From NCBI GenBank assembly GCA_048885865.1, contig JBHLLF010000001.1, positions 128,001-192,000 of the forward strand: a DNA stretch of 64,000 nucleotides. The letters are read 5' to 3'. Positions 1 to 64,000 of the stretch are shown here, piece by piece. The stretch comes from Candidatus Hermodarchaeota archaeon (GTDB lineage: Archaea; Asgardarchaeota; Thorarchaeia; Thorarchaeales; Thorarchaeaceae). How positions within the stretch are numbered: position 1 is the first letter of the stretch; every line of letters begins with the position of its first letter. The translations under genes were made by a program, and so were the position numbers. The notes under the pieces were generated by a model that made no database searches, had not been told where the DNA came from, and saw only the letters and a program-made list of their open reading frames with translations.

Positions 1-270
1 GGTAATGTCAAGGGAACGAAAAACAAGCTTTTCAAGGGTTTGACCGAGCACGATGTTCTCACATTTGAAGAGGAGAAGATGCGCTTCCAGAGAAGAATGG
101 GGAGAAAAGTCACAGATCTTGAGTTCCTACGACATCTGCTGATGTCTGCGTCTCGTCCATTGATATCTGTGAAAGAAGGATTATCCGAAGGATATCTGGC
201 GGGCAGCCGACCCATCTACGATAAAAGTGATACAATTCTTTCACGTTATCGGGAGCAGGCCAAGGACTAA
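1..270 (+). CDS. Hypothetical protein, 5'-truncated by window edge
   Basis: Frame is open from base 1 (GNVKGTKNKLFKGLTEHD...) to TAA at 268-270; no recognisable motif. Confidence 0.55.
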   Translation, partial: GNVKGTKNKLFKGLTEHDVLTFEEEKMRFQRRMGRKVTDLEFLRHLLMSASRPLISVKEGLSEGYLAGSRPIYDKSDTILSRYREQAKD

Positions 271-288
271 TTCAAAAAAGATAGGAAC

Positions 289-1872
289 TCATTGTCCATA
301 GAAGCGTGCAAGGAATTCCTTGAAGTAGGGGCACAAGCTTCCCATCCAGTATAGATTGCCAAAGCATTCCTTGGCTAATGCCTTTCGCTCAACGCGACAC
401 TCAAAGTTTCTCTCGCCGTCAAAGAACACGCATAGGTCGCTTTCAATGCTTGAGTCGTCGTATATCCTTCTCCGGACCTCTCTCATCAAATCTGAGTCAC
501 TCGAGCTAAGCCAGTCCTCTGATTTGCCCATCAGCTCTTCAACCGACTTGACAATCTTTGAATCTGGCTCCTCTTCCTTTGCCCACTGAGTCACGAGTAC
601 ACTCATATCGGCATTGAAAGCAGAGAGTGGCCATCCAATGTCATCAGAGACCTCCCTAGCGCGCTTATAGAAGGTGATTGCATCATCGTACTCCCCGGTG
701 AGGAAATGAGCATCTGCTGTCAAGAAGAGCGCAAGGACAAGAAATGACTTCATGCCAGCATCTTCTGCTAGCTTGATGGATTTTTCATAGAGGTCTGAGG
801 CCTCAGCGATGTTCCCCTTCCTAAGCTCGACATCACCTAGATTAGCTGTTGCAGTTGCGATTCCTATAACATACTCGGCTTCTTGGCTGATTTCCAGAGC
901 TCGTCGGTTGTAGGTCTCCATTTGATCAATTTGACCTAGCGCCCTATCAATTTCTCCAACATTGATTAGTGTCTTAGCGAGGCCTACCTGGTTGTTCAGC
1001 TGCTGCTGAATTATGAGCAGCTCCTCGAATGTATCCCTTGCATCTTGAAGCTGTCCAATGTCTAGGAGGATGACTCCCTCTGTGTTCTTGGCGTCAGCCA
1101 AACCTGCCAAATAACCCATATTCTCGTATTTATTAATAGCCATAGCAATCAGTGTCTTGGCACGTTCGTATTCGTACCTCTCCTCCAAGATTCTGGCACG
1201 ATTATAGGTAATATCTGTCAATGCCAGTTGATGATTTAGGTGTCTAGCCGTATCTTCTGCGGAATCAAGGCGTATGGATGCCTCTTCGCGTGAGATTGCA
1301 ATGCTTGCGATGTAGGCCTGTATGATTCTTGCCCTCAAGAGAGCAGCCTGTACATTTGTTCTGATATCTTGATTCTTAGAGGATTCCTTAGTAACTCTCT
1401 CGATACTCTCAGAAGCGACCTGCATAGCATGATCGGTATAACCCAAATCAATGAGGACAGCTGAGAGTTCTCCGGATAGCTCTGCAAATACGACATAGTC
1501 CTTTGCTTGCCATGCTTGATTTGTGATGTTTCTGAGATTATTCAACCACCGAGGATCAAGGCTCTGTCTGCAATACGATGAGGCGGCATACCCTTTGCAT
1601 GCAAGATTGGAAGTGCCTCTGGCCAGTACCTGATTGAATCCATACTTGCCTCTGAGATAGCTTGCCTTGGCACACATTGCCAGAAATGCATCGCTTCGAT
1701 TCTTCCATTCACCACTCCCTATAAATTCGAGGAGCACATCAGTAAATTGCATAAAGGGATCCTTATCGGTTCTACGTTCTGCTATCATTCGGCTTTCGAG
1801 CTGTTCAATCTCAGAGGGCTCAAGCCCCTGAGAATACATCATGAACTCGGGTATTATTGGATTCGTTGTCAA
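289..1872 (-). CDS. Tetratricopeptide repeat protein
   Basis: Successive ~40-aa TPR units (e.g. LAKTLINVGEIDRALGQIDQMETYNRRALEI, IATATANLGDVELRKGNIAEASDLYEKSIKL); Cys-containing C-terminus. Confidence 0.85.
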   Translation of the reverse strand: MTTNPIIPEFMMYSQGLEPSEIEQLESRMIAERRTDKDPFMQFTDVLLEFIGSGEWKNRSDAFLAMCAKASYLRGKYGFNQVLARGTSNLACKGYAASSYCRQSLDPRWLNNLRNITNQAWQAKDYVVFAELSGELSAVLIDLGYTDHAMQVASESIERVTKESSKNQDIRTNVQAALLRARIIQAYIASIAISREEASIRLDSAEDTARHLNHQLALTDITYNRARILEERYEYERAKTLIAMAINKYENMGYLAGLADAKNTEGVILLDIGQLQDARDTFEELLIIQQQLNNQVGLAKTLINVGEIDRALGQIDQMETYNRRALEISQEAEYVIGIATATANLGDVELRKGNIAEASDLYEKSIKLAEDAGMKSFLVLALFLTADAHFLTGEYDDAITFYKRAREVSDDIGWPLSAFNADMSVLVTQWAKEEEPDSKIVKSVEELMGKSEDWLSSSDSDLMREVRRRIYDDSSIESDLCVFFDGERNFECRVERKALAKECFGNLYWMGSLCPYFKEFLARFYGQ

Positions 1873-2016
1873 TGTGTATTATTCTCCGCTCGTAAAGCAA
1901 AGGCTCCCTGCGTGCATCCTTATGCAAGGCTCAGCAGACCTTGTCAAAAGGCTTCTAAGAAAACTGCCCGCAGAGTTATCAACACGCTGAATTACTTTTA
2001 TCTCATCCTATCATGT

Positions 2017-2412
2017 CTAGGAGGAGGCTCGAAGCCTGCTGTCTGGTGCTACCTTCTTGATTAACTCAATCAAGTCGTACATACTGAATGGCTTTTGCAG
2101 GTATGCTCGCGCCCCTGCTGCCAAGATGGTTTCTGTGTACCCTTCTACAAGGTCCGATATCGCTATGATTGACAGTGCGGAATCAATATCCAGCAAATCC
2201 TCTACTAGTCGAATGTTATCATCATCAGCGAGTTCCAAATCCAATATAACCACATCAGGGTTCTTCTTCAAGCAGGAAACAATAAGGTCAGTTCGGTTGG
2301 TAACTTCATCAACTACTGTGAGTCCGGCATCTTCTATTGCCATCTTCAATAGGACTCTTAGGAAGGGAACATCTCCCGCAATTATCACACTCAAGGCGGA
2401 CTCAGCCGTCAA
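2017..2412 (-). CDS. Stand-alone response-regulator receiver (atypical acidic pocket)
   Basis: VVILDL phospho-Asp and YLQKPF motifs; N-terminal IIAGD instead of IIDD. Confidence 0.85.
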   Translation of the reverse strand: MTAESALSVIIAGDVPFLRVLLKMAIEDAGLTVVDEVTNRTDLIVSCLKKNPDVVILDLELADDDNIRLVEDLLDIDSALSIIAISDLVEGYTETILAAGARAYLQKPFSMYDLIELIKKVAPDSRLRASS

Positions 2413-2459
2413 TTGCAGCCACCTCTCCTAAAACGTTTAGGCTACTCACGATCTGAACC

Positions 2460-2822
2460 TCAGTCGGATACCGCTTTCTCAACTAGATCAAGCATATGTC
2501 GTATTGTAACCGGCTTCAGACCAAACGAGCGTGCTCCCCCGTTTAGCGCCTGTTCACGTACATTGGCATCCGCACTGATGAAAACTATCTTGGCACTTGG
2601 CTCGATTTCAAGTATGTCTTTCATTGCATCCAGGCCGTCGCGATTGGGCATTCTGTGGTCGAGAATAATAACTTCCGGCTTGGGGTTCATGTCTCTGTAT
2701 TTCACAACAGCTTCTTCACCATCGAATGCGTCTGCGATTACTTGATGTCCCTTGATCGCAAAGACGTCCTTGTAGAGCCTGTGCAAAATGGCTTCGTCGT
2801 CGATGATGAATATGCTGACCAT
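2460..2822 (-). CDS. CheY-like stand-alone response regulator
   Basis: IIDDE, IILDHRMP, FISA and LKPV motifs; start reassigned to MVSIF at 2822. Confidence 0.9.
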   Translation of the reverse strand: MVSIFIIDDEAILHRLYKDVFAIKGHQVIADAFDGEEAVVKYRDMNPKPEVIILDHRMPNRDGLDAMKDILEIEPSAKIVFISADANVREQALNGGARSFGLKPVTIRHMLDLVEKAVSD

Positions 2823-4075
2823 TGTGCTCGTGCCTACCTTTCGATGTCTTGAACTCTGTGGATGCATCCCTTTCCTCTCTCAACATAAGGAACAGGGCTA
2901 ACTCACTATAGTGATAAGTTAGTCTCCTCCTTGGCGTTATAAATGATATTGGTGCTGGTCTGCATTTGTAGAGTACTAGGCTCAGCCTCAATTGGATTTG
3001 CCCTTAAATCTAGGGGTATGACGCACTTCAGTTTTGGGGATTTCCGCCTCAAATTAGACTATCATCACGTTGTCAGATCGAATTCTTGCCCACTTTTTCA
3101 CTATCCACTCACTATCAATTCTACACTCAGACATTGCCGATTTATGGAAGAGTTTTTCTTTTTATCTAATTCACAGCATGTCGAAATATATCAATAATTA
3201 TCTATGCTATTGTTCCGCATATGCAATAATATTATATGATATGATGAGGAATACTTCGAACTGTCCCTAGCATCAAGGGACATACTTCCATTTGGTCTGA
3301 TGCTATTGCTGGATCTGACCCTTGGAACTCTATTGCCGAGGGCATGATTTTTCTGTATTCGTTTTCTGAATACGCCGGTACACTCTACCCCCTGATGTGG
3401 TCGGAAGCTATACTCACTTATCGTGTACTGCTACCCTTTTCCGAGGATAATCAGGGTTATTTCGTATTCTTTTTCTGCCATAGACGATATAACACAGTTT
3501 CTGAGTATACGTTGATGTGGACAAGGACGGGTACCTATGCAAATGTGTGTTCCCAAAATAGCCGACGAGGCTTCATCTCAATGCATTGATATGAACTAGA
3601 CTTGGAATCATCATGCCGCATACATCCTAATAATGGTAGAAAATATGCCGATATGAGGTAATATTTTAATTTATAATAAATATCAAATATTATCGCTAAT
3701 GGTTATTGCAAAAAGATGTTTAACAAGTCACTCACAAAATAACAATTGGCGAAAAATCGAAGAAATGGTCGAAAATTGGAAAATCTCGTTGCATGCTGGC
3801 GAAACTGCATCATTGAAGAAGAACCGTTCTCTGGCTCCATAGTCTGCGTTATCCTATAGGATTTGAATATCCATGTGATCAGAGAACTTGTTGCTAATCT
3901 TTGATAGTATAATCAGCAATACACGCTGGATGATGATTGATTATACACAGTAAATGCAAGCTGCCATGTATTACAAAATCCAAAATAGTATCTTTCATAC
4001 CATAGTTACGTACACGTTTAGCCTTAGTGCCGTTGTGCGAATCACTGGTAATCTCTCCTACTCTCTCTCCAAAGC

Positions 4076-4227
4076 AGGAAGTGCGGGACAAGAAAAATGC
4101 TTACTCCAACAACTCCCCAAACCCAAGCGTGTACCGGCAAGTACTCTTGACAGGAGTGCTCCAATCAACCTGCCCTGGCAAAACACAACCCCAATCCGTC
4201 GAAGCGGTCGGTACACGCTCACTTCCT
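4076..4227 (+). ncRNA. Candidate structured non-coding RNA, family unknown
   Basis: Nested helices AGGAAGTG(4076-83)/CACTTCCT(4220-27) and AGCGTGTACCG(4126-36)/CGGTACACGCT(4209-19), enclosing hairpins whose G-U pairs favour the + strand; intergenic. Confidence 0.4.
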
Positions 4228-4336
4228 CTCAATACGCCCCTCTTCGAAATCAACGTTTACTAATTCTTGTCAGTACACATATTGTTGCGCATCGGCAATT
4301 GTTATCAAGGAGGAGGCTTGTTAGTCTTCCCTTGAG

Positions 4337-5536
4337 ATGGACAACGATACCGATGTACTCATCATAGGAGCAGGGCCTGCTGGTCTTTCAGCTGCAAAGC
4401 AACTAGCTCTGATGGACATACCCTATATTCTGATACATCGTGAGAGATATCCTTGTGAAAGAAAAGCCTGTGGCGGTTTTATTCCCCAGAGAGCGCTAGT
4501 AAGATTTGGAATCAAGGATTTTTCTGGTGCACATCCGGTAGAAGCAGTAAGGATGAGATTTCCAGGCACCGATTCCACGATTGTAGAGTTTGATGAGGAA
4601 ATTGGCGTCAATGCAACTAGATATGACATAGGGCAAGCTCAATTATCATCTATCAACCGGACAGAATGCATTTGGCCAGGAACTGAAGCTGTCCATGTTG
4701 ACATCACAGCAGAAGGATGTCACACAACTATCATCAGAGATGAACAATCAGCGGCGGTATCCTCAGAGATAGTCATCGACGCCAGTGGAGTCAATCCGAT
4801 TACTCAGCGTTTTGTACCAATAAGAGATAGGATTCCTAACACATCAATGGGATATGCAGTACAATACCAGATGAGGCTCGGATCTGATTCCGAGGAATTG
4901 AGAGGAGTCAATGATTTCATCTATGGCAGTGATTACTCCCCAGGCGGCTATGCATGGGCGTTTCCCAGAGGGAACGAGGTCGCCGTCGGCACTGGGGGGC
5001 TCATAGCAAGGGTACGGAGCGGAGGGAAGCGAGTCGAAGAATACCTGAAGCATCTATTGAATTCATTTGAACCGCTAAGGAGTCAACTCGAAGGTGCAAC
5101 CAAATTAAGGCGGGAGTCTGCACTCATGCCTCTGGCTGGTATAATACGTCCCTCCTATGCCAAAAGACTGATGCTTGCTGGCGACGCGGCGGGACATTGC
5201 TCACCCATCACTGGAGAAGGAATCTTCTATTCCATGGTTGCAGGTGAGTTAGCTGCATCAACCGCGCGGGATGCGATTAAAGCAGACGACTTCAGAGCGA
5301 CGCAACTCGCAGCTTATGAGAAAAGGTGGACCAGGGTGTTTGGATCCGATTTAAGATGGGGCCTTTGGCTCCAAAAAAGGTTCCTTAGCGATGGCACAAA
5401 ATCAATCGGCACGGCCTTTCTTAAATCAAAGCATGCCAAGAAGGTAATAGCAGAAATGCTTCTTGGAGTGAGATCTGTAAGAAGTGCCATCACTGGCATA
5501 GCACCTAGGTACATCCTTTCGAAGCTCGGGATTTGA
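4337..5536 (+). CDS. Geranylgeranyl reductase family FAD oxidoreductase
   Basis: IIGAGPAG Rossmann motif, KACGG, GGYAWAFP, LAGDAAG...PITGEGI. Confidence 0.9.
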   Translation: MDNDTDVLIIGAGPAGLSAAKQLALMDIPYILIHRERYPCERKACGGFIPQRALVRFGIKDFSGAHPVEAVRMRFPGTDSTIVEFDEEIGVNATRYDIGQAQLSSINRTECIWPGTEAVHVDITAEGCHTTIIRDEQSAAVSSEIVIDASGVNPITQRFVPIRDRIPNTSMGYAVQYQMRLGSDSEELRGVNDFIYGSDYSPGGYAWAFPRGNEVAVGTGGLIARVRSGGKRVEEYLKHLLNSFEPLRSQLEGATKLRRESALMPLAGIIRPSYAKRLMLAGDAAGHCSPITGEGIFYSMVAGELAASTARDAIKADDFRATQLAAYEKRWTRVFGSDLRWGLWLQKRFLSDGTKSIGTAFLKSKHAKKVIAEMLLGVRSVRSAITGIAPRYILSKLGI

Positions 5537-5771
5537 TGCAGAGATTTCTGCTTCTTCATGGTGAGCCGCTTTCGGCGTTGGTTCTCTTTAAGATAGATGC
5601 AGGATCTGTCCTTCTAAATCAGTACTATATTCCCTAAGGTACTATACCGAATTGCTGACAGTTCTTTATTTGATGGTTTGACATAGGTATAGTAGCTAAC
5701 CATTTGAATTTACAAATCGCTAGCTGGTTAGGAAATGAAACTTGCTATAAATCCCGGAGAATGAGAGAGGT

Positions 5772-6542
5772 ATGACGGAGTCGCACAGCGGCTACTCGGC
5801 TAGTCGTTCATCGCGTCCGATAGATCGTATTATGGTCTTGGTATGCGCGATGTTCGTCTTTGCGCTGTGCACCAATTTCAGTGCAGCAGCACAGAATCCA
5901 AACCTCTTGGACCAGATGGAAGCCGACCTCAATGACCTCTCTGCCAAAGCCATCTCTTGGTCGGTAGTTTCTGAGATAAATAATGACAACATAGCTCTTA
6001 TTGACAATATTGAACTAGGGTCGGAAAATGCTCATTGGGTCCTTGAACCAGAAGACGGATACATTGAGATAACTGACTACTACCTACCTGAAGGAGATAT
6101 ACCCCTCTGCATTGACCAAGCCTGGCTTGATCAATTCTATGTGGTCGTTCATGTATATGGCGGCTACGAACTCCTTGAGATGGGTCTGTGGTTAGAACAG
6201 AAGGATGTTTGGTACCGCATCGACATCGTGCTCCTTGATTGGCGCGAAGGATGCGGTGAAGACTGGTATGTATTTGGTCTGGCACTACCGGATGGAGTGG
6301 AGAAGTATAGCTTTGATGCGAACAACTTCCCAGAAGTAAGTCCACCATTCGAACTATGGCATGATCCAGACTATGATGACCTACAGAAGGAGATTAATGT
6401 TTACTTCCACAGCCTATGGACAGGCTGTGACTTACCGGCCCAGGAGTTCACGATTTCCTTAGTTCATTGGTCAATAAGAGCTGTGTGTCGCCTCTTCTGG
6501 CGACACCCACTGATTTTTGATGGCTATTCAAACTATAGCTGA
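5772..6542 (+). CDS. Hypothetical secreted/surface protein
   Basis: Signal-peptide-like hydrophobic N-terminus ending SAAA-Q; acidic, aromatic-rich body. Confidence 0.6.
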   Translation: MTESHSGYSASRSSRPIDRIMVLVCAMFVFALCTNFSAAAQNPNLLDQMEADLNDLSAKAISWSVVSEINNDNIALIDNIELGSENAHWVLEPEDGYIEITDYYLPEGDIPLCIDQAWLDQFYVVVHVYGGYELLEMGLWLEQKDVWYRIDIVLLDWREGCGEDWYVFGLALPDGVEKYSFDANNFPEVSPPFELWHDPDYDDLQKEINVYFHSLWTGCDLPAQEFTISLVHWSIRAVCRLFWRHPLIFDGYSNYS

Positions 6543-7936
6543 AATTCTCTGTAAGCAAGTGCCGCTTCTTCAGCTAACGCAGAAATTCGATTGTGGGGAC
6601 TTTCCAGCGCCTCCCTTAATATTTCCTGGGCAAGATCCACAGGAAGTCTCATGACATTGGATACGATCTCAAGTCCCACTTCTTCTTCCGGGTCCTTAAT
6701 CAACTGAAAGAATAACTCCCTTGTGTCATTGTCATGTAATTCGATGAGTATTCTCGCAAGGTCTTTTCTGACACTAGGGATTTTACTATTGGCTAGCACC
6801 ATAAGTGCTGATTTCGTGCTTCTTTGTCTTTGCTTCACTGATATTGCAGACGACATCATTTCAGCGAGCTCAATTGAATCCGCCTCTGATGGGTCGCTGA
6901 CTGATATGGGCGATTCAAAAGCATTCAATCTCGCCAACCCTCGAGCCGCTAGCGCACGTTCAGATCGTACTTTCGAATCCAAGAGCGTGTTCAAGATATC
7001 TTCGGATGCAGGGTCTCTTGTGTTGACTAATATGTCAATAATAACTCCTTGATGGTGGATGGTCATCATCGGCTGTAAGGCAATGAGATTTCTGTTGTAG
7101 TGCCGAGTTCGAAGACTTTTGATCTCTTTCAGGAGCGCTAGCTGAGTCAGACCACGAGAGCCTCCTTCTTCTTCTATTCCTTGAATCGAGGCATCCAGCC
7201 GCCTTATAGCTTCTATCTCATCTCTGGGTTGCTTTTCCAACGCAAATACTGTTGAATGAGGGAGTGCTTCGTCAATCCATTTTACATAGTCATACCAGTC
7301 ATCCGGAGGAATCTCTTCGGACATTGATTCTGGCTCAAATCCAAGGCCAGCAAGAATACTGGCTATTTCAGTCCACACCTCCTTGTCAACCACTGTTCCG
7401 ATTTCTGATTCTGAAAATGTTTGGAGTATAGATTTGCCATACTTGGTATTTCGAAGATGACCGATATAGTATAGCTGTCTAGCAGATGTCAGCGTGTGTT
7501 TTCTTGTAAAGGGAACCTTGCAGTCTCTGATTTCTTGAATTCGTTTCTCCAAAATTTCGGGTAAGAAAATCGAATAAGGTGATGATGCAGCCCTTTCAAC
7601 TCTTACCGCGCCTGAATTGAATTGCCGAGATTGAGATTCAAAGAGGGTGTGAACATATTCAAACGTCAATTGAATGGCTGTATTCCTAGTTCGGATACCT
7701 TTCACGATATCAATAAGGTCGTATGATGGTATCTCCAATGCACAATAAATCGGGTCTATCGCAAGGAAATTTGCCACATGATCGCGTATCCTTAGGTCTC
7801 GATTCTCTCTAAAAGCAGAATAGAGTGATTCCTTCAACTCTAGTATATTCTCTTCCCTCACAAATTCCAACAATAGGTTCGAGCTACTGTGAAAATCAAA
7901 CCTGCTAATCGCAGCCAGTAACTCAGTAATACTCAA
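6533..7936 (-). CDS. HEAT-repeat protein with uncharacterised N-terminal domain
   Basis: C-terminal PBS/HEAT-like units (LLDSKVRSERALAARGL, LANSKIPSVRKDLARIL, LIKDPEEEVGLEIV). Confidence 0.75.
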   Translation of the reverse strand: MSITELLAAISRFDFHSSSNLLLEFVREENILELKESLYSAFRENRDLRIRDHVANFLAIDPIYCALEIPSYDLIDIVKGIRTRNTAIQLTFEYVHTLFESQSRQFNSGAVRVERAASSPYSIFLPEILEKRIQEIRDCKVPFTRKHTLTSARQLYYIGHLRNTKYGKSILQTFSESEIGTVVDKEVWTEIASILAGLGFEPESMSEEIPPDDWYDYVKWIDEALPHSTVFALEKQPRDEIEAIRRLDASIQGIEEEGGSRGLTQLALLKEIKSLRTRHYNRNLIALQPMMTIHHQGVIIDILVNTRDPASEDILNTLLDSKVRSERALAARGLARLNAFESPISVSDPSEADSIELAEMMSSAISVKQRQRSTKSALMVLANSKIPSVRKDLARILIELHDNDTRELFFQLIKDPEEEVGLEIVSNVMRLPVDLAQEILREALESPHNRISALAEEAALAYREFQL

Positions 7937-8038
7937 GGTCAGCTCACTAAAACTCTATGACTGAGTAGGGTATATGTAGATGTTCCTGGCCGCTCCGGCC
8001 AGCAACAACTCCATACTTGTATTAGTTTCAAAGTTCGT

Positions 8039-8311
8039 CTAGGATCCCGTGCCCTTCATTTTGTGCACGATAAAGCATTTTTTTCGGTACGCCTCATCGT
8101 CCAAGTTGTTAATGAAGTTCTCGAGCTTTTTGACCCGTGTGAACTCCTCATGGATACCGAGGTCTCTCACAGAAATCATTGCTTTCTTCTTCTCGATTCG
8201 AACGTAGACCCCACCGAGGCCCACTGAGTGCTTCATATATACTGGATCCTCTTGGTTCTTAACTCGATAGAATCCCTGTCTTCTCAACATTCGTGTGACC
8301 ATGTTCATCAT
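8039..8311 (-). CDS. Small basic hypothetical protein
   Basis: 90 aa ORF with upstream GGAGG. Confidence 0.7.
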   Translation of the reverse strand: MMNMVTRMLRRQGFYRVKNQEDPVYMKHSVGLGGVYVRIEKKKAMISVRDLGIHEEFTRVKKLENFINNLDDEAYRKKCFIVHKMKGTGS

Positions 8312-8686
8312 AGCTGTCTAGCCCTCCCGGCGGCTGACAGTTTCTCAGTAAACGCACACCTTAATATAAAGCCATAAGGTGGAAATAGTACACGTTTGTT
8401 CAGCATGTGCATAATGAGATGTACAAATTCATAAAAGAAATTAAAATATATGCACAAATTACCGATTTCAAATCCATATATGCACAAGAATCGATTTGTA
8501 TGCCATTATAGCTTCCAACGCGCCAAATGAAAATATTACGTGTACGAAATGTTCCGAGCTACCTTTGCTGTCAACGCGAAACGTTTACGACGTATTTGAC
8601 CACTATCCCTCCAAGAACTCCGCTATTTTTGCTATAGTCAATGAAGACAATGCTTAAAACTGAGGCAAAGAAGTCGGGCTGCGACT

Positions 8687-9253
8687 GTGGGAATAATCAT
8701 GGATCTCTGGAGTGACTTCATAGGTTTCTTCACAGGTATTCTTGAGCCTGTAGCCAGCCCTCCATTTAGTGCTGTATTCATTTTGATTGTTAGTGTATCC
8801 CTTGCACTTATCGCATCTTGGGCAACCATGCGGTTCAGCAATGTTGAGCAGACAAAGGAGAACATGAAAGAAATCTCTGAATGGAGAAAGAAGCTTGATG
8901 AAGCGCGGAAGACAATGGACCCTATGCTTCTCCAGGAAGTCCAGGATCAGCAGGCAAGAATCATGCGCCTAAATGCTGAGCTGATGAGCTCGCGATGCAA
9001 ACCCATGTGCATCTATTACATCCCGTTCATAATCATCTTTGGAATACTCAACGCATTGTACGCTAATGTCCCGGTTGCAATCCTCCCCTTCAATGCACAG
9101 AAATTGCTCCCATTTATTGACCCAATGTTGGGAACCAATATCGCTGGAGGAGGCTTCGGACTCTGGTTCTGGCCATGGTATCTCTTAGCAAGCCTTGGCC
9201 TAGGAAACCTCATTCGCAAATTCCTAGGCGTTGGCGTTGAGCTCGGAATGTAA
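8687..9253 (+). CDS. EMC3/TMCO1 (DUF106) Oxa1-superfamily membrane insertase
   Basis: TM1, cytosolic coiled coil, KPM..IPF TM2, WYLLAS TM3. Confidence 0.85.
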   Translation: MGIIMDLWSDFIGFFTGILEPVASPPFSAVFILIVSVSLALIASWATMRFSNVEQTKENMKEISEWRKKLDEARKTMDPMLLQEVQDQQARIMRLNAELMSSRCKPMCIYYIPFIIIFGILNALYANVPVAILPFNAQKLLPFIDPMLGTNIAGGGFGLWFWPWYLLASLGLGNLIRKFLGVGVELGM

Positions 9254-9254
9254 A

Positions 9255-10427
9255 CTACCGTGCTTCCTGTCCATCTTTGGTTTTGACAAGGAGCAATGCA
9301 ACTGTAGCAATTAGAGCCAAAACGATTGAATACTGAAAAGCGATCAGAGCTCCTATTGCATCCCAAAGGTATCCTATGATAATGCCAGCTGGCAGTGCGC
9401 ATAGACCTATGGACATTTGAAATGCTCCCAATATACTTGACCGCCTCTCTTCTTCAACGAGGTCTGAAACCAACGCAGTCTGAACTGGATCGAGTGCGCC
9501 GTTCATGAGACCAAAGAGAACGAACAATGGTATCACTGTCACCCAGTCATTCACAAAAAAGGCCCAAGCAGAGGTGAAAATGAGCAGAATGAATGCCATT
9601 ATGAGGATTGGCTTCCTGCCAAAACGGTCAGATGCACGTCCAAAGGGATATGCACTTGCTGCATAAACCCCTGTGAAGAGAATATAGAGGAGGGGCAGCT
9701 GTGATTCAAGATATCCAAAGCCTTGAGAGAAAAGCATTAGAAATGAATAGCTGAATGTTGCAAGAGCAAACAGAATTGATGCAAATAGGAATACCTTCAA
9801 GTTTCGATTCAATCCTCGGAAGCTAACTCCTTTGAAGACATCCTTTCCTTTTTTCTCCTCTATTAACACTGCGACCACTATGACACTTCCCAAACCTGGA
9901 AGAACTGCCAAAAGGATGATGCCTGTGTAACCAAGATACACAAATAATAGAGCTGTGATTATAGAACCCAGAACCGCTCCTGCTGTATCCATTGCACGCA
10001 ATATTCCAAAGGCACGCCCTCGTTTTTCTTCGTCAGCAAACCCAGCTACAATCGCGTCTCTAGGGGGTCCACGCATCTTTCCCAATCTATCAGTGGATTT
10101 GAAGAGTAGTATTTGAGCGAACCCCGTGGCCAGGAGGAAACCCAATCTAGAGATTGTGGAGAGAAAGTATCCGACAGAGATGAAAGCCTTCCTTCTACCC
10201 GTTCTATCGGAGGCATAGCCAGCACCCAGCTTCGATAATGATGTTATCGTTAAAGCTAGTCCGTCAACAATTCCAATTTGGAAGAACGAAAGACCAAGGC
10301 GAATTTGCAAGAATGTTGGCCAAATCGGTGCAATCATGTCGGAACTTGTATCACTCAGAAACGAGGCAGTTCCGAACACAAGGGTCGGATCACGCTCGCT
10401 TTTATCCTTGGCATCATCAACGGACAA
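9255..10427 (-). CDS. MFS transporter
   Basis: 12 TM pattern; GYASDRTGRRK and GRASDRFGRK motif A. Confidence 0.92.
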   Translation of the reverse strand: MSVDDAKDKSERDPTLVFGTASFLSDTSSDMIAPIWPTFLQIRLGLSFFQIGIVDGLALTITSLSKLGAGYASDRTGRRKAFISVGYFLSTISRLGFLLATGFAQILLFKSTDRLGKMRGPPRDAIVAGFADEEKRGRAFGILRAMDTAGAVLGSIITALLFVYLGYTGIILLAVLPGLGSVIVVAVLIEEKKGKDVFKGVSFRGLNRNLKVFLFASILFALATFSYSFLMLFSQGFGYLESQLPLLYILFTGVYAASAYPFGRASDRFGRKPILIMAFILLIFTSAWAFFVNDWVTVIPLFVLFGLMNGALDPVQTALVSDLVEEERRSSILGAFQMSIGLCALPAGIIIGYLWDAIGALIAFQYSIVLALIATVALLLVKTKDGQEAR

Positions 10428-10542
10428 GTCTTGAATTCCTCACGCTCCCTATTCACTCCTAGCTTTTATTTCATTGCCAGAAGAAAGTGCAATTGATTCC
10501 TAGTACACAAGCGTTTTATTATCCAAATATATCCGTGCCGCT

Positions 10543-11745
10543 ATGAGTCCTAGTAGGTCGAAAGTCTACTTTGGATCTGTGAAACATGGGAACACGGGTC
10601 GTTTTGCCTCATTTGGGGCAAAAGTGGACAAGGTTATCGAACTTCTTGACTTCTCATCAATAGAGAAGAAAGATAAAGTCGCTATCAAGATGCATTTGGG
10701 TTTTCATGACGGATATCAGACTGTGCCCGTCTTCTTCGTACGTCGGTTGGTCAAAGCGGTAAAGAAGGCTGGTGGATACCCATTCGTGACTGACAATCCT
10801 ACTGCAGTCTACAATGCTGCAGACCGTGGATACACGGCTGAAACTTGTGGATGCCCCATCATTCCAGCTGCTGGAGTCAAGGATGGCTATACAAGGAAGG
10901 TGGAGTTCAACTTTGGAAACGTTGACACCCTAGAGATGGGTGGAGTCCTAGCGGATGCTGATGTGCTGATTGATTTCACTCATGTTAAAGGCCACAACAC
11001 TTGCGGATATGGAGGAGCAGTGAAAAACATCGCCCTGGGTGGATATCATGGCCCGAGCAGATGGCAGAAGATACATGGCGTCGAGACCAGCATTCCCTAT
11101 TGGAATCCAGAGAAATGCACCCCAGAACATGCAAAGAAACTGGTTGAGATCTGTCCCGAAGAGTGCATAGAGTACAATGAAGAGAAGCACAATCTCACGG
11201 TCGCATTTGGAATGTGTAACCAGTGCTGGAAGTGCATGGAGGCGGACAAGGATGTTGGATGCCTTGATCTGAAACAAGAGAATTACGCGATGTTTCAAGA
11301 ACTCATGGCCAGGGCTGCAAATGAAGTCTTAAAGACCTTCGATGAGAACAAAAAATTCTTCCTGAACTTTGCCATAGACATCACTGGGATGTGTGATTGC
11401 TGGGGAATCGCTCAGCCGCATGTCGTGCACGACATTGGTGTCTTAGGAAGTAGGGACATCGTCGCCATTGAACAGGCATCACTCGACTTGATTGCAGAGG
11501 AGGGTCTCATTGAAAGCATGATTCCTCCTTACTACAGGAATCTGAACCTAGATCCTGAGGCTGATCTCCATCCATTCGCTAGACTGCACGGCCCTATGAA
11601 AAATCCCTATTTGGTGACTGAATATGCTGAGGGATTAGGAATGGGCTCACGGGATTATGAGCTCATAGAGGTCCTCTCAGTAGAAGAGACCATGAAGATG
11701 AAGCCTCCATCAGGAGTTTCTGAAGCTGCTCCGTCGTTCTTCTAG
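10543..11745 (+). CDS. DUF362 family Fe-S protein
   Basis: KVAIKMHLG, THVKGH, GGAVKNIALG, CDCW motifs; ferredoxin-like CP..CI and CNQCWKC. Confidence 0.85.
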   Translation: MSPSRSKVYFGSVKHGNTGRFASFGAKVDKVIELLDFSSIEKKDKVAIKMHLGFHDGYQTVPVFFVRRLVKAVKKAGGYPFVTDNPTAVYNAADRGYTAETCGCPIIPAAGVKDGYTRKVEFNFGNVDTLEMGGVLADADVLIDFTHVKGHNTCGYGGAVKNIALGGYHGPSRWQKIHGVETSIPYWNPEKCTPEHAKKLVEICPEECIEYNEEKHNLTVAFGMCNQCWKCMEADKDVGCLDLKQENYAMFQELMARAANEVLKTFDENKKFFLNFAIDITGMCDCWGIAQPHVVHDIGVLGSRDIVAIEQASLDLIAEEGLIESMIPPYYRNLNLDPEADLHPFARLHGPMKNPYLVTEYAEGLGMGSRDYELIEVLSVEETMKMKPPSGVSEAAPSFF

Positions 11746-11894
11746 TAATATAGGGGATTAAGTAGCTGCAGAGGGAACACTCAGTCAGAGCTTGCACCGA
11801 ATTTCAGACGAGTTAGCATCGCATACAACATAAGAACCTTTAATATATGCTAGTAACATAGGATATGTGACTAGCTCTTCTGAGTTATGAGAAG

Positions 11895-12347
11895 GTGGGA
11901 CGCCAGATGACTGAGAGTCTAACGCCTGAAGACAGACTTCGTAAGTATAAGGAGTTCATCTCAGGACTTGCGCATGCAAATGACTCGAGGCGTAGGAACC
12001 AATCACATGCTCTAAAAACTTCTACTCCTGAACCAAAGAAGCCTCCAGTGAAGAAAGAACTTGTTGCCGCTCTTGCGGTGCTCAAGGATGCCCAGGAGAA
12101 GATGGAGTCTGCCCTCTCAGATGAGCAGTCAGCTCGAAAGAATGTTATGCTGAGAATCAAGGAAAAAGCCCTTGAGTCCTCTATGCTTGATATACGAGAT
12201 GAGAAACGCAGATTGCGGCGTAAACTTGAGAAAGGCGAGATCACAGAGGCAGAATACGAAGCTGAAATTCAGAAGCTGGTTCGTAGAGGAAAAAGCGTTC
12301 TCAAAGAGCAGTCCGTTGTTGCAGCTAAGAAGAATGGTTTGGCGTAG
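11895..12347 (+). CDS. Coiled-coil hypothetical protein with SHOCT-like C-terminus
   Basis: Charged heptad pattern; LEKGEITEAEYE motif. Confidence 0.6.
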   Translation: MGRQMTESLTPEDRLRKYKEFISGLAHANDSRRRNQSHALKTSTPEPKKPPVKKELVAALAVLKDAQEKMESALSDEQSARKNVMLRIKEKALESSMLDIRDEKRRLRRKLEKGEITEAEYEAEIQKLVRRGKSVLKEQSVVAAKKNGLA

Positions 12348-12481
12348 AATCACCTTCATTCAGCTTGGCTTTTGCCCATTTCATTTATGATGTACTGTTT
12401 GATTTGAGTACAATACAATCATAGAAAAGTGAAAAAGGGCCACGATATTCAAGAATCCTGCTAATAGGGAGGCTGAATGCG

Positions 12482-13387
12482 CTGGCTAAGGGCAAATCTG
12501 GCAAGAGTTCCAAAGGGGCAAAGTCAGATGATGCCTATCTGCATCAGTTTTGCAAATTGAGTAAACGGGCAGCAGTGGACGAGCTATCTGAATTGATGAA
12601 AGGTTTTTGGACTGATAGGAGTGAGTATCCCCTTCATCGCTTATGCAAGATAATCGAGAAGAAATGGAAAAAGTCTGGGAATGAAGAGGAAGCTATTGAA
12701 CAGCTAATGCTTGTTCGGGACGGTGTCTTTGGAGCTCTTGACATGCTCTCCCTTTCATTGCCCCTCGAAATAGGCACAGACAAAATCATTCAGAAGCTCA
12801 TAAAGGGAAGAGACTGGGATGACGGCAGGAAACGCGTTCGAAGTGAATGCGCACAAATCATCAGTGGCATGATATCAGCAAGGGAATTTGCTCATATTCT
12901 CCCTTCAGGATTAGAACATGACGGCTTCACCTTCCTTGTACCTGAACTGAAAGAAGCCATGTTGAAAGATGTCAAGAAGGCTGAGCCAAAGGCCCGAAAA
13001 GGCAATGTAAGCTTAGCTGCGCTTTCGCGTTCGGTTCTTGGAAGGCGACTGCTGAAAGAACAGAAGATTACTGATACCAAGATTCCTGAAGGAGATCCAA
13101 GACTGACACCTCTGAAGGAAGCATATGATAGACTTTTAGTGGAGCTGGAATTAGACCATCAGGTAGCATTCCCCTTAGAAACGCATCAGGTGACTTTCAA
13201 CGGGAAAGTGGCAGAAGACGAAATGGAATATATGGCTTCGGCAGCTGGTGCTGAACCCGCTAGTGTTCAGTCTGAGCTAACTGAATACATCACAAGCTAC
13301 AAAGAGGCAAAGCGCAAGCCGAAGAAAAAGGGAAGGAAAAAGCCTAGGAAATCCTCAGGCCGCAAAAAGAAAAAAGGAGGAGCATAA
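12482..13387 (+). CDS. Hypothetical protein, paralogous to N-terminal domain of 6533..7936; Lys-rich tail
   Basis: Frame extends to CTG at 12482 with GGAGG at 12468-72; shared motifs with 6533..7936. Confidence 0.7.
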   Translation: MAKGKSGKSSKGAKSDDAYLHQFCKLSKRAAVDELSELMKGFWTDRSEYPLHRLCKIIEKKWKKSGNEEEAIEQLMLVRDGVFGALDMLSLSLPLEIGTDKIIQKLIKGRDWDDGRKRVRSECAQIISGMISAREFAHILPSGLEHDGFTFLVPELKEAMLKDVKKAEPKARKGNVSLAALSRSVLGRRLLKEQKITDTKIPEGDPRLTPLKEAYDRLLVELELDHQVAFPLETHQVTFNGKVAEDEMEYMASAAGAEPASVQSELTEYITSYKEAKRKPKKKGRKKPRKSSGRKKKKGGA

Positions 13388-13388
13388 G

Positions 13389-14882
13389 CTGTCCCCTATT
13401 TCTGCTGATTTCCTAGCCCTTGAAATCAAGAAGCTTGATGAAATGCGAAAAGCCGTATGGAATCTGGAATCAGCCCAACCCGAGCTCATGTATGAAGCAG
13501 CACAGACTCTCACTATGTATGGTGTCAATCGAACTCTTCTCCCATCTGCAATGCATCATTTGCTAGCTGATGATATCTTTGTGCGGAAGATTCTCTTCAG
13601 GGCAGCTGGCAAGAATATCTATGGTGCGTATATTCCCGAATTCTTCTCTCAATTGCCAAATCTGCCCCCAGCAGAGGTAGCTCAAGTGCTTCAAAGCATC
13701 AAGGAAGCCTTCAAGGAAAATGGACCCCCGCTAGAAAAGCTTGAGTTGAAAAGATGGATCACGGCCTTGGAGAAACTGGGTCGAGAACACCAACCCGGCA
13801 TAGTTGAGATTATGGCTACGCTTGGAAACCATGGATTCCGATGGGTGACCAAGCTAATCAGAAATAACCTAGAAGGTTTGAATATAGGTGCAATTGCCAG
13901 CATTCAGGAATTTCCTGAGAAGCACAGGTTTGCACTGGTACGACTCCTCTGTGAAGAAGCCTCACATCGAAAGCCAGACTTATTGACATACATTGCAGGA
14001 GTTACTGATTCAAAATCAGTTAGATTCCTGAAGTCTTTTCTGTCGAGTGGAAAATGGAAAGATCGGAAAGAGGTTGCTGAAGCTGTGGGTCGTGTGGGAA
14101 TTACCTCCGCATCGGGTCTTGTCAGAGACCTTCTGAATGATCCTGATTGGAGAGTCAAGCAAGCTCTAGCTGAGAATATCAACGTATCTAAATCGAAGAT
14201 TTCAAGCCTACTTAGAATAATGGAGATTCTTGTTGCAGATTCTCACACCAGGGTGAAACGTTCAGCTGGTAGAACACTACTCAGAATGGGACTAAAGCCA
14301 TGCATAGGTTCTAGTCTGGACGCCCAACGCGACAAGTTGATGAAACGATTTAGAGGTCAACTCTTGAAAGCGGCACCATTGAACAAGGAAATCGATTCAA
14401 CTTGGTTGGGTGTTGATCTATCCGGAGAGAGTCCCTTCCCATCTAGTGCCCCCGATGATGCCCCATATTCGGCCAAACCGCAACCAGTGGGACTTGGCGA
14501 CCTTGCATCAGCCTTGTCAACACGGAAGGCGGAATCTACGAGTCCTGAAGTCGAGTTAGACCTCCGAACAGCGCTGCTCAAGAAGATGTTGGAGTCTAAA
14601 GAATCGACAGATGCATCTGCAGTGATCGCAGAACCTACAACTAGCGACGCATCAAAGATAGATCAAAACCTCCCTCCACCCGCGCGATTCCTAGCACTAA
14701 TGGATGAATTATCATCGACTCTTGGCAAAGCCCTCCCAGTCATGGTGATGAAGGCAAAGGCCTCAGAAATTGAGTTATCGTCTGATGAGTTTGATGAGGT
14801 ACTTGGTCAGTTAGTGAAAGAAGGTACAGTCTATATGGTTGATGAGGATACTGTACGGCGAGCTGACATACTGACCGAGTAG
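13389..14882 (+). CDS. HEAT-repeat protein with C-terminal winged-helix
   Basis: LLNDPDWRVKQALAE and LVADSHTRVKRSAG HEAT units; C-terminal FDEVLGQLVKEGTVY (MCM/RPA32-type WH); probable CTG start at 13389 after GGAGG (ORF-track start 13443). Confidence 0.75.
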   Translation: MSPISADFLALEIKKLDEMRKAVWNLESAQPELMYEAAQTLTMYGVNRTLLPSAMHHLLADDIFVRKILFRAAGKNIYGAYIPEFFSQLPNLPPAEVAQVLQSIKEAFKENGPPLEKLELKRWITALEKLGREHQPGIVEIMATLGNHGFRWVTKLIRNNLEGLNIGAIASIQEFPEKHRFALVRLLCEEASHRKPDLLTYIAGVTDSKSVRFLKSFLSSGKWKDRKEVAEAVGRVGITSASGLVRDLLNDPDWRVKQALAENINVSKSKISSLLRIMEILVADSHTRVKRSAGRTLLRMGLKPCIGSSLDAQRDKLMKRFRGQLLKAAPLNKEIDSTWLGVDLSGESPFPSSAPDDAPYSAKPQPVGLGDLASALSTRKAESTSPEVELDLRTALLKKMLESKESTDASAVIAEPTTSDASKIDQNLPPPARFLALMDELSSTLGKALPVMVMKAKASEIELSSDEFDEVLGQLVKEGTVYMVDEDTVRRADILTE

Positions 14883-14945
14883 ATGGCGCTTGGGTAACAC
14901 TAATCAGAACTTTGTAATCTTAACCAAGAAGGCGAGGAGAGAATA

Positions 14946-16268
14946 TTGTCTGAGAGCACATTGATTCAGGATGGCCTGGTCGTCACTGGGGACCGCAAAG
15001 GCACGATGTATTCGGATGGATATGTAAGAATCGAAGGCAATCAAATTGCGGAGCTGGGAAAGGGCAAGCCGAAAGGCAAAGCTGACAATGTCATAGATGC
15101 TAAGGGATGTGTTGTTATACCTGGGCTAATCACGGCTCATACGCATCTCTATGGCATTCTTTTGCGGGGTGCAAGTCTCAATATAGAGCCACCCACTGAT
15201 TTCGCTCAGATACTTCAAAGAGTATGGTGGCCTCTCGATGAAACAATGAATCTGGAGGATGCGCATGCAAGTGCCCTTTCAGCATCTGCTGATATGCTTC
15301 GAAATGGCTCAACATTCTTCGCCGATACCTATTCCGGTCCCAACTCAATTGAAGGTGTGTTAGATAGTGTTGCTGATGGATCGAATAGAGTCGGAATGCG
15401 GTCCATGCTTGCATTTGAAATGACTGAAAGAGACAGTGTAGAGATTGGTCACAGGGGACTTGAAGAGAATGTGAGATTCTCAGGGTGTGCGAAATGTGGA
15501 GGACTCGCCTCCCTGATGATGAGCATCCATGCATCATTTACAGTCACAGATGAACTCATCCAAAAAGCAGTAGAGGAGGCTCGTAGACTGGATGTACCGA
15601 TTACTATTCACACGTCTGAAGGTCTTGTTGACCTGTATCACAATTTGGAGCGCTATGGAGAGAGAACAGTTGAGCGTCTTGCCAGACTTGGCGTTCTTGG
15701 TCCTAAGACGGTTCTAGCACATTGTGTTCATGTCAATGACAGAGAGCTCGACCTCATTGCTGAACACAAGGCATCAGTTGCTCACAATCCCATGTCAAAC
15801 ATGCTGAATGCAGTTGGAACTGCTCCAGTTCCTGGAATGCTGAAACGAGGAATTCCTGTGGGGCTTGGAAATGATGGGTGGATATATGATCCTTTCGAGA
15901 ACATGAGATGTGCGCTGACTGTCCATCGTCTTGAAAACCGAGATCCTAGCATCATTGGTCCGGATGATATTTTCAGAATGGTCACCCTCGATGGTGCTCG
16001 ATGCTATGGTCTTGAGAATCAAATAGGCAGTCTAGAAGTGGGCAAGCTGGCTGACATGGCAATTCTGAATGGTACGCGAGTTCCCACGCCGTTGACTCCT
16101 GATTCAGTGATTGGACACCTCATAAACACCTTTGGGGGAAGAGATGTTGCGCATGTATTCGTAGATGGTGTTCAAGTAGTAAAGGACGGATCACTCACAC
16201 TCATATCAGATGAAGAGGTTTCGGAGGTCTCTCGAGCAGCCAGTGCGAAGCTATGGTCGAGGTTATAG
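14946..16268 (+). CDS. Amidohydrolase (SsnA / MTA-SAH deaminase family)
   Basis: PGLITAHTH, IHTSEG, AHCVH, GLGNDG, GSLEVGKLAD. Confidence 0.9.
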   Translation: MSESTLIQDGLVVTGDRKGTMYSDGYVRIEGNQIAELGKGKPKGKADNVIDAKGCVVIPGLITAHTHLYGILLRGASLNIEPPTDFAQILQRVWWPLDETMNLEDAHASALSASADMLRNGSTFFADTYSGPNSIEGVLDSVADGSNRVGMRSMLAFEMTERDSVEIGHRGLEENVRFSGCAKCGGLASLMMSIHASFTVTDELIQKAVEEARRLDVPITIHTSEGLVDLYHNLERYGERTVERLARLGVLGPKTVLAHCVHVNDRELDLIAEHKASVAHNPMSNMLNAVGTAPVPGMLKRGIPVGLGNDGWIYDPFENMRCALTVHRLENRDPSIIGPDDIFRMVTLDGARCYGLENQIGSLEVGKLADMAILNGTRVPTPLTPDSVIGHLINTFGGRDVAHVFVDGVQVVKDGSLTLISDEEVSEVSRAASAKLWSRL

Positions 16269-16314
16269 AAGCACCAGATGCAAACCGTTTTCAACTGGTC
16301 GTTAGTCGCCAAGA

Positions 16315-17262
16315 GTGGTGCTATCTCTGAATCGCAACTTCACCTTTAATCATGCAATCTTCGATGCACACACCCATGGAATCGACCCTGACTCACTCGA
16401 CCTTTTAGTCAGTATTCAAGGGAAATATGGAATTAAAAAAGCAGTCCTCATCTGCCACAGTCCTGCAATAATGGAATATGCCAGAAGCACATATCCGGGT
16501 CGTTTCATCTGCGCCAAATACTTCTCTGGTACAATGCGATTCACTGAGGGCCCGCACAATCTTGCTCGAGAGGTTCTTGCAGCTCCTGAAGAAGGCTATG
16601 ACCTCGTGAAAATGCAATCAGCTCCAGTAATGAGGGCCCGAGCTAAGGCAGACCCCGGTGAGCTTCGTCTTGATGGCGATGAGATGTCGCCTATGTTCGA
16701 AGCCATAATTGATGCTGGCATTCCATTCATTCTACACTTGTCCGATCCGGACACCTATTATGACAGCAGATACACTGACACTGATTATTTTGGGACTAAG
16801 GAAAGAGACCTTGAAGAGCTGGAGGGAGTGCTGTCAAGGTATCCAGCAATTAAATTCCAAATAGCTCACTTCGCAGCACAACCAGAGATTCATCGCCTGG
16901 ACAATCTTTCGCGGTGGTTCGATACATACAAGAACTTCAACATAGACACAAGTTCGGCTAGATGGATGTCCAGAGAATTGAGTAAGGATGTGGACCGGGC
17001 GAGTAACTTTCTGGCAAGACACAGCGATCGTATCCAATTTGGGACTGATTGTGTGGCATTCACGGACGATTCAAGCTATTATGATGGGCGGCATCTTGCT
17101 CTCAGACTGCTCCTGGAGAGCTCAGTTCGTGATACACCATTGCCCTTTCAGGATGCAGATACAGTGAACAGCGGCGGGACAATAATCAATGGACTAGAGC
17201 TTGCACAGGATGTCTTACAGAAGATTTACTGGAATAACGCGTGTGAATTCTATGGCATCTAG
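16315..17262 (+). CDS. Amidohydrolase_2 family protein
   Basis: IFDAHTH, ILHLSDP, IAHF, FGTD, IYWNNA. Confidence 0.85.
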   Translation: MVLSLNRNFTFNHAIFDAHTHGIDPDSLDLLVSIQGKYGIKKAVLICHSPAIMEYARSTYPGRFICAKYFSGTMRFTEGPHNLAREVLAAPEEGYDLVKMQSAPVMRARAKADPGELRLDGDEMSPMFEAIIDAGIPFILHLSDPDTYYDSRYTDTDYFGTKERDLEELEGVLSRYPAIKFQIAHFAAQPEIHRLDNLSRWFDTYKNFNIDTSSARWMSRELSKDVDRASNFLARHSDRIQFGTDCVAFTDDSSYYDGRHLALRLLLESSVRDTPLPFQDADTVNSGGTIINGLELAQDVLQKIYWNNACEFYGI

Positions 17263-17337
17263 AGCATGAAGCGCCATGCCCTAGCGAGGCTATGATTTGG
17301 CGACCATATATTCCTAGGTCCGAGCTAATCTTCGACT

Positions 17338-17898
17338 CTAATATGTCACAGATCTCATGCCTGCTTCTCTTGCATTTTGAACTGTATACAGGCTCTCACG
17401 CACTGAGCCTTTGCCATTCATCCCTGGAGCTATGATAGATTCAACATGGTCCATCCCTAGATACCGGCAGATTTCCTCAAACATTCCAACTGTATGCCGA
17501 GCATAATGTGAATTTCCTCCTCCCATTGGAATTGCGAGAATGACTCGCTTACCTTGGAAGGTTGATTGGTCCACTCCATACCATCTATCCAGAAATGCCT
17601 TGAATTGGGCTGTAGGTCCCCACCAGTAAATTGGAGTTCCCAAAACCCAAACGTCACTCTTCTTCATCAACTCAAGGACATGTTTCATGTCGTCGTCTTG
17701 TACACACTTCCCTGTTGTCTGACATCCATTGCAGGCTGTACAGGGAGATATGTTGAGGTCTCTGAGGGTGGCCTTTGCAGCTTCGGCTCCAGCTTCCACT
17801 GCTCCAGCCAGGACCTCATCGACCAATGTCTCTGTATTTCCTCCTCTACGAGGGCTCCCCACAATCCCCAGAACATGTCTATAGCCTGAGGTCTCCAT
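17338..17898 (-). CDS. Iron-sulfur flavoprotein (flavodoxin-like)
   Basis: GSPRRGGNT; CxxCxxCx5C; GTPIYW; KAFLDR. Confidence 0.92.
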   Translation of the reverse strand: METSGYRHVLGIVGSPRRGGNTETLVDEVLAGAVEAGAEAAKATLRDLNISPCTACNGCQTTGKCVQDDDMKHVLELMKKSDVWVLGTPIYWWGPTAQFKAFLDRWYGVDQSTFQGKRVILAIPMGGGNSHYARHTVGMFEEICRYLGMDHVESIIAPGMNGKGSVRESLYTVQNAREAGMRSVTY

Positions 17899-17922
17899 AG
17901 ATCCTCCTCCACAATTGATGTT

Positions 17923-18864
17923 TCATTTCTCCTTGCGATAGATAAGGAATTTCTCGAAAGCTGTGAACTCGGGTTTCATTCTGACAATTGCTTCCGCTTC
18001 TACTCCATCTGTACTGAATCCGAAACTGGACATAATTGGAACATCAGTCCAACCAGCTTCTTTACAGTCCTTCGCAAGCTCAACCAGAAGTCGCTCCCAA
18101 GCATAGTCGTATCCCGGCTTCAAGGCTCTGAACCTAAGGATTAGTCGCTCACCGTCAGCTGGGATGTTGACGGTTTCGGGGCTGGTTCGTAGAGCGGCCG
18201 TTGCTCCAACAGCCTCATCGCCATCAAACAGGATTATTGGGGCTCTATTCGGGAAGACACGATCCTTGAAGTAGGATACAAACCCCTCTCTATCTGCGAA
18301 TGCTTCTCTGAGACGCTCATCAGCCAAGCACAAGTCAATCAGCTTATCGATATCGTCTTCAGTTGCTTTCCTTGCTTTCAGTTTTGCCGCCTTCCCCTCC
18401 ACTTCCTTCTTGGCTGTCTCCTTGACATCAAAATCGACGCTGTACTGGTAGTATGTTTCATGGTCCGTAAAGCCGAGTTCCCGGAAGAACTTATCCTGCT
18501 TGTCCTTAATCTTTGAACGAAGGACAATGCCCGTGGTGATTCTGTCGATATCCTCTTTGCTCTTGAGATATTCGAACTGCTCGGTGAAGAGCTTTTTCTG
18601 TACTTCCGGGGGACAATCTGGCATAGTCCAGCAATATCCAATATTCGCCCTACCAGGTTCATCATCAGAAACACTTGAAGTGACATAGGCAAGGGGCTTA
18701 CCATCTTCCGTCAATGCGTACCTAGTTGCATCTTCGCCGCGTTGGATGTTGCGGTCTCGAATCTGCCAACCCTGAGCTGGAAGACCTGAAGCCTCAGTAT
18801 AGATCTGGGCTTGAATATCCTCCAGTCCTTCATCGGCATTCCATTTCTTGTATACAACCTTCAT
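17923..18864 (-). CDS. Hypothetical protein, possible tandem GNAT fold
   Basis: Start MKVVY after GAGGAG; FFRELGF and ARKATEDDI resemble GNAT elements. Confidence 0.6.
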   Translation of the reverse strand: MKVVYKKWNADEGLEDIQAQIYTEASGLPAQGWQIRDRNIQRGEDATRYALTEDGKPLAYVTSSVSDDEPGRANIGYCWTMPDCPPEVQKKLFTEQFEYLKSKEDIDRITTGIVLRSKIKDKQDKFFRELGFTDHETYYQYSVDFDVKETAKKEVEGKAAKLKARKATEDDIDKLIDLCLADERLREAFADREGFVSYFKDRVFPNRAPIILFDGDEAVGATAALRTSPETVNIPADGERLILRFRALKPGYDYAWERLLVELAKDCKEAGWTDVPIMSSFGFSTDGVEAEAIVRMKPEFTAFEKFLIYRKEK

Positions 18865-19056
18865 TCTACTTCTCCTCTCAACACTATCCGAATCGAATAC
18901 AGGGAAAATATACAGTGCGCATACAAATATTGTATATAATAAACCTTTGCTCTCACAACCATTTGTTCGACAAAATACGAATTCCCTAGAACTCAAGAAT
19001 CGGTAGGATTGATTAATTCTAACAAGTCAAAGGAAGAGTGAGATTCCAGCTGATTC

Positions 19057-19356
19057 CTATTTCTTCTTGCGCTTTCTTTTTGGCTTTATGAACTCCTCCA
19101 GCGAGCTCTGTTGAATTGGCCCAAGTTTCCATCTCTTGCCATCAGGATTCCTCTCGACAACCTTCTCTCGCTCCATATTATGCAGATGATAGAGGATTGT
19201 CGCTGTTGTCACCTCGACACTCTCAGCAATCTCCCCCACAGTTTTCCAGTTTTCACTAGCCAGAGTCTGCAGTATCTCAGTTCTACGAGCAAGTCCTCTG
19301 TCAATATTCCTAATCCAATGAAGGTATGCCCTACGGTCAAGAGTCAGATTGTTCAA
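19057..19356 (-). CDS. Winged helix-turn-helix regulator (ArsR-like)
   Basis: RTEILQTL...TVGEIAESVEVTTATILYHLHNMEREKVVER. Confidence 0.85.
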   Translation of the reverse strand: MNNLTLDRRAYLHWIRNIDRGLARRTEILQTLASENWKTVGEIAESVEVTTATILYHLHNMEREKVVERNPDGKRWKLGPIQQSSLEEFIKPKRKRKKK

Positions 19357-19400
19357 CCCATCAATGGTTGCACGCAGAACGAAATGTGTGTTTCTCTTGC

Positions 19401-19679
19401 CTATTTCCTTGAAAGACCCATTAAATCAAGAAAGGCTGCAGGTTCGCTCCCTTCGGTAATGGGTCTTATCCTGTATTTTGGATACGTGTGACTCAACTTC
19501 GCAGCAATTCTTGTGCCGTAGAGTTTCTTGAACAGCTGAGCTTTGGCTCCTCGCCAAAGATAGATTACTTTCTCATCGTGATCAATGAAAACTAGGACTT
19601 TATCAGTCTCAATTGTTGAGGCGCTTGCTTCAGTCTCAGTCATCTTGGCGTCTGAGTCTATTTCAAAGGCCTCTACCAT
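19401..19679 (-). CDS. Single-domain gelsolin-like protein
   Basis: 92 aa from MVEAF; VLVFID, IYLWRG and ITEGSEPAAF match gelsolin repeat motifs (YxWxG, EGxExxxF). Confidence 0.85.
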   Translation of the reverse strand: MVEAFEIDSDAKMTETEASASTIETDKVLVFIDHDEKVIYLWRGAKAQLFKKLYGTRIAAKLSHTYPKYRIRPITEGSEPAAFLDLMGLSRK

Positions 19680-19794
19680 CAATATCCCTCGCATGAAGGT
19701 TACAAAGAAGGATGCATTCCCTCTTATGATACTTTTCCAAATGTATTGCACTCTTTGGTGATATTGATTAAGCACAAGCAACTTACAAAAAGGG

Positions 19795-20553
19795 TTGCAG
19801 CGAGTCTTGATTCCGTGGGTGGAAAGGTTGACAGAAGAAATCCCGTCCCGGGTCAAATTCATTGATAGAGCAAGAAGGCGAATCGAGATCAAGATGAATG
19901 AGGTTACCCTTCAATTTCCCTTGAACGCAGTCCCTGATCCATTGTATCTTGCCATGGCAACAGCCTTCGACGGAGATGAGCAGGTGGAGTGCAAGCTCCT
20001 GGCAGCCTACCACGACACAGTCATGAAGCCAACACTATGTTCTTCAGAACCCACCAGTATCTTCAAAGTCACCACCGCAACGAAGATTGTAAGACTCACT
20101 TTGACTGATGAAGAGATAGAAAATCAGATCGAGGAGATTGAGGGTGAGATTCTATCATTTCAGGGGCGACCATTTGAAGAGACTGTTGACGATAGAATTG
20201 AGTTGTACAAAAGAATCTATCTTGATGACAAAAAGATTGACAGGTTTCGATTCGGCGCAGCAGAAATGTATGGTGACACCACATACGGGAATATTCGACA
20301 GGATCCTAGAGTTGTGCTAAACTTTCAATGGCACAAGCCAGAGGAGAATGTCTACAGAGGATATCAGGTGAACTGCATCGCTGAGATTGTTCTACCTGGG
20401 GATCCCTTCTATCGATTCATGAGGAGCATGAGGTCTCTGTTCGTGCGGCGTTTCATCGACCTGCGAGCTTCAGAGTATCCTGCCGCTTACAAGTTATATG
20501 TGTGCGAAGCACATGACAAAAGCTTGTCTACAAGACCTGGATTCGTCCCCTAG
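19795..20553 (+). CDS. FMN-binding split-barrel (PNPOx-like) protein
   Basis: TYGNIRQDPRVVL and GYQVNCIAEI resemble the PNPOx-like family; start uncertain. Confidence 0.55.
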   Translation: MQRVLIPWVERLTEEIPSRVKFIDRARRRIEIKMNEVTLQFPLNAVPDPLYLAMATAFDGDEQVECKLLAAYHDTVMKPTLCSSEPTSIFKVTTATKIVRLTLTDEEIENQIEEIEGEILSFQGRPFEETVDDRIELYKRIYLDDKKIDRFRFGAAEMYGDTTYGNIRQDPRVVLNFQWHKPEENVYRGYQVNCIAEIVLPGDPFYRFMRSMRSLFVRRFIDLRASEYPAAYKLYVCEAHDKSLSTRPGFVP

Positions 20554-20557
20554 ACTA

Positions 20558-23101
20558 CTAGTAGTTGGTCAGTCGTAATAATCTCTCTGGGAGTTCTTCA
20601 ACGGCACCTATGTCTAGCACCACGCCGTGTGACTTCTTTGCTAGCTTATCTGCCGCATTCAGGTCATAGGAACTCTTTGGAACAAGAATGATCATCTTGA
20701 TGTCCTGGTGCTTGAATTTCTCAGCTAGTCTTTCACATTCAGCTTGGTCGCTTAAGTAGGCGTCAGTGGCAAAAATGAAGATCTTCTCCTTGGCCCGAGT
20801 TTCCTCAAAATTGTTGAGAGCCCACTGCAGAGAAGTCCTTCCTCCGGTGCCCCCACTTGCTCGTACATCCAATAGGTCGGCTGCAACCTTTTCTACTGGT
20901 ACCTGACGCTGGTCAATTCTCTTCACAACATGCATCACACTGTCAAACAGACAAACGCCAAAATCGTCCTTTTGCACGCCATATAGCCCAGCCATCACGC
21001 TGATCGCGAGCATGCCAAGCTTCTCAGGTGAATGCATAGAGCCGCTCTTGTCGAGGGCCCAGACGAAGGAACGGTTTCCTTGATAGGTTTCGCAAATCAA
21101 AAAGTCCTCCACGTCAAGGACCTTGAAATTGGTGCGACCCTGTGATAAGAGTGAATCAATTGTTTCTTCCAAGTCAATGAGGTCGATGTCGTCGCCAATA
21201 CGGAATGGTCTAACAGTGGTTGACTGCTGTATTCCGCCAAGCATTGATGATCCCATCGTGGCTCTAGCGTATCTCTTTCCAAGGTCTATAAGGAGCCTCT
21301 TCGCAATTTCCTTGAGCCTCTGCTTGATATGCTCTGGTAGAGAATCACGATAGGCATACCAAATCCTAACTATGTTTGTAGCTGGCCCGCCGAGCAACCC
21401 TCCGAAGACCATGTTTGCCCTTTCATCATCAATAGGTCCAGCCTCCCCGGGACGTCCAGCGTAGCTTACAGCGCGTCCGTATTGTTGCCTCGTACCCATT
21501 CCCATCGCAGCTCCAAAATTCTCATGAGCAATCGCCCCTAGTGCGGACTGATTTCCGGTCTGAGCCGATAGGTCTGCAAGCTCACGGAGCTGATGGTCAC
21601 TCAGTCCAGCTGACGAGATGAGATTGTGCAGTCGCTCAAAGTCTTGCACACCCTGCTCAATGAGCTTCCTTATGACACGATAGGATGGATTGAGCAGCTC
21701 GAGAATCTCCTCTTCCGTCATGCCCAGTTTTTCGCCAGCCTCCCTTACTGCCTTCTCTGAAGGCACAATACCTTGGCGAGAGAGTTCCCTCACAGTTTTT
21801 CTAAGGTGTGTCTTTGTTGGGGAGCGTTTGACAGCAGCGTCAGCTAGTTCCTGTTTTGCCTTCTGCCAAGATTCCTTTGGTTGATGCCCACCCACTTTGT
21901 CGTCAAGTCGGGACATGTCATTGATCTTCTGTCTGAGATAATCTGATGGCGACGACCTAGAATCAGCGTGCTCGACGGTTTCTTTTGTCTTCTTATCCAA
22001 AAGACTCTTCCATGACTCAGTGTTCCTGGCGTTTTCAGCCAGCTGCCGAAGGTCAACATTGGTCGAAGCTCCCTTGTCATATTGCTGGTCATATTGCTCG
22101 AGAATATCATCCATTAGATCAGTGCTGTCAGGTGTGTGGCTCTTAACAGTTTCAGCAAACTCAGCAGCATCTGCGAGTTGGTAGAGTTGCGGTGCGCTTT
22201 TCAGATGTTCAGCGATGTTGTCTGGAAGCCTCTCAAGATGCCTGACATAAGCTGCAACTTCGCTAAGATTGTCTAGCGATTCTTGCAGTGCCTTGTCCAT
22301 CGCCTTTCTCTGGGCCTTTGTTCCAGCTTCCATGTCCTCCATATGCCTTAGGGCACGAGCAGCAGTTGTTGGGTCTCTGTCAGCAAGTTCCTTGAACTCC
22401 TCGTCAATTCCTTTGTCTCCACGATAGGCTCTTGCAGCAATACTTTCTGCGGCGTTGGAAGACTCTGCCACATTGTCAAGGACTTCCAGAACCTTGGCAT
22501 CCATAATGTTCTGTGAGGACAAACTGCCCATATCCTCAAGGAGCTCAGCTGACGCTTCTCTGCGAAGATCTTCGTCGCTTGTGAGTCCACGAAGTACAAC
22601 ATCACCCTCATTCAGGTAGTGCATTGATGCATCGTAGAGCGCGGTGTCTTTGCGCTTCCTAAGATCCTGAAGGTACTCAAAACCTGCCTCGACTTTGTCC
22701 TTGTCGATCTTCTTGGCCAAGTCTTGCTCTCTCTTGATCTGTTCCATGACTGCAGCCAAAGCGTCTTTTCTCACCATGGAGACTGTCTTTGCTGTTGGTT
22801 GCTTGGTCTGAGGAGTTGAGTCTCTTTTCTCTCGACCTAGGATAATGTCTTCTGCAACTATTCGCGCGATGGCTTGATCTGAAGGATAGGTAGTGCGGAC
22901 AGCAGCGTCGATGAAATCATCCAGAGTAAGCGCTCCATTTCGAAAGTACCTCGCGGAGAGTATCTGTGGTATCGCTTGAGTTTGCCTCACACTAGGTCTA
23001 ATCTTGACATCAGACCTTGCTCTCATTCTCTTAACAAACTCGTGTGCAAAATGTATTGTATTGCTGGGAATCGGTGATATCCTGGGTTGAGTTTGAGCCA
23101 T
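20558..23101 (-). CDS. Large VWA-domain protein (CoxE-like MoxR partner)
   Basis: IDLEETI, MIDAS DKSGSM, GGT, ATDA near the C-terminus. Confidence 0.88.
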   Translation of the reverse strand: MAQTQPRISPIPSNTIHFAHEFVKRMRARSDVKIRPSVRQTQAIPQILSARYFRNGALTLDDFIDAAVRTTYPSDQAIARIVAEDIILGREKRDSTPQTKQPTAKTVSMVRKDALAAVMEQIKREQDLAKKIDKDKVEAGFEYLQDLRKRKDTALYDASMHYLNEGDVVLRGLTSDEDLRREASAELLEDMGSLSSQNIMDAKVLEVLDNVAESSNAAESIAARAYRGDKGIDEEFKELADRDPTTAARALRHMEDMEAGTKAQRKAMDKALQESLDNLSEVAAYVRHLERLPDNIAEHLKSAPQLYQLADAAEFAETVKSHTPDSTDLMDDILEQYDQQYDKGASTNVDLRQLAENARNTESWKSLLDKKTKETVEHADSRSSPSDYLRQKINDMSRLDDKVGGHQPKESWQKAKQELADAAVKRSPTKTHLRKTVRELSRQGIVPSEKAVREAGEKLGMTEEEILELLNPSYRVIRKLIEQGVQDFERLHNLISSAGLSDHQLRELADLSAQTGNQSALGAIAHENFGAAMGMGTRQQYGRAVSYAGRPGEAGPIDDERANMVFGGLLGGPATNIVRIWYAYRDSLPEHIKQRLKEIAKRLLIDLGKRYARATMGSSMLGGIQQSTTVRPFRIGDDIDLIDLEETIDSLLSQGRTNFKVLDVEDFLICETYQGNRSFVWALDKSGSMHSPEKLGMLAISVMAGLYGVQKDDFGVCLFDSVMHVVKRIDQRQVPVEKVAADLLDVRASGGTGGRTSLQWALNNFEETRAKEKIFIFATDAYLSDQAECERLAEKFKHQDIKMIILVPKSSYDLNAADKLAKKSHGVVLDIGAVEELPERLLRLTNY

Positions 23102-23104
23102 CGC

Positions 23105-24049
23105 CTACGAACTCCCGGGGGCGCTTGGGATACTAGAACCGCCTGAGCCGAGAACCCGTCTCACTAATGAGTTGACCGCAGGTTCGGGGTCAATGCCCGG
23201 TCTAAACCTTAGAGCTCCAGCCAGGACATATGTGGCTGCCTTTGAGAGGATTCCATGTGTAACGTTCTTCCTTCCCTCTCGCTTCGCCATTTGTGCAGAG
23301 AGCCTGGCAATTGAGATGCCTGCGCGAATTGACGCTGGTATTTCAATATCGGTGCTCACTCTTGTGGCTGAAACCAGTCCATAAATGCTCTCTAGAGTCT
23401 TGTCCGAAAGAGTATACTCCGGACAGTTCAGCTTCACTATTTCAATCTCCGTGGATTTCCTAGGGTAGCCGAGTCGAATCCACACTCTGATACGGTCTCT
23501 TAATGCCTCGCTCAGTCGATGCGCTCCTGCCATCTCTTCAGGATTAAGGGTCAAGACAGGAAAGAAGTCATCTGCGGCTTTGATTCGGCCCAATCTAGGG
23601 ACAACAGCACTCCACTCTTCAAATGGCTCCAACAAGCTATTCTGGACATACTCTGCTAGGCGGTTTGCTTCATTAAGGCCAAATACGCCTCCAAATATCA
23701 TAGATTTCAGAAGAGGGCCCGGGTCAAACGACTCAAGAGTAAAACCTTTGCTCAATACTAGGCTTGGATTGAATGATCCTATCAAGTGCGCTGGTCGAAC
23801 TCCCTCATCTCCAGTCAGCCACTCAAAGTCACGATTGCTCTTCTCTGCATATGCCCTCAAAAGCAAAGTTTTCCCAACACCAGGTGGTCCTATAAGGCCT
23901 GGAATTAGACCCGAATTTTCACAGTCCTCAAGAATTTCGAAGGCCTCTTTGTACTGCTCCTTGATGACAATCCTGACCTTCTCTTTCTTTGCGGCTTTGA
24001 GCCGCTCATCAAACCTCTCCGAGAATTCCTTAGTTGTCTTCTGCATCAT
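23105..24049 (-). CDS. MoxR-family AAA+ ATPase
   Basis: Walker A GPPGVGKT, variant Walker B GLNE, TLNP, LSEALRDR. Confidence 0.9.
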   Translation of the reverse strand: MMQKTTKEFSERFDERLKAAKKEKVRIVIKEQYKEAFEILEDCENSGLIPGLIGPPGVGKTLLLRAYAEKSNRDFEWLTGDEGVRPAHLIGSFNPSLVLSKGFTLESFDPGPLLKSMIFGGVFGLNEANRLAEYVQNSLLEPFEEWSAVVPRLGRIKAADDFFPVLTLNPEEMAGAHRLSEALRDRIRVWIRLGYPRKSTEIEIVKLNCPEYTLSDKTLESIYGLVSATRVSTDIEIPASIRAGISIARLSAQMAKREGRKNVTHGILSKAATYVLAGALRFRPGIDPEPAVNSLVRRVLGSGGSSIPSAPGSS

Positions 24050-24180
24050 TCTATGCCCCCATAGACCAAAATGTTGTGACTTGAGACCATATTAAAGCAT
24101 GTCCTTTTTGCGTTAGGCGAAGCAGGCGTGCGTGAGTTGATTCCTTCTCTAGTTACAAAAAGCTTGAGGTTTCTGATATG

Positions 24181-25170
24181 TTAGCTCCCCAGCAGTTGTG
24201 AGCCATATTTGAAGAGGGCTGGCGAGCCTCCAGTATGCCAGAAAATCGTGGGCTCGTCCGGAGCTATCTCCCCACCCATGGCCATTCTAAGCAGCGCAAC
24301 CCCGGCTTTAGCTGTATAGACTGGATCCAGGATGATGCCTTGAGATTTCGCAAACATCTGGATGGCACTTCGAACTGAGTCCTCCATCTCTCCGTAGCCT
24401 TTTCCAGTGAAACGATCATCCACCTTGATGTCAGGCTTGAACTTGTCTGTTAGTGCAGGGTAAGCGTCAAACATCCTGTCAATCATTTCACCGACCTTTT
24501 CTTTGGTGGTCTTTGCATCGCGTAGCACACTGATTCCTATGACGTCGGCATCGAACTCCGCCAGTTTCGCACCTATTATCATTCCCGCCAGAGTTCCTCC
24601 GGTACCAACAGGGTGGAGTATCTTCTTTGGCTCTATGCCAATCTCGTCACATTGTTCCCTCAATTCCATCATTGCCTGAACATATGCTATGCAGCCCACA
24701 GGCATGAATGCGCCAGCTGGTATGCCATAGGGCCTTAGACCCAAATCTCTGAGCGTCTCAATGATCGAGTCCATTCTTTGGGAAACCTGGTCGAAGTCAT
24801 CTTCTGGGAAGAACTGAATCTCTGCTCCAAACAGCCTGTCTAGAAGCACATTACCAGTGTAATCTTCTGGTTCAGATCCTGCTAGTAGCAAAATGCACCT
24901 CAGTCCATTTTGAGCTGCTGCAGCGGCAGTCTGTCGGCAGTGGTTGCTTTGAACAGCTCCAACTGTGACAAGAGTATCCGCCTCTTGCTGAAGGGCATCT
25001 CCTATCACGTACTCGAGTTTGCGTGTCTTGTTGCCGCCAAATGAAATGCCAGTGAGGTCATCTCTCTTGATCCAGAGTGATTTCATGTCCAAGGAATATG
25101 CAAGGTTCTTCATTTCCTGAAGGGGCGTTGGAAGATTAGCTAGTTTCACTCTTGGAAGGATATCAAGCAT
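24181..25170 (-). CDS. D-cysteine desulfhydrase / ACC deaminase family PLP enzyme
   Basis: IKRDDLTG, GGNKTRKLEY, QSNH, GTGGT, LDPVYTAK, WHTGG. Confidence 0.92.
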   Translation of the reverse strand: MLDILPRVKLANLPTPLQEMKNLAYSLDMKSLWIKRDDLTGISFGGNKTRKLEYVIGDALQQEADTLVTVGAVQSNHCRQTAAAAAQNGLRCILLLAGSEPEDYTGNVLLDRLFGAEIQFFPEDDFDQVSQRMDSIIETLRDLGLRPYGIPAGAFMPVGCIAYVQAMMELREQCDEIGIEPKKILHPVGTGGTLAGMIIGAKLAEFDADVIGISVLRDAKTTKEKVGEMIDRMFDAYPALTDKFKPDIKVDDRFTGKGYGEMEDSVRSAIQMFAKSQGIILDPVYTAKAGVALLRMAMGGEIAPDEPTIFWHTGGSPALFKYGSQLLGS

Positions 25171-25172
25171 GG

Positions 25173-25820
25173 CTAATGCCCCGCTCCTGTGAAGGCTGCG
25201 ATGATGTACAAGAGAATTGCAGTAGCGATTCCTGCGAGAAGTGTCTTTGCTCCATAGATCCAGATGTTCTTCCTGGATATTGTTCCCAAGAATAAGCCGA
25301 GAGCAAAGAGAAGTCCCATGCAGATGATAATCGCAATATAAAACGCCAGAGAAACACTGAGTAATCCTGATGGCACCAATAGCAATGGAGTGATGATAAT
25401 GAATGCGGCAACCGAAGGGGCGAGTCCATCAACTAATGCGACAACTGCAGATGTTGTGCGTGTTGCCTTGGCGTACATTGTGTTGCTCATGTCCGAGAGC
25501 ATTGCCTTGCCTATTTCCTCAACCTCGCGGTCTCTCTCTGCACTTTCCGCAAGATAAGATCCACTGAATCCTGAGACCGCCATCGCGACACTAGTACCAA
25601 CCGCTGCGAGGAGAAGAGCGTCGAACACCACCTCTGGATTGGTGGTCTGCATAGTGATGAGACCGCCAAAAATCAGTCCAAGCATGGTGAGCGCGCCGTC
25701 AAACGCGTTCATCGCAAGGTAACGGCGGGCTATTTCAACACCTTGTGTGAGTTCCAGTGCCCTCATAGTCCTCTCAATTAGTCCAGGGCCCTTTTGCAGG
25801 TCATCTTCTGGTTCTGTCAC
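25173..25820 (-). CDS. VIT1/CCC1 family metal transporter
   Basis: NAFDGALT, AMAVSG..GSYLAE motifs; 5 TM segments. Confidence 0.82.
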   Translation of the reverse strand: MTEPEDDLQKGPGLIERTMRALELTQGVEIARRYLAMNAFDGALTMLGLIFGGLITMQTTNPEVVFDALLLAAVGTSVAMAVSGFSGSYLAESAERDREVEEIGKAMLSDMSNTMYAKATRTTSAVVALVDGLAPSVAAFIIITPLLLVPSGLLSVSLAFYIAIIICMGLLFALGLFLGTISRKNIWIYGAKTLLAGIATAILLYIIAAFTGAGH

Positions 25821-25939
25821 AGATACTTAGCTCCGTGAATCATGTCCAGCCTAGCAGGTTTCCCTACATGATATAAGCTATCCGGAATCACAGATTTCTC
25901 TTGATGCATGATTGCTGACGATATGGCTCTATGATTCTA

Positions 25940-26122
25940 CTAGTATAGCCAGAGCACCTCTGCGAATAGAATCAGGAAAATAAGTATCGCAATCAGGATG
26001 ATTGCACATATCACCTGAACTGAACATGTGCAGCATCTTTCACAGCAGCCCTCTTGCTGCCGTGGTTCTCGAGGACTTGGTGTGTAGTCATCTGGCATCG
26101 GGATCTCTGTCATAGGAACCAC
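25940..26122 (-). CDS. Small Cys-rich tail-anchored membrane protein
   Basis: Pro-rich N-terminus, CCERCCTC, then one C-terminal TM helix. Confidence 0.6.
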   Translation of the reverse strand: MVPMTEIPMPDDYTPSPREPRQQEGCCERCCTCSVQVICAIILIAILIFLILFAEVLWLY

Positions 26123-26269
26123 ACTAGCTTCAAAGTGCTTCTTTCAAAGCCTGCTATCTGTGATGACTATCCTTCTTATGAGGATTACGTGGTTGTCTAC
26201 ACACACAGCCGCAAAGGTTGAAAAGCGAAGAAGGTGAATTTATGGCGAAGCGCGTGGAGGCTAGGAGAA

Positions 26270-27772
26270 TTGTCGGAGAACGAAAAACCAACCACCATTT
26301 TCGATAGACCATTTGGCCTGCGGATTATCGGGCTGACTCAGATGGCTTTTGGAGTATTTGGCCTGCTTGCAGCAGTAGGTATCCTAGTTGCCTCCTTTGG
26401 AGCAACTCCAGCATTTGCTTCAGAGGGACCCTTGTATGCTCTGGTCATTTTCGTTGGAGTTGCCCTACCTTGCTTGATTATAGGAAATTATGTTGACGAT
26501 CTCAGAAGAAACGCAGTGATTGCTCAAGCACTCTATAGCATCATCGCAGTTGGCTTGACAACCTACTTTTTGCTGAATTGGGGAGTCGCATACAGTTGGA
26601 CTGTGCCTTGGTTTGAACTCAGTTTCAACATACAGATAGGGAATATTGCAGTCTTTGTCTTGGCGACTCAGGCGGCCTTTCTGTTTTACATGCTTATCTA
26701 TTGGAACCGAATTGCACCTCCACCGGGGACTTTTGTCGTTAGAGACCGTAGACGAGCGCGCCTCATTGAAGAAGGATTGATGGCTGTTCCACTCACACCT
26801 TCACTACTAAGCTCAGATGGGTCTGTATTGTCTCAGGATGAGGCTCGAAAAATCCTTGACGTTCGAAAAGTCACTACCACTGAGGGGATGGCGATTCTTT
26901 GCTCAAATTGTGATGGAGCAACACCTCTGACCAAGATGGTGGATGATAACACAGTAGATTGTGATTACTGTGGAGTCACTCTTGCTGTAAGTAGTGTCTT
27001 CGTTCCATGTGAAGAACATCCAGAGTATCTCGCGGCTACAAACTGTGCCGTTTGTGGGGAGCATTTCTGCCGAAGGTGTCTAACTGCACAGGATCCTCCC
27101 ATTGATAGGCGTTGGAAAGGCTCCACTGTCTATCTCTGCAGAAATTGCTTTGAGGGCAGATATCGTCCAGCTGTCACAACCACTTCACTTGTCTTGCCAA
27201 TTGAAGACTTATTTGGTCAGGCTGGGGGACGATTCTCAAAAGTAGGTGGAATGTATCGACGGTTTCTGGGAGCTTATGGAAGCGCAATGGCAAAGGTATT
27301 CAGAGCCTCAGTCCATATCTTCTCTTCAATGGACTGGTCCAGCGGCGCGAGCTCCAGCGGCAGTAGCTGCGGCGGCGGCGGAGGAGGGGGTGGTGGAGGA
27401 GGCGGCGATGAATGCTGTGGAGCAATTCTAGTGATCATCATTATTATCATAGCAATTCCTATCCTAGTTGGCCTAGTGATGCTTCTTGGAGCGATAGTCA
27501 TTGTTCCAGTTCTCTTCTATGCGGGACTCATTGGAGTGACAATAGAAGCAATCAGAATCATCAGAAAGACGGATTTTATGTCATTAGAGCAAGCACGGGA
27601 GAAGGGCTTGCTTGAGGGTCGCAAGGTCGAAGTCGAGAAGACTCCTCTTCGTAATGAAAGCCGGCCTTGGATGGATGACCGCAGAGTCAGAGATACTGAG
27701 AGGCAGTATCAAAGAGATAGAGCTCGGGAGAGGAAAGAGGTCCCTGCCGACTCGTTCTGGAGGAGATACTGA
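26270..27772 (+). CDS. Membrane protein with Zn ribbon, B-box-like zinc finger and poly-Gly tract
   Basis: 4 N-terminal TMs; CSNC..CDYC; CEEH..CAVC..CRRC..CRNC; Gly run; TTG start after GGAGA. Confidence 0.8.
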   Translation: MSENEKPTTIFDRPFGLRIIGLTQMAFGVFGLLAAVGILVASFGATPAFASEGPLYALVIFVGVALPCLIIGNYVDDLRRNAVIAQALYSIIAVGLTTYFLLNWGVAYSWTVPWFELSFNIQIGNIAVFVLATQAAFLFYMLIYWNRIAPPPGTFVVRDRRRARLIEEGLMAVPLTPSLLSSDGSVLSQDEARKILDVRKVTTTEGMAILCSNCDGATPLTKMVDDNTVDCDYCGVTLAVSSVFVPCEEHPEYLAATNCAVCGEHFCRRCLTAQDPPIDRRWKGSTVYLCRNCFEGRYRPAVTTTSLVLPIEDLFGQAGGRFSKVGGMYRRFLGAYGSAMAKVFRASVHIFSSMDWSSGASSSGSSCGGGGGGGGGGGGDECCGAILVIIIIIIAIPILVGLVMLLGAIVIVPVLFYAGLIGVTIEAIRIIRKTDFMSLEQAREKGLLEGRKVEVEKTPLRNESRPWMDDRRVRDTERQYQRDRARERKEVPADSFWRRY

Positions 27773-28596
27773 TGGCCTATCATACAGAGAACATTCTATG
27801 TCCTGTTTGTGGAGGACAAATCGGTGTCGAATACACAGACAAAGTCAATCGTTGTGAGTACTGTGCCAGCTCGGTCCTAGGACCAGGTCAAAGCAGAAAC
27901 TGCGTCAACCACTCAGATATCTTAGCAAAGGCATCTTGTAATGTATGCGGTGATCTCATCTGCGAAGAGTGCATGCAAACTAGGATTGGAGATTATGGAG
28001 GGAAGCTTCTGACCATCGTGCATTGTAACAAGGATACTTGTATTGCAGAAAGTGATTGGGCAAAGCCCCTCAATAGAGAGTTTCAGGAATTGACTAACTT
28101 CGATTGGTCTGATAATAAGGACAACATTATCCTTAGAGTCGTTGGATTGGGTGCAATCCTAATGATGCTGTTCGAGCTCTTCTTCATTCTGGCAATGCTG
28201 TGGATTCAATACTATGATCCTTGGGGACAGTCAGTTCCTTCACCGATTCCATTTCTTTTTGTGCGGGGAGATACCATCGTTATTCTAAATATCATCGGAA
28301 ATGCATTGTCTGCCGTCATACTTCAAACGGCCCTGCAGATTTACATTCATGAAAGACAACTAGGCTCAGGTGTGTTCTTGCTTGGATTTCTACTCCTCGA
28401 GGCGGCATTTCTTCTTGCTAGAGGACTCTACTTCAATCTATTAGCTTACCCAGGAACTTGGCTTGTTCCATTCCTGCTTGGAGCATTTGGAATCGCCACA
28501 CTGATGATATTCTTTGGCTCCTTAGCAGGTATCTATGTGGGATGGAAGAAACACAGCCAGATAGCGGATGCAAAGATAAGACTAGGTCTTGAGTGA
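27772..28596 (+). CDS. Zn-ribbon + B-box-like membrane protein
   Basis: CPVC..CEYC; CVNH..CNVC..CEEC; ~4 C-terminal TMs; TGATG overlap with upstream gene. Confidence 0.8.
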   Translation: MAYHTENILCPVCGGQIGVEYTDKVNRCEYCASSVLGPGQSRNCVNHSDILAKASCNVCGDLICEECMQTRIGDYGGKLLTIVHCNKDTCIAESDWAKPLNREFQELTNFDWSDNKDNIILRVVGLGAILMMLFELFFILAMLWIQYYDPWGQSVPSPIPFLFVRGDTIVILNIIGNALSAVILQTALQIYIHERQLGSGVFLLGFLLLEAAFLLARGLYFNLLAYPGTWLVPFLLGAFGIATLMIFFGSLAGIYVGWKKHSQIADAKIRLGLE

Positions 28597-28624
28597 GAAG
28601 TGAGTTTTGCTTAACTCATTTTCC

Positions 28625-30373
28625 TCATTCTTTCGGCGTATCAAACAGGTCGATGAATCTGAACCTATCAACATCAACCAAGCCCCTATCAGTTATCTTG
28701 AGTTTTGGTATCACAGGCAAAGAGAGGAAAGCCATGGTCATGAAAGGCTCACTAAGTGTACTTCCGATGGTCTTTGCGGCATCTTTTAGTTCCTGTATCT
28801 TCTCACTGACTACTTCTATTGTCTGATCTGACATTAGACCTGCAATAGGAAGTGGCAATGAAGCAATGACCTTCTCATCTCTCACTATCGCCAATCCGCC
28901 TTGCATTCGGACAATCTGAACTGCAGCTGCGATTAGGTCTCTGTCGTTGGTTGCTACCGCAACTATGTTGTGACTATCATGAGCAATGGAACTGACCATA
29001 GCTCCTTCCTTTAGACCAAGACCTTTCACAAATCCTATGCCAGTCACATCAGATGCATTGTGCCTTTCAATGATTGCAATCTTTGAAATGTCTCTGTCCA
29101 CATCCGGAATTGCCAGCCCGTCCTCAATCCTAGTTTCCTCAACAAGATGTTTAGTGATAATCTGATCAGGTATAATTCCTATGACATTCATCTTATCGCC
29201 CCGGGCCTTGACCTGGAAATCTTCTGGATCTAGCCATGTTATGTTGACCGATCTTCGGAGCCTTGGCGGTTCGTGCTCTCCAATATCCCAAATCAGCTTC
29301 CCTTTGGATGCAACCACTGCACCATTCTTGTAAACGCTATGGACGTTGATATCCTTCAGATTATCAAGTACTGCAATGTCAGCATGATAGCCGGGTGCAA
29401 TGGCTCCTCTATACTGGAGACCGTAGTGCAGAGCTGTCGATATAGTGGCTACTCGAATGGCTTGGACTGGATCCACACCATAGGATACTGCATCACGAAT
29501 CAGACTGTCAATATGCCCCCTTTCAAGTAAATCCAATGTGTTGCGGTCATCAGTCACAAAACTGCAGAGCAAGGAGGTGTGCGGCTGGATGAGCAGTGCA
29601 AGGTCCTTGAGGTTCTTTGCAGTCGATCCCTCCCTGATATGAATGTGCATCCCCACGGCAAGCTTGGCTTCTGCTTCCTCTAATGTGTAACACTCATGTT
29701 CAGATGTAATCCTAGCAGCAGCATACGCGTTCAGTTCCATTCCTGCAAGGTCAGGAGCATGACCATCAATTCTCTTTCCTGTTGCCAGTGTCACTCTGAT
29801 CTTCTCAAGAATGTCGGGATCTCTATAAACAACTCCGGGATAGTTCATAGCTTCTGCGAGTCCCAAAACATAGTGCTCTGAAAGGAGTGGTTTGATGTCT
29901 AAGAAATCTAGGGCTACCCCATTTGTTTCCAAATCGGTTGATGGCACACATGATGGGAGCATGATGTAAAACTCAAGTGGTCCTCCTCTCATGGACTTGG
30001 ACATGTACATGATTCCCTCGAGTCCTAACACATTTGCGATTTCATGAGGGTCGGCAACAACCGCCCCTGTCCCATGGGGCACCACTGCTCTCGCATATTG
30101 GAGGGGCATGACCATGGATGACTCAATGTGCACATGGGCATCGAAGAACGAAGGAACAATGTACTTGCCCTTGAGATCAACGGTATTGCTGCCAACATAC
30201 TTTCCAATTCCTGCGATGTAGCCTTGGTGAATCGCAACATCTCCCTCGATTATATCTCCGGAAAAGACGTTGACCACTGAAGCATTTTTCAGGACGAGAT
30301 CAGATCGAGTTCTTCCAGCGGCAACATCAATCATCTGGTCAAGGGGGTAGGTATCGGTTTGCGGTGTAGCCAA
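28625..30373 (-). CDS. ade: Adenine deaminase
   Basis: DAHVHIESSM, DPHEIANVLG, LAEAMNYPG, IDGHAP, IREGS, AHDSHN. Confidence 0.95.
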   Translation of the reverse strand: MATPQTDTYPLDQMIDVAAGRTRSDLVLKNASVVNVFSGDIIEGDVAIHQGYIAGIGKYVGSNTVDLKGKYIVPSFFDAHVHIESSMVMPLQYARAVVPHGTGAVVADPHEIANVLGLEGIMYMSKSMRGGPLEFYIMLPSCVPSTDLETNGVALDFLDIKPLLSEHYVLGLAEAMNYPGVVYRDPDILEKIRVTLATGKRIDGHAPDLAGMELNAYAAARITSEHECYTLEEAEAKLAVGMHIHIREGSTAKNLKDLALLIQPHTSLLCSFVTDDRNTLDLLERGHIDSLIRDAVSYGVDPVQAIRVATISTALHYGLQYRGAIAPGYHADIAVLDNLKDINVHSVYKNGAVVASKGKLIWDIGEHEPPRLRRSVNITWLDPEDFQVKARGDKMNVIGIIPDQIITKHLVEETRIEDGLAIPDVDRDISKIAIIERHNASDVTGIGFVKGLGLKEGAMVSSIAHDSHNIVAVATNDRDLIAAAVQIVRMQGGLAIVRDEKVIASLPLPIAGLMSDQTIEVVSEKIQELKDAAKTIGSTLSEPFMTMAFLSLPVIPKLKITDRGLVDVDRFRFIDLFDTPKE

Positions 30374-30681
30374 TCCTCTTCACTCCTTTAGTTTCTCTAC
30401 TCAGACAGACAACAAGAAAGGGTTTCCGGTGTCATCATATTATGCATGGTTTTTTCCATATGCACCTGACCCGAGTCAAGGTTAACTTGTTAAACCTCAC
30501 TCCTTGCTCTCCTCTAGGCTTCACTTGGATACAGCTGCAGCGGTCATACCCATTTTCTGAGTCAGAAAAGTCACCCTTCAAATGCCTCGAAATTTCAGGT
30601 TCATATACTCAGAAACTGAATATGGACGTCAATAGAGAATAATGCTTGTTTAGACAAAGCAGCAGAATTGCATAACTGGTG

Positions 30682-31446
30682 TTAATCCTTCTTTACGCCA
30701 ACAACGATCAGCCTTCTAGCTGTGTTATCATATACGCCCCCATCAAGTCCACCATAGGCACGCACATCTACGAAACCCACTGATCTAAGTAATGACTTCA
30801 GCTCTGTGGCTGAGTAGATATAGTGAGTGACAATCCATTCATGTCTTGTCCCGTCCTGTGTAATCAATATCCAAGTGTTGTGAAACTTCCCCCAATCATC
30901 AACGGGTTTTCTTCGTTCAAGATAGATGCCATACTCCCCTTCGCTCCAGTCCGCTTCTTTGTATATTCTTGCTAGAATTTCCTTCCCCATTACATCAATG
31001 ATGAGACGACCGCCAGGTCTGAGAGATTTGTATACATTATCCAGCACAATCATCTGCTGACTATCGTCATCGAAGTATCCAAACGAAGTGAACATACTCA
31101 AGACAACATCAAAGCTTTTCTCTCGCACAAACTCTCTCATGTCCATCAGCACAAACTCAGTTGAGAGGCCTTCATTCTTTGCTGTGCCCTTGGCTATCTC
31201 TAGGTAGGACTTGGTTCTATCAACACCAGTGACCTTGTATCCTCTTCTTGCGAATTCATTTGAATGCCGGCCGATTCCGCAACACAAGTCCAAGATTTCA
31301 TCTTCAGTTGACATCTCTAATAGCTCGATGATCTTGTCTACTTCTTCGATGGTCATCTCAATCCTCTGTTCACTGAACATGACCCGCCCAAATCTTTCCC
31401 ACAGTTCATCCCTTTCATACCAGGGTGTCTTATCATCAGCTGGCAT
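30682..31446 (-). CDS. Class I SAM-dependent methyltransferase
   Basis: ILDLCCGIGRH, VTGVD, FTSFGYF, LRPGG. Confidence 0.9.
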   Translation of the reverse strand: MPADDKTPWYERDELWERFGRVMFSEQRIEMTIEEVDKIIELLEMSTEDEILDLCCGIGRHSNEFARRGYKVTGVDRTKSYLEIAKGTAKNEGLSTEFVLMDMREFVREKSFDVVLSMFTSFGYFDDDSQQMIVLDNVYKSLRPGGRLIIDVMGKEILARIYKEADWSEGEYGIYLERRKPVDDWGKFHNTWILITQDGTRHEWIVTHYIYSATELKSLLRSVGFVDVRAYGGLDGGVYDNTARRLIVVGVKKD

Positions 31447-31608
31447 GGCGAATACCCCGATAGATAAACGGAAGAAGGTCCATTTCAACTTTCGGTCAAG
31501 AGTTGCTGTCCAATTCCATTTCGTTTGATTTTTAACTGACATCTGGCGGGGACAGATAGAGATTCAGTAGCAATAGCGACTGTATCTTTTGAGTTATGGA
31601 GACGATTA

Positions 31609-32286
31609 ATGATGACGTGGCTGGAAAGACACCCCATCAGAACGGACTCCAAGAGCATTGCCCTTTTGGCCATCTTCACTTCAATGGTCGTTGCACTTGA
31701 AGTATTCCCGATTGTTGGCGTGACCGACCTCGGACTTCCAGGCGGCTTCACAATTGATTGGACTGGAATCCCGATTGTGATTGTCTTCTTAGGATTAGGC
31801 TTTGTCTATTCGCTTGTGGCAATAGCCGCAATGTGGATGGCAATTGCTTATCGCAATTTCAATGGTGCAGCCTTCAAGGGCTTTGCTGAACTTCACACAA
31901 TAATGGGATTGCTTATCGCCAAGATTCTGATGATGCGTTTCCAATTCGACAAAAGAATTCGAATCCTTGTCTATCTAATATTCGGGACCGTCTTTAGAGT
32001 CATAGGCATGTTCTTCACGAACATCTACCTACTGCAGTTCTTCTATGGATTTACTCCTGAGGCTGCTATCTTGGGTGCGGCTGGGTATTCCCTGCCAAAC
32101 GTGCTTCAAGCAATCATCAATATATTGGGTGGAGTGGTGCTTTATCACCTAATCCCCGAGTCATTGGCACTTCAGGCGGGCCTAGGGGATGACGCCGGCA
32201 GCGCGTCTTCTAGGGTTGAAGAGCTTCCGTTAGAAGAAATTGAGAGTTCTCAGTCAGATGACCCCGCGTTCGGAGGTCAGGGATGA
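31609..32286 (+). CDS. ECF transporter S-component-like membrane protein
   Basis: ~6 TMs; IALLAIFTS..ALE and IDWTGIP resemble S components. Confidence 0.65.
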   Translation: MMTWLERHPIRTDSKSIALLAIFTSMVVALEVFPIVGVTDLGLPGGFTIDWTGIPIVIVFLGLGFVYSLVAIAAMWMAIAYRNFNGAAFKGFAELHTIMGLLIAKILMMRFQFDKRIRILVYLIFGTVFRVIGMFFTNIYLLQFFYGFTPEAAILGAAGYSLPNVLQAIINILGGVVLYHLIPESLALQAGLGDDAGSASSRVEELPLEEIESSQSDDPAFGGQG

Positions 32287-32293
32287 ATCAGCA

Positions 32294-33049
32294 ATGAAGA
32301 ATCGAGAACTCACCATAGTGCCAATTCGGGAGATTCCCCTGATTAAACCAGGGGATGACCTCCCCTCTCTTTTTGCTGAGAAGCTGAGCGGCATTCGAGA
32401 GGAGATTGAATCAGGCGATGTCCTCGTGGTATCACACACGATTGTGTCTATGGCTGAGGGACGACTCTATTTGCTTTCAGAGATTGAGGTTTCTGATAAA
32501 GCAAAGCAACTCTCATTGAAGTTGGAAAGAGAACCAGAGTATATACAGCTAGCATTGGACAATTCCGTCGAAATAATCCGGGAAGCACCTGTATTGATTA
32601 CGAGAACTGCCCAGGGACTTATTACTGACTTTTCTGGTGTCGACAAGAGCAATGCTCCACCAGGTCATGCATTGGCACTTCCCGTCGACCCGGACAATTC
32701 GGCTCAAGCGATACATCATGCCATTTCTAATGAGCTTGGGATTAGGATACCTGTAATCATTGCTGACACCCAAGGTCGACCTTGGAGGAGAGGTGCGATC
32801 AACCTGGCAATTGGCATCGCTGGCATGACACCTTTTGCTGAGAATGCCGGCAGAATGGACCGCTTTGGAAGAACGCTTAGGAGCTCCCGTGTGTGCCTTG
32901 CTGATGAACTTGCGGCAGCAGCCGAGCTTGTCATGGGCCAAACTGGAGAAGGGATTCCAGCTGCCATAATACGGGGATTGAATCTTGAAGATGAACAGGG
33001 GTCTGTTCAAGAGGTCCTTAGAAATTCCGATAGAAACCTCTTTAGTTAG
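32294..33049 (+). CDS. cofE: Coenzyme F420-0:L-glutamate ligase
   Basis: IPLIKPGDDL, IVSMAEGR, GVDKSN, ADTQGRPWRRG, ADELAAAAELVMG. Confidence 0.92.
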   Translation: MKNRELTIVPIREIPLIKPGDDLPSLFAEKLSGIREEIESGDVLVVSHTIVSMAEGRLYLLSEIEVSDKAKQLSLKLEREPEYIQLALDNSVEIIREAPVLITRTAQGLITDFSGVDKSNAPPGHALALPVDPDNSAQAIHHAISNELGIRIPVIIADTQGRPWRRGAINLAIGIAGMTPFAENAGRMDRFGRTLRSSRVCLADELAAAAELVMGQTGEGIPAAIIRGLNLEDEQGSVQEVLRNSDRNLFS

Positions 33050-33053
33050 AATA

Positions 33054-33596
33054 TCAACCCATCAACAGGGCTAAGGTTTCAGCCATGTCGTTCTCACTCC
33101 AGAGACCTACATGGTACCATCTTACATACCCTTCTTTATCAATAATCACGATTGAAGGGATATACTGGACATTGAAATAACTGGTGAAGACACTCTGACT
33201 ATCAAGACCATGTGGCCAAGGTAGATTCTTGTCCTCCATATAGGCTGCCATCATGGCGGCGGTTTCGTCTTTATCAACAGTGAGGGATATCAAATAGATG
33301 CTCTTGCTCATATTGTTGTATAGGGTCTTAAAATTCTCATTTTGAGTTTCGCAGGCACCGCACCAAGTTGCCATAAGATCAATGACCACAAACCGACTGC
33401 GTAACGAATGCAGAGAAATAATGCTCTCATTAGACAACATGAGATTCCAGTCAGGCAATTGTATTCCCCTACTCTTTAGGTCAACATCCTCTTCGATGCT
33501 GCCTTCATCAAATGTGAGGAACGTAAAACCAACAGCGAATCCAATAACAACAATGGACGCAACAGCTATGACTACAAGTGCCTTCTCTGCTTGCAT
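33054..33596 (-). CDS. Membrane-anchored TlpA/redoxin family protein
   Basis: N-terminal TM; ATWCGAC; YIPSIVIIDKEG. Confidence 0.88.
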   Translation of the reverse strand: MQAEKALVVIAVASIVVIGFAVGFTFLTFDEGSIEEDVDLKSRGIQLPDWNLMLSNESIISLHSLRSRFVVIDLMATWCGACETQNENFKTLYNNMSKSIYLISLTVDKDETAAMMAAYMEDKNLPWPHGLDSQSVFTSYFNVQYIPSIVIIDKEGYVRWYHVGLWSENDMAETLALLMG

Positions 33597-33728
33597 TTTG
33601 CAACCTCAACAGAGCTCGGATGTGCATACATATCGCACACCGCTAATAAGAATTGGGAAGTGGACAAAGTCTTGAAGGTGGAAGTGCACGCCACAGATAT
33701 CCTTAGATATTCTAGAACTCATCTCGTC

Positions 33729-34685
33729 ATGAGCAAAATGGCTGAAGGAAAAGGAAGGTTCATACCTGCATTCATTTTCACTATTGCTGGGATTGCTGCA
33801 GCCGTATACGCGGTTGTCAGGGTCACTGGGATAATCGGTGGTCCATTGGCATCAACTGACCTCGTTCGACAGATAGACGGTGGATTTGCTATCGATACGA
33901 TTACTGTCATGGCTATTGTGCTCCCGATCTATTTGATAGAGTTCATCTTGCTCTCTGTTCCATTTGCTGCCATCATGATGCTTATGAACAGGCTCTATCG
34001 GGCGAAATCCTACACCCAGAGTGTAATAGCCGTTGGAATTAGATTCGGAGCCATGCGCATCATTCGAAGAGCTTTAGTGCCTTCACTATTTGCATTGTCA
34101 TTCAGCGAAATCATGATTCAAATATTCCCTGATACAATCTTGGCCGTTCCCGTATATCCTGCGGAAGTTGCCTATACTGGTGTAGTACGCCTAACTGAAC
34201 CACTAATCTGGCTCCTAGGAGCTCTGATTGCTGTGGTAATTGCGGTTCCGTTGTATTCACCAACATGGATTCTCAATGACTCTGGTATTGTGACTCATTT
34301 GAAGAAGAATGAATTAGAGATGAGGAGATGCCCAGATACGGAGGGCGTGGGCAAATGGTTCGGCCAGTATCTAACCGGATTTGCGATTCTCTCCTACCCG
34401 GTTGCGATTGCTAGCAAGTTCATTATAGTTCTGCCGCGACTCATCCTTGAACGTGGCGGCATAATAGGTTGGGATTATATCATTGAAAGTCTTGTCTGGA
34501 TAGCTGGTCTGCCTCTTATCGTGATGGCATTCATTCTGCCTGTGATTATTGTGAACGAATTCGCTCTCCCCAAAACATCATCCATTATACAAAGGGCTGC
34601 ACGAAGGTTCGGTGCAGAAGACCTTAGACATGTGGACGTAGAGCCGTTTCTAAATCGGGATGAAACTGGGTATTCAGTGCAGTAG
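33729..34685 (+). CDS. Hypothetical multi-pass membrane protein
   Basis: ~6 hydrophobic segments; start reassigned to 33729. Confidence 0.7.
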   Translation: MSKMAEGKGRFIPAFIFTIAGIAAAVYAVVRVTGIIGGPLASTDLVRQIDGGFAIDTITVMAIVLPIYLIEFILLSVPFAAIMMLMNRLYRAKSYTQSVIAVGIRFGAMRIIRRALVPSLFALSFSEIMIQIFPDTILAVPVYPAEVAYTGVVRLTEPLIWLLGALIAVVIAVPLYSPTWILNDSGIVTHLKKNELEMRRCPDTEGVGKWFGQYLTGFAILSYPVAIASKFIIVLPRLILERGGIIGWDYIIESLVWIAGLPLIVMAFILPVIIVNEFALPKTSSIIQRAARRFGAEDLRHVDVEPFLNRDETGYSVQ

Positions 34686-35283
34686 GGTTTGGATCCCATG
34701 GAGTATCGACGAATAGCACCCTATGCGGTCGTGATTTGCGATCGATTATGACATGACCTCTCTCTGCTAGTACCTTGACATACTTCTGGACTTTCCCCTT
34801 CTTGATTTTGCTCCCTGCAGAGAGGTCTGCGTATGTCCCTCCTCTGGATTCCTGGATGACGCAGAGCAGCTGATACTCAGGTAGATTGAGAACCACCGAT
34901 CGTAGTGCGTCGTTTTCGCGAAGCACACCCTCCTCATCTGCCAAGAGTAGTCTGGAGACCTTTGCCTTCAATTTCGAGATTTCAGCCAAGAGCTTGACTC
35001 TATCAGATTCAAAACGAGAGAAGATGCCGCTAGAGGTATGTAGCAGCTCTGTGCTCAAGTCATTTGCGAGCCCGTCAATTGCCTCTCTGGACGCTAGACG
35101 TGCCTCTCTCACTAGACCAGTGAGGTCACTAGAGTCAAGCCATTCCCCATCAATGAGTTTCTCCACTTCAGAATAGTAATTCTCTAATCGACGTACCCAG
35201 AGATCACGTTTGCCTTGAAGCACACCAGCGATTCTCAGGGTTGACCTTGCCGCAGTATCTTCATGACTACTCATATGGCTCAC
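34624..35283 (-). CDS. Coiled-coil protein with C-terminal winged helix
   Basis: TYADLS...KVQKYVKVLAERGHV HTH pattern. Confidence 0.6.
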   Translation of the reverse strand: MSHMSSHEDTAARSTLRIAGVLQGKRDLWVRRLENYYSEVEKLIDGEWLDSSDLTGLVREARLASREAIDGLANDLSTELLHTSSGIFSRFESDRVKLLAEISKLKAKVSRLLLADEEGVLRENDALRSVVLNLPEYQLLCVIQESRGGTYADLSAGSKIKKGKVQKYVKVLAERGHVIIDRKSRPHRVLFVDTPWDPNPTALNTQFHPDLETALRPHV

Positions 35284-35354
35284 TCTAGACTCTACTGCAT
35301 TGACAGAAAATAGGAGCTAGTGTCACGTAGATATGATGGACTATCATACATAGT

Positions 35355-36044
35355 CTAGATCCAAGTAATGGTGTTCAGCAATTCTTCGATAGGTCGTGGG
35401 AAGTAGTCTTGGTGCCTTAATCTGGAGTCAGCAGCAAGTTCAGTGCCTTCATCGAAGACTAGGTGCTCAAGCTTCATTGCTCCAAAGATGGAAGAGATGT
35501 TCAATGTATTGAAATGATTGCCGTTCAAAAGCAGATATCGCAGGTCGGTGAATCTTGCCAGCGGTGAAAGGTCTAGCCGTGTTAGGTTGTTGTTAGCTAG
35601 AACCAGGTACTGCAGACGGGTGCATCTGACTAAGGGCATGAGGTTCACTTCACTTAGCTGGTTGTTTGATAGGTAGAGCCACTTGATGCCTCTTAGATCC
35701 GCAAGTGGTGAAAGGTCGATGGTGTTCAATCTATTCTGTGACAAGTCAAGAGCTTGCAGCTTGGATGACCGGCTGAGAGGAGAAAGATCGATTGTTTCAA
35801 TCTGATTGTCGCTTAGAATCAACATCCTCATGTTGGCACATTCATACAAAGGATCAAGGTCAACCTCTGATATGGCATTGGACTTCAAGTTCACAGTTTC
35901 CAGGTCTCTAAACGAGGCTAATGGGACCAAGCTAATATTGGCTATATTCATGCCCTTCAGGTCGAGGTCAGTGACATAGATGTCTTTGTCTGTTTGAAGT
36001 TGCTCGCCTACCTCTGTGGTAAATCTAATTACGACCCTACCCAG
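35355..36044 (-). CDS. Leucine-rich repeat protein
   Basis: ~7 repeats of 23 aa, LxxLxLxxNxLxxIDLSPL; probable CTG start at 36044 after GAGGAG. Confidence 0.9.
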   Translation of the reverse strand: MGRVVIRFTTEVGEQLQTDKDIYVTDLDLKGMNIANISLVPLASFRDLETVNLKSNAISEVDLDPLYECANMRMLILSDNQIETIDLSPLSRSSKLQALDLSQNRLNTIDLSPLADLRGIKWLYLSNNQLSEVNLMPLVRCTRLQYLVLANNNLTRLDLSPLARFTDLRYLLLNGNHFNTLNISSIFGAMKLEHLVFDEGTELAADSRLRHQDYFPRPIEELLNTITWI

Positions 36045-36212
36045 TTCTACCGACTCCTCTCTCAGGCTGATTTTTACAATACAAATTGCCTCATGACTTT
36101 TACGCTCTTCGCGTGCCGCACATATTTCCATTTGTGCATCGATGTAAAAAGGTTCTGGGAAGTACAAAATGAAACCAAATCATGCCATTTGCATCGTGCG
36201 GTATGTTCGTTC

Positions 36213-36761
36213 CTAGTACTTAACAATACGAGTCTTTTCGACGTGTGCCCATGGAATCGGATCTGGTGTTGTACTCTTTATTCGATTCACAAGTTCTAGC
36301 ATCCCTTCTGGATTATGAATGTCACCAAACTCCATTATAGCTTCCTCCTCGTCGTCCTTTGTGTATATTCTGAGGGCGCCTAGGTTTATCACCCTGGACT
36401 GAGGTGGGGTGTGAATCTCGAATCTGTCAATCTCATCATAGAAGACTCGAGTTGTCATTCTATTATACGAGCCTTTCATCACACGCAGATTCCATGTTGT
36501 GACAACATAGACAGTGTATCTTTTCTTGTATTCCCCAATGCCCCATAAGAGCAGAGCGAAGAGCATTCCTCCCATCCCCAACCACCACGCAAGCTCATCA
36601 TATGCAACGACTCCCGCAGCCACTGATATCATGAAGAGCCACCCTATAATGAAAAAAACGGCACCGAGAACATACAGATACAAGAATCCTGTTCGTGCGG
36701 GATGAAATGTCGCCAGAAGTTTCTCGCGGTTCTCCTGTGGAATGACTAACTGCTCGGTCAT
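36213..36761 (-). CDS. Bacterial PH-domain (bPH) membrane protein
   Basis: Two TMs followed by YVVTT..LRV..G..and NLGALRIYT pattern. Confidence 0.7.
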   Translation of the reverse strand: MTEQLVIPQENREKLLATFHPARTGFLYLYVLGAVFFIIGWLFMISVAAGVVAYDELAWWLGMGGMLFALLLWGIGEYKKRYTVYVVTTWNLRVMKGSYNRMTTRVFYDEIDRFEIHTPPQSRVINLGALRIYTKDDEEEAIMEFGDIHNPEGMLELVNRIKSTTPDPIPWAHVEKTRIVKY

Positions 36762-36814
36762 GGAGATCACGGAAGGTGACCATCACATCGGTCTTATCAA
36801 GTTGTCGCGGGCAA

Positions 36815-37471
36815 TCATCTAGGAATTATCGCTCCTTCTTCGGGAATGATACATTTTCCATCAGGAAATTCATATTGGAATTGCTTGCAGAACGATTTTG
36901 GCCTTCTAAAGAGCCAATGCATGGGAACGACAGTTGGGAGAGGGGTATTGAACTTGGCCAGTTGTTCAATAGCAGAATTTGGGGAGGTAGCGACAAGGCC
37001 ACTAATTGGAAGTGCGAACAGGTCTAGATTCTTATCACCAAATCGCTCTAGGTCGACCGAATCTCCGCAGTGACCAAAGGCGAATCCATCTGATTTAATG
37101 ATGACTCCATAGACCACAATCCCTCGGAAGAAACCATGTTCACATTCTACGAATTCTAAAGTGAATTCATCGAAGTTTATCTCTTCACCCAGCTTTGCTT
37201 CGACAGCTCTCTCTCTCCATTTTCCCAACGCATCTATCACTTGTCCATTTCCAACCAGTAATGCCTCAGGATTTCGCTCAAGGAAAATGCCTACTCCTCT
37301 TGTATGATCAAGGTGTTTGTGAGTACAATAGACAACGTCGCCATCATGATCTCCTGACTTCTTGTTTGACGGATCGATCAGAAGGCTCTTAGTCCCAAAC
37401 CTAATTTGAAATCCGGATTGTCCTAGGAATCTTATTTCTGGCCATTTTGACATACTTAGCACCAAGCTCAA
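36815..37471 (-). CDS. MBL-fold metallo-hydrolase
   Basis: FLGQSGF, THKHLDH, HCGDS, VVPMHW. Confidence 0.88.
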   Translation of the reverse strand: MSLVLSMSKWPEIRFLGQSGFQIRFGTKSLLIDPSNKKSGDHDGDVVYCTHKHLDHTRGVGIFLERNPEALLVGNGQVIDALGKWRERAVEAKLGEEINFDEFTLEFVECEHGFFRGIVVYGVIIKSDGFAFGHCGDSVDLERFGDKNLDLFALPISGLVATSPNSAIEQLAKFNTPLPTVVPMHWLFRRPKSFCKQFQYEFPDGKCIIPEEGAIIPR

Positions 37472-37578
37472 TGCTTCAGATGATTAGCATGCGCTCAGCT
37501 TTATATTCATTCAGGAGAATCATACCCCGAGTCTGAGACTATGAATCCCTCAGACTCCCTCGGGGTGTATTAGCGAGC

Positions 37579-38526
37579 ATGCAGGATGTCGTGGTAATTG
37601 CGGCTTTACTAAGGGAGATATCATTTGGAATTCTTCTCGTTGGACTATTCTATACATTTGGAATGTTTCTGATTGGTAGATTGGTTTCAGCAATAGGCGA
37701 ACATGGTACAGATCATGATGTCGAGAAGGAGGTTGACCATGATGTGGAACATGACGTTGACCATGGTGAGATAGAACACGAATTGGATCATGAATATGAT
37801 ATGGATCATGGAGACATCGATCATAGTATTGAACATGAATATGAGGCGGACCACGAGCTAGATGCTGGCTACGAACACGAGATTGGGCATGAATTGGAAA
37901 AGGAAATTGATCATAGTATTGACTATGATGTTGACCATGAAGTTGACCACGATGTGGACCATGATGTGGATATGGACCATGACGTGGAGAAGGAATGGGA
38001 TCAAGAGGTTGATATCGACCATGAACTGGATGTGGAGAAGCAATCAGGTTTCTTCGAGAGCGATAGAGGGGCACCTCTTGGTGTGACAATCGGAACTTCA
38101 TTGCTAAGTTTTGGCTTCTTTGGCTCTATCATTTACTACGATGGTATTGTGATTCCGTTTGCAGGCAAGTTCCTTCTTCATTTTCTTGGAGCTGTTTTAG
38201 TGGTGTACGCAGTTAGAACCGTTCTTGGAAAAGTGTTTGTTGAGTCCGGATTCATGATAGAGCCACGTCATCTTGTAGGCAGGCATGTTGAAGCAGTTTC
38301 GACTATCAGTGACAATTTTGGCGAAGTGCGAACTGACACTGACATGGGCTTGAGACGGTTTCATGCGCGTCCCTTTCAGAAGGGAGTTGTTTTTGAGAGA
38401 GGTACTGGCCTATATGTGGTGTCCGCGAACGAGAAGTTTGTCTATGTGGATCCGCGAAAAGAAGCACTGAAGTGGAGCCATAGGCAAAGCCAGAAACGCA
38501 GTGAAAGTGAAAAAGAAGAAGCCTAG
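37579..38526 (+). CDS. NfeD/YqiJ-like membrane protein with long His/Asp repeat
   Basis: TM, ~110-aa DH-repeat insert, two TMs, C-terminal OB fold (LVGRHVE..FGEVR); upstream of flotillin. Confidence 0.8.
   Translation: MQDVVVIAALLREISFGILLVGLFYTFGMFLIGRLVSAIGEHGTDHDVEKEVDHDVEHDVDHGEIEHELDHEYDMDHGDIDHSIEHEYEADHELDAGYEHEIGHELEKEIDHSIDYDVDHEVDHDVDHDVDMDHDVEKEWDQEVDIDHELDVEKQSGFFESDRGAPLGVTIGTSLLSFGFFGSIIYYDGIVIPFAGKFLLHFLGAVLVVYAVRTVLGKVFVESGFMIEPRHLVGRHVEAVSTISDNFGEVRTDTDMGLRRFHARPFQKGVVFERGTGLYVVSANEKFVYVDPRKEALKWSHRQSQKRSESEKEEA
37699..38040 (+). repeat. Coding 12-bp degenerate tandem repeat (DHDV/EHEL-type tetrapeptide)
   Basis: GAYCAYGAYGTN-like units, e.g. gaccatgatgtg repeated. Confidence 0.85.
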
Positions 38527-38798
38527 AAGGCATTTCTGTGCGCAGGTTTATATCAAGAGAAATCGATAGTCATACAGGTGCGTCTGACCTCAGTGAACTA
38601 CCATCTGAGAGATGATTCAACAGGAGATTCGAAGGCAAGGACTGAATCCACGAGGGCCAAGTCTGACTCAGAGAGTCTGCATGTGATGGATGCAGGGGCC
38701 AAGGCAATGACTTGGAGACTGAAAATGCATATTCAGAGGACAATAGGTCAACTGAGGAGGAGTACTTGAAAACACAATTGTGTGAGTAGAAAGAAAAA

Positions 38799-40115
38799 AT
38801 GCAAGCAGGAATACTTGATTGGTTAGCAGCAAACCCAGCTCTTGCCATCGCACTGTTTGGCATTCTGGGTATACTTTTGCTATCCTTCTACATAGTGAAG
38901 TATGTCAGGATCTTTGATCCAAACATATTCTATGTACATCTTAGGAAGGGTAAGGCAATTAAGCAAGGAGAGGGCGGCATGGTAATTCGAATTCCATTCT
39001 TGGATAGAATACTTGCCGTGGATAGAACCGTTCAGCAGCTCAATATCTCTGCTGAGTCTGTGCTCTCAAAGGAGAAGCAGAAGATTCGGTTGAGTGCTGT
39101 ACTTCAATGGCAGGCAGAGAATGCTATCGCCACGATAAACAATGTGAAGTGGGGAGAGATACCTCCTCGGCTTACAGCTATCATTGAATCGGTCATCCGT
39201 ACCTCTTGTGCTCAATTGGAGGTCGAGAGTATTCTAGAGGAACGTCAGCTGATCATCGAGGCAATCAAGAAGGAACTGACTGACATCGTCAGTGAGTGGG
39301 GGCTCAAAATCGTTACAGTCGAATTAGTAGACGTAGTAGTGGTTAACGAGCTGTTTCTCCAAGACATGTCAAAACCAAGAGAAGCAGAAATGCATAGGCT
39401 TGCTCAGATTGCTCAAATCGAGGCAGAGCAAGAAACAGGTGTCAAAGACATCGAGAGATCTAGGATGCTAAGGCAGAAGGAAATCGAACGTGACCAGCAA
39501 ATTGGTGTGCAGGAACAAGCCCAACTCAGAGCTATTCAGGAATCAGAGAAGCAACGTGAGCAAAGCGTTCTAGAGATAGATCTTCAGAAAGACCTCATGC
39601 AGAAGCGATATGAAAAGCAGCAGGCTGAGGTCGAAGCTGCGAAGGATCTAGAGGTTGCTAAGTTTGCTGCTGAAGCTGAGAAGCAGAAGAAGATCAAGCA
39701 GGAGGTTGAGGTGCAAGCTCAGAGAATTCTGCAAGAAGCAAAGGCCGATGCAGAGAAGATCAGCATTGTAGCTGCAGCTGATGCCGAGAAGATCATAAAG
39801 GTCACAAGCGCTGAAGCTGAGGGTATCAAGAAGACTCTAGCCGCTGCGAAGGATTATACGCCGCAGGCATTTGCGAGAGATTTTCTCCAGATTCTTCCAA
39901 AAATCTACGAGCAGATAGACATTGGCGACATCACGCTGTTTGGCGGCGGAGGCAATGGTTCAGATGCTGGTGAGGATGGAGGAGGAGCCGGTGCATTCCA
40001 GATATTCGGAAATGTACTACTTCCCATGATGCTGATGGCTAGAATGATGGGCTTTGACTTCCAGGGCTTGATGAAAGACTCTCTTGGAAGCATGGCGATA
40101 GATAAAGCTGCTTAA
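38799..40115 (+). CDS. SPFH/flotillin family protein
   Basis: N-terminal TM, SPFH domain (IPFLD..., WGLKIVTVE), AEA-rich coiled coil. Confidence 0.9.
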   Translation: MQAGILDWLAANPALAIALFGILGILLLSFYIVKYVRIFDPNIFYVHLRKGKAIKQGEGGMVIRIPFLDRILAVDRTVQQLNISAESVLSKEKQKIRLSAVLQWQAENAIATINNVKWGEIPPRLTAIIESVIRTSCAQLEVESILEERQLIIEAIKKELTDIVSEWGLKIVTVELVDVVVVNELFLQDMSKPREAEMHRLAQIAQIEAEQETGVKDIERSRMLRQKEIERDQQIGVQEQAQLRAIQESEKQREQSVLEIDLQKDLMQKRYEKQQAEVEAAKDLEVAKFAAEAEKQKKIKQEVEVQAQRILQEAKADAEKISIVAAADAEKIIKVTSAEAEGIKKTLAAAKDYTPQAFARDFLQILPKIYEQIDIGDITLFGGGGNGSDAGEDGGGAGAFQIFGNVLLPMMLMARMMGFDFQGLMKDSLGSMAIDKAA

Positions 40116-40129
40116 CATGTATATTCCGG

Positions 40130-40173
40130 AGCCTGGAGATGGACTGAAAGCCTCTCCAGGCTGCACCTATTTT
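40130..40173 (+). terminator. Hairpin followed by T-run after flotillin
   Basis: AGCCTGGAGA...TCTCCAGGCT 10-bp inverted repeat followed by TATTTT; between convergent genes. Confidence 0.55.
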
Positions 40174-40187
40174 GAAAAGTTCAATCA

Positions 40188-41963
40188 CTAGAGCCCTTTG
40201 TAGCAGGGCTTGCCTAGCATTTGAAGGAGTTCCTTTCTCAGACTCTGTTCTTGAATGAATCCATTCAATTCAACATCACAGAGCTTAATCGTTGGCAATA
40301 CGGGCATCTCATCCTCAGGCAATTCTACACTAGGATCATCGACATTGATGGATTCTATGATTGAGCTAGCAATGCTGAGTTCTTCCATGACTCGCAGCAA
40401 CAGGTCATAGACAGGCTCACACCAGAAGCAGTGAGTCGATTTATAGAAGGTGATGCATTTCTTGCCACCGCAAGGCAAGTCAGTTTCATCAGTCCACGCT
40501 GGGAAGACACAGACAAACTTGGCTCCTTGTGACGGGTCTCCCTCAACGCGATCCTCAACCCAAATCTGCCCATTGAGACTTCTTACAATATTGTCAGCCA
40601 GTGTAAGTCCAAGACCTCTCCCTACCACTTGCGCATCAGGATGTCCGCTCCTCTTGAAGATGAACTCCTTTAATGGATCTAGAATGCCGGGGCCATAGTC
40701 AGCGAACTCTATGCGTACAAGCCGTGAGTCAATAATCTGCGCAATGATGTCTATCTCCACCAAATCCCTCTCATCATACATTGCAGAATTGTGGATTATG
40801 TTGAAAAGAACCTGTGAGAGGTACTGATGCCCTGGTATGTGGAACTTCCCCTCACTGATATTCGTATTGACCTTCAACTCCTTCCAATGGAAATCTATTC
40901 TTACTGATTCGACTGCGGCGACTAGGTGACTATAGATGTCTGTCTTTTCTAGACTTGGGGGCTGGTCTCTAAGTGCCATGATTGTCCTCATATTGGCAAT
41001 CATTCTCGCAGATCTTCTGACATTCCAATTCGCCTGTTCCATTTGTGCCTGCAAGCTCTCTGGAATTTCCATCTGTGATTCTAGCAAGCCCATCGCAAAC
41101 AAGATAGATTGGTTAATGTTGTTGAGGTCATGAGTAGCAACTTCTAGATAGAGATTCGCCCTCTCCTCTTCCATCCTTTCCCTTTTCTCTGCAGTCTTTC
41201 TTCGATCAATATCAAGGGCCATTAGTCCAATTCGACTGGACCTGCCCGGCTTGTCCAAAGGGCCAGCTGTGACAGTTACCCAAATGGGCTTTCCATCAGC
41301 CCTCCTCATCATGATCTCTACTCCGTTTACTGCTCCTCCTTGAAGTATCTCATTGAAGACAAGCTTTCCTGCCTGACTATCCATTGGGTCTCCGGGAAGA
41401 AATATTTCAATATTCCTTCGAATCATCTGTTCTTCTTTATGTCCAAGGAGTCGCATTGCGGCTTGATTAACCTGGAGAATAATGCCTCGAGGGCTTAGCG
41501 TGAAGTACGCTATTGGTGAGGAGTCAAACAACTGGCGGTATCGTGATTCAGATTGCTCAATCGCAGCTTCCAGCTTGAGCTGCTGTGTGATATCACGCAC
41601 AATTCCAACCTTGGCAGGTGCTCCTTGGTAAACAAAGTCTGCAAGACTGATCTCCGCCATAACCGAACGACCAGTTCTTGTGACCAAATGGATTCGATAG
41701 CTTGGGGAAATGTCTGACGTTATGTCAAAACTCTCAATCTGCTCTTTGAACTGATGAGATGATGCTGGATCAAGTAGGCTAACGAATTCCTTTCCAAGAA
41801 GTTCGCTCTCTTCAAACTCTAGCAGCTTTGAGAATGCTGGATTGACCATCGATATCAGGTCGTCCTGAATCACCACTATTCCATCATTTGCCATCTGGAG
41901 GATGCTCTTGTACCTGTCATTTGATACAACACGTTCCTCAGGCACATGAAACACATCCGGCAT
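40188..41963 (-). CDS. PAS-PAS histidine kinase with C-terminal thioredoxin-like domain
   Basis: Two PAS domains; H-box THDLNN, N-box NIIHNS, DYGPGI, GRGLGL; then HCFWC...LPT; start uncertain. Confidence 0.88.
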   Translation of the reverse strand: MPDVFHVPEERVVSNDRYKSILQMANDGIVVIQDDLISMVNPAFSKLLEFEESELLGKEFVSLLDPASSHQFKEQIESFDITSDISPSYRIHLVTRTGRSVMAEISLADFVYQGAPAKVGIVRDITQQLKLEAAIEQSESRYRQLFDSSPIAYFTLSPRGIILQVNQAAMRLLGHKEEQMIRRNIEIFLPGDPMDSQAGKLVFNEILQGGAVNGVEIMMRRADGKPIWVTVTAGPLDKPGRSSRIGLMALDIDRRKTAEKRERMEEERANLYLEVATHDLNNINQSILFAMGLLESQMEIPESLQAQMEQANWNVRRSARMIANMRTIMALRDQPPSLEKTDIYSHLVAAVESVRIDFHWKELKVNTNISEGKFHIPGHQYLSQVLFNIIHNSAMYDERDLVEIDIIAQIIDSRLVRIEFADYGPGILDPLKEFIFKRSGHPDAQVVGRGLGLTLADNIVRSLNGQIWVEDRVEGDPSQGAKFVCVFPAWTDETDLPCGGKKCITFYKSTHCFWCEPVYDLLLRVMEELSIASSIIESINVDDPSVELPEDEMPVLPTIKLCDVELNGFIQEQSLRKELLQMLGKPCYKGL

Positions 41964-42077
41964 GCAGTTAACGCACATCCAATGTTCTGGGATACAATGC
42001 AATAGACCTAGCTGATTTGGAACGCTCATAATGTTTGCTAGTCTAGTGTTATCATCATCATTCAGAAGGCCGCATAG

Positions 42078-42115
42078 ACAATATTTTAATACTTATTCAA
42101 ATGTTAAAATGTTGT
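42078..42115. promoter_or_regulatory. Probable ArsR/SmtB operator
   Basis: 14-10-14 imperfect inverted repeat ACAATATTTTAATA / TGTTAAAATGTTGT abutting the ArsR start. Confidence 0.6.
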
Positions 42116-42437
42116 GACTACGCAAGCTAATGACCAAAATGAGGCTGACCTAGACCAGATAGACGCGCAGAATATATCACGGTTGTTCAGCGCACTTAAT
42201 GATGAGTCAAGGGTTAGAATAGTCAACCTGTTAATGCGGGAAGAGAAGATCTTTGTTTCTGAGATTGCAAAAAGGACAGGCCAGCATATCAGTAGCGTGA
42301 GTCACCATCTGCGAATTCTCAAAGACCTTGGCTTTGTGAAACATGAGCGCGACGGAAAGCATGTCTATCACATGCTGGACGACGATTGTATCAGAGACAT
42401 CATGGAGAGAGCGATAGAACATGTTGCTGGAAAGTGA
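42114..42437 (+). CDS. ArsR/SmtB metalloregulator
   Basis: LFSALNDESRVRI, SSVSHHLRIL, GKHVYH; alpha5-type DxC...EH. Confidence 0.92.
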   Translation: MTTQANDQNEADLDQIDAQNISRLFSALNDESRVRIVNLLMREEKIFVSEIAKRTGQHISSVSHHLRILKDLGFVKHERDGKHVYHMLDDDCIRDIMERAIEHVAGK

Positions 42438-44325
42438 AGCAGCTTGCACTCATTGCGCAAAGCATGAAGAAGAGGACACCAAGACAAGCATGACTGAAAA
42501 GTATGCTCTTGCAGTACTTGCAACCGTCACTTGGTCGGCCGCAATTCTTGTAGAGCTGCTTTGGCAAAATCAGTTGTTTGTCTATGGACTATCAATCGCC
42601 GCACTTCTAATGGCAGGGAGATGGATTATCCCAAGAGGACTCCGAGGTGCCGCTAAGATTCATCTGGACATCAATTTCCTGATGACATTTGCAGCTTTTG
42701 CTGCACTTATCATAGGTGCACCTTTGGAGGGAGCCGCAGCTATGTATCTCTTCTTCATTGCCAATCTTCTAGAGGACAGAGCGAGTGAGCAGGTTCGGAA
42801 TGACATCCAGGGACTGTTAGAGCTAGCACCACCTATGATCTCGATTAAGGCCTCTGGGGGAATAGTGGAGGTACCAGTAGAATCAGGCCAGATAGGCGAA
42901 GTCTTCGTTGTCAAACCGGGAGACAGAATCGGCCTTGATGGAATTGTTGTTTCTGGCACCACCAGTGTGAACCAGAGTCCGATCACCGGAGAATCCGTGC
43001 CGGTCTCAAAACAGGCTGGCGACACAGTATACGCTGGAACAATAAACATGGATGGTTCTGTTGAGATTGAAATTACCCATCCGTCCAATGAAACCGTGCT
43101 CTCTCGAATAGTTTCACTTGTAGATGATGCCCGTAACAAGAGGTCACCAACTGAAAAATTGGTTTCCAGGGTTTCTCATCGATACACTCCAATGGTAGTG
43201 GTTGCCTCCGTTGCAATGGCGTTACTAACCTTCGCTTTTGGATTCACATTAGAGGAGGCTATCTATAGAGGACTAACATTGCTTGTCACATCTTGCCCGT
43301 GCGCATTTGTCATCTCAATTCCGGTTAGCATGGTCAGTTCAATTGCGGGATCTGCAAGGAGTGGTGTTCTTGTCAAGGGATCCGAATACATAGAAGCACT
43401 AAGCAAATCATCAGTAGTTGCTTTTGATAAGACTGGCACCCTAACTGAGGGAGTGCTTCAAGTTGAAAGCATTACACCAGTAAATGGAGCGACCAGAGAG
43501 GAAGTGTTGCGACTGGCAGGATCATTAGAGATGTTTTCGGAGCACCCAATTTCCCGGGCAATAACACAACTAACTGAGATAGAAAGGATTACCCCAAGTG
43601 AAGTAGATTCCTTTCAAGCAATAGCTGGACGCGGAGTCACAGGAATAATTGCTGGCGAAAGAGTCGTCGCTGGAAACAAGGGCTTGATGGTGGATGAGGG
43701 GATTGATGTCGATGGCGGTGTATCTTCTACGATTGGCACAAATGTCTATGTAGCAAGGAATAGCACTCACGTTGGGACCATCAGACTCATGGACTCAGTT
43801 CGTCACACCGCAAGGAGAGCAATCCAGAACCTTTCCGCAATGGGAGTAAGGTCGATAATGCTTACAGGGGATAATCATGCCACAGCCCGTCATGTAGCTG
43901 AAATTCTTCAGGTAGATGAATTTCATGCGGACCTCCTCCCTCATGAGAAGGTGGAGGCTGTGAAGGCAATCTCTGATGAAGGAACTCATCTATTCATTGG
44001 CGATGGGATTAATGATGCACCTGCGATGGCCGCATCTGATGTTTCCGTCGCGATGGGCGTTATCGGATCTGATTTAGCTTTGGAAACAGCGGATGTGGCT
44101 CTGATGGAGGATGACTTGGAGAAGATTCCCATTCTGATTCGACAAGCCAAGAAGACAATGTCTATTGTGAAACAAAACATTGCGGTTTCAATTGGAATAA
44201 AGGCGGCGGTAGCAATATTGGCCATAGCAGGATTGGCAACACTCTGGCTAGCGGTTGGAGTGGGTGACATGGGAGTTTCATTACTTGTGATTGCAAATGC
44301 TCTGAGACTTGCTGTGCGTCGCTAG
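42421..44325 (+). CDS. Heavy-metal P1B-type ATPase (CadA/ZntA-like)
   Basis: TGES, CPC, DKTGT, SEHP, GDGINDAP; N-terminal CTHC. Confidence 0.95.
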   Translation: MLLESEAACTHCAKHEEEDTKTSMTEKYALAVLATVTWSAAILVELLWQNQLFVYGLSIAALLMAGRWIIPRGLRGAAKIHLDINFLMTFAAFAALIIGAPLEGAAAMYLFFIANLLEDRASEQVRNDIQGLLELAPPMISIKASGGIVEVPVESGQIGEVFVVKPGDRIGLDGIVVSGTTSVNQSPITGESVPVSKQAGDTVYAGTINMDGSVEIEITHPSNETVLSRIVSLVDDARNKRSPTEKLVSRVSHRYTPMVVVASVAMALLTFAFGFTLEEAIYRGLTLLVTSCPCAFVISIPVSMVSSIAGSARSGVLVKGSEYIEALSKSSVVAFDKTGTLTEGVLQVESITPVNGATREEVLRLAGSLEMFSEHPISRAITQLTEIERITPSEVDSFQAIAGRGVTGIIAGERVVAGNKGLMVDEGIDVDGGVSSTIGTNVYVARNSTHVGTIRLMDSVRHTARRAIQNLSAMGVRSIMLTGDNHATARHVAEILQVDEFHADLLPHEKVEAVKAISDEGTHLFIGDGINDAPAMAASDVSVAMGVIGSDLALETADVALMEDDLEKIPILIRQAKKTMSIVKQNIAVSIGIKAAVAILAIAGLATLWLAVGVGDMGVSLLVIANALRLAVRR

Positions 44326-44326
44326 A

Positions 44327-45910
44327 TTAACGGAATGAGTTCATCGCACGGACTCCTGCTTCTAGAAACGTGAATACAATTGTCAATGTGAAGAACGGAA
44401 GCGCGACAAGTATCAGTTGGTCATGAGCTAATGCAGCAACCAAGCCGATCAAAGCTGCACCCAATGTGAGGTTGACTACTGGAAATGAAAATGCCAAAGG
44501 AACGGGCAGTACCTTTGGGTCATTTGTGATAACTGGGACATATGCACCGATAGCTACACCAGTAGCTGTAAACATCAGAATCAGAGGAGCTGCTAGAGTA
44601 AGCAAAGACGCAAAACCTTCCACACGGAAGAAATAGGATATGAACCCTAGAACTGGAATTGACGCCAGTCCTACCTCAATGAGACTAAGTAGATATTTCG
44701 CGAGAATTATATCCATGGGCTTGAACGGACTCGCCTTCAGGAGGTAGATGTTTTCTTGTTCATCTACGAAACTAAGGAGACTAGTAACACTGCTAAGCTG
44801 TATCAAGAGAAGCACAATGAGCAGAAAGGCTGGGATTGCTGTTGAGCTGAGCGCAGGAGGAATCTGAAGGGGAGCGAGGTTGGCAGGTCGAAATGCGTTG
44901 ATATATACTACGAAGATTGTCCCGAAGATGACATAGACATATTTCCAGATCTGAAGGGGGCTCCGCATTCTAGACCAAAAGTCTTTGAGCATAATCCATG
45001 ACATCGGGTCCGAAAATCTGGTTTGTGTGAAGTCGACTTGGCCTCTGACAATTCTGCTGAAGCGGCCCTCGACTTTTTCTCTACCTACTGCGGCCGCAAA
45101 GACCTCGTAGTAGTCGAAATCGCATAGGGCAGCTAGGAAAAGAAATGAGATGAGAAAACCAAGAATGAGGAAAACTAGACCCAAGTTTGGACCATATCCC
45201 CAAGCCAAAATCCCCGTGACTTCAGTCACTATGAAAGCATAGGCGTTCGATGGAAACAGAATGGTTTCTGGGTAGCTTCCCGTTATCTGAGGGAGCGTTG
45301 GGAGAATTGCGGCTAATCCGAAAACAGCAACTAGGATATGCCTTGCAGGATTGCGAGTGCGCTGCTGAACCTTGATCCTAAGGTAGGATGCAATACTTCC
45401 CAGGAAGTAGTTCACTTCAAAATACACAATTGTAGTGACAAGAAGCAGAAACACAGGAATGAACAAGAGGTTTGCCGAGGTCACTATAGGCAATATTGCA
45501 ATGACTCCTGCAATAACAAAGACGAGTTTTCGAACAAATCTCCGAATGTATCTACTCATGAATAGCTGAAATGGCTTAACAGGCGCGCCAAGGATAATTG
45601 ACTCATCATCATCGGTCAATGAAGCAGCGACACCGATTCCGAAATATCCCCCCACGACAGATGATAATGTCAGGATTCCCATTCCGGCGAATAATGTCCC
45701 ACGTTCAAGAACATCCTCAATCATCGCCCCAGCCATGTATACTACTCCTTGAAAGCTCAAAACTGTGGTTAATATTGCACTGACAAAATACACACCAATA
45801 ATGGTAATTCCATAGAACATCAACATCGATGGAGTTCTAATAGCGCGCTTGAACTGGTTCCACAACATCCTGACTTCATTTCTAGCCAGTGCATAAGTAG
45901 TGTTGACCAA
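44327..45910 (-). CDS. ABC exporter permease
   Basis: ~12 TMs with duplicated halves; downstream of ABC ATPase. Confidence 0.75.
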   Translation of the reverse strand: MVNTTYALARNEVRMLWNQFKRAIRTPSMLMFYGITIIGVYFVSAILTTVLSFQGVVYMAGAMIEDVLERGTLFAGMGILTLSSVVGGYFGIGVAASLTDDDESIILGAPVKPFQLFMSRYIRRFVRKLVFVIAGVIAILPIVTSANLLFIPVFLLLVTTIVYFEVNYFLGSIASYLRIKVQQRTRNPARHILVAVFGLAAILPTLPQITGSYPETILFPSNAYAFIVTEVTGILAWGYGPNLGLVFLILGFLISFLFLAALCDFDYYEVFAAAVGREKVEGRFSRIVRGQVDFTQTRFSDPMSWIMLKDFWSRMRSPLQIWKYVYVIFGTIFVVYINAFRPANLAPLQIPPALSSTAIPAFLLIVLLLIQLSSVTSLLSFVDEQENIYLLKASPFKPMDIILAKYLLSLIEVGLASIPVLGFISYFFRVEGFASLLTLAAPLILMFTATGVAIGAYVPVITNDPKVLPVPLAFSFPVVNLTLGAALIGLVAALAHDQLILVALPFFTLTIVFTFLEAGVRAMNSFR

Positions 45911-45929
45911 GTTCGATCACCTGCATACG

Positions 45930-46841
45930 CTATTCTGGGATTCCTCCGGTAAGTTCGAGAAAGACTTCTTCCAGATTCGTTGCACGCTTGCCCTCATTGA
46001 GCAGCTCTTTCAGAGTCCCGCGCCCTACGACCTTTGCTTCATTCATTATGACAAATCTATCACACAGACTTTCAGCTACCTCCAAGATATGAGTGGATAT
46101 GAGAATGGCTGACTTCTCTTTCTTCAGATCATTGAGATGTGCTTTGAGGCTCCAAGCACCACGCGGGTCAAGTCCATAGATTGGCTCGTCGAAAGCCAGC
46201 ACGAAAGGTGGCTCTCTAACAAATATACCAACCAAGAGGGCTCTTTGCAGATTTCCCTTGGAGAGCGTTCCAATGTAGTTATCTAAATACTCCCGAAGCT
46301 GGAACATGTCAAGATAGTGACTCATGCGAACTAGCGTTTCTTCATTTGGGACATCATAAATCCGACCCATGAACATCAGGTATTCTCTTACCGTTAAACT
46401 AGGATAGCAGGTGGGTTTCTCTGGAATATATCCGATTAGGTCTTTCGCTGGAATTGGCGATTTCTGGATATCATGGCCACCAACATAGACTTCTCCTCCA
46501 CTCGGCTTGATGATTCCTGTTAGGACACGTAGTGTTGTTGTTTTGCCTGCGCCATTTGGTCCCACAAGACCAACAATCTCTCCAGGAGAGACCTTGAGGT
46601 CTAGTTTATCCACTGCCAGTGTCTTACTGAAGCGCTTGGACATTCCCTTTATTTCTACGGCAGGATTAGGCAACATCTTCGGTTTGTCAAGTCTCTTGTC
46701 CTTTCTCTCCTGCATGGCATTAGTCAATTCTTCGACAAGCCAGCTTCGTTTCACAGTGCGACTGGCGATTGGCACTTTCAGAATTCGTGCAAGTCTGACA
46801 AGTTCTTCATCGGTCATACTCTGAATCACAGAGAGTTCCAC
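45930..46841 (-). CDS. ABC transporter ATP-binding protein with N-terminal extension
   Basis: GPNGAGKT, LSKG signature, FDEP, STH. Confidence 0.92.
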   Translation of the reverse strand: MELSVIQSMTDEELVRLARILKVPIASRTVKRSWLVEELTNAMQERKDKRLDKPKMLPNPAVEIKGMSKRFSKTLAVDKLDLKVSPGEIVGLVGPNGAGKTTTLRVLTGIIKPSGGEVYVGGHDIQKSPIPAKDLIGYIPEKPTCYPSLTVREYLMFMGRIYDVPNEETLVRMSHYLDMFQLREYLDNYIGTLSKGNLQRALLVGIFVREPPFVLAFDEPIYGLDPRGAWSLKAHLNDLKKEKSAILISTHILEVAESLCDRFVIMNEAKVVGRGTLKELLNEGKRATNLEEVFLELTGGIPE

Positions 46842-46953
46842 ACTCAGTCGAAACGCCTCCAGATCACTATCTTAATGAGCAGTCAATTGTCCAGACGTGG
46901 ATTCATGACATAATAAGTCATGGGTACAAGTATTATCCATTGAAAAGCAAGGC

Positions 46954-47658
46954 TCAGTATTCTTGCACGTATGGAATAACTTGTCGGAACTCGAGCAACC
47001 AATTTTTGACTTCTGTCACTAGTGGGTAGACCTCTACTCCTTTCTTATGAGCACTCTCGAGCTCAAGTGCGAATTCAGGATCTGTGTCCGCCTTTGGAGA
47101 GAAGACTTTTGCATCAGGTCTTTGGATGACAAAGACAACTGCAGCCCTGTTAGCCGATCCATCTTGAAGTGACCTGGCAAGATTTCTGAGATGTCTTGCT
47201 CCCCTTTCCGTTGGCGCATCTGGAAAGAGGGCATGTCCATCCTCAACTAGTGTGCAGGACTTGACCTCAATGAATGTGGTTCCCTTCGCACCTTCCAACT
47301 TGAAGTCGAAGCGACCATCATAGATCCGAGGCTCAGGAATTACAGTATCATAAGGCAGAAACCAGTCAAAGGCATGATTCAGTAGGTTTGATTTCATGAA
47401 GCGGTTAGGCAGATTGGAGTCAATAGAGATTAGGACTCCATCGTGGGAAACACCGATCATGTCATACTCTGTCTTGCGATGGGCTCCGGATTTGCGTCGA
47501 AGGTAGACCTGCCTCCTAGGAATCATCAATTCATGCATCCTGCCAGGATTAGGAATGAATACTTCTATGATTCTCCGATTGAGCTCGACTCTTCCAAGAA
47601 ATCTATTCGGTCTTTCGATAAACTGAGCTTCTACTACATCACCATCTGCTACCATCAT
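46954..47658 (-). CDS. sfsA: SfsA-family nuclease
   Basis: RPNRF, PNPGRM, FIEVKSCTL, FPDAPTERGARHL. Confidence 0.93.
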   Translation of the reverse strand: MMVADGDVVEAQFIERPNRFLGRVELNRRIIEVFIPNPGRMHELMIPRRQVYLRRKSGAHRKTEYDMIGVSHDGVLISIDSNLPNRFMKSNLLNHAFDWFLPYDTVIPEPRIYDGRFDFKLEGAKGTTFIEVKSCTLVEDGHALFPDAPTERGARHLRNLARSLQDGSANRAAVVFVIQRPDAKVFSPKADTDPEFALELESAHKKGVEVYPLVTEVKNWLLEFRQVIPYVQEY

Positions 47659-47728
47659 GAGACGAGTGTGATGAGTGAGTGTTGCACATTGCTCTTCCGG
47701 TCTGGCAATCAACTATCGTGCCACCATT

Positions 47729-48829
47729 TCAGAAGAATTCAGAAAGAGTCGATTGAGTACTTCCTTCGGAGAGTCCCGATACTTTCACACCAATGAGTCT
47801 CAGGTACTTATCCGGATTCCTCTTTCTTTCAAAGATTTCAACTGCGATTTGCTGGAGCATATCTTGGTCATCGGTTTCCACTGGAATTGACTTACTTCTC
47901 TGTATAGTTGAGTAATCTGCATATCGCATCTTGACAGTGACCGTCTTGAACTTGAGAGATTTCTGTCGAAGCCGGTCACCTATCCTTCCACACATTCTCG
48001 TAATTGTACCATGAAGGAAGTCTAACTCGTCTGGATCAACATCCTCCATGAACGTGAAGTCCTTTGATATTGACTTCCTTATACGAGGTCCATTATCTAG
48101 TAAGGGTCGATCATCTATTCCATGTGCCCGATTGTATAACCAGCGCGACCCTCTTCCCATAATAGGCCAGAGGTCCGTGATTGTCATCTCATGTATCTGT
48201 CCAAGCGTTTCTATGTCATGTTTACGAAGTCTTTGGGCAGTTTTTGCACCAACTCCATTGAGTGCATCAACAGGCAATGGAGCTAGAAATCTCAGTACTT
48301 CCTCGGGGTCATTACCCACCAGTGTGATTCCTAGAGGTTTATTCATACCCGTGGCAATTTTGGCTACGCTCATGTTCGGAGCTACACCTATTGAACAAGG
48401 CAGCTTTGTCTGCAATCGGATTTCACTTTGGATCGTCTGTGCTAATGAGTAGGGCCCTTCATAGTCTCGAACAAGCTCAGTTGCTTCTATGTAGGCCTCA
48501 TCGATGCTGGCTCTTCGCACCCTGCCTTCGTCTGAGAAGCTTCGAAGGACATGCATTACTTCTGCAGAAGCTTCACTGTATGATGAGAACTCGCCAGACA
48601 CGAAAACAGCATCTGGACATAAACGATATGCCTTCGAAACCGGCATCCCCGAGTGAATGCCAAATGCCCTTGCTTCATAGGACGCGGTTCTCACCACGCC
48701 TCGCCCACGACCACCCTTTGGATCATGACCCACGCAGACTGGCAATCCAGCTAACTCAGGATGATTTCGGTACTGTTCTACCGCGGCAAAGAACGCATCC
48801 ATATCTACGTGCATTATCCAGCGTTCCAA
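47729..48829 (-). CDS. dinB: Y-family DNA polymerase IV
   Basis: HVDMDAFFAAVE, ASYEARAFG, SIDEAY, AKIA..KP; TTG start at 48829. Confidence 0.95.
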   Translation of the reverse strand: MERWIMHVDMDAFFAAVEQYRNHPELAGLPVCVGHDPKGGRGRGVVRTASYEARAFGIHSGMPVSKAYRLCPDAVFVSGEFSSYSEASAEVMHVLRSFSDEGRVRRASIDEAYIEATELVRDYEGPYSLAQTIQSEIRLQTKLPCSIGVAPNMSVAKIATGMNKPLGITLVGNDPEEVLRFLAPLPVDALNGVGAKTAQRLRKHDIETLGQIHEMTITDLWPIMGRGSRWLYNRAHGIDDRPLLDNGPRIRKSISKDFTFMEDVDPDELDFLHGTITRMCGRIGDRLRQKSLKFKTVTVKMRYADYSTIQRSKSIPVETDDQDMLQQIAVEIFERKRNPDKYLRLIGVKVSGLSEGSTQSTLSEFF

Positions 48830-48994
48830 CTTGTTTCCCGAGTCTTTACTATCCGAAACTGTTTTTGCATTTCTCCAGTCCTTTATACTATTGGACGAAT
48901 TATTCGCGGACGGGGAGTTGACCGAACCTATTGCTCTTCCAACAGAGTGATATGGACCATCTATAGGCCAAGCGAGTATTCTGGAGGAACACAT

Positions 48995-49603
48995 TTGACC
49001 GATTTTGACAGGCTTTCTCAGCAGATGCGTTTTATTGTGGAGATAGACAAACTCAAACATGTTGTTCGGCAGTCCGCCTTGACTGATGGCACACGGCAAG
49101 AGAACGACTCTGAGCACTCCTGGCACATTGCAGCCATGGCTGTCCTTCTCTCGGAATATTCCAATACTCCGGATCTTGACCTTCTCAAAGTCGTTAAGAT
49201 GCTTCTAATCCATGACCTTGTAGAGATAGATGCTGGTGACACATTTCTCTACGATGTCATGGGCAATTCCACTAAAGCCAGAAGAGAGCAAGCAGCTGCA
49301 GCAAGGATATTTGGATTGCTACCCGACGACCAAGCCAAAGAAATGCTCTTGCTTTGGGAGGAATATGAGGCACGAGAAAGTCCAGAAGCCAAGTTCGCTT
49401 TTGCTATGGATGCAATTCAGCCTCTCATCCTCAGCTTTCACAATAAGGGATGGTCATGGAAGAAGCATGGTATTGTCAAATCTCAGATTGTGGACAAGAA
49501 GAAACCCCTGAAGATTGGTTCAGAGAAACTTTGGGAATATGCCCAAACATTGATTGCAGAAGCTGTGGATGAAGGCTTTCTTATTGATGATGAGGTAGCC
49601 TAG
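48995..49603 (+). CDS. HD-domain hydrolase
   Basis: ENDSEHSWH, IHDLVEIDAGD, EAKF; TTG start after GGAGG. Confidence 0.9.
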   Translation: MTDFDRLSQQMRFIVEIDKLKHVVRQSALTDGTRQENDSEHSWHIAAMAVLLSEYSNTPDLDLLKVVKMLLIHDLVEIDAGDTFLYDVMGNSTKARREQAAAARIFGLLPDDQAKEMLLLWEEYEARESPEAKFAFAMDAIQPLILSFHNKGWSWKKHGIVKSQIVDKKKPLKIGSEKLWEYAQTLIAEAVDEGFLIDDEVA

Positions 49604-50550
49604 ACGGCATACTGTGAGAAGAACGGCTCCAAGTCCACGTTTCCTCCGCTAAGAATGACTCCAATCCGTCTTTCTTTCAGCTGATCGCATATCTGCAAAA
49701 GAGCCGCAAGAGAAACGGCACCTGAGGGTTCTACGACGATTTTCATTCTTTCCCAGAGCAGACGCATTGCTCTCACGATTTCTTGATCACTCACTGTGAC
49801 TATTCTGTCTACATTCTTCCGGATTATTGAGAAGGTCAATTCGGAGAGTGAAGTTAGAAGTCCATCAGCGATGGTGTGTGGATTCACCGAGGGGTGAATC
49901 TTTCCAGCTGTAAATGATCGATACGCGTCATCAGCACCCTTTGGTTCTCCTGCAATGACATGAGCCTCAGGCAGGAGACCTTTGGTAGCAATGGAAGTGC
50001 CGCTCAATAGCCCTCCGCCTCCAACAGGCACGAAAACTATGTCAAGAGATCCTATTTCCTTAATGAGCTCGTATGCAGCTGTCCCTGCTCCAGCAATTAT
50101 GTTGGGGTTGTCATAGGGATGTACGAGAGTATATCCATGTTTCTCAATTAACGCCGCAGCAGTGCTCTGCCGGGATGCCAATGTTGGCTCACATACCACG
50201 ACCTCTGCACCATAACCTTTGGTGGCTTCCATCTTCACTGCAGGAGAACTGCTTGGCATCACCACCGTGCATCTCACGTCTTGTTTTGATGCCGCTAGTG
50301 CTAGAGCTTGAGCGTGATTCCCCGAGGAATGAGTTATCACCCCTCTCTTGCGCTCCTCTTCGCCCAGCAATGAAATCGCATTGAAGGCGCCGCGGAACTT
50401 GAACGCTCCAACGCGCTGGAAGTTCTCACACTTAAAGAAGACCTCGGAGCTGGTGAGTTTATCAATGGTAGTTGAAGTCATGACGGGAGTCTTTACAACA
50501 GAATCTTTGATTCTCCCATATGCAGCTTCAACATCAGAAAAGCCTACCAT
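49600..50550 (-). CDS. Threonine/serine dehydratase (serine racemase-like) PLP enzyme
   Basis: FKCENFQRVGAFKFRGA, SSGNHAQ, PVGGGGL, SGGN. Confidence 0.93.
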   Translation of the reverse strand: MVGFSDVEAAYGRIKDSVVKTPVMTSTTIDKLTSSEVFFKCENFQRVGAFKFRGAFNAISLLGEEERKRGVITHSSGNHAQALALAASKQDVRCTVVMPSSSPAVKMEATKGYGAEVVVCEPTLASRQSTAAALIEKHGYTLVHPYDNPNIIAGAGTAAYELIKEIGSLDIVFVPVGGGGLLSGTSIATKGLLPEAHVIAGEPKGADDAYRSFTAGKIHPSVNPHTIADGLLTSLSELTFSIIRKNVDRIVTVSDQEIVRAMRLLWERMKIVVEPSGAVSLAALLQICDQLKERRIGVILSGGNVDLEPFFSQYAV

Positions 50551-50681
50551 AGCTGGAAGGCTCTGCATCCTGCAGAAAAGGATTGCTTTCATTCATTGAC
50601 GACATTCGAAAAGCTTAATCCTCGCCATTGACGAATGACTCGAATCAGTGAATCAGTATTTTCCAGGAGTATGATTTCTAG

Positions 50682-51422
50682 ATGAGTAACAAGTTCCTGA
50701 GTTCACAAATGGATTACATCCGAGTTCTTGCTGTTATTGTAATCTTGGGACTGGAAGCAATTGCTGCATTTACAGGAATAACAAATCCCTGGTTTCTAGG
50801 TGCCTCAATCGCTCTAGTGATGCTGGCTATTATCAACTATATTGATGTTCAATCTCAAGAGTGGTCACGCTATGCATTGTTTCTCCTAGCAGCAATGATT
50901 TTTGGCTCAATTGGCGATTTCTTGATGGCGGATATCTTCCGTATCACACCAATCCCTGTCTTGAATGGCATAATCTTTTTCGGGATTGGTCATATTTTCT
51001 ATCTCCTGGGCCTTCGAGATAGATCTAGCATGCTCCTCCGATCTCCAGGGAAAAATCAGTCCAGATTGATCACAAAGAATCTTGCAATGTGGCTAGTGGT
51101 TTCTGTTCTCGTGGTTTTATTTTTCGTGACGACAGTCTTCAATCCAGCAATGTTCGAGCTAGGAATTGGAATGCTAGGCTATGGTCTTCTTATTGGAACG
51201 GTTTTGGCGTTTGCTATCACAAAGTGGTTTGATGACTTTCCATTCACATTTACCTTCTGCTTATCAATTGGATTTCTCTTCTTCTTCTTCTCAGATTGGT
51301 TGCTTGGCTATCATATGATGACAGATGCAAGCTTCCTCTCTGGTCCGTATGTCGGATTGACATATATCATCGGGCAGCTACTGATTCACCTATCAACCAT
51401 GTTTGGTTCAAAAGGAACCTGA
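50682..51422 (+). CDS. YhhN/TMEM86 lysoplasmalogenase-like membrane protein
   Basis: GSIGDFL, FFGIGHIFY, FFFFSD, TYIIGQ. Confidence 0.8.
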   Translation: MSNKFLSSQMDYIRVLAVIVILGLEAIAAFTGITNPWFLGASIALVMLAIINYIDVQSQEWSRYALFLLAAMIFGSIGDFLMADIFRITPIPVLNGIIFFGIGHIFYLLGLRDRSSMLLRSPGKNQSRLITKNLAMWLVVSVLVVLFFVTTVFNPAMFELGIGMLGYGLLIGTVLAFAITKWFDDFPFTFTFCLSIGFLFFFFSDWLLGYHMMTDASFLSGPYVGLTYIIGQLLIHLSTMFGSKGT

Positions 51423-51456
51423 AAGATGAAACATTAGCAACCTTGGTCGTGATACG

Positions 51457-51948
51457 ATGCGAGGCATTCGAAGAAAAGAGAAGGAGATTACTGAAACTGC
51501 AGAAATGATTGCTATTCTGAAGCAGGCAAAATACATCACTGTAGCTATGTGTCTTGATGATGAGCCATACCTAGCGACGTTGAGTCACGGCTTTGATGTT
51601 GAGAATAACTGTATCTACTTCCATTGTGCTCAAGAGGGGAAGAAGGTCGACATTCTAAAACAGAACAACCTGGTTTGGGGACAGGCTCTGAAGGACGACG
51701 GATATGCCACGGGCAAATGTGACCATCTGTATGCGACTACTCAGTTCAGGGGGAGAGTCATTTTCATTACCGATGAGAATGAGAAGAGGCATGCTCTGAG
51801 AGTGATGATTGATCAATTAGAGGAAGCACCGGACGAAGTCTATGCAGAGCAGGTGACAGACAAATCAGTCAAGCGAGTGGGCATTGGACGCATTGATATC
51901 GAAGAGATGAGCGGCAAGAGGGCCTCGGAGGTAATTATCCAAACGTAG
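51457..51948 (+). CDS. Pyridoxamine 5'-phosphate oxidase / NimA family flavoprotein
   Basis: RRKEKEI, PY, IYFHCAQEGKK, MSGK. Confidence 0.88.
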   Translation: MRGIRRKEKEITETAEMIAILKQAKYITVAMCLDDEPYLATLSHGFDVENNCIYFHCAQEGKKVDILKQNNLVWGQALKDDGYATGKCDHLYATTQFRGRVIFITDENEKRHALRVMIDQLEEAPDEVYAEQVTDKSVKRVGIGRIDIEEMSGKRASEVIIQT

Positions 51949-52353
51949 CTAAGGATTGTCCGAGAGGGCTTGAAGCACCTCCAATGCTTCCTCGCCATCT
52001 TCAAAGGGCACAAAGAGATGGTCATGGTAGTAGGCTGAAACTACATTCACGCTAATTCCTTCTTTGGCGAGCTCCGTCGATACCTTTGCAATGAATCCAA
52101 TCGCCTCAAGGTCTGAGTGGACTGACAATGTGATCAAAGCCCAAGTCGCTAGATACTCTAACCCACGGGAATCAGCTATGCCTCTCTCAAGAATGAAGCT
52201 GACTCCCTCATCTTCTCTGAACATAAGAAGTGCGTCGTCTTTGAGGTCTTCGATAAGACTCTCTTCCACCGAAACAAACACGTATTCTACATCTGACAAT
52301 GTGGGTTCCATAGACCTTAGAAGAGTGCCTAGATCGTGTTCGCCACGCTTCAT
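51949..52353 (-). CDS. ACT-domain protein (DUF2241-like)
   Basis: FREDEG, VHSDLEAIGF, SAYYHDHLFV. Confidence 0.88.
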   Translation of the reverse strand: MKRGEHDLGTLLRSMEPTLSDVEYVFVSVEESLIEDLKDDALLMFREDEGVSFILERGIADSRGLEYLATWALITLSVHSDLEAIGFIAKVSTELAKEGISVNVVSAYYHDHLFVPFEDGEEALEVLQALSDNP

Positions 52354-52373
52354 CCAATCCCCCTCGCAATGAC

Positions 52374-52889
52374 TTAGCTTCTCTTTCCGCCAAAGGTCTC
52401 CCAGGAAACAATTTCATCTAGCGAGCGTCGATTGCTTGTTCTTTCTTGGTCACCATAACCTACTGAAACTGAGCAAACAACTCTAAGACCATCAGGCACG
52501 TTCAAGAGTTTCCGGAATACAGGCTCGATGTCTGTGTCGCGTACCCCCATCCAGCATGTGCTCAATCCCTGCCCGTAAGCGGCTAATAGCATGTTTTGAA
52601 CAGCATTGTGAGGATCAGCCAAATTATATCTCTGGTGTCGGGCTGGCTCACCAAGGACCACAATGACGACAGGTGATTCCTTCATGAATCGTCCATATGT
52701 GTGAGCATCAGCGAGTTTTTCACGAGTTGCCTTGTCACGGACTACTATGAAATGCCAGGGCTGCCTGTTTGAGGCAGAGGGTGCCCATTGTCCAGCCTCC
52801 AGAATCACATTCACCTTGTCATCCTCGACCTCAGTGTCTTTGTACTTCCTGATGCTTCTCCTGTTTCTAATTGCTTCCAGAACATCCAT
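52374..52889 (-). CDS. Nitroreductase family protein
   Basis: RRSIRKY, APSASNRQPW, GLSTCW. Confidence 0.92.
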   Translation of the reverse strand: MDVLEAIRNRRSIRKYKDTEVEDDKVNVILEAGQWAPSASNRQPWHFIVVRDKATREKLADAHTYGRFMKESPVVIVVLGEPARHQRYNLADPHNAVQNMLLAAYGQGLSTCWMGVRDTDIEPVFRKLLNVPDGLRVVCSVSVGYGDQERTSNRRSLDEIVSWETFGGKRS

Positions 52890-53022
52890 GTTTAGTCTTG
52901 ATGCGAATGATGCATGACCAATATAAGCCATCGCACATGGCAATCGAATGATAATGTCTTGATGGCAAACCTAAAAGGAGCTGCGTGTTGGCCCAGAATC
53001 ATCCGGGACGGCGAATTCTACC

Positions 53023-54462
53023 ATGCGAATAAAGACCCACCAAAAATTGTTGACAAGCGTTGGCGTCGATATTGGCACTTCTACATCACATGTCGTCTTT
53101 AGTAGCATCCTTCTTGAAAGAGACCTAAAGAGCCGTACTGAGAAGTTTGAAATCAAAGAGAAGAAAGTGCTTCACAAGGGGCCCATTCATTTCACGCCCT
53201 TCTCTGACCCAGACACAATCGATTTTGAGGCACTCAGGAATCTCATTCTTGCAGACTACGCTGATGCTGGTTTCGAGCTTACTCAAATCGATACAGGTGC
53301 TGTGATTATCACAGGAGAAACCGCTCGCAAAGAGAACGCTGAGGAAATCGTGGAAGCTCTCGCAGGTGAAACTGGCAAATTCGTGGCAGCAACAGCAGGC
53401 CCCAATTTTGAGAGTGTCTTGGCGGCTCACGGTGCTGGAGCTGTGATGAAGTCGGCAGAAACGGGTCTGACTATTCTGTCATGCGATATCGGGGGTGGCT
53501 CATCTAACATTGCAGTCTGCAGAGATGGGAAGGTAGTCGCGACCGCAGCGATTAATGTCGGTGGTCGTTTGGTAGCTACAGATAACGCAGGTACTATCAT
53601 CCGACTCGAAGAAACCGGAAAGCGAATTGGCGAAAAGGTCGGCCTTACTCTGAGGCTTGGCCAGTATCTTGACGAACCATCAAAGCGATTGCTAGCACAA
53701 GCACTCGCAGATGCCCTAATTGAAGCATTGGAAGGGAAGCAGGAGTCAGAGATCACAAAGTCGCTCATGATGACGACACCTCTTGACTTCAAGGACAAAG
53801 TGGATGAAGTCATGTTTTCAGGCGGCGTTGCGGAGTTTATCTATGGGCTAGAAATCAATGAGTATAATGATTTAGGACGATTGCTGGCTCAATCAATTAT
53901 GAAATTGGTCGATAAATACGAGATTCCCATGGCGGAGCCAGAACACCGCATCCGCGCAACTGTAATTGGAGCAGGCCAATCAAGTCTTCAAGTGAGCGGG
54001 TCAACAACCTTTCTTTCCTCAGGGCTAGAATATCCTCTGAGGAATCTGCCCGTCATCACTCCCCATGTACCGAAAGGAAAGACATCAATGGAGAAAGTGC
54101 GAGATGCAATCCAGAATGCTCTCAAGAGATTTGATATCAAGGAAGGCATTGACCCTCTTATTCTTGCTTTTGAGGATGCAGTTCGTCCATCCTATGAGAG
54201 CCTCACCGAATTTGCCAAGGGTATTGTAGCTGGTTTGCCTAGAACCACTGCTAATGGTTCGCCTATTTTGATGTGCTTTGACACAGATATAGGCAATAGT
54301 GTCGGAAATGTGATTAAGCGCGAGACTGGGGTGACCAATGAGATTCTTTCCATTGATGAGATATCTCTGCATGAAGGTGATTTCGTCGACATTGGCGAGC
54401 CTATAATCGAAAACGTCGTGGTTCCAGTAGTCGTGAAGACACTGGTCTTCGAGGAACGATAG
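53023..54462 (+). CDS. eutA: Ethanolamine ammonia-lyase reactivating factor
   Basis: SVGVDIGTST, GAVIITGETARKENA, DIGGG, IRATVIGAG, PVVVKTLVF. Confidence 0.92.
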   Translation: MRIKTHQKLLTSVGVDIGTSTSHVVFSSILLERDLKSRTEKFEIKEKKVLHKGPIHFTPFSDPDTIDFEALRNLILADYADAGFELTQIDTGAVIITGETARKENAEEIVEALAGETGKFVAATAGPNFESVLAAHGAGAVMKSAETGLTILSCDIGGGSSNIAVCRDGKVVATAAINVGGRLVATDNAGTIIRLEETGKRIGEKVGLTLRLGQYLDEPSKRLLAQALADALIEALEGKQESEITKSLMMTTPLDFKDKVDEVMFSGGVAEFIYGLEINEYNDLGRLLAQSIMKLVDKYEIPMAEPEHRIRATVIGAGQSSLQVSGSTTFLSSGLEYPLRNLPVITPHVPKGKTSMEKVRDAIQNALKRFDIKEGIDPLILAFEDAVRPSYESLTEFAKGIVAGLPRTTANGSPILMCFDTDIGNSVGNVIKRETGVTNEILSIDEISLHEGDFVDIGEPIIENVVVPVVVKTLVFEER

Positions 54463-54470
54463 GAGGGCAA

Positions 54471-55760
54471 TTATCCTTCATCTGTCACCCACAAGTCGTC
54501 AGATTTGGCCCAATCTGCCTTATGAGGATCTGATTCTGAGCTCGTACTAATCTCCGATGATGATTCCATTTTCGGAGATTTTAAGCTCGATTTAGTATCA
54601 GGTGCAGATTTAATGTTCGGTGACCGCAGGCTCCTTAGTTTCGAGAGTATCAGATAAGTAAAAGGAACTCTTACAGTGACGTGAGCTTCGGAATGAATAG
54701 CCTGCTTTCCTGATGGCGGGTTGCCCATTACCACAATCTCTGGGTCCTTCTCAAACCACATCTGGACTGCCCTATCTTCCCAAATGGTCTGCCTGGGAGG
54801 AACCTGCTTTTGGAGAAAGACAACTAGAAAACCTAACACAATCAACACGGGGATTGGGAAAGCTGTCATAAATGGCGATATAATCATGAAGAAGGCAGCT
54901 GGCGCTATAATCGATAGTGCAGCATAGGCAAGAACCCTCGTCTTTTCAGTGTGAGTCTGTATATATTGAAGAACTGAATATGCAAATACAAGCGAGAAAA
55001 TATTCATCAAATATGTCAAAATCACGCCAAATGCGGGCATTATGTAGAATGAAAAGTAACCATATCCAAAGCCTGACGAATAGTATCCTATCCAGATTGC
55101 TGTTATCATACCAAAATTCAATCCCGTCTCGTAGGGACTGAAGTAAGAGTAGAAATATGCAATGCTTGGGAAGCAGAGTGCTATTATCCCTAAGATATAA
55201 CTTAGAATCCCGAATCTGCCTGGGCGAATGCCCCCTTCATGAATCAAGGACTCGGGTGTCTGAGAGAAGTACGCTGCTTTTCTGTCAGAATCAATATACG
55301 AACCCTGCCGACCCAACACTGGAAGGACCACAAACACTGCTATCACCCATGGAACAATCGATTGAATCATGGAACCTACATAGTATGGCATTGGTACATA
55401 CGGGCCTCCATAGGGCACAAGAATCGATAGAGGATATACTATGAGTGATATGAAAACCGCCGCAGCTAATGCCATCTTCTTGATTGCCTTTTCCCTAGGT
55501 TGCTGAGTCAGCCATCTAGTGAAATAGATTCCAGGAAAGCACACGGCAAATGCCAGCCCAATTGTAAGGAAATCGAAGGAAATTGGAGAAAAGAATGGAG
55601 GCTGCATGTAGTAGTCATAGTATGGGTACATTCCAAATGAGAAGATTAGGGATACGTATTGAAAAGATATGGGAACACCAAAATCAATGTTTAGAGCAAG
55701 AGGTACAATTAGAATGGCAATCATCCTGATGATAGTCTTGGCCAGGAAACTTCGATTCAA
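54471..55760 (-). CDS. Hypothetical multi-pass membrane protein
   Basis: Many hydrophobic segments in two similar halves; Ser-rich tail. Confidence 0.7.
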   Translation of the reverse strand: MNRSFLAKTIIRMIAILIVPLALNIDFGVPISFQYVSLIFSFGMYPYYDYYMQPPFFSPISFDFLTIGLAFAVCFPGIYFTRWLTQQPREKAIKKMALAAAVFISLIVYPLSILVPYGGPYVPMPYYVGSMIQSIVPWVIAVFVVLPVLGRQGSYIDSDRKAAYFSQTPESLIHEGGIRPGRFGILSYILGIIALCFPSIAYFYSYFSPYETGLNFGMITAIWIGYYSSGFGYGYFSFYIMPAFGVILTYLMNIFSLVFAYSVLQYIQTHTEKTRVLAYAALSIIAPAAFFMIISPFMTAFPIPVLIVLGFLVVFLQKQVPPRQTIWEDRAVQMWFEKDPEIVVMGNPPSGKQAIHSEAHVTVRVPFTYLILSKLRSLRSPNIKSAPDTKSSLKSPKMESSSEISTSSESDPHKADWAKSDDLWVTDEG

Positions 55761-55899
55761 GTCTAACCCTCAGTTCCTCTTGACATGTGAACTTGCGCAT
55801 CTTTCTCTAATAAGACTATCAATTGAATGAGGTCTGTACCCCTGAGTCCTTTGGGAGAATTGAAATAGGTGAATATTCCGACACGAGAAATGAATTCAG

Positions 55900-56826
55900 A
55901 TGATGCAGGAAACTCCTCCCGATTTCTTAATCGATCCGATTGGCTATCTACAATTCTACTGGAATCAAATTTCACCCTATGTCTTCCTCGTAGCCACACT
56001 CATCGTTATCGGGTTGATCTACATTATTGTGACAAGACTGGCAAAGAGATCATTGCTAGCTCTTGGAATGGGAAGGGAGGCTACAATTGGACTTGTTCTC
56101 ATTCTCAGGCTTATCTTCTTCATGTTTGCAGTCTTAATGCTAGTTAGCTTCTTTGAAGCGAGCTATACAGCAATACTCTCAATATCAGCGATTTTTGGTA
56201 CTGCACTCGGTCTCGCTTTCTCAACTGCCCTTAGCAATATTGTGAGCGGTCTCTATGTGTTAACTGCTAGACCTTTCAGAGTAGGAGACTACGTGCGGAT
56301 TGGTTCAGTCGAAGGAATAGTCCGGGAAATTACTCTCAACTACACTCGCGTTCTATTGACTGATGAAAACATTCAGCTTGTGCCGAACAATAAAGTTGTC
56401 AGTAGTGAGGTCACAAATTTCAGGATAGACCTGTCGAAATACATTGAGAAGAAACAGGAAGAGGCCCTTCAAGAAGCAGAAGCAAATACTAGGCATTCAT
56501 ACCGAGAAACACTTGATGAAGCATGGAAACAGCTCAAAATGCTTACATCAGAAGAATTCGCGTATAGATATACCTTCGACATTAATGTCCATATGAATCA
56601 AGATCACATGGCGATACTGAAGACTTTTGAAAAAGTCTGTGATAAGTGGTCGAATGTATTCCTAACACGCCCCAATTATATCGTGTGGGCCAAGCCAGTT
56701 GCTGCCATCACTTACAGATTCTCATTCATAGTAAGTGATCCTATGGTGATCATCAAAAGAGGCTCTGACTTTATGCAGGAACTCCTGACCAACTATTATG
56801 AATCTGCTGAATCGATTCAAGAGTGA
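55900..56826 (+). CDS. Small-conductance mechanosensitive channel (MscS family)
   Basis: GLAF..LSNIVSG, RPFRVGDYV, VPNN. Confidence 0.9.
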   Translation: MMQETPPDFLIDPIGYLQFYWNQISPYVFLVATLIVIGLIYIIVTRLAKRSLLALGMGREATIGLVLILRLIFFMFAVLMLVSFFEASYTAILSISAIFGTALGLAFSTALSNIVSGLYVLTARPFRVGDYVRIGSVEGIVREITLNYTRVLLTDENIQLVPNNKVVSSEVTNFRIDLSKYIEKKQEEALQEAEANTRHSYRETLDEAWKQLKMLTSEEFAYRYTFDINVHMNQDHMAILKTFEKVCDKWSNVFLTRPNYIVWAKPVAAITYRFSFIVSDPMVIIKRGSDFMQELLTNYYESAESIQE

Positions 56827-56902
56827 GAGCAGAGAGAATGAGAAAGAAGAGATTAGAGGCATAGGCGTTGACTTCGTCTATGCCTCCAAATTATAGCAAG
56901 CT

Positions 56903-57400
56903 CTAATATCTGCGATCACGGTCGCGATCTCGATATCCGCCGCCGCCACGTCTATCTCTGTAGCCGCCACCACCGCGACGGTCTCTGTAATCTCCGCCGC
57001 CGCCACGTCCGCCATATCTTCTTGGTGGACGTTCATGCTCTTCGGCTGAGACGTCGTTTTCCTCGTTGACTTCTTCAATTGGCTCCTCAGCTTCATTGAT
57101 AATACCATATCTTCCAATATTGAGCCGAAGATTCCTTTGAAATAGTCCAGTATATCCGTTTTCAAGCTTGTAGGTCTTGCCAACCTCTAGTGCGTCAATG
57201 GAGTCATCCCACAGAGGCATTACAACTGTGCCACTGGCATCTCCAATGACAATATCTGCAACACGATGGGTTTCGCCATCATGCCTTGAGGTCACCTCGC
57301 GAGCCTCGCCCTTTGATAGGACCTTGAACGAGATTGTTAGGTTCTTCATACGGGGTTTAAGGTCTGAGATGATAGCAAGAACAGGTTCCGGTTCGCTCAT
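56903..57400 (-). CDS. Single OB-fold ssDNA-binding protein (crenarchaeal SSB/hSSB1 type) with RGG/RD tail
   Basis: ISDLKP, VADIVIGDASG, LWD, NGY..F, LNIGRYG; tail of GGGGYRDRR repeats. Confidence 0.88.
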   Translation of the reverse strand: MSEPEPVLAIISDLKPRMKNLTISFKVLSKGEAREVTSRHDGETHRVADIVIGDASGTVVMPLWDDSIDALEVGKTYKLENGYTGLFQRNLRLNIGRYGIINEAEEPIEEVNEENDVSAEEHERPPRRYGGRGGGGDYRDRRGGGGYRDRRGGGGYRDRDRDRRY

Positions 57401-57576
57401 GTTAATTCACTCTGGTTTCGGATTAACAGGTTTACAAAACGAGTAGGGGTCATCCGGGAATCGGCCCGGGAATCGGGATCGTATTCGTTGGTGACGACAG
57501 GCTCGTCTTACCTGCACTCCTAGACCACTCTGTTTTGCTAATAAAGCTGTGTGAGGGGTTGAATTGCCGTCTTACC

Positions 57577-58041
57577 CTAGCCTAGCTTCTGAGGAGGATT
57601 CAACCTACTCACGTAGTACATGCCAGCGACAAGGACCAGAGGTCCAAGGAAGATAATTGCGGAGCCAATACTCCAAAGCAAGCTGAACTCAACATTTAGA
57701 TTGACCAGAATATTCCCCGCGATGAACATGATGATCCCGGATAGCATGATGATGAGTCCAGGTCTGGTGTCCCTCCTTTCAATCACAGGCTCAGGAGCAG
57801 ACGCGATGGTTGGTGCATCGGATGTCTTGGCATCAGATCTGTAGAAGCGGCTTCCATCTGATGTCAGTCTTCCAGATAGCTTGCCTTCCTCTACCAGCTC
57901 CATAAGCATCTTCTGAGTTTCTTCAGGTGATAAGCCAATCCGCGAGCTCAACATGTCGATTGAACTGACATTGTTCTCCACAAGGTCAACTAGATTGACT
58001 ACACTCTCCGAACGAATGTTTCTCGTTTCGCTACCTATCAT
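57577..58041 (-). CDS. Winged-helix (PCI/DDRGK-like) protein with two C-terminal TMs
   Basis: LSSRIGLSPEETQKMLMELVEEGKLSGRL..DG.RF; two hydrophobic helices. Confidence 0.65.
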   Translation of the reverse strand: MIGSETRNIRSESVVNLVDLVENNVSSIDMLSSRIGLSPEETQKMLMELVEEGKLSGRLTSDGSRFYRSDAKTSDAPTIASAPEPVIERRDTRPGLIIMLSGIIMFIAGNILVNLNVEFSLLWSIGSAIIFLGPLVLVAGMYYVSRLNPPQKLG

Positions 58042-58195
58042 TGTCTATCACTGTTGAAAACATACCGAGTCAGAATATAACACATAGCCACTATCTAGGC
58101 TCACAATTAAGGTTCACATATTGTGGACTCAAGTAGTGACTTCTCGTTTTCGTTCAACGCAATTCTGCAGGCGCGTCAATTCTTCATTCACAATA

Positions 58196-58225
58196 TTTAT
58201 ATAATGTAATACGTAATACTATTAC
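58196..58225 (+). promoter_or_regulatory. TATA box plus palindromic operator, copy 1
   Basis: TTTATATA followed by perfect GTAATA-C-TATTAC (58213-58225). Confidence 0.7.
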
Positions 58226-58278
58226 ATGAAAGACTGAAATCCGCTGGTATTCGGCGGTACAGTCGCGAGGTGAGATGG

Positions 58279-58422
58279 ATGACTAACAAGAAGAATCGCA
58301 AATGGTGGAATCGGATTGCCAGGCGTATTGCCAAGCGCTACAAGAATGAATCGATCTATCGCGATTACACGGGAAGGTCTAACTGGCCTAGTGTGGCGTT
58401 TTGGTCAAGTCTGTACAAGTGA
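58279..58422 (+). CDS. Small basic peptide A (47 aa, MTNKKNRKWWNRIARRIAKRYKNESIYRDY...)
   Basis: GAGGTGA SD upstream; homologous to peptide B; below ORF-track cutoff. Confidence 0.7.
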   Translation: MTNKKNRKWWNRIARRIAKRYKNESIYRDYTGRSNWPSVAFWSSLYK

Positions 58423-58461
58423 TATGACGTTGAATGACAGTCATAATACAATTCCACAATA

Positions 58462-58491
58462 CTTATATAGAATAACATGTAATACTATTAC
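58462..58491 (+). promoter_or_regulatory. TATA box plus palindromic operator, copy 2
   Basis: CTTATATA followed by identical GTAATA-C-TATTAC (58479-58491). Confidence 0.7.
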
Positions 58492-58547
58492 GTGGAATAC
58501 TGAAAGCGCGCGGGAAACCGGGCGGTGACAGCCACGAGGTGAGATGA

Positions 58548-58652
58548 ATGACAGACAGGATAAATCGCAATCAGTCAAAGAGGATTGGCAGGCGAATTGG
58601 AAGGCGCTTCACGCATGAGTCGATTTACTACGACTACTTTGCGGAGGCATAG
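58548..58652 (+). CDS. Small basic peptide B (34 aa, MTDRINRNQSKRIGRRIGRRFTHESIYYDYFAEA)
   Basis: GAGGTGA SD; shares NR..RI.RRI..R...ESIY.DY with peptide A. Confidence 0.7.
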   Translation: MTDRINRNQSKRIGRRIGRRFTHESIYYDYFAEA

Positions 58653-58712
58653 ATGATGGCCTCTTTCGTGCGGATGATCATGTCTGGACAAGCAAAAAGG
58701 AAGTAGGTCATT

Positions 58713-58811
58713 ATGGCAATAGAAAAGAATGAGAACAGGAAGAAGGCAATTGGAAAGCAGATCCAGAGTACCAGAGCCATCGCATGGGCTTACCAGTATA
58801 AGAGTGGGTAG
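58713..58811 (+). CDS. Small basic peptide C (32 aa, MAIEKNENRKKAIGKQIQSTRAIAWAYQYKSG)
   Basis: AGGAAGTAGGT upstream; followed by hairpin and T-rich tract; loose similarity to A/B. Confidence 0.45.
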   Translation: MAIEKNENRKKAIGKQIQSTRAIAWAYQYKSG

Positions 58812-58818
58812 TTGAGAT

Positions 58819-58843
58819 GGCTCTTTTGGAGCTCTTTCTTCTT
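58819..58843 (+). terminator. Putative terminator of the small-peptide locus
   Basis: GCTC-TTTTG-GAGC hairpin followed by TCTTTCTTCTT. Confidence 0.4.
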
Positions 58844-58921
58844 AGCGCTTCTAGTGAGCCCGTGCTTGTGTTCTTTGGGGCATGAGCACTCTCACACCTT
58901 TACTGTTTTTAGAAACTCGAC

Positions 58922-59359
58922 TCATTTTGTGTATCGTTTCTTGAGATCCTTGAACCACTCAGGGACCAATGCATCATCAACTCTGTCGGACGATGGGAGA
59001 TAGGGTTTGATATCCACAATAGGAGTTTCGTCCTTGGCATCTATCTGGTCTATCTCTATGGCTTTTTGCTCTTCATGCAGACCAAGAAGTTTCACGATGG
59101 AAAGGCAAAGGAGGTTTGGCCTTGCAGGAGAGCGGCTAGCAAAGACACCTGATAGCTCTGCTCCTTCAGCAGGGGGAACATCCTGCAGATGCGTTCTATA
59201 CTCAGGCATGTCAAAGCCAGCCGCCCACCATATCACGTGAATGTGCGAGAACTTGTCTACATTCAATGTACCATCCCAGAACTTAGAGCCAATCTGCAGG
59301 AATATCCTCCCATCGTCGTGCTTCTTCACAAATCCTATTGGCTCAATCTTGAACTCCAT
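58922..59359 (-). CDS. TrmO/TsaA-like SAM-binding protein (tRNA methyltransferase family)
   Basis: EPIGFV, FSHI.V.WW, GVFASRSPARPN, TPIVDIKPY. Confidence 0.88.
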   Translation of the reverse strand: MEFKIEPIGFVKKHDDGRIFLQIGSKFWDGTLNVDKFSHIHVIWWAAGFDMPEYRTHLQDVPPAEGAELSGVFASRSPARPNLLCLSIVKLLGLHEEQKAIEIDQIDAKDETPIVDIKPYLPSSDRVDDALVPEWFKDLKKRYTK

Positions 59360-59368
59360 TTTTTCACC

Positions 59369-60673
59369 TCATTTTGCTACCACTGCTCGAATCGCGGAAA
59401 GCGTCTTCTCAATGTCATCCTTTGTATGAGAGAAGGACATCGCTCCAAGCCCATGATAACCATAGACTCCCTCTTGCATCAAGAGGCTTTGGAACTTATC
59501 GAGCGCATCGTGGTCCAGTTGATTGCCAATATCCGTGCCCGTGCGTGGAGGTTTCTCCATCCTATTATAAAGCGCGTGTATATAGATTAGAGACCCATGA
59601 CCCGTGGATACTGCCTTGTATTTGTGTTCGTCAAAGACCTTGTTTATTTCATTTCTGAAATCCGTGCATCTCTTGCTCAGAGCTGGATACTCATCTTTCT
59701 TCTTTTTGAGCTGGTCGAGTGTCGCACATCCTGCGGTCATTGCCAATGGATGACTTGAGAAAGTTCCTCCACCAACCCATCGACCACCCTCTGCCCCAGG
59801 AGTAGCAAGGCTCATTACATCCTCGCGTCCGCCATAGACACCCAGATGCATTCCGCCGCCAATGATCTTCCCCATTGTCATGACATCTGGAATGACACCA
59901 AATTCTTTCTCCCCTGCGGATCCATATGAGAATCTGAAGCCGGTGATGATTTCGTCGAGGATTAGTAGGATTCCCCGACTCTCAGTTTCTTCACGAAGGT
60001 ATGGCAGGAAGTCAGCATCAGGAGGAACTGCACCGCCCGCTCCGAGGACGGGCTCGATTATCACAGCAGCAAGCTCAGTCCCATGTTCTTTCATAAGAAT
60101 GTCAAAGCTGTCTTTGTCGTTGAAGTTGAATGAAACGCCATTGAAGTATGCATCATCGGTGTATGGTGCTTTGAGGTGATATGCCAAAGCATCGTTGCCG
60201 CCATGCCAGCCACCAAGGGTCTTTGCTACAAGCTTCCTCTTAGTGAAGAGCCGCGCTAGTCGAGTGGCATACATCGTTGCTTCTGCACCTGTTGAACAGA
60301 ATCGCATCTTCTCAAGGAAAGTGACCGCCTCCTTGAGCTTCTCCGCTAGCAGAACCATCTGCTCGTTGAGACCACCAAAATGTATCCCTTGGTCAATCTG
60401 TGCTGCAAGAGCCTCTCGCACAGCTGGATTATTGTGACCAAGGATTTGAGAGTAATGTGTCATCCACCAGTCAATGTACTCATTGCCATCAATGTCCCAC
60501 ACATGTGAGCCGTTTCCTCGTTTGATATAAGGTGGATAAGCTCCACAGCTGTCAAGCCCGAAAGTTCTGATGTTATGGTTGATTCCGCCACAGAAAAGAC
60601 CCACAGCTCTCTCCCAGAGATTCTTGGAGGATGGAGTCCTTTCTTTGTACTTCTCGATCGCCATGAGAGTCAC
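59369..60673 (-). CDS. Class III aminotransferase (glutamate-1-semialdehyde aminomutase-like)
   Basis: WDIDGNEYID, STGAEAT, LILDEIITGFR, MGKIIGGG, GGTF. Confidence 0.9.
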   Translation of the reverse strand: MTLMAIEKYKERTPSSKNLWERAVGLFCGGINHNIRTFGLDSCGAYPPYIKRGNGSHVWDIDGNEYIDWWMTHYSQILGHNNPAVREALAAQIDQGIHFGGLNEQMVLLAEKLKEAVTFLEKMRFCSTGAEATMYATRLARLFTKRKLVAKTLGGWHGGNDALAYHLKAPYTDDAYFNGVSFNFNDKDSFDILMKEHGTELAAVIIEPVLGAGGAVPPDADFLPYLREETESRGILLILDEIITGFRFSYGSAGEKEFGVIPDVMTMGKIIGGGMHLGVYGGREDVMSLATPGAEGGRWVGGGTFSSHPLAMTAGCATLDQLKKKKDEYPALSKRCTDFRNEINKVFDEHKYKAVSTGHGSLIYIHALYNRMEKPPRTGTDIGNQLDHDALDKFQSLLMQEGVYGYHGLGAMSFSHTKDDIEKTLSAIRAVVAK

Positions 60674-60736
60674 CTTGCTAAATGCGATTGATTCACTACC
60701 CAGCTGCGATTTATTCTTTGGGTAAACTAGTTTACC

Positions 60737-62374
60737 CTAGATGCTGTGACGAAGTACAACTCCAGGTAGCTCGTCTGTCTGTTTTCCATCGCTCACAACT
60801 AGTGTTCCATTTACAAAGACTTCATGAATGCCCTCGGGAAACTGATGGGAGTCTGTGAATGTTGCTCTATCAATCACGGTCTTTGGATCGAACACGACAA
60901 GGTCTGCAACCATGCCTGCTTGAATTTTCCCTCTGTCACTAAGTCCAAGCTGTTTTGCAGGGAATCCTGTCATCTTCCAGATTGCACTTTCAAGCGTCAA
61001 GAGACCCTCCTCTCTAGCATATTTCCCTAGAATTCGTGGGTAGGTACCATAGAAGCGTGGATGTGGTTTTCCATATCCCAAAACCCCTGTCGGGGATACC
61101 CCTTCTCCATCAGTTCCAACCATTGTATATGGAGACCTCATAATTCTGTGGATGTCTTCCTCTCCCATGCTCTCCATTGTCATTCCAACCTCACCTTTCT
61201 CATCTAGAAGGAGCTCGACAAGCATTTCAAAGGGATTGGAATATCCGCGCTGTACAGCGATGGCTTGAAGGCTATGTCCCTCAATACCTGCCCATTTCTC
61301 TGTCTTGGTGGATGAGATATAGATGCCCTCCCATCCAGCCTCCTTGATTATGTTCTCCCAGCCCTCAATCCCAGTCTCAACGTCATTTTCAATCTGTTTC
61401 CGAATATGTGTATCTTGCAGATTCTCAAGAATCGCGTCAATTCCTCCCTCATGGACCCAAGGTGGTAGTACAGTTATGAGCGACGTTGCTCCTCGATTGT
61501 AGGGATATTGATCACATGCGATCATAAGCCCCTTCTCATTGGCTTCCGCAATCATCCTCAATGTAATTTCACTGGCGCCCCAGAAGGGTTTGCCCGCAAC
61601 CTTGTGATGGGCAATCTGCCCCCCTCTGCATCCAGACTCCGCTACAATGCTAATCAGCTCCCTTACTGCCTGAATCAGAGTTGCCCCTTCTCCTCTGATG
61701 TGCGAGAAATAGAGTCCGCTGTATTGAGCTACTACCCTAGCCAGTTCCAGAATCTCTGATGTGTCTGCATAGACCTGAGGGGCATAGATGAGCCCCGTGC
61801 TTAACCCAAATGCTCCTGCATTCATTGCTTCTTTTACCAGTATCTTCATTCCTTCTACCTCGTCTGAGGTGGGACTACGATTCTCATATCCCGGCCCAGC
61901 CGCTATGCGTACAGCTCCAAATCCAACCAGCGGCACGATATTCATGGAAGCCTTGTTGTATTCCAAGGATTCGAGGTATTCTTTGAAGGTCCTCCACGTG
62001 ATGCTAACATCTTGGCCTGGGGGTGCAAAGAGCTCAATCTCCTTCTTCATTAAGTCGATTCTCTCTTCGATCACAGGAGCCAAGGAAAAACCACAATTGC
62101 CAATGACAGAAGTAGTAACGCCTTGTCTAATCATGGACTCGAGTCGATTATCAAATAGCAGCGCCATATCGTTATGACTATGCATGTCAATGAAACCCGG
62201 GGCGCAGGCAAGTCCCTCGCCTTCAATGATTATCTTTGAGTCAATCCTAATTTCTCCAATGTCGGCGATCAGCCCATCGCGGATACCAATATCTCCCTTG
62301 AATCCGGAGCTACCAGTTCCATCAAAGATGGTCACGCTCTTTACCAGAATATCATACTCATGGCCCATTACCAA
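60737..62374 (-). CDS. N-acyl-D-amino-acid deacylase
   Basis: PGFIDMHSHND, GVTT..GNCG, SHIRGE, CDQYPY, PHPRFYGTYPR. Confidence 0.93.
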   Translation of the reverse strand: MVMGHEYDILVKSVTIFDGTGSSGFKGDIGIRDGLIADIGEIRIDSKIIIEGEGLACAPGFIDMHSHNDMALLFDNRLESMIRQGVTTSVIGNCGFSLAPVIEERIDLMKKEIELFAPPGQDVSITWRTFKEYLESLEYNKASMNIVPLVGFGAVRIAAGPGYENRSPTSDEVEGMKILVKEAMNAGAFGLSTGLIYAPQVYADTSEILELARVVAQYSGLYFSHIRGEGATLIQAVRELISIVAESGCRGGQIAHHKVAGKPFWGASEITLRMIAEANEKGLMIACDQYPYNRGATSLITVLPPWVHEGGIDAILENLQDTHIRKQIENDVETGIEGWENIIKEAGWEGIYISSTKTEKWAGIEGHSLQAIAVQRGYSNPFEMLVELLLDEKGEVGMTMESMGEEDIHRIMRSPYTMVGTDGEGVSPTGVLGYGKPHPRFYGTYPRILGKYAREEGLLTLESAIWKMTGFPAKQLGLSDRGKIQAGMVADLVVFDPKTVIDRATFTDSHQFPEGIHEVFVNGTLVVSDGKQTDELPGVVLRHSI

Positions 62375-62538
62375 TCACTTCCGAGGTTGACTCTGTTATA
62401 TGTTCCAACTCGTTTTACTTCAATGACATAAACAGTTCGGCCTATTCTTCGTCACACATCCGAACATCTATAACAAAAAAGATGGGGGTTTCTTTAACCT
62501 CCATCTAGGAGGACAGCACGACAAGGCTGATTCTGGAA

Positions 62539-63936
62539 ATGGATGACCTTCAGGAAAATGTCGCAGCAGAGCCCGTAATACAAGAGAAGGCTGAGGAAGA
62601 CGATGTTTCAGCTTTATCTTGGTGGCAATCAGTCAAGAAGGTCTTAAGCAATCGAAATTGGGCTATCTATCTTGGGACAGTTTGGATCTACAGTAGTATG
62701 AATGTGCTGAACCAGTACTTCACTCTCTATTTCCGTGATATTGGTGTATCATACATCATGGTTGGCATCGTAATCTCACTTATGTTTGTAGTGAACATGA
62801 TTGGCACAACATTCTCTGGATATATAGCAGATAACTTCGACCGTCGGAAACTCTCAGGAATAACCTTGACGATCAATGGAATCGCATTCATCATGCTTTC
62901 TTTTGCAACAGAGATTATTGCAATAGTTATTGCAATCCTAATCTTTGGATTTTCTTCTTTCACTAGCACCGGTGGACAAGCTTATAGTATGGAACAGATT
63001 GACAGAAGACTGGGTGGAGTCGCAAATAGCCTGTTCACTTTAGGTACAACTTGGGGTCTGGTGCCGCTGTTCGTTGTAACAATCTTGTTGGACATTGGGA
63101 CTCCATTTGTCGCTGTAATGCAGATGCTGATGTTTGCGGCAGGGATTCTGTTTCTGATCTCTGCGCTCATTAGGTTCACCGTGTTGAAATCTCTTCCAAG
63201 ACCGGAACGGATCAAGAAGGAAGGCAATATTCTGCGGGACTTTCTTAGCGAAAATGTACGCGGCCTGAAGCTCCTGTTCAAGGTTTTTCCCGTATTCGTC
63301 CTTATAATCGGTTTAGATGCTTTTAGTGACTCCTTCTATAGGTTCGCGAGTTGGTATTTTGTCAATGAGACTCTCTCATTCTCAATAGGTGAGATCAATC
63401 TCATGATTTTGGTAACCCTTGCATTCTCAGTACCATTGACGCTATATCTCGGTCGTGTATTCGACCAGAGAGGAGGAAGGGAGCTTACAATTGCTGTCTA
63501 CGCTGTTATGCCCATAGCGGTTGGCCTTCTAGTGCTAGCTGTGCAAGTGCCCTATATAGCTCCTATTGAGTGGCTGGTTGCAGCTGACAATGTGTTTCCA
63601 GGTCTAAGCGTAGTCTTCTCACTAGCCTTCATTGCTACAGCTTTGAAGACTATCAATGATACCCTATGGTTCTCCATCCTTGGCACCTACATCCTGAAAT
63701 CACTACCTCGGCCAGATTTGGGGAAGATGCTGAGCTTGACTATGGTCGTTGTATTCCTATTCATCTCAGTCGGTCCAATTCCTGCTGGATTCATCTACGA
63801 TGCATTTCAGGGCCTCCCACTGCTTCTCTCAGTAATAGCTATCAATGTGTGTATTCTCATAGTGCTCATTACTAGGAGCATTGAGCCAAGAATTGATGTT
63901 GAAGAGCTAGAACGTGAGCCCAATCTGCAAGTCTAG
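62539..63936 (+). CDS. MFS transporter
   Basis: 12 TM pattern; GYIADNFDRRK motif A. Confidence 0.85.
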   Translation: MDDLQENVAAEPVIQEKAEEDDVSALSWWQSVKKVLSNRNWAIYLGTVWIYSSMNVLNQYFTLYFRDIGVSYIMVGIVISLMFVVNMIGTTFSGYIADNFDRRKLSGITLTINGIAFIMLSFATEIIAIVIAILIFGFSSFTSTGGQAYSMEQIDRRLGGVANSLFTLGTTWGLVPLFVVTILLDIGTPFVAVMQMLMFAAGILFLISALIRFTVLKSLPRPERIKKEGNILRDFLSENVRGLKLLFKVFPVFVLIIGLDAFSDSFYRFASWYFVNETLSFSIGEINLMILVTLAFSVPLTLYLGRVFDQRGGRELTIAVYAVMPIAVGLLVLAVQVPYIAPIEWLVAADNVFPGLSVVFSLAFIATALKTINDTLWFSILGTYILKSLPRPDLGKMLSLTMVVVFLFISVGPIPAGFIYDAFQGLPLLLSVIAINVCILIVLITRSIEPRIDVEELEREPNLQV

Positions 63937-64000
63937 CCTGTCCGGAAGGAATATGATGGAGGAATTGTTTACCTCTTCTTGTGATGAAGATGTCAGATAC

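Follow-up and report, generated by a model that had tools for sequence, protein, structure and literature searches.

The window analysed here, a stretch of 64,000 nucleotides, carries a group of very small genes in the gap between a divergent gene (57577-58041) and a convergent trmO gene (58922-59359). The gap holds two repeats, a further small ORF (B) and a hairpin, which together are a self-contained archaeal operon with a tandem partial duplication: a promoter, an operator and a leader precede each of two ORFs, A1 and A2, and B and the hairpin follow (Table 1). Genes this small are usually missed. None of the three ORFs is in the ORF track, as first noted, yet some gene callers do call A1 orthologues, under the label 'hypothetical protein'.

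Table 1. Features of the microprotein operon, with positions in the window
Feature	Positions	Strand	Remarks
TATA box, unit 1	58196..58204	+	From sequence; TATA-like columns near-invariant across 22 homologous promoters
Operator 1: GTAATAC 7-bp repeat and 13-bp palindrome (58213-58225)	58206..58225	.	Directly 3' of TATA; putative repressor position
5' leader stem-loop, unit 1	58232..58264	+	z -2.45; structure retained in relatives
Shine-Dalgarno GAGGTGA, unit 1	58267..58273	+	From sequence
A1, A-type microprotein, 47 aa	58279..58422	+	Long form, WPxVAFW tail
TATA box, unit 2	58463..58470	+	
Operator 2: degenerate heptad and palindrome (58479-58491)	58472..58491	.	
5' leader stem-loop, unit 2	58491..58536	+	z -4.35
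Shine-Dalgarno GAGGTGA, unit 2	58536..58542	+	
A2, A-type microprotein, 34 aa	58548..58652	+	Short form; likewise 34 aa in G015, L200 and L201
Intercistronic hairpin	58653..58714	+	Predicted over B ribosome-binding site; not predicted in G015
B, B-type microprotein, 32 aa	58713..58811	+	Basic linker, STxAIAxAYxY core
Family-wide 3' hairpin (58862-58889) and pyrimidine tract	58862..58912	+	z -3.8; 12-bp stem

The original prediction described two cassettes, each with a TATA box, an identical palindrome, a hairpin leader and a GAGGTGA Shine-Dalgarno sequence, and all of these elements are present. The palindrome, GTAATACTATTAC, occurs as identical copies in the two operators, with an extra 7-bp half-site 5' of each. 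The 266-bp repeat unit proposed with it holds for the promoter blocks (58189-58239 and 58455-58505, 82% identity) but not for the ORF blocks, which are spaced by 269 bp and share 74% identity. A third ORF of 32 aa and a terminator had also been placed after the cassettes; both are there, but the hairpin lies outside the end of the flagged region (58843), and the ORF, B, is probably a homologue of A1 and A2 and not an unrelated basic ORF. The ribosome-binding site of B (58698-58708) is weaker, and the hairpin predicted over it might possibly couple B to the termination of A2. The hairpin and pyrimidine tract 3' of B are probably a terminator or the 3' end of the operon.

The product of the divergent neighbour has 154 aa, is winged-helix-like at its N-terminus and hydrophobic in its C-terminal region; the gene is conserved beside the operon. 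At 56853-57400 lies an SSB-like OB-fold gene whose repeated tail is rich in Gly and Arg, then a 15-bp inverted repeat (56853-56889).

Selection on the peptides and extent of the family

Selection on the peptide was first proposed from six synonymous changes between the A1 and A2 cores. All six are verified and ACT/ACA can be added to them. Values of dN/dS across six homologue sets are those of purifying selection (0.16-0.53) and not near 1, the value named at the outset as refuting. As pooled pairwise values, for which the pairs within a set are not independent, dN/dS for A1 against A2, where sites are few, is 0.29; five close A genes give 0.39 (0.24 for their core alone), B orthologues 0.31 and eleven B genes from another genus 0.16; the core of the C13 A paralogue set gives 0.03. 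Both shifted frames exceed the true frame in every set and are mostly near or above 1, the weakest contrast being that of the A set in frame +2 (0.52 vs. 0.39 in frame). Core residues are encoded by all of their synonymous codons, both Ser boxes included, with the reservation that members were chosen by a permissive core pattern and the invariance of the residues in this test is therefore partly built in. Starts, Shine-Dalgarno sequences and stops are also conserved. As judged from sequence comparison, selection acts on the A1, A2 and B ORFs as proteins, and conservation extends to the promoter, operator, leader and 3' hairpin.

The locus is syntenic in G015, G014, G001 and G010 and at L200-L202. 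Its layouts among relatives comprise one A gene with B, two A genes with B, A-B-A-B, two whole cassettes and a decayed B, which shows repeated duplication and decay. Decayed B copies, with an internal stop or a lost start, stand behind intact A genes at L005:1750-1900 (G010) and L201:2640-2770. Two further ORF readings were rejected. In relatives, a hydrophobic ORF of 22 codons at 58817-58885 loses its start or frame, and most of its changes are non-synonymous (partly by eye). Read-through of a TAG codon from B into C fails since TAG is the commonest stop in the host genome (815 of 1894) and the C ORF is out of frame in other lineages; B-C 'fusions' in databases arise because the gene caller reads TAG as Gln. 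The host genome (G000) has a tRNA-Sec, and TAG is the commonest stop in its long ORFs (43%).

A search for homologues shows the family to be larger than first described, with B as its main member. The B profile matches 81 of 86 genomes of the Thorarchaeota family, in 0-14 copies per genome; from 314 other Asgard genomes it obtains only two borderline hits (E about 0.05) and nothing credible. The A profile matches mainly two genera, and divergent A genes head arrays in three more. Seven B-type and three A-type genes are spread over five loci in the host genome, and the fullest array has the order A-B-B-C. Homologues that carry a name are Thorarchaeota hypothetical proteins, one of them labelled Promethearchaeota. 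Over about 12 residues the A and B peptides fall into a common register (T[LH][ED]S[LI]YYDY vs. ST[EDRK]A[IL][AT][YH]AYxYR); their profiles align with modest significance (hhalign E 4e-4, probability 36%), and cores intermediate between the two types exist. A and B are thus probably homologous through this one core. It is this element, ESIYxDY or STxAIAxAY, that extends across the family, and not the RIxRRI stretch first taken as part of the core, which is Arg-rich and confined to this locus in this genus. The core is predicted to be helical: the AlphaFold model of B is a single helix with its highest confidence over the core (pLDDT 89 at residues 21-30).

Searches with the A and B peptides in Pfam, NCBIfam, PHROGs, PDB sequences, Rfam, Foldseek and the ESM Atlas gave no match, and a literature search, in which coverage of subscription journals was thin, found no description of the family. 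The top match among 1.84 billion proteins, a 1337-aa surface repeat protein, agrees at 10 positions and was set aside as chance. The peptides are a real, undescribed, lineage-specific microprotein system and a member of no family tested. The view of them as an undescribed, tightly regulated family under selection is borne out by the homologues, the dN/dS values and the conserved operator and leader.

Further arrays in the host genome lie at L204 (C13:39494-39917, minus strand), L205 (C18:27334-27658), L174 (C2:99130-99237) and L206 (C22:47728-47950). Those on C13, C18 and C2 have promoters with the other two motifs of the family, and the one on C22 has neither. The L204 region (C13:40171-42087) places its array divergent from a PH1932-like ArsR regulator (E 0.003), and in many genera this array adjoins two profilin-like genes. 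G024 (L073-L076, L041) and G075 (L078-L081) each have four to five cassettes, dispersed and in several cases at matching sites; those of one genome resemble each other more closely than they do those of the other, an apparent case of concerted evolution.

A shared operator and a candidate repressor

Family-wide, the peptide arrays have three promoter classes, and the class of the window is the one with an operator directly 3' of the TATA box. The palindrome pattern occurs 10 times in the host genome, both strands counted, and not once in the reversed genome, and 47 of 86 genomes contain the operator pattern, which has few matches in the controls. In 19 of 30 fetched loci the operator lies directly 5' of a gene for one ribbon-helix-helix (RHH)-like protein of about 110 aa, and it precedes two of three RHH-like paralogues in the host genome. 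Because the operator also precedes its own gene, the RHH-like protein probably represses the peptide promoters. The RHH assignment itself is weak but convergent: six of 20 members hit Pfam RHH_1 with a best E of 0.0014, below the cut-off, AbmR is matched at E 7e-5 and ParD2 at TMt 0.73 with E 6.6, and the strand is not formed in the monomer model.

The fold has been described (PMC5569661), and the candidate resembles CopG, Arc, omega and ParD in that it would be autoregulated, at about 110 aa, through 7-bp half-sites in direct and inverted orientation beside the TATA box. In contrast to these, it would govern a dispersed regulon of peptides, an ARPP-1 protein and small secreted proteins, with no adjacent toxin. 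It seems likely that the RHH-like protein binds the three half-sites between TATA and start site and that this repressor, with the same operator before its own gene, would keep the operon silent pending a release signal. A site directly downstream of TATA is the usual binding place of archaeal repressors.

The operator also stands before genes for an ARPP-1 protein, for a 56-aa protein that is conserved, and for small proteins whose N-termini are signal-like. An ARPP-1 domain gene follows the operator at L207 (G000 C81:2931-4380), L145, L146, L153, L163 and L167, and in some of these loci the operator-linked gene is divergent from an RHH-like paralogue. The 56-aa protein, beta-rich and with no match in Pfam or NCBIfam, follows it at L208 (G000 C13:70287-70564), L159, L170 and L172. 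At L015:1322-2078 (G000 C1:94393-95149), an RHH-like gene (C1:94820-95149) is accompanied by three operator copies about 180 bp apart. The divergent promoters at this site lead into a segment free of ORFs and into a small protein whose N-terminus is signal-like and which ends in CxxC.

Association with MFS transporters and possible functions

The three window peptides have GRAVY values of -1.36, -1.23 and -0.96 (A range -0.9 to -1.8), and the maximum 15-residue hydropathy is at most 0.17 among them and 0.94 family-wide, with no membrane segment. Net charge runs from -6 to +11 in A orthologues and from +2 to +11 in all 124 B peptides. With A orthologues able to be acidic, the shared property is the core and not cationicity. 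We infer that A and B are soluble peptides in which a variable, mostly basic N-terminal tether would be joined to a helical docking core of about 12 residues. One face of this core would carry small residues and the opposite face Thr/Ile/Tyr. The peptides would act by binding, and their many copies would give a high dosage. Several known motifs were considered and rejected: most B peptides end in YRR or FRR, which excludes a proteasome HbYX tail, and the key residues of a PIP box, a class III signal peptide and the PqqA ExxxY motif are not conserved (by eye).

The only positive clue to function is what paralogous operons share with the genes of one MFS transporter family, namely promoters, operons and copy number. 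Paralogous arrays are often found immediately 5' of MFS genes (PF07690), frequently within one operon, and the two other array promoter motifs also precede MFS genes in the host genome (C11:56675 and C2:99318) and in several genera; the same two motifs stand 5' of a bactofilin-like gene. Across 86 related genomes, with counts transcribed from search tables, the copy number of B follows that of the MFS family at rho 0.67, a value inflated by contig linkage and drawn from genomes that are not independent (0.57 with genome size taken into account, 0.58 for the means of 16 genera, 0.15 in the largest genus alone), and 10 of the 12 genomes without the MFS, a co-loss that amounts to about three lineages, hold at most one B match. 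As controls, an unrelated MFS gives rho 0.02 with B, and co-loss is not clear for the co-regulated bactofilin-like gene (p 0.10). The link derives from the paralogous operons: no transporter is adjacent to the window operon, and none was seen among the genes under the RHH operator. Some near-complete genomes have B without the MFS (G019, and G031 as a weak profile match only).

Our preferred reading, held tentatively, is that the peptides work with this Thorarchaeota MFS family, as cargo or partner. Export of the peptides by the transporter, as signal or effector, is doubtful taken singly, and so is their action as cytoplasmic modulators of it. Small transporter modulators such as SgrT, MgtS and AcrZ, most of them single-copy membrane helices, are likewise small ORFs co-regulated with transporters; unlike them, the present family is soluble and multi-copy. 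Alternatively, a stress programme common to both could account for the shared regulation, with neither contact nor export. A Thorarchaeota peptide communication or effector system, in which up to 14 dispersed, homogenised helical peptides of about 30 aa under three regulators are exported or sensed by a dedicated MFS, seems rather unlikely; we know of no such system described in Asgard archaea. At L174:520-1009 (G000 C2:99318-99808), about 490 nt with no evident gene, possibly a structured leader, separate the promoter motif from the MFS start. L203 (G000 C6:51511-52840) has the bactofilin-like gene with the upstream motif of the peptide arrays.

New here are the homology of A and B, the RHH regulon as traced through several genera, the MFS test with its controls and the hairpin at the end motif of the C-type ORF. 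The closest prokaryotic relatives of eukaryotes are the Asgard archaea. For this peptide family, found in nearly all Thorarchaeota at high copy, operators can be defined and there are candidates for both the repressor and the transporter, such that the system could be rebuilt from synthetic peptides and purified proteins despite the organisms being uncultured.

A modest possibility is that these are cytoplasmic stress or dormancy peptides, stoichiometric on the ribosome or nucleic acid, and that the transporter is merely co-regulated. RMF, SRA, Lso2 and the small spore proteins are models for such binding. A ribosome or RNA-binding factor was among the roles first suggested, and what favours it is composition. 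The peptides do resemble eL41, RMF, SRA and Lso2, small basic ribosome or nucleic-acid binders, in size, basic residues and predicted helix; the net positive charge of every B peptide and the Tyr-rich core fit, as do three different switches for one family and the many dispersed copies, near-identical within G024 and G075, which suggest a dosage demand. The charge of A orthologues, some of them acidic, fits poorly, no similarity to ribosomal or hibernation families was found in Pfam, NCBIfam or PDB (nor did the eL41 profile, PF05162, match the window ORFs), and the specific co-loss with one MFS family would be left unexplained.

A toxin or antimicrobial, either type I-like or a leaderless multi-peptide bacteriocin acting on membranes, is improbable. 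Both a membrane toxin and a cationic amphipathic antimicrobial had been proposed, and both fit poorly with peptides that have a negative GRAVY, lack a hydrophobic 15-mer and, in some A orthologues, are acidic. Hok/sok is a type I toxin system in which a short ORF lies in a highly structured mRNA. Short ORFs in structured mRNAs are found here too, and in another genus (g5) a pairing of 9-12 bp in which compensatory changes occur joins the 3' UTR to the first AUG (L026, L027, L038, L040 and related loci), in the manner of the hok lock. However, no such fold-back is predicted in the window, no transmembrane helix or antisense RNA was seen in the sequence, and control here would be by a protein operator. 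Leaderless multi-peptide bacteriocins (PMC6131525) share with the locus tandem, paralogous, cationic peptides in one operon with no leader (30-34 aa in the likeness drawn, 30-47 aa over the candidates here) and, at paralogous loci only, a transporter association. An amphipathic N-terminal helix is also present in A1 and A2 (moment 0.95-1.07), but most A orthologues are without it. Aureocin A70 and garvicin KS peptides have GRAVY values of +0.40 to +0.71 (PMC6131525), as opposed to the hydrophilic peptides of this dispersed, multi-copy, chromosomal archaeal family, which has no sequence similarity to them; no immunity gene, ABC exporter or antisense gene was seen, the window neighbours being trmO and the wHTH-membrane gene.

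A modified-peptide (RiPP) precursor, with a Tyr-rich C-terminal core, a remote enzyme and MFS export, is quite improbable. Conserved Tyr spacing, dispersed multi-copy genes and the associated MFS would suit it, and a Trm112-like methyltransferase converges on one paralogous array locus in many genera. This role had also been proposed, but no enzymes are linked to the operon: about 90 loci inspected have no co-transcribed or conserved modifying enzyme, no conserved cleavage site was seen, and the C-terminal RR is accounted for by overlap with the next Shine-Dalgarno sequence.

RNA structure in the leaders and at the operon end

Both leader hairpins are more stable than shuffled sequences (z -2.5 for unit 1 and -4.4 for unit 2). 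The stem is kept in relatives with some compensatory changes, amounting in unit 2 to one compensatory pair in eight sequences, and the unit 2 leader of L201 retains the closing stem with a shortened interior. A kink-turn in the leader was considered and is not conserved. In the window, the 3' UTR segment corresponding to that of the g5 fold-back is predicted to pair with the B coding region instead. It is very improbable that the unit is a structured non-coding RNA with incidental ORFs: the transcript folds extensively, its 3' UTR pairs with the B coding region in three genomes, and the end motif of the C-type ORF is largely hairpin, but the in-frame dN/dS values lie below those of shifted frames (only slightly for A set frame +2), the core is kept across synonymous codons with its starts, Shine-Dalgarno sequences and stops, and Rfam has no match.

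The hairpin 3' of B has homologues in 15 operons with this class of promoter and at 37 other operon ends. In the latter, as in L204 near C13:39494, it overlaps the EVLxxEAT-stop end of a C-type ORF; the window retains the hairpin without the C ORF. The Val and Leu codons of the motif are nearly invariant, and Trp/Leu changes compensate each other within the stem. Because of this overlap and these changes, an end that could be read as a conserved peptide motif is at least partly an RNA constraint. The upstream Thr and Glu codons of the motif vary synonymously, so that peptide and RNA constraints may both apply.
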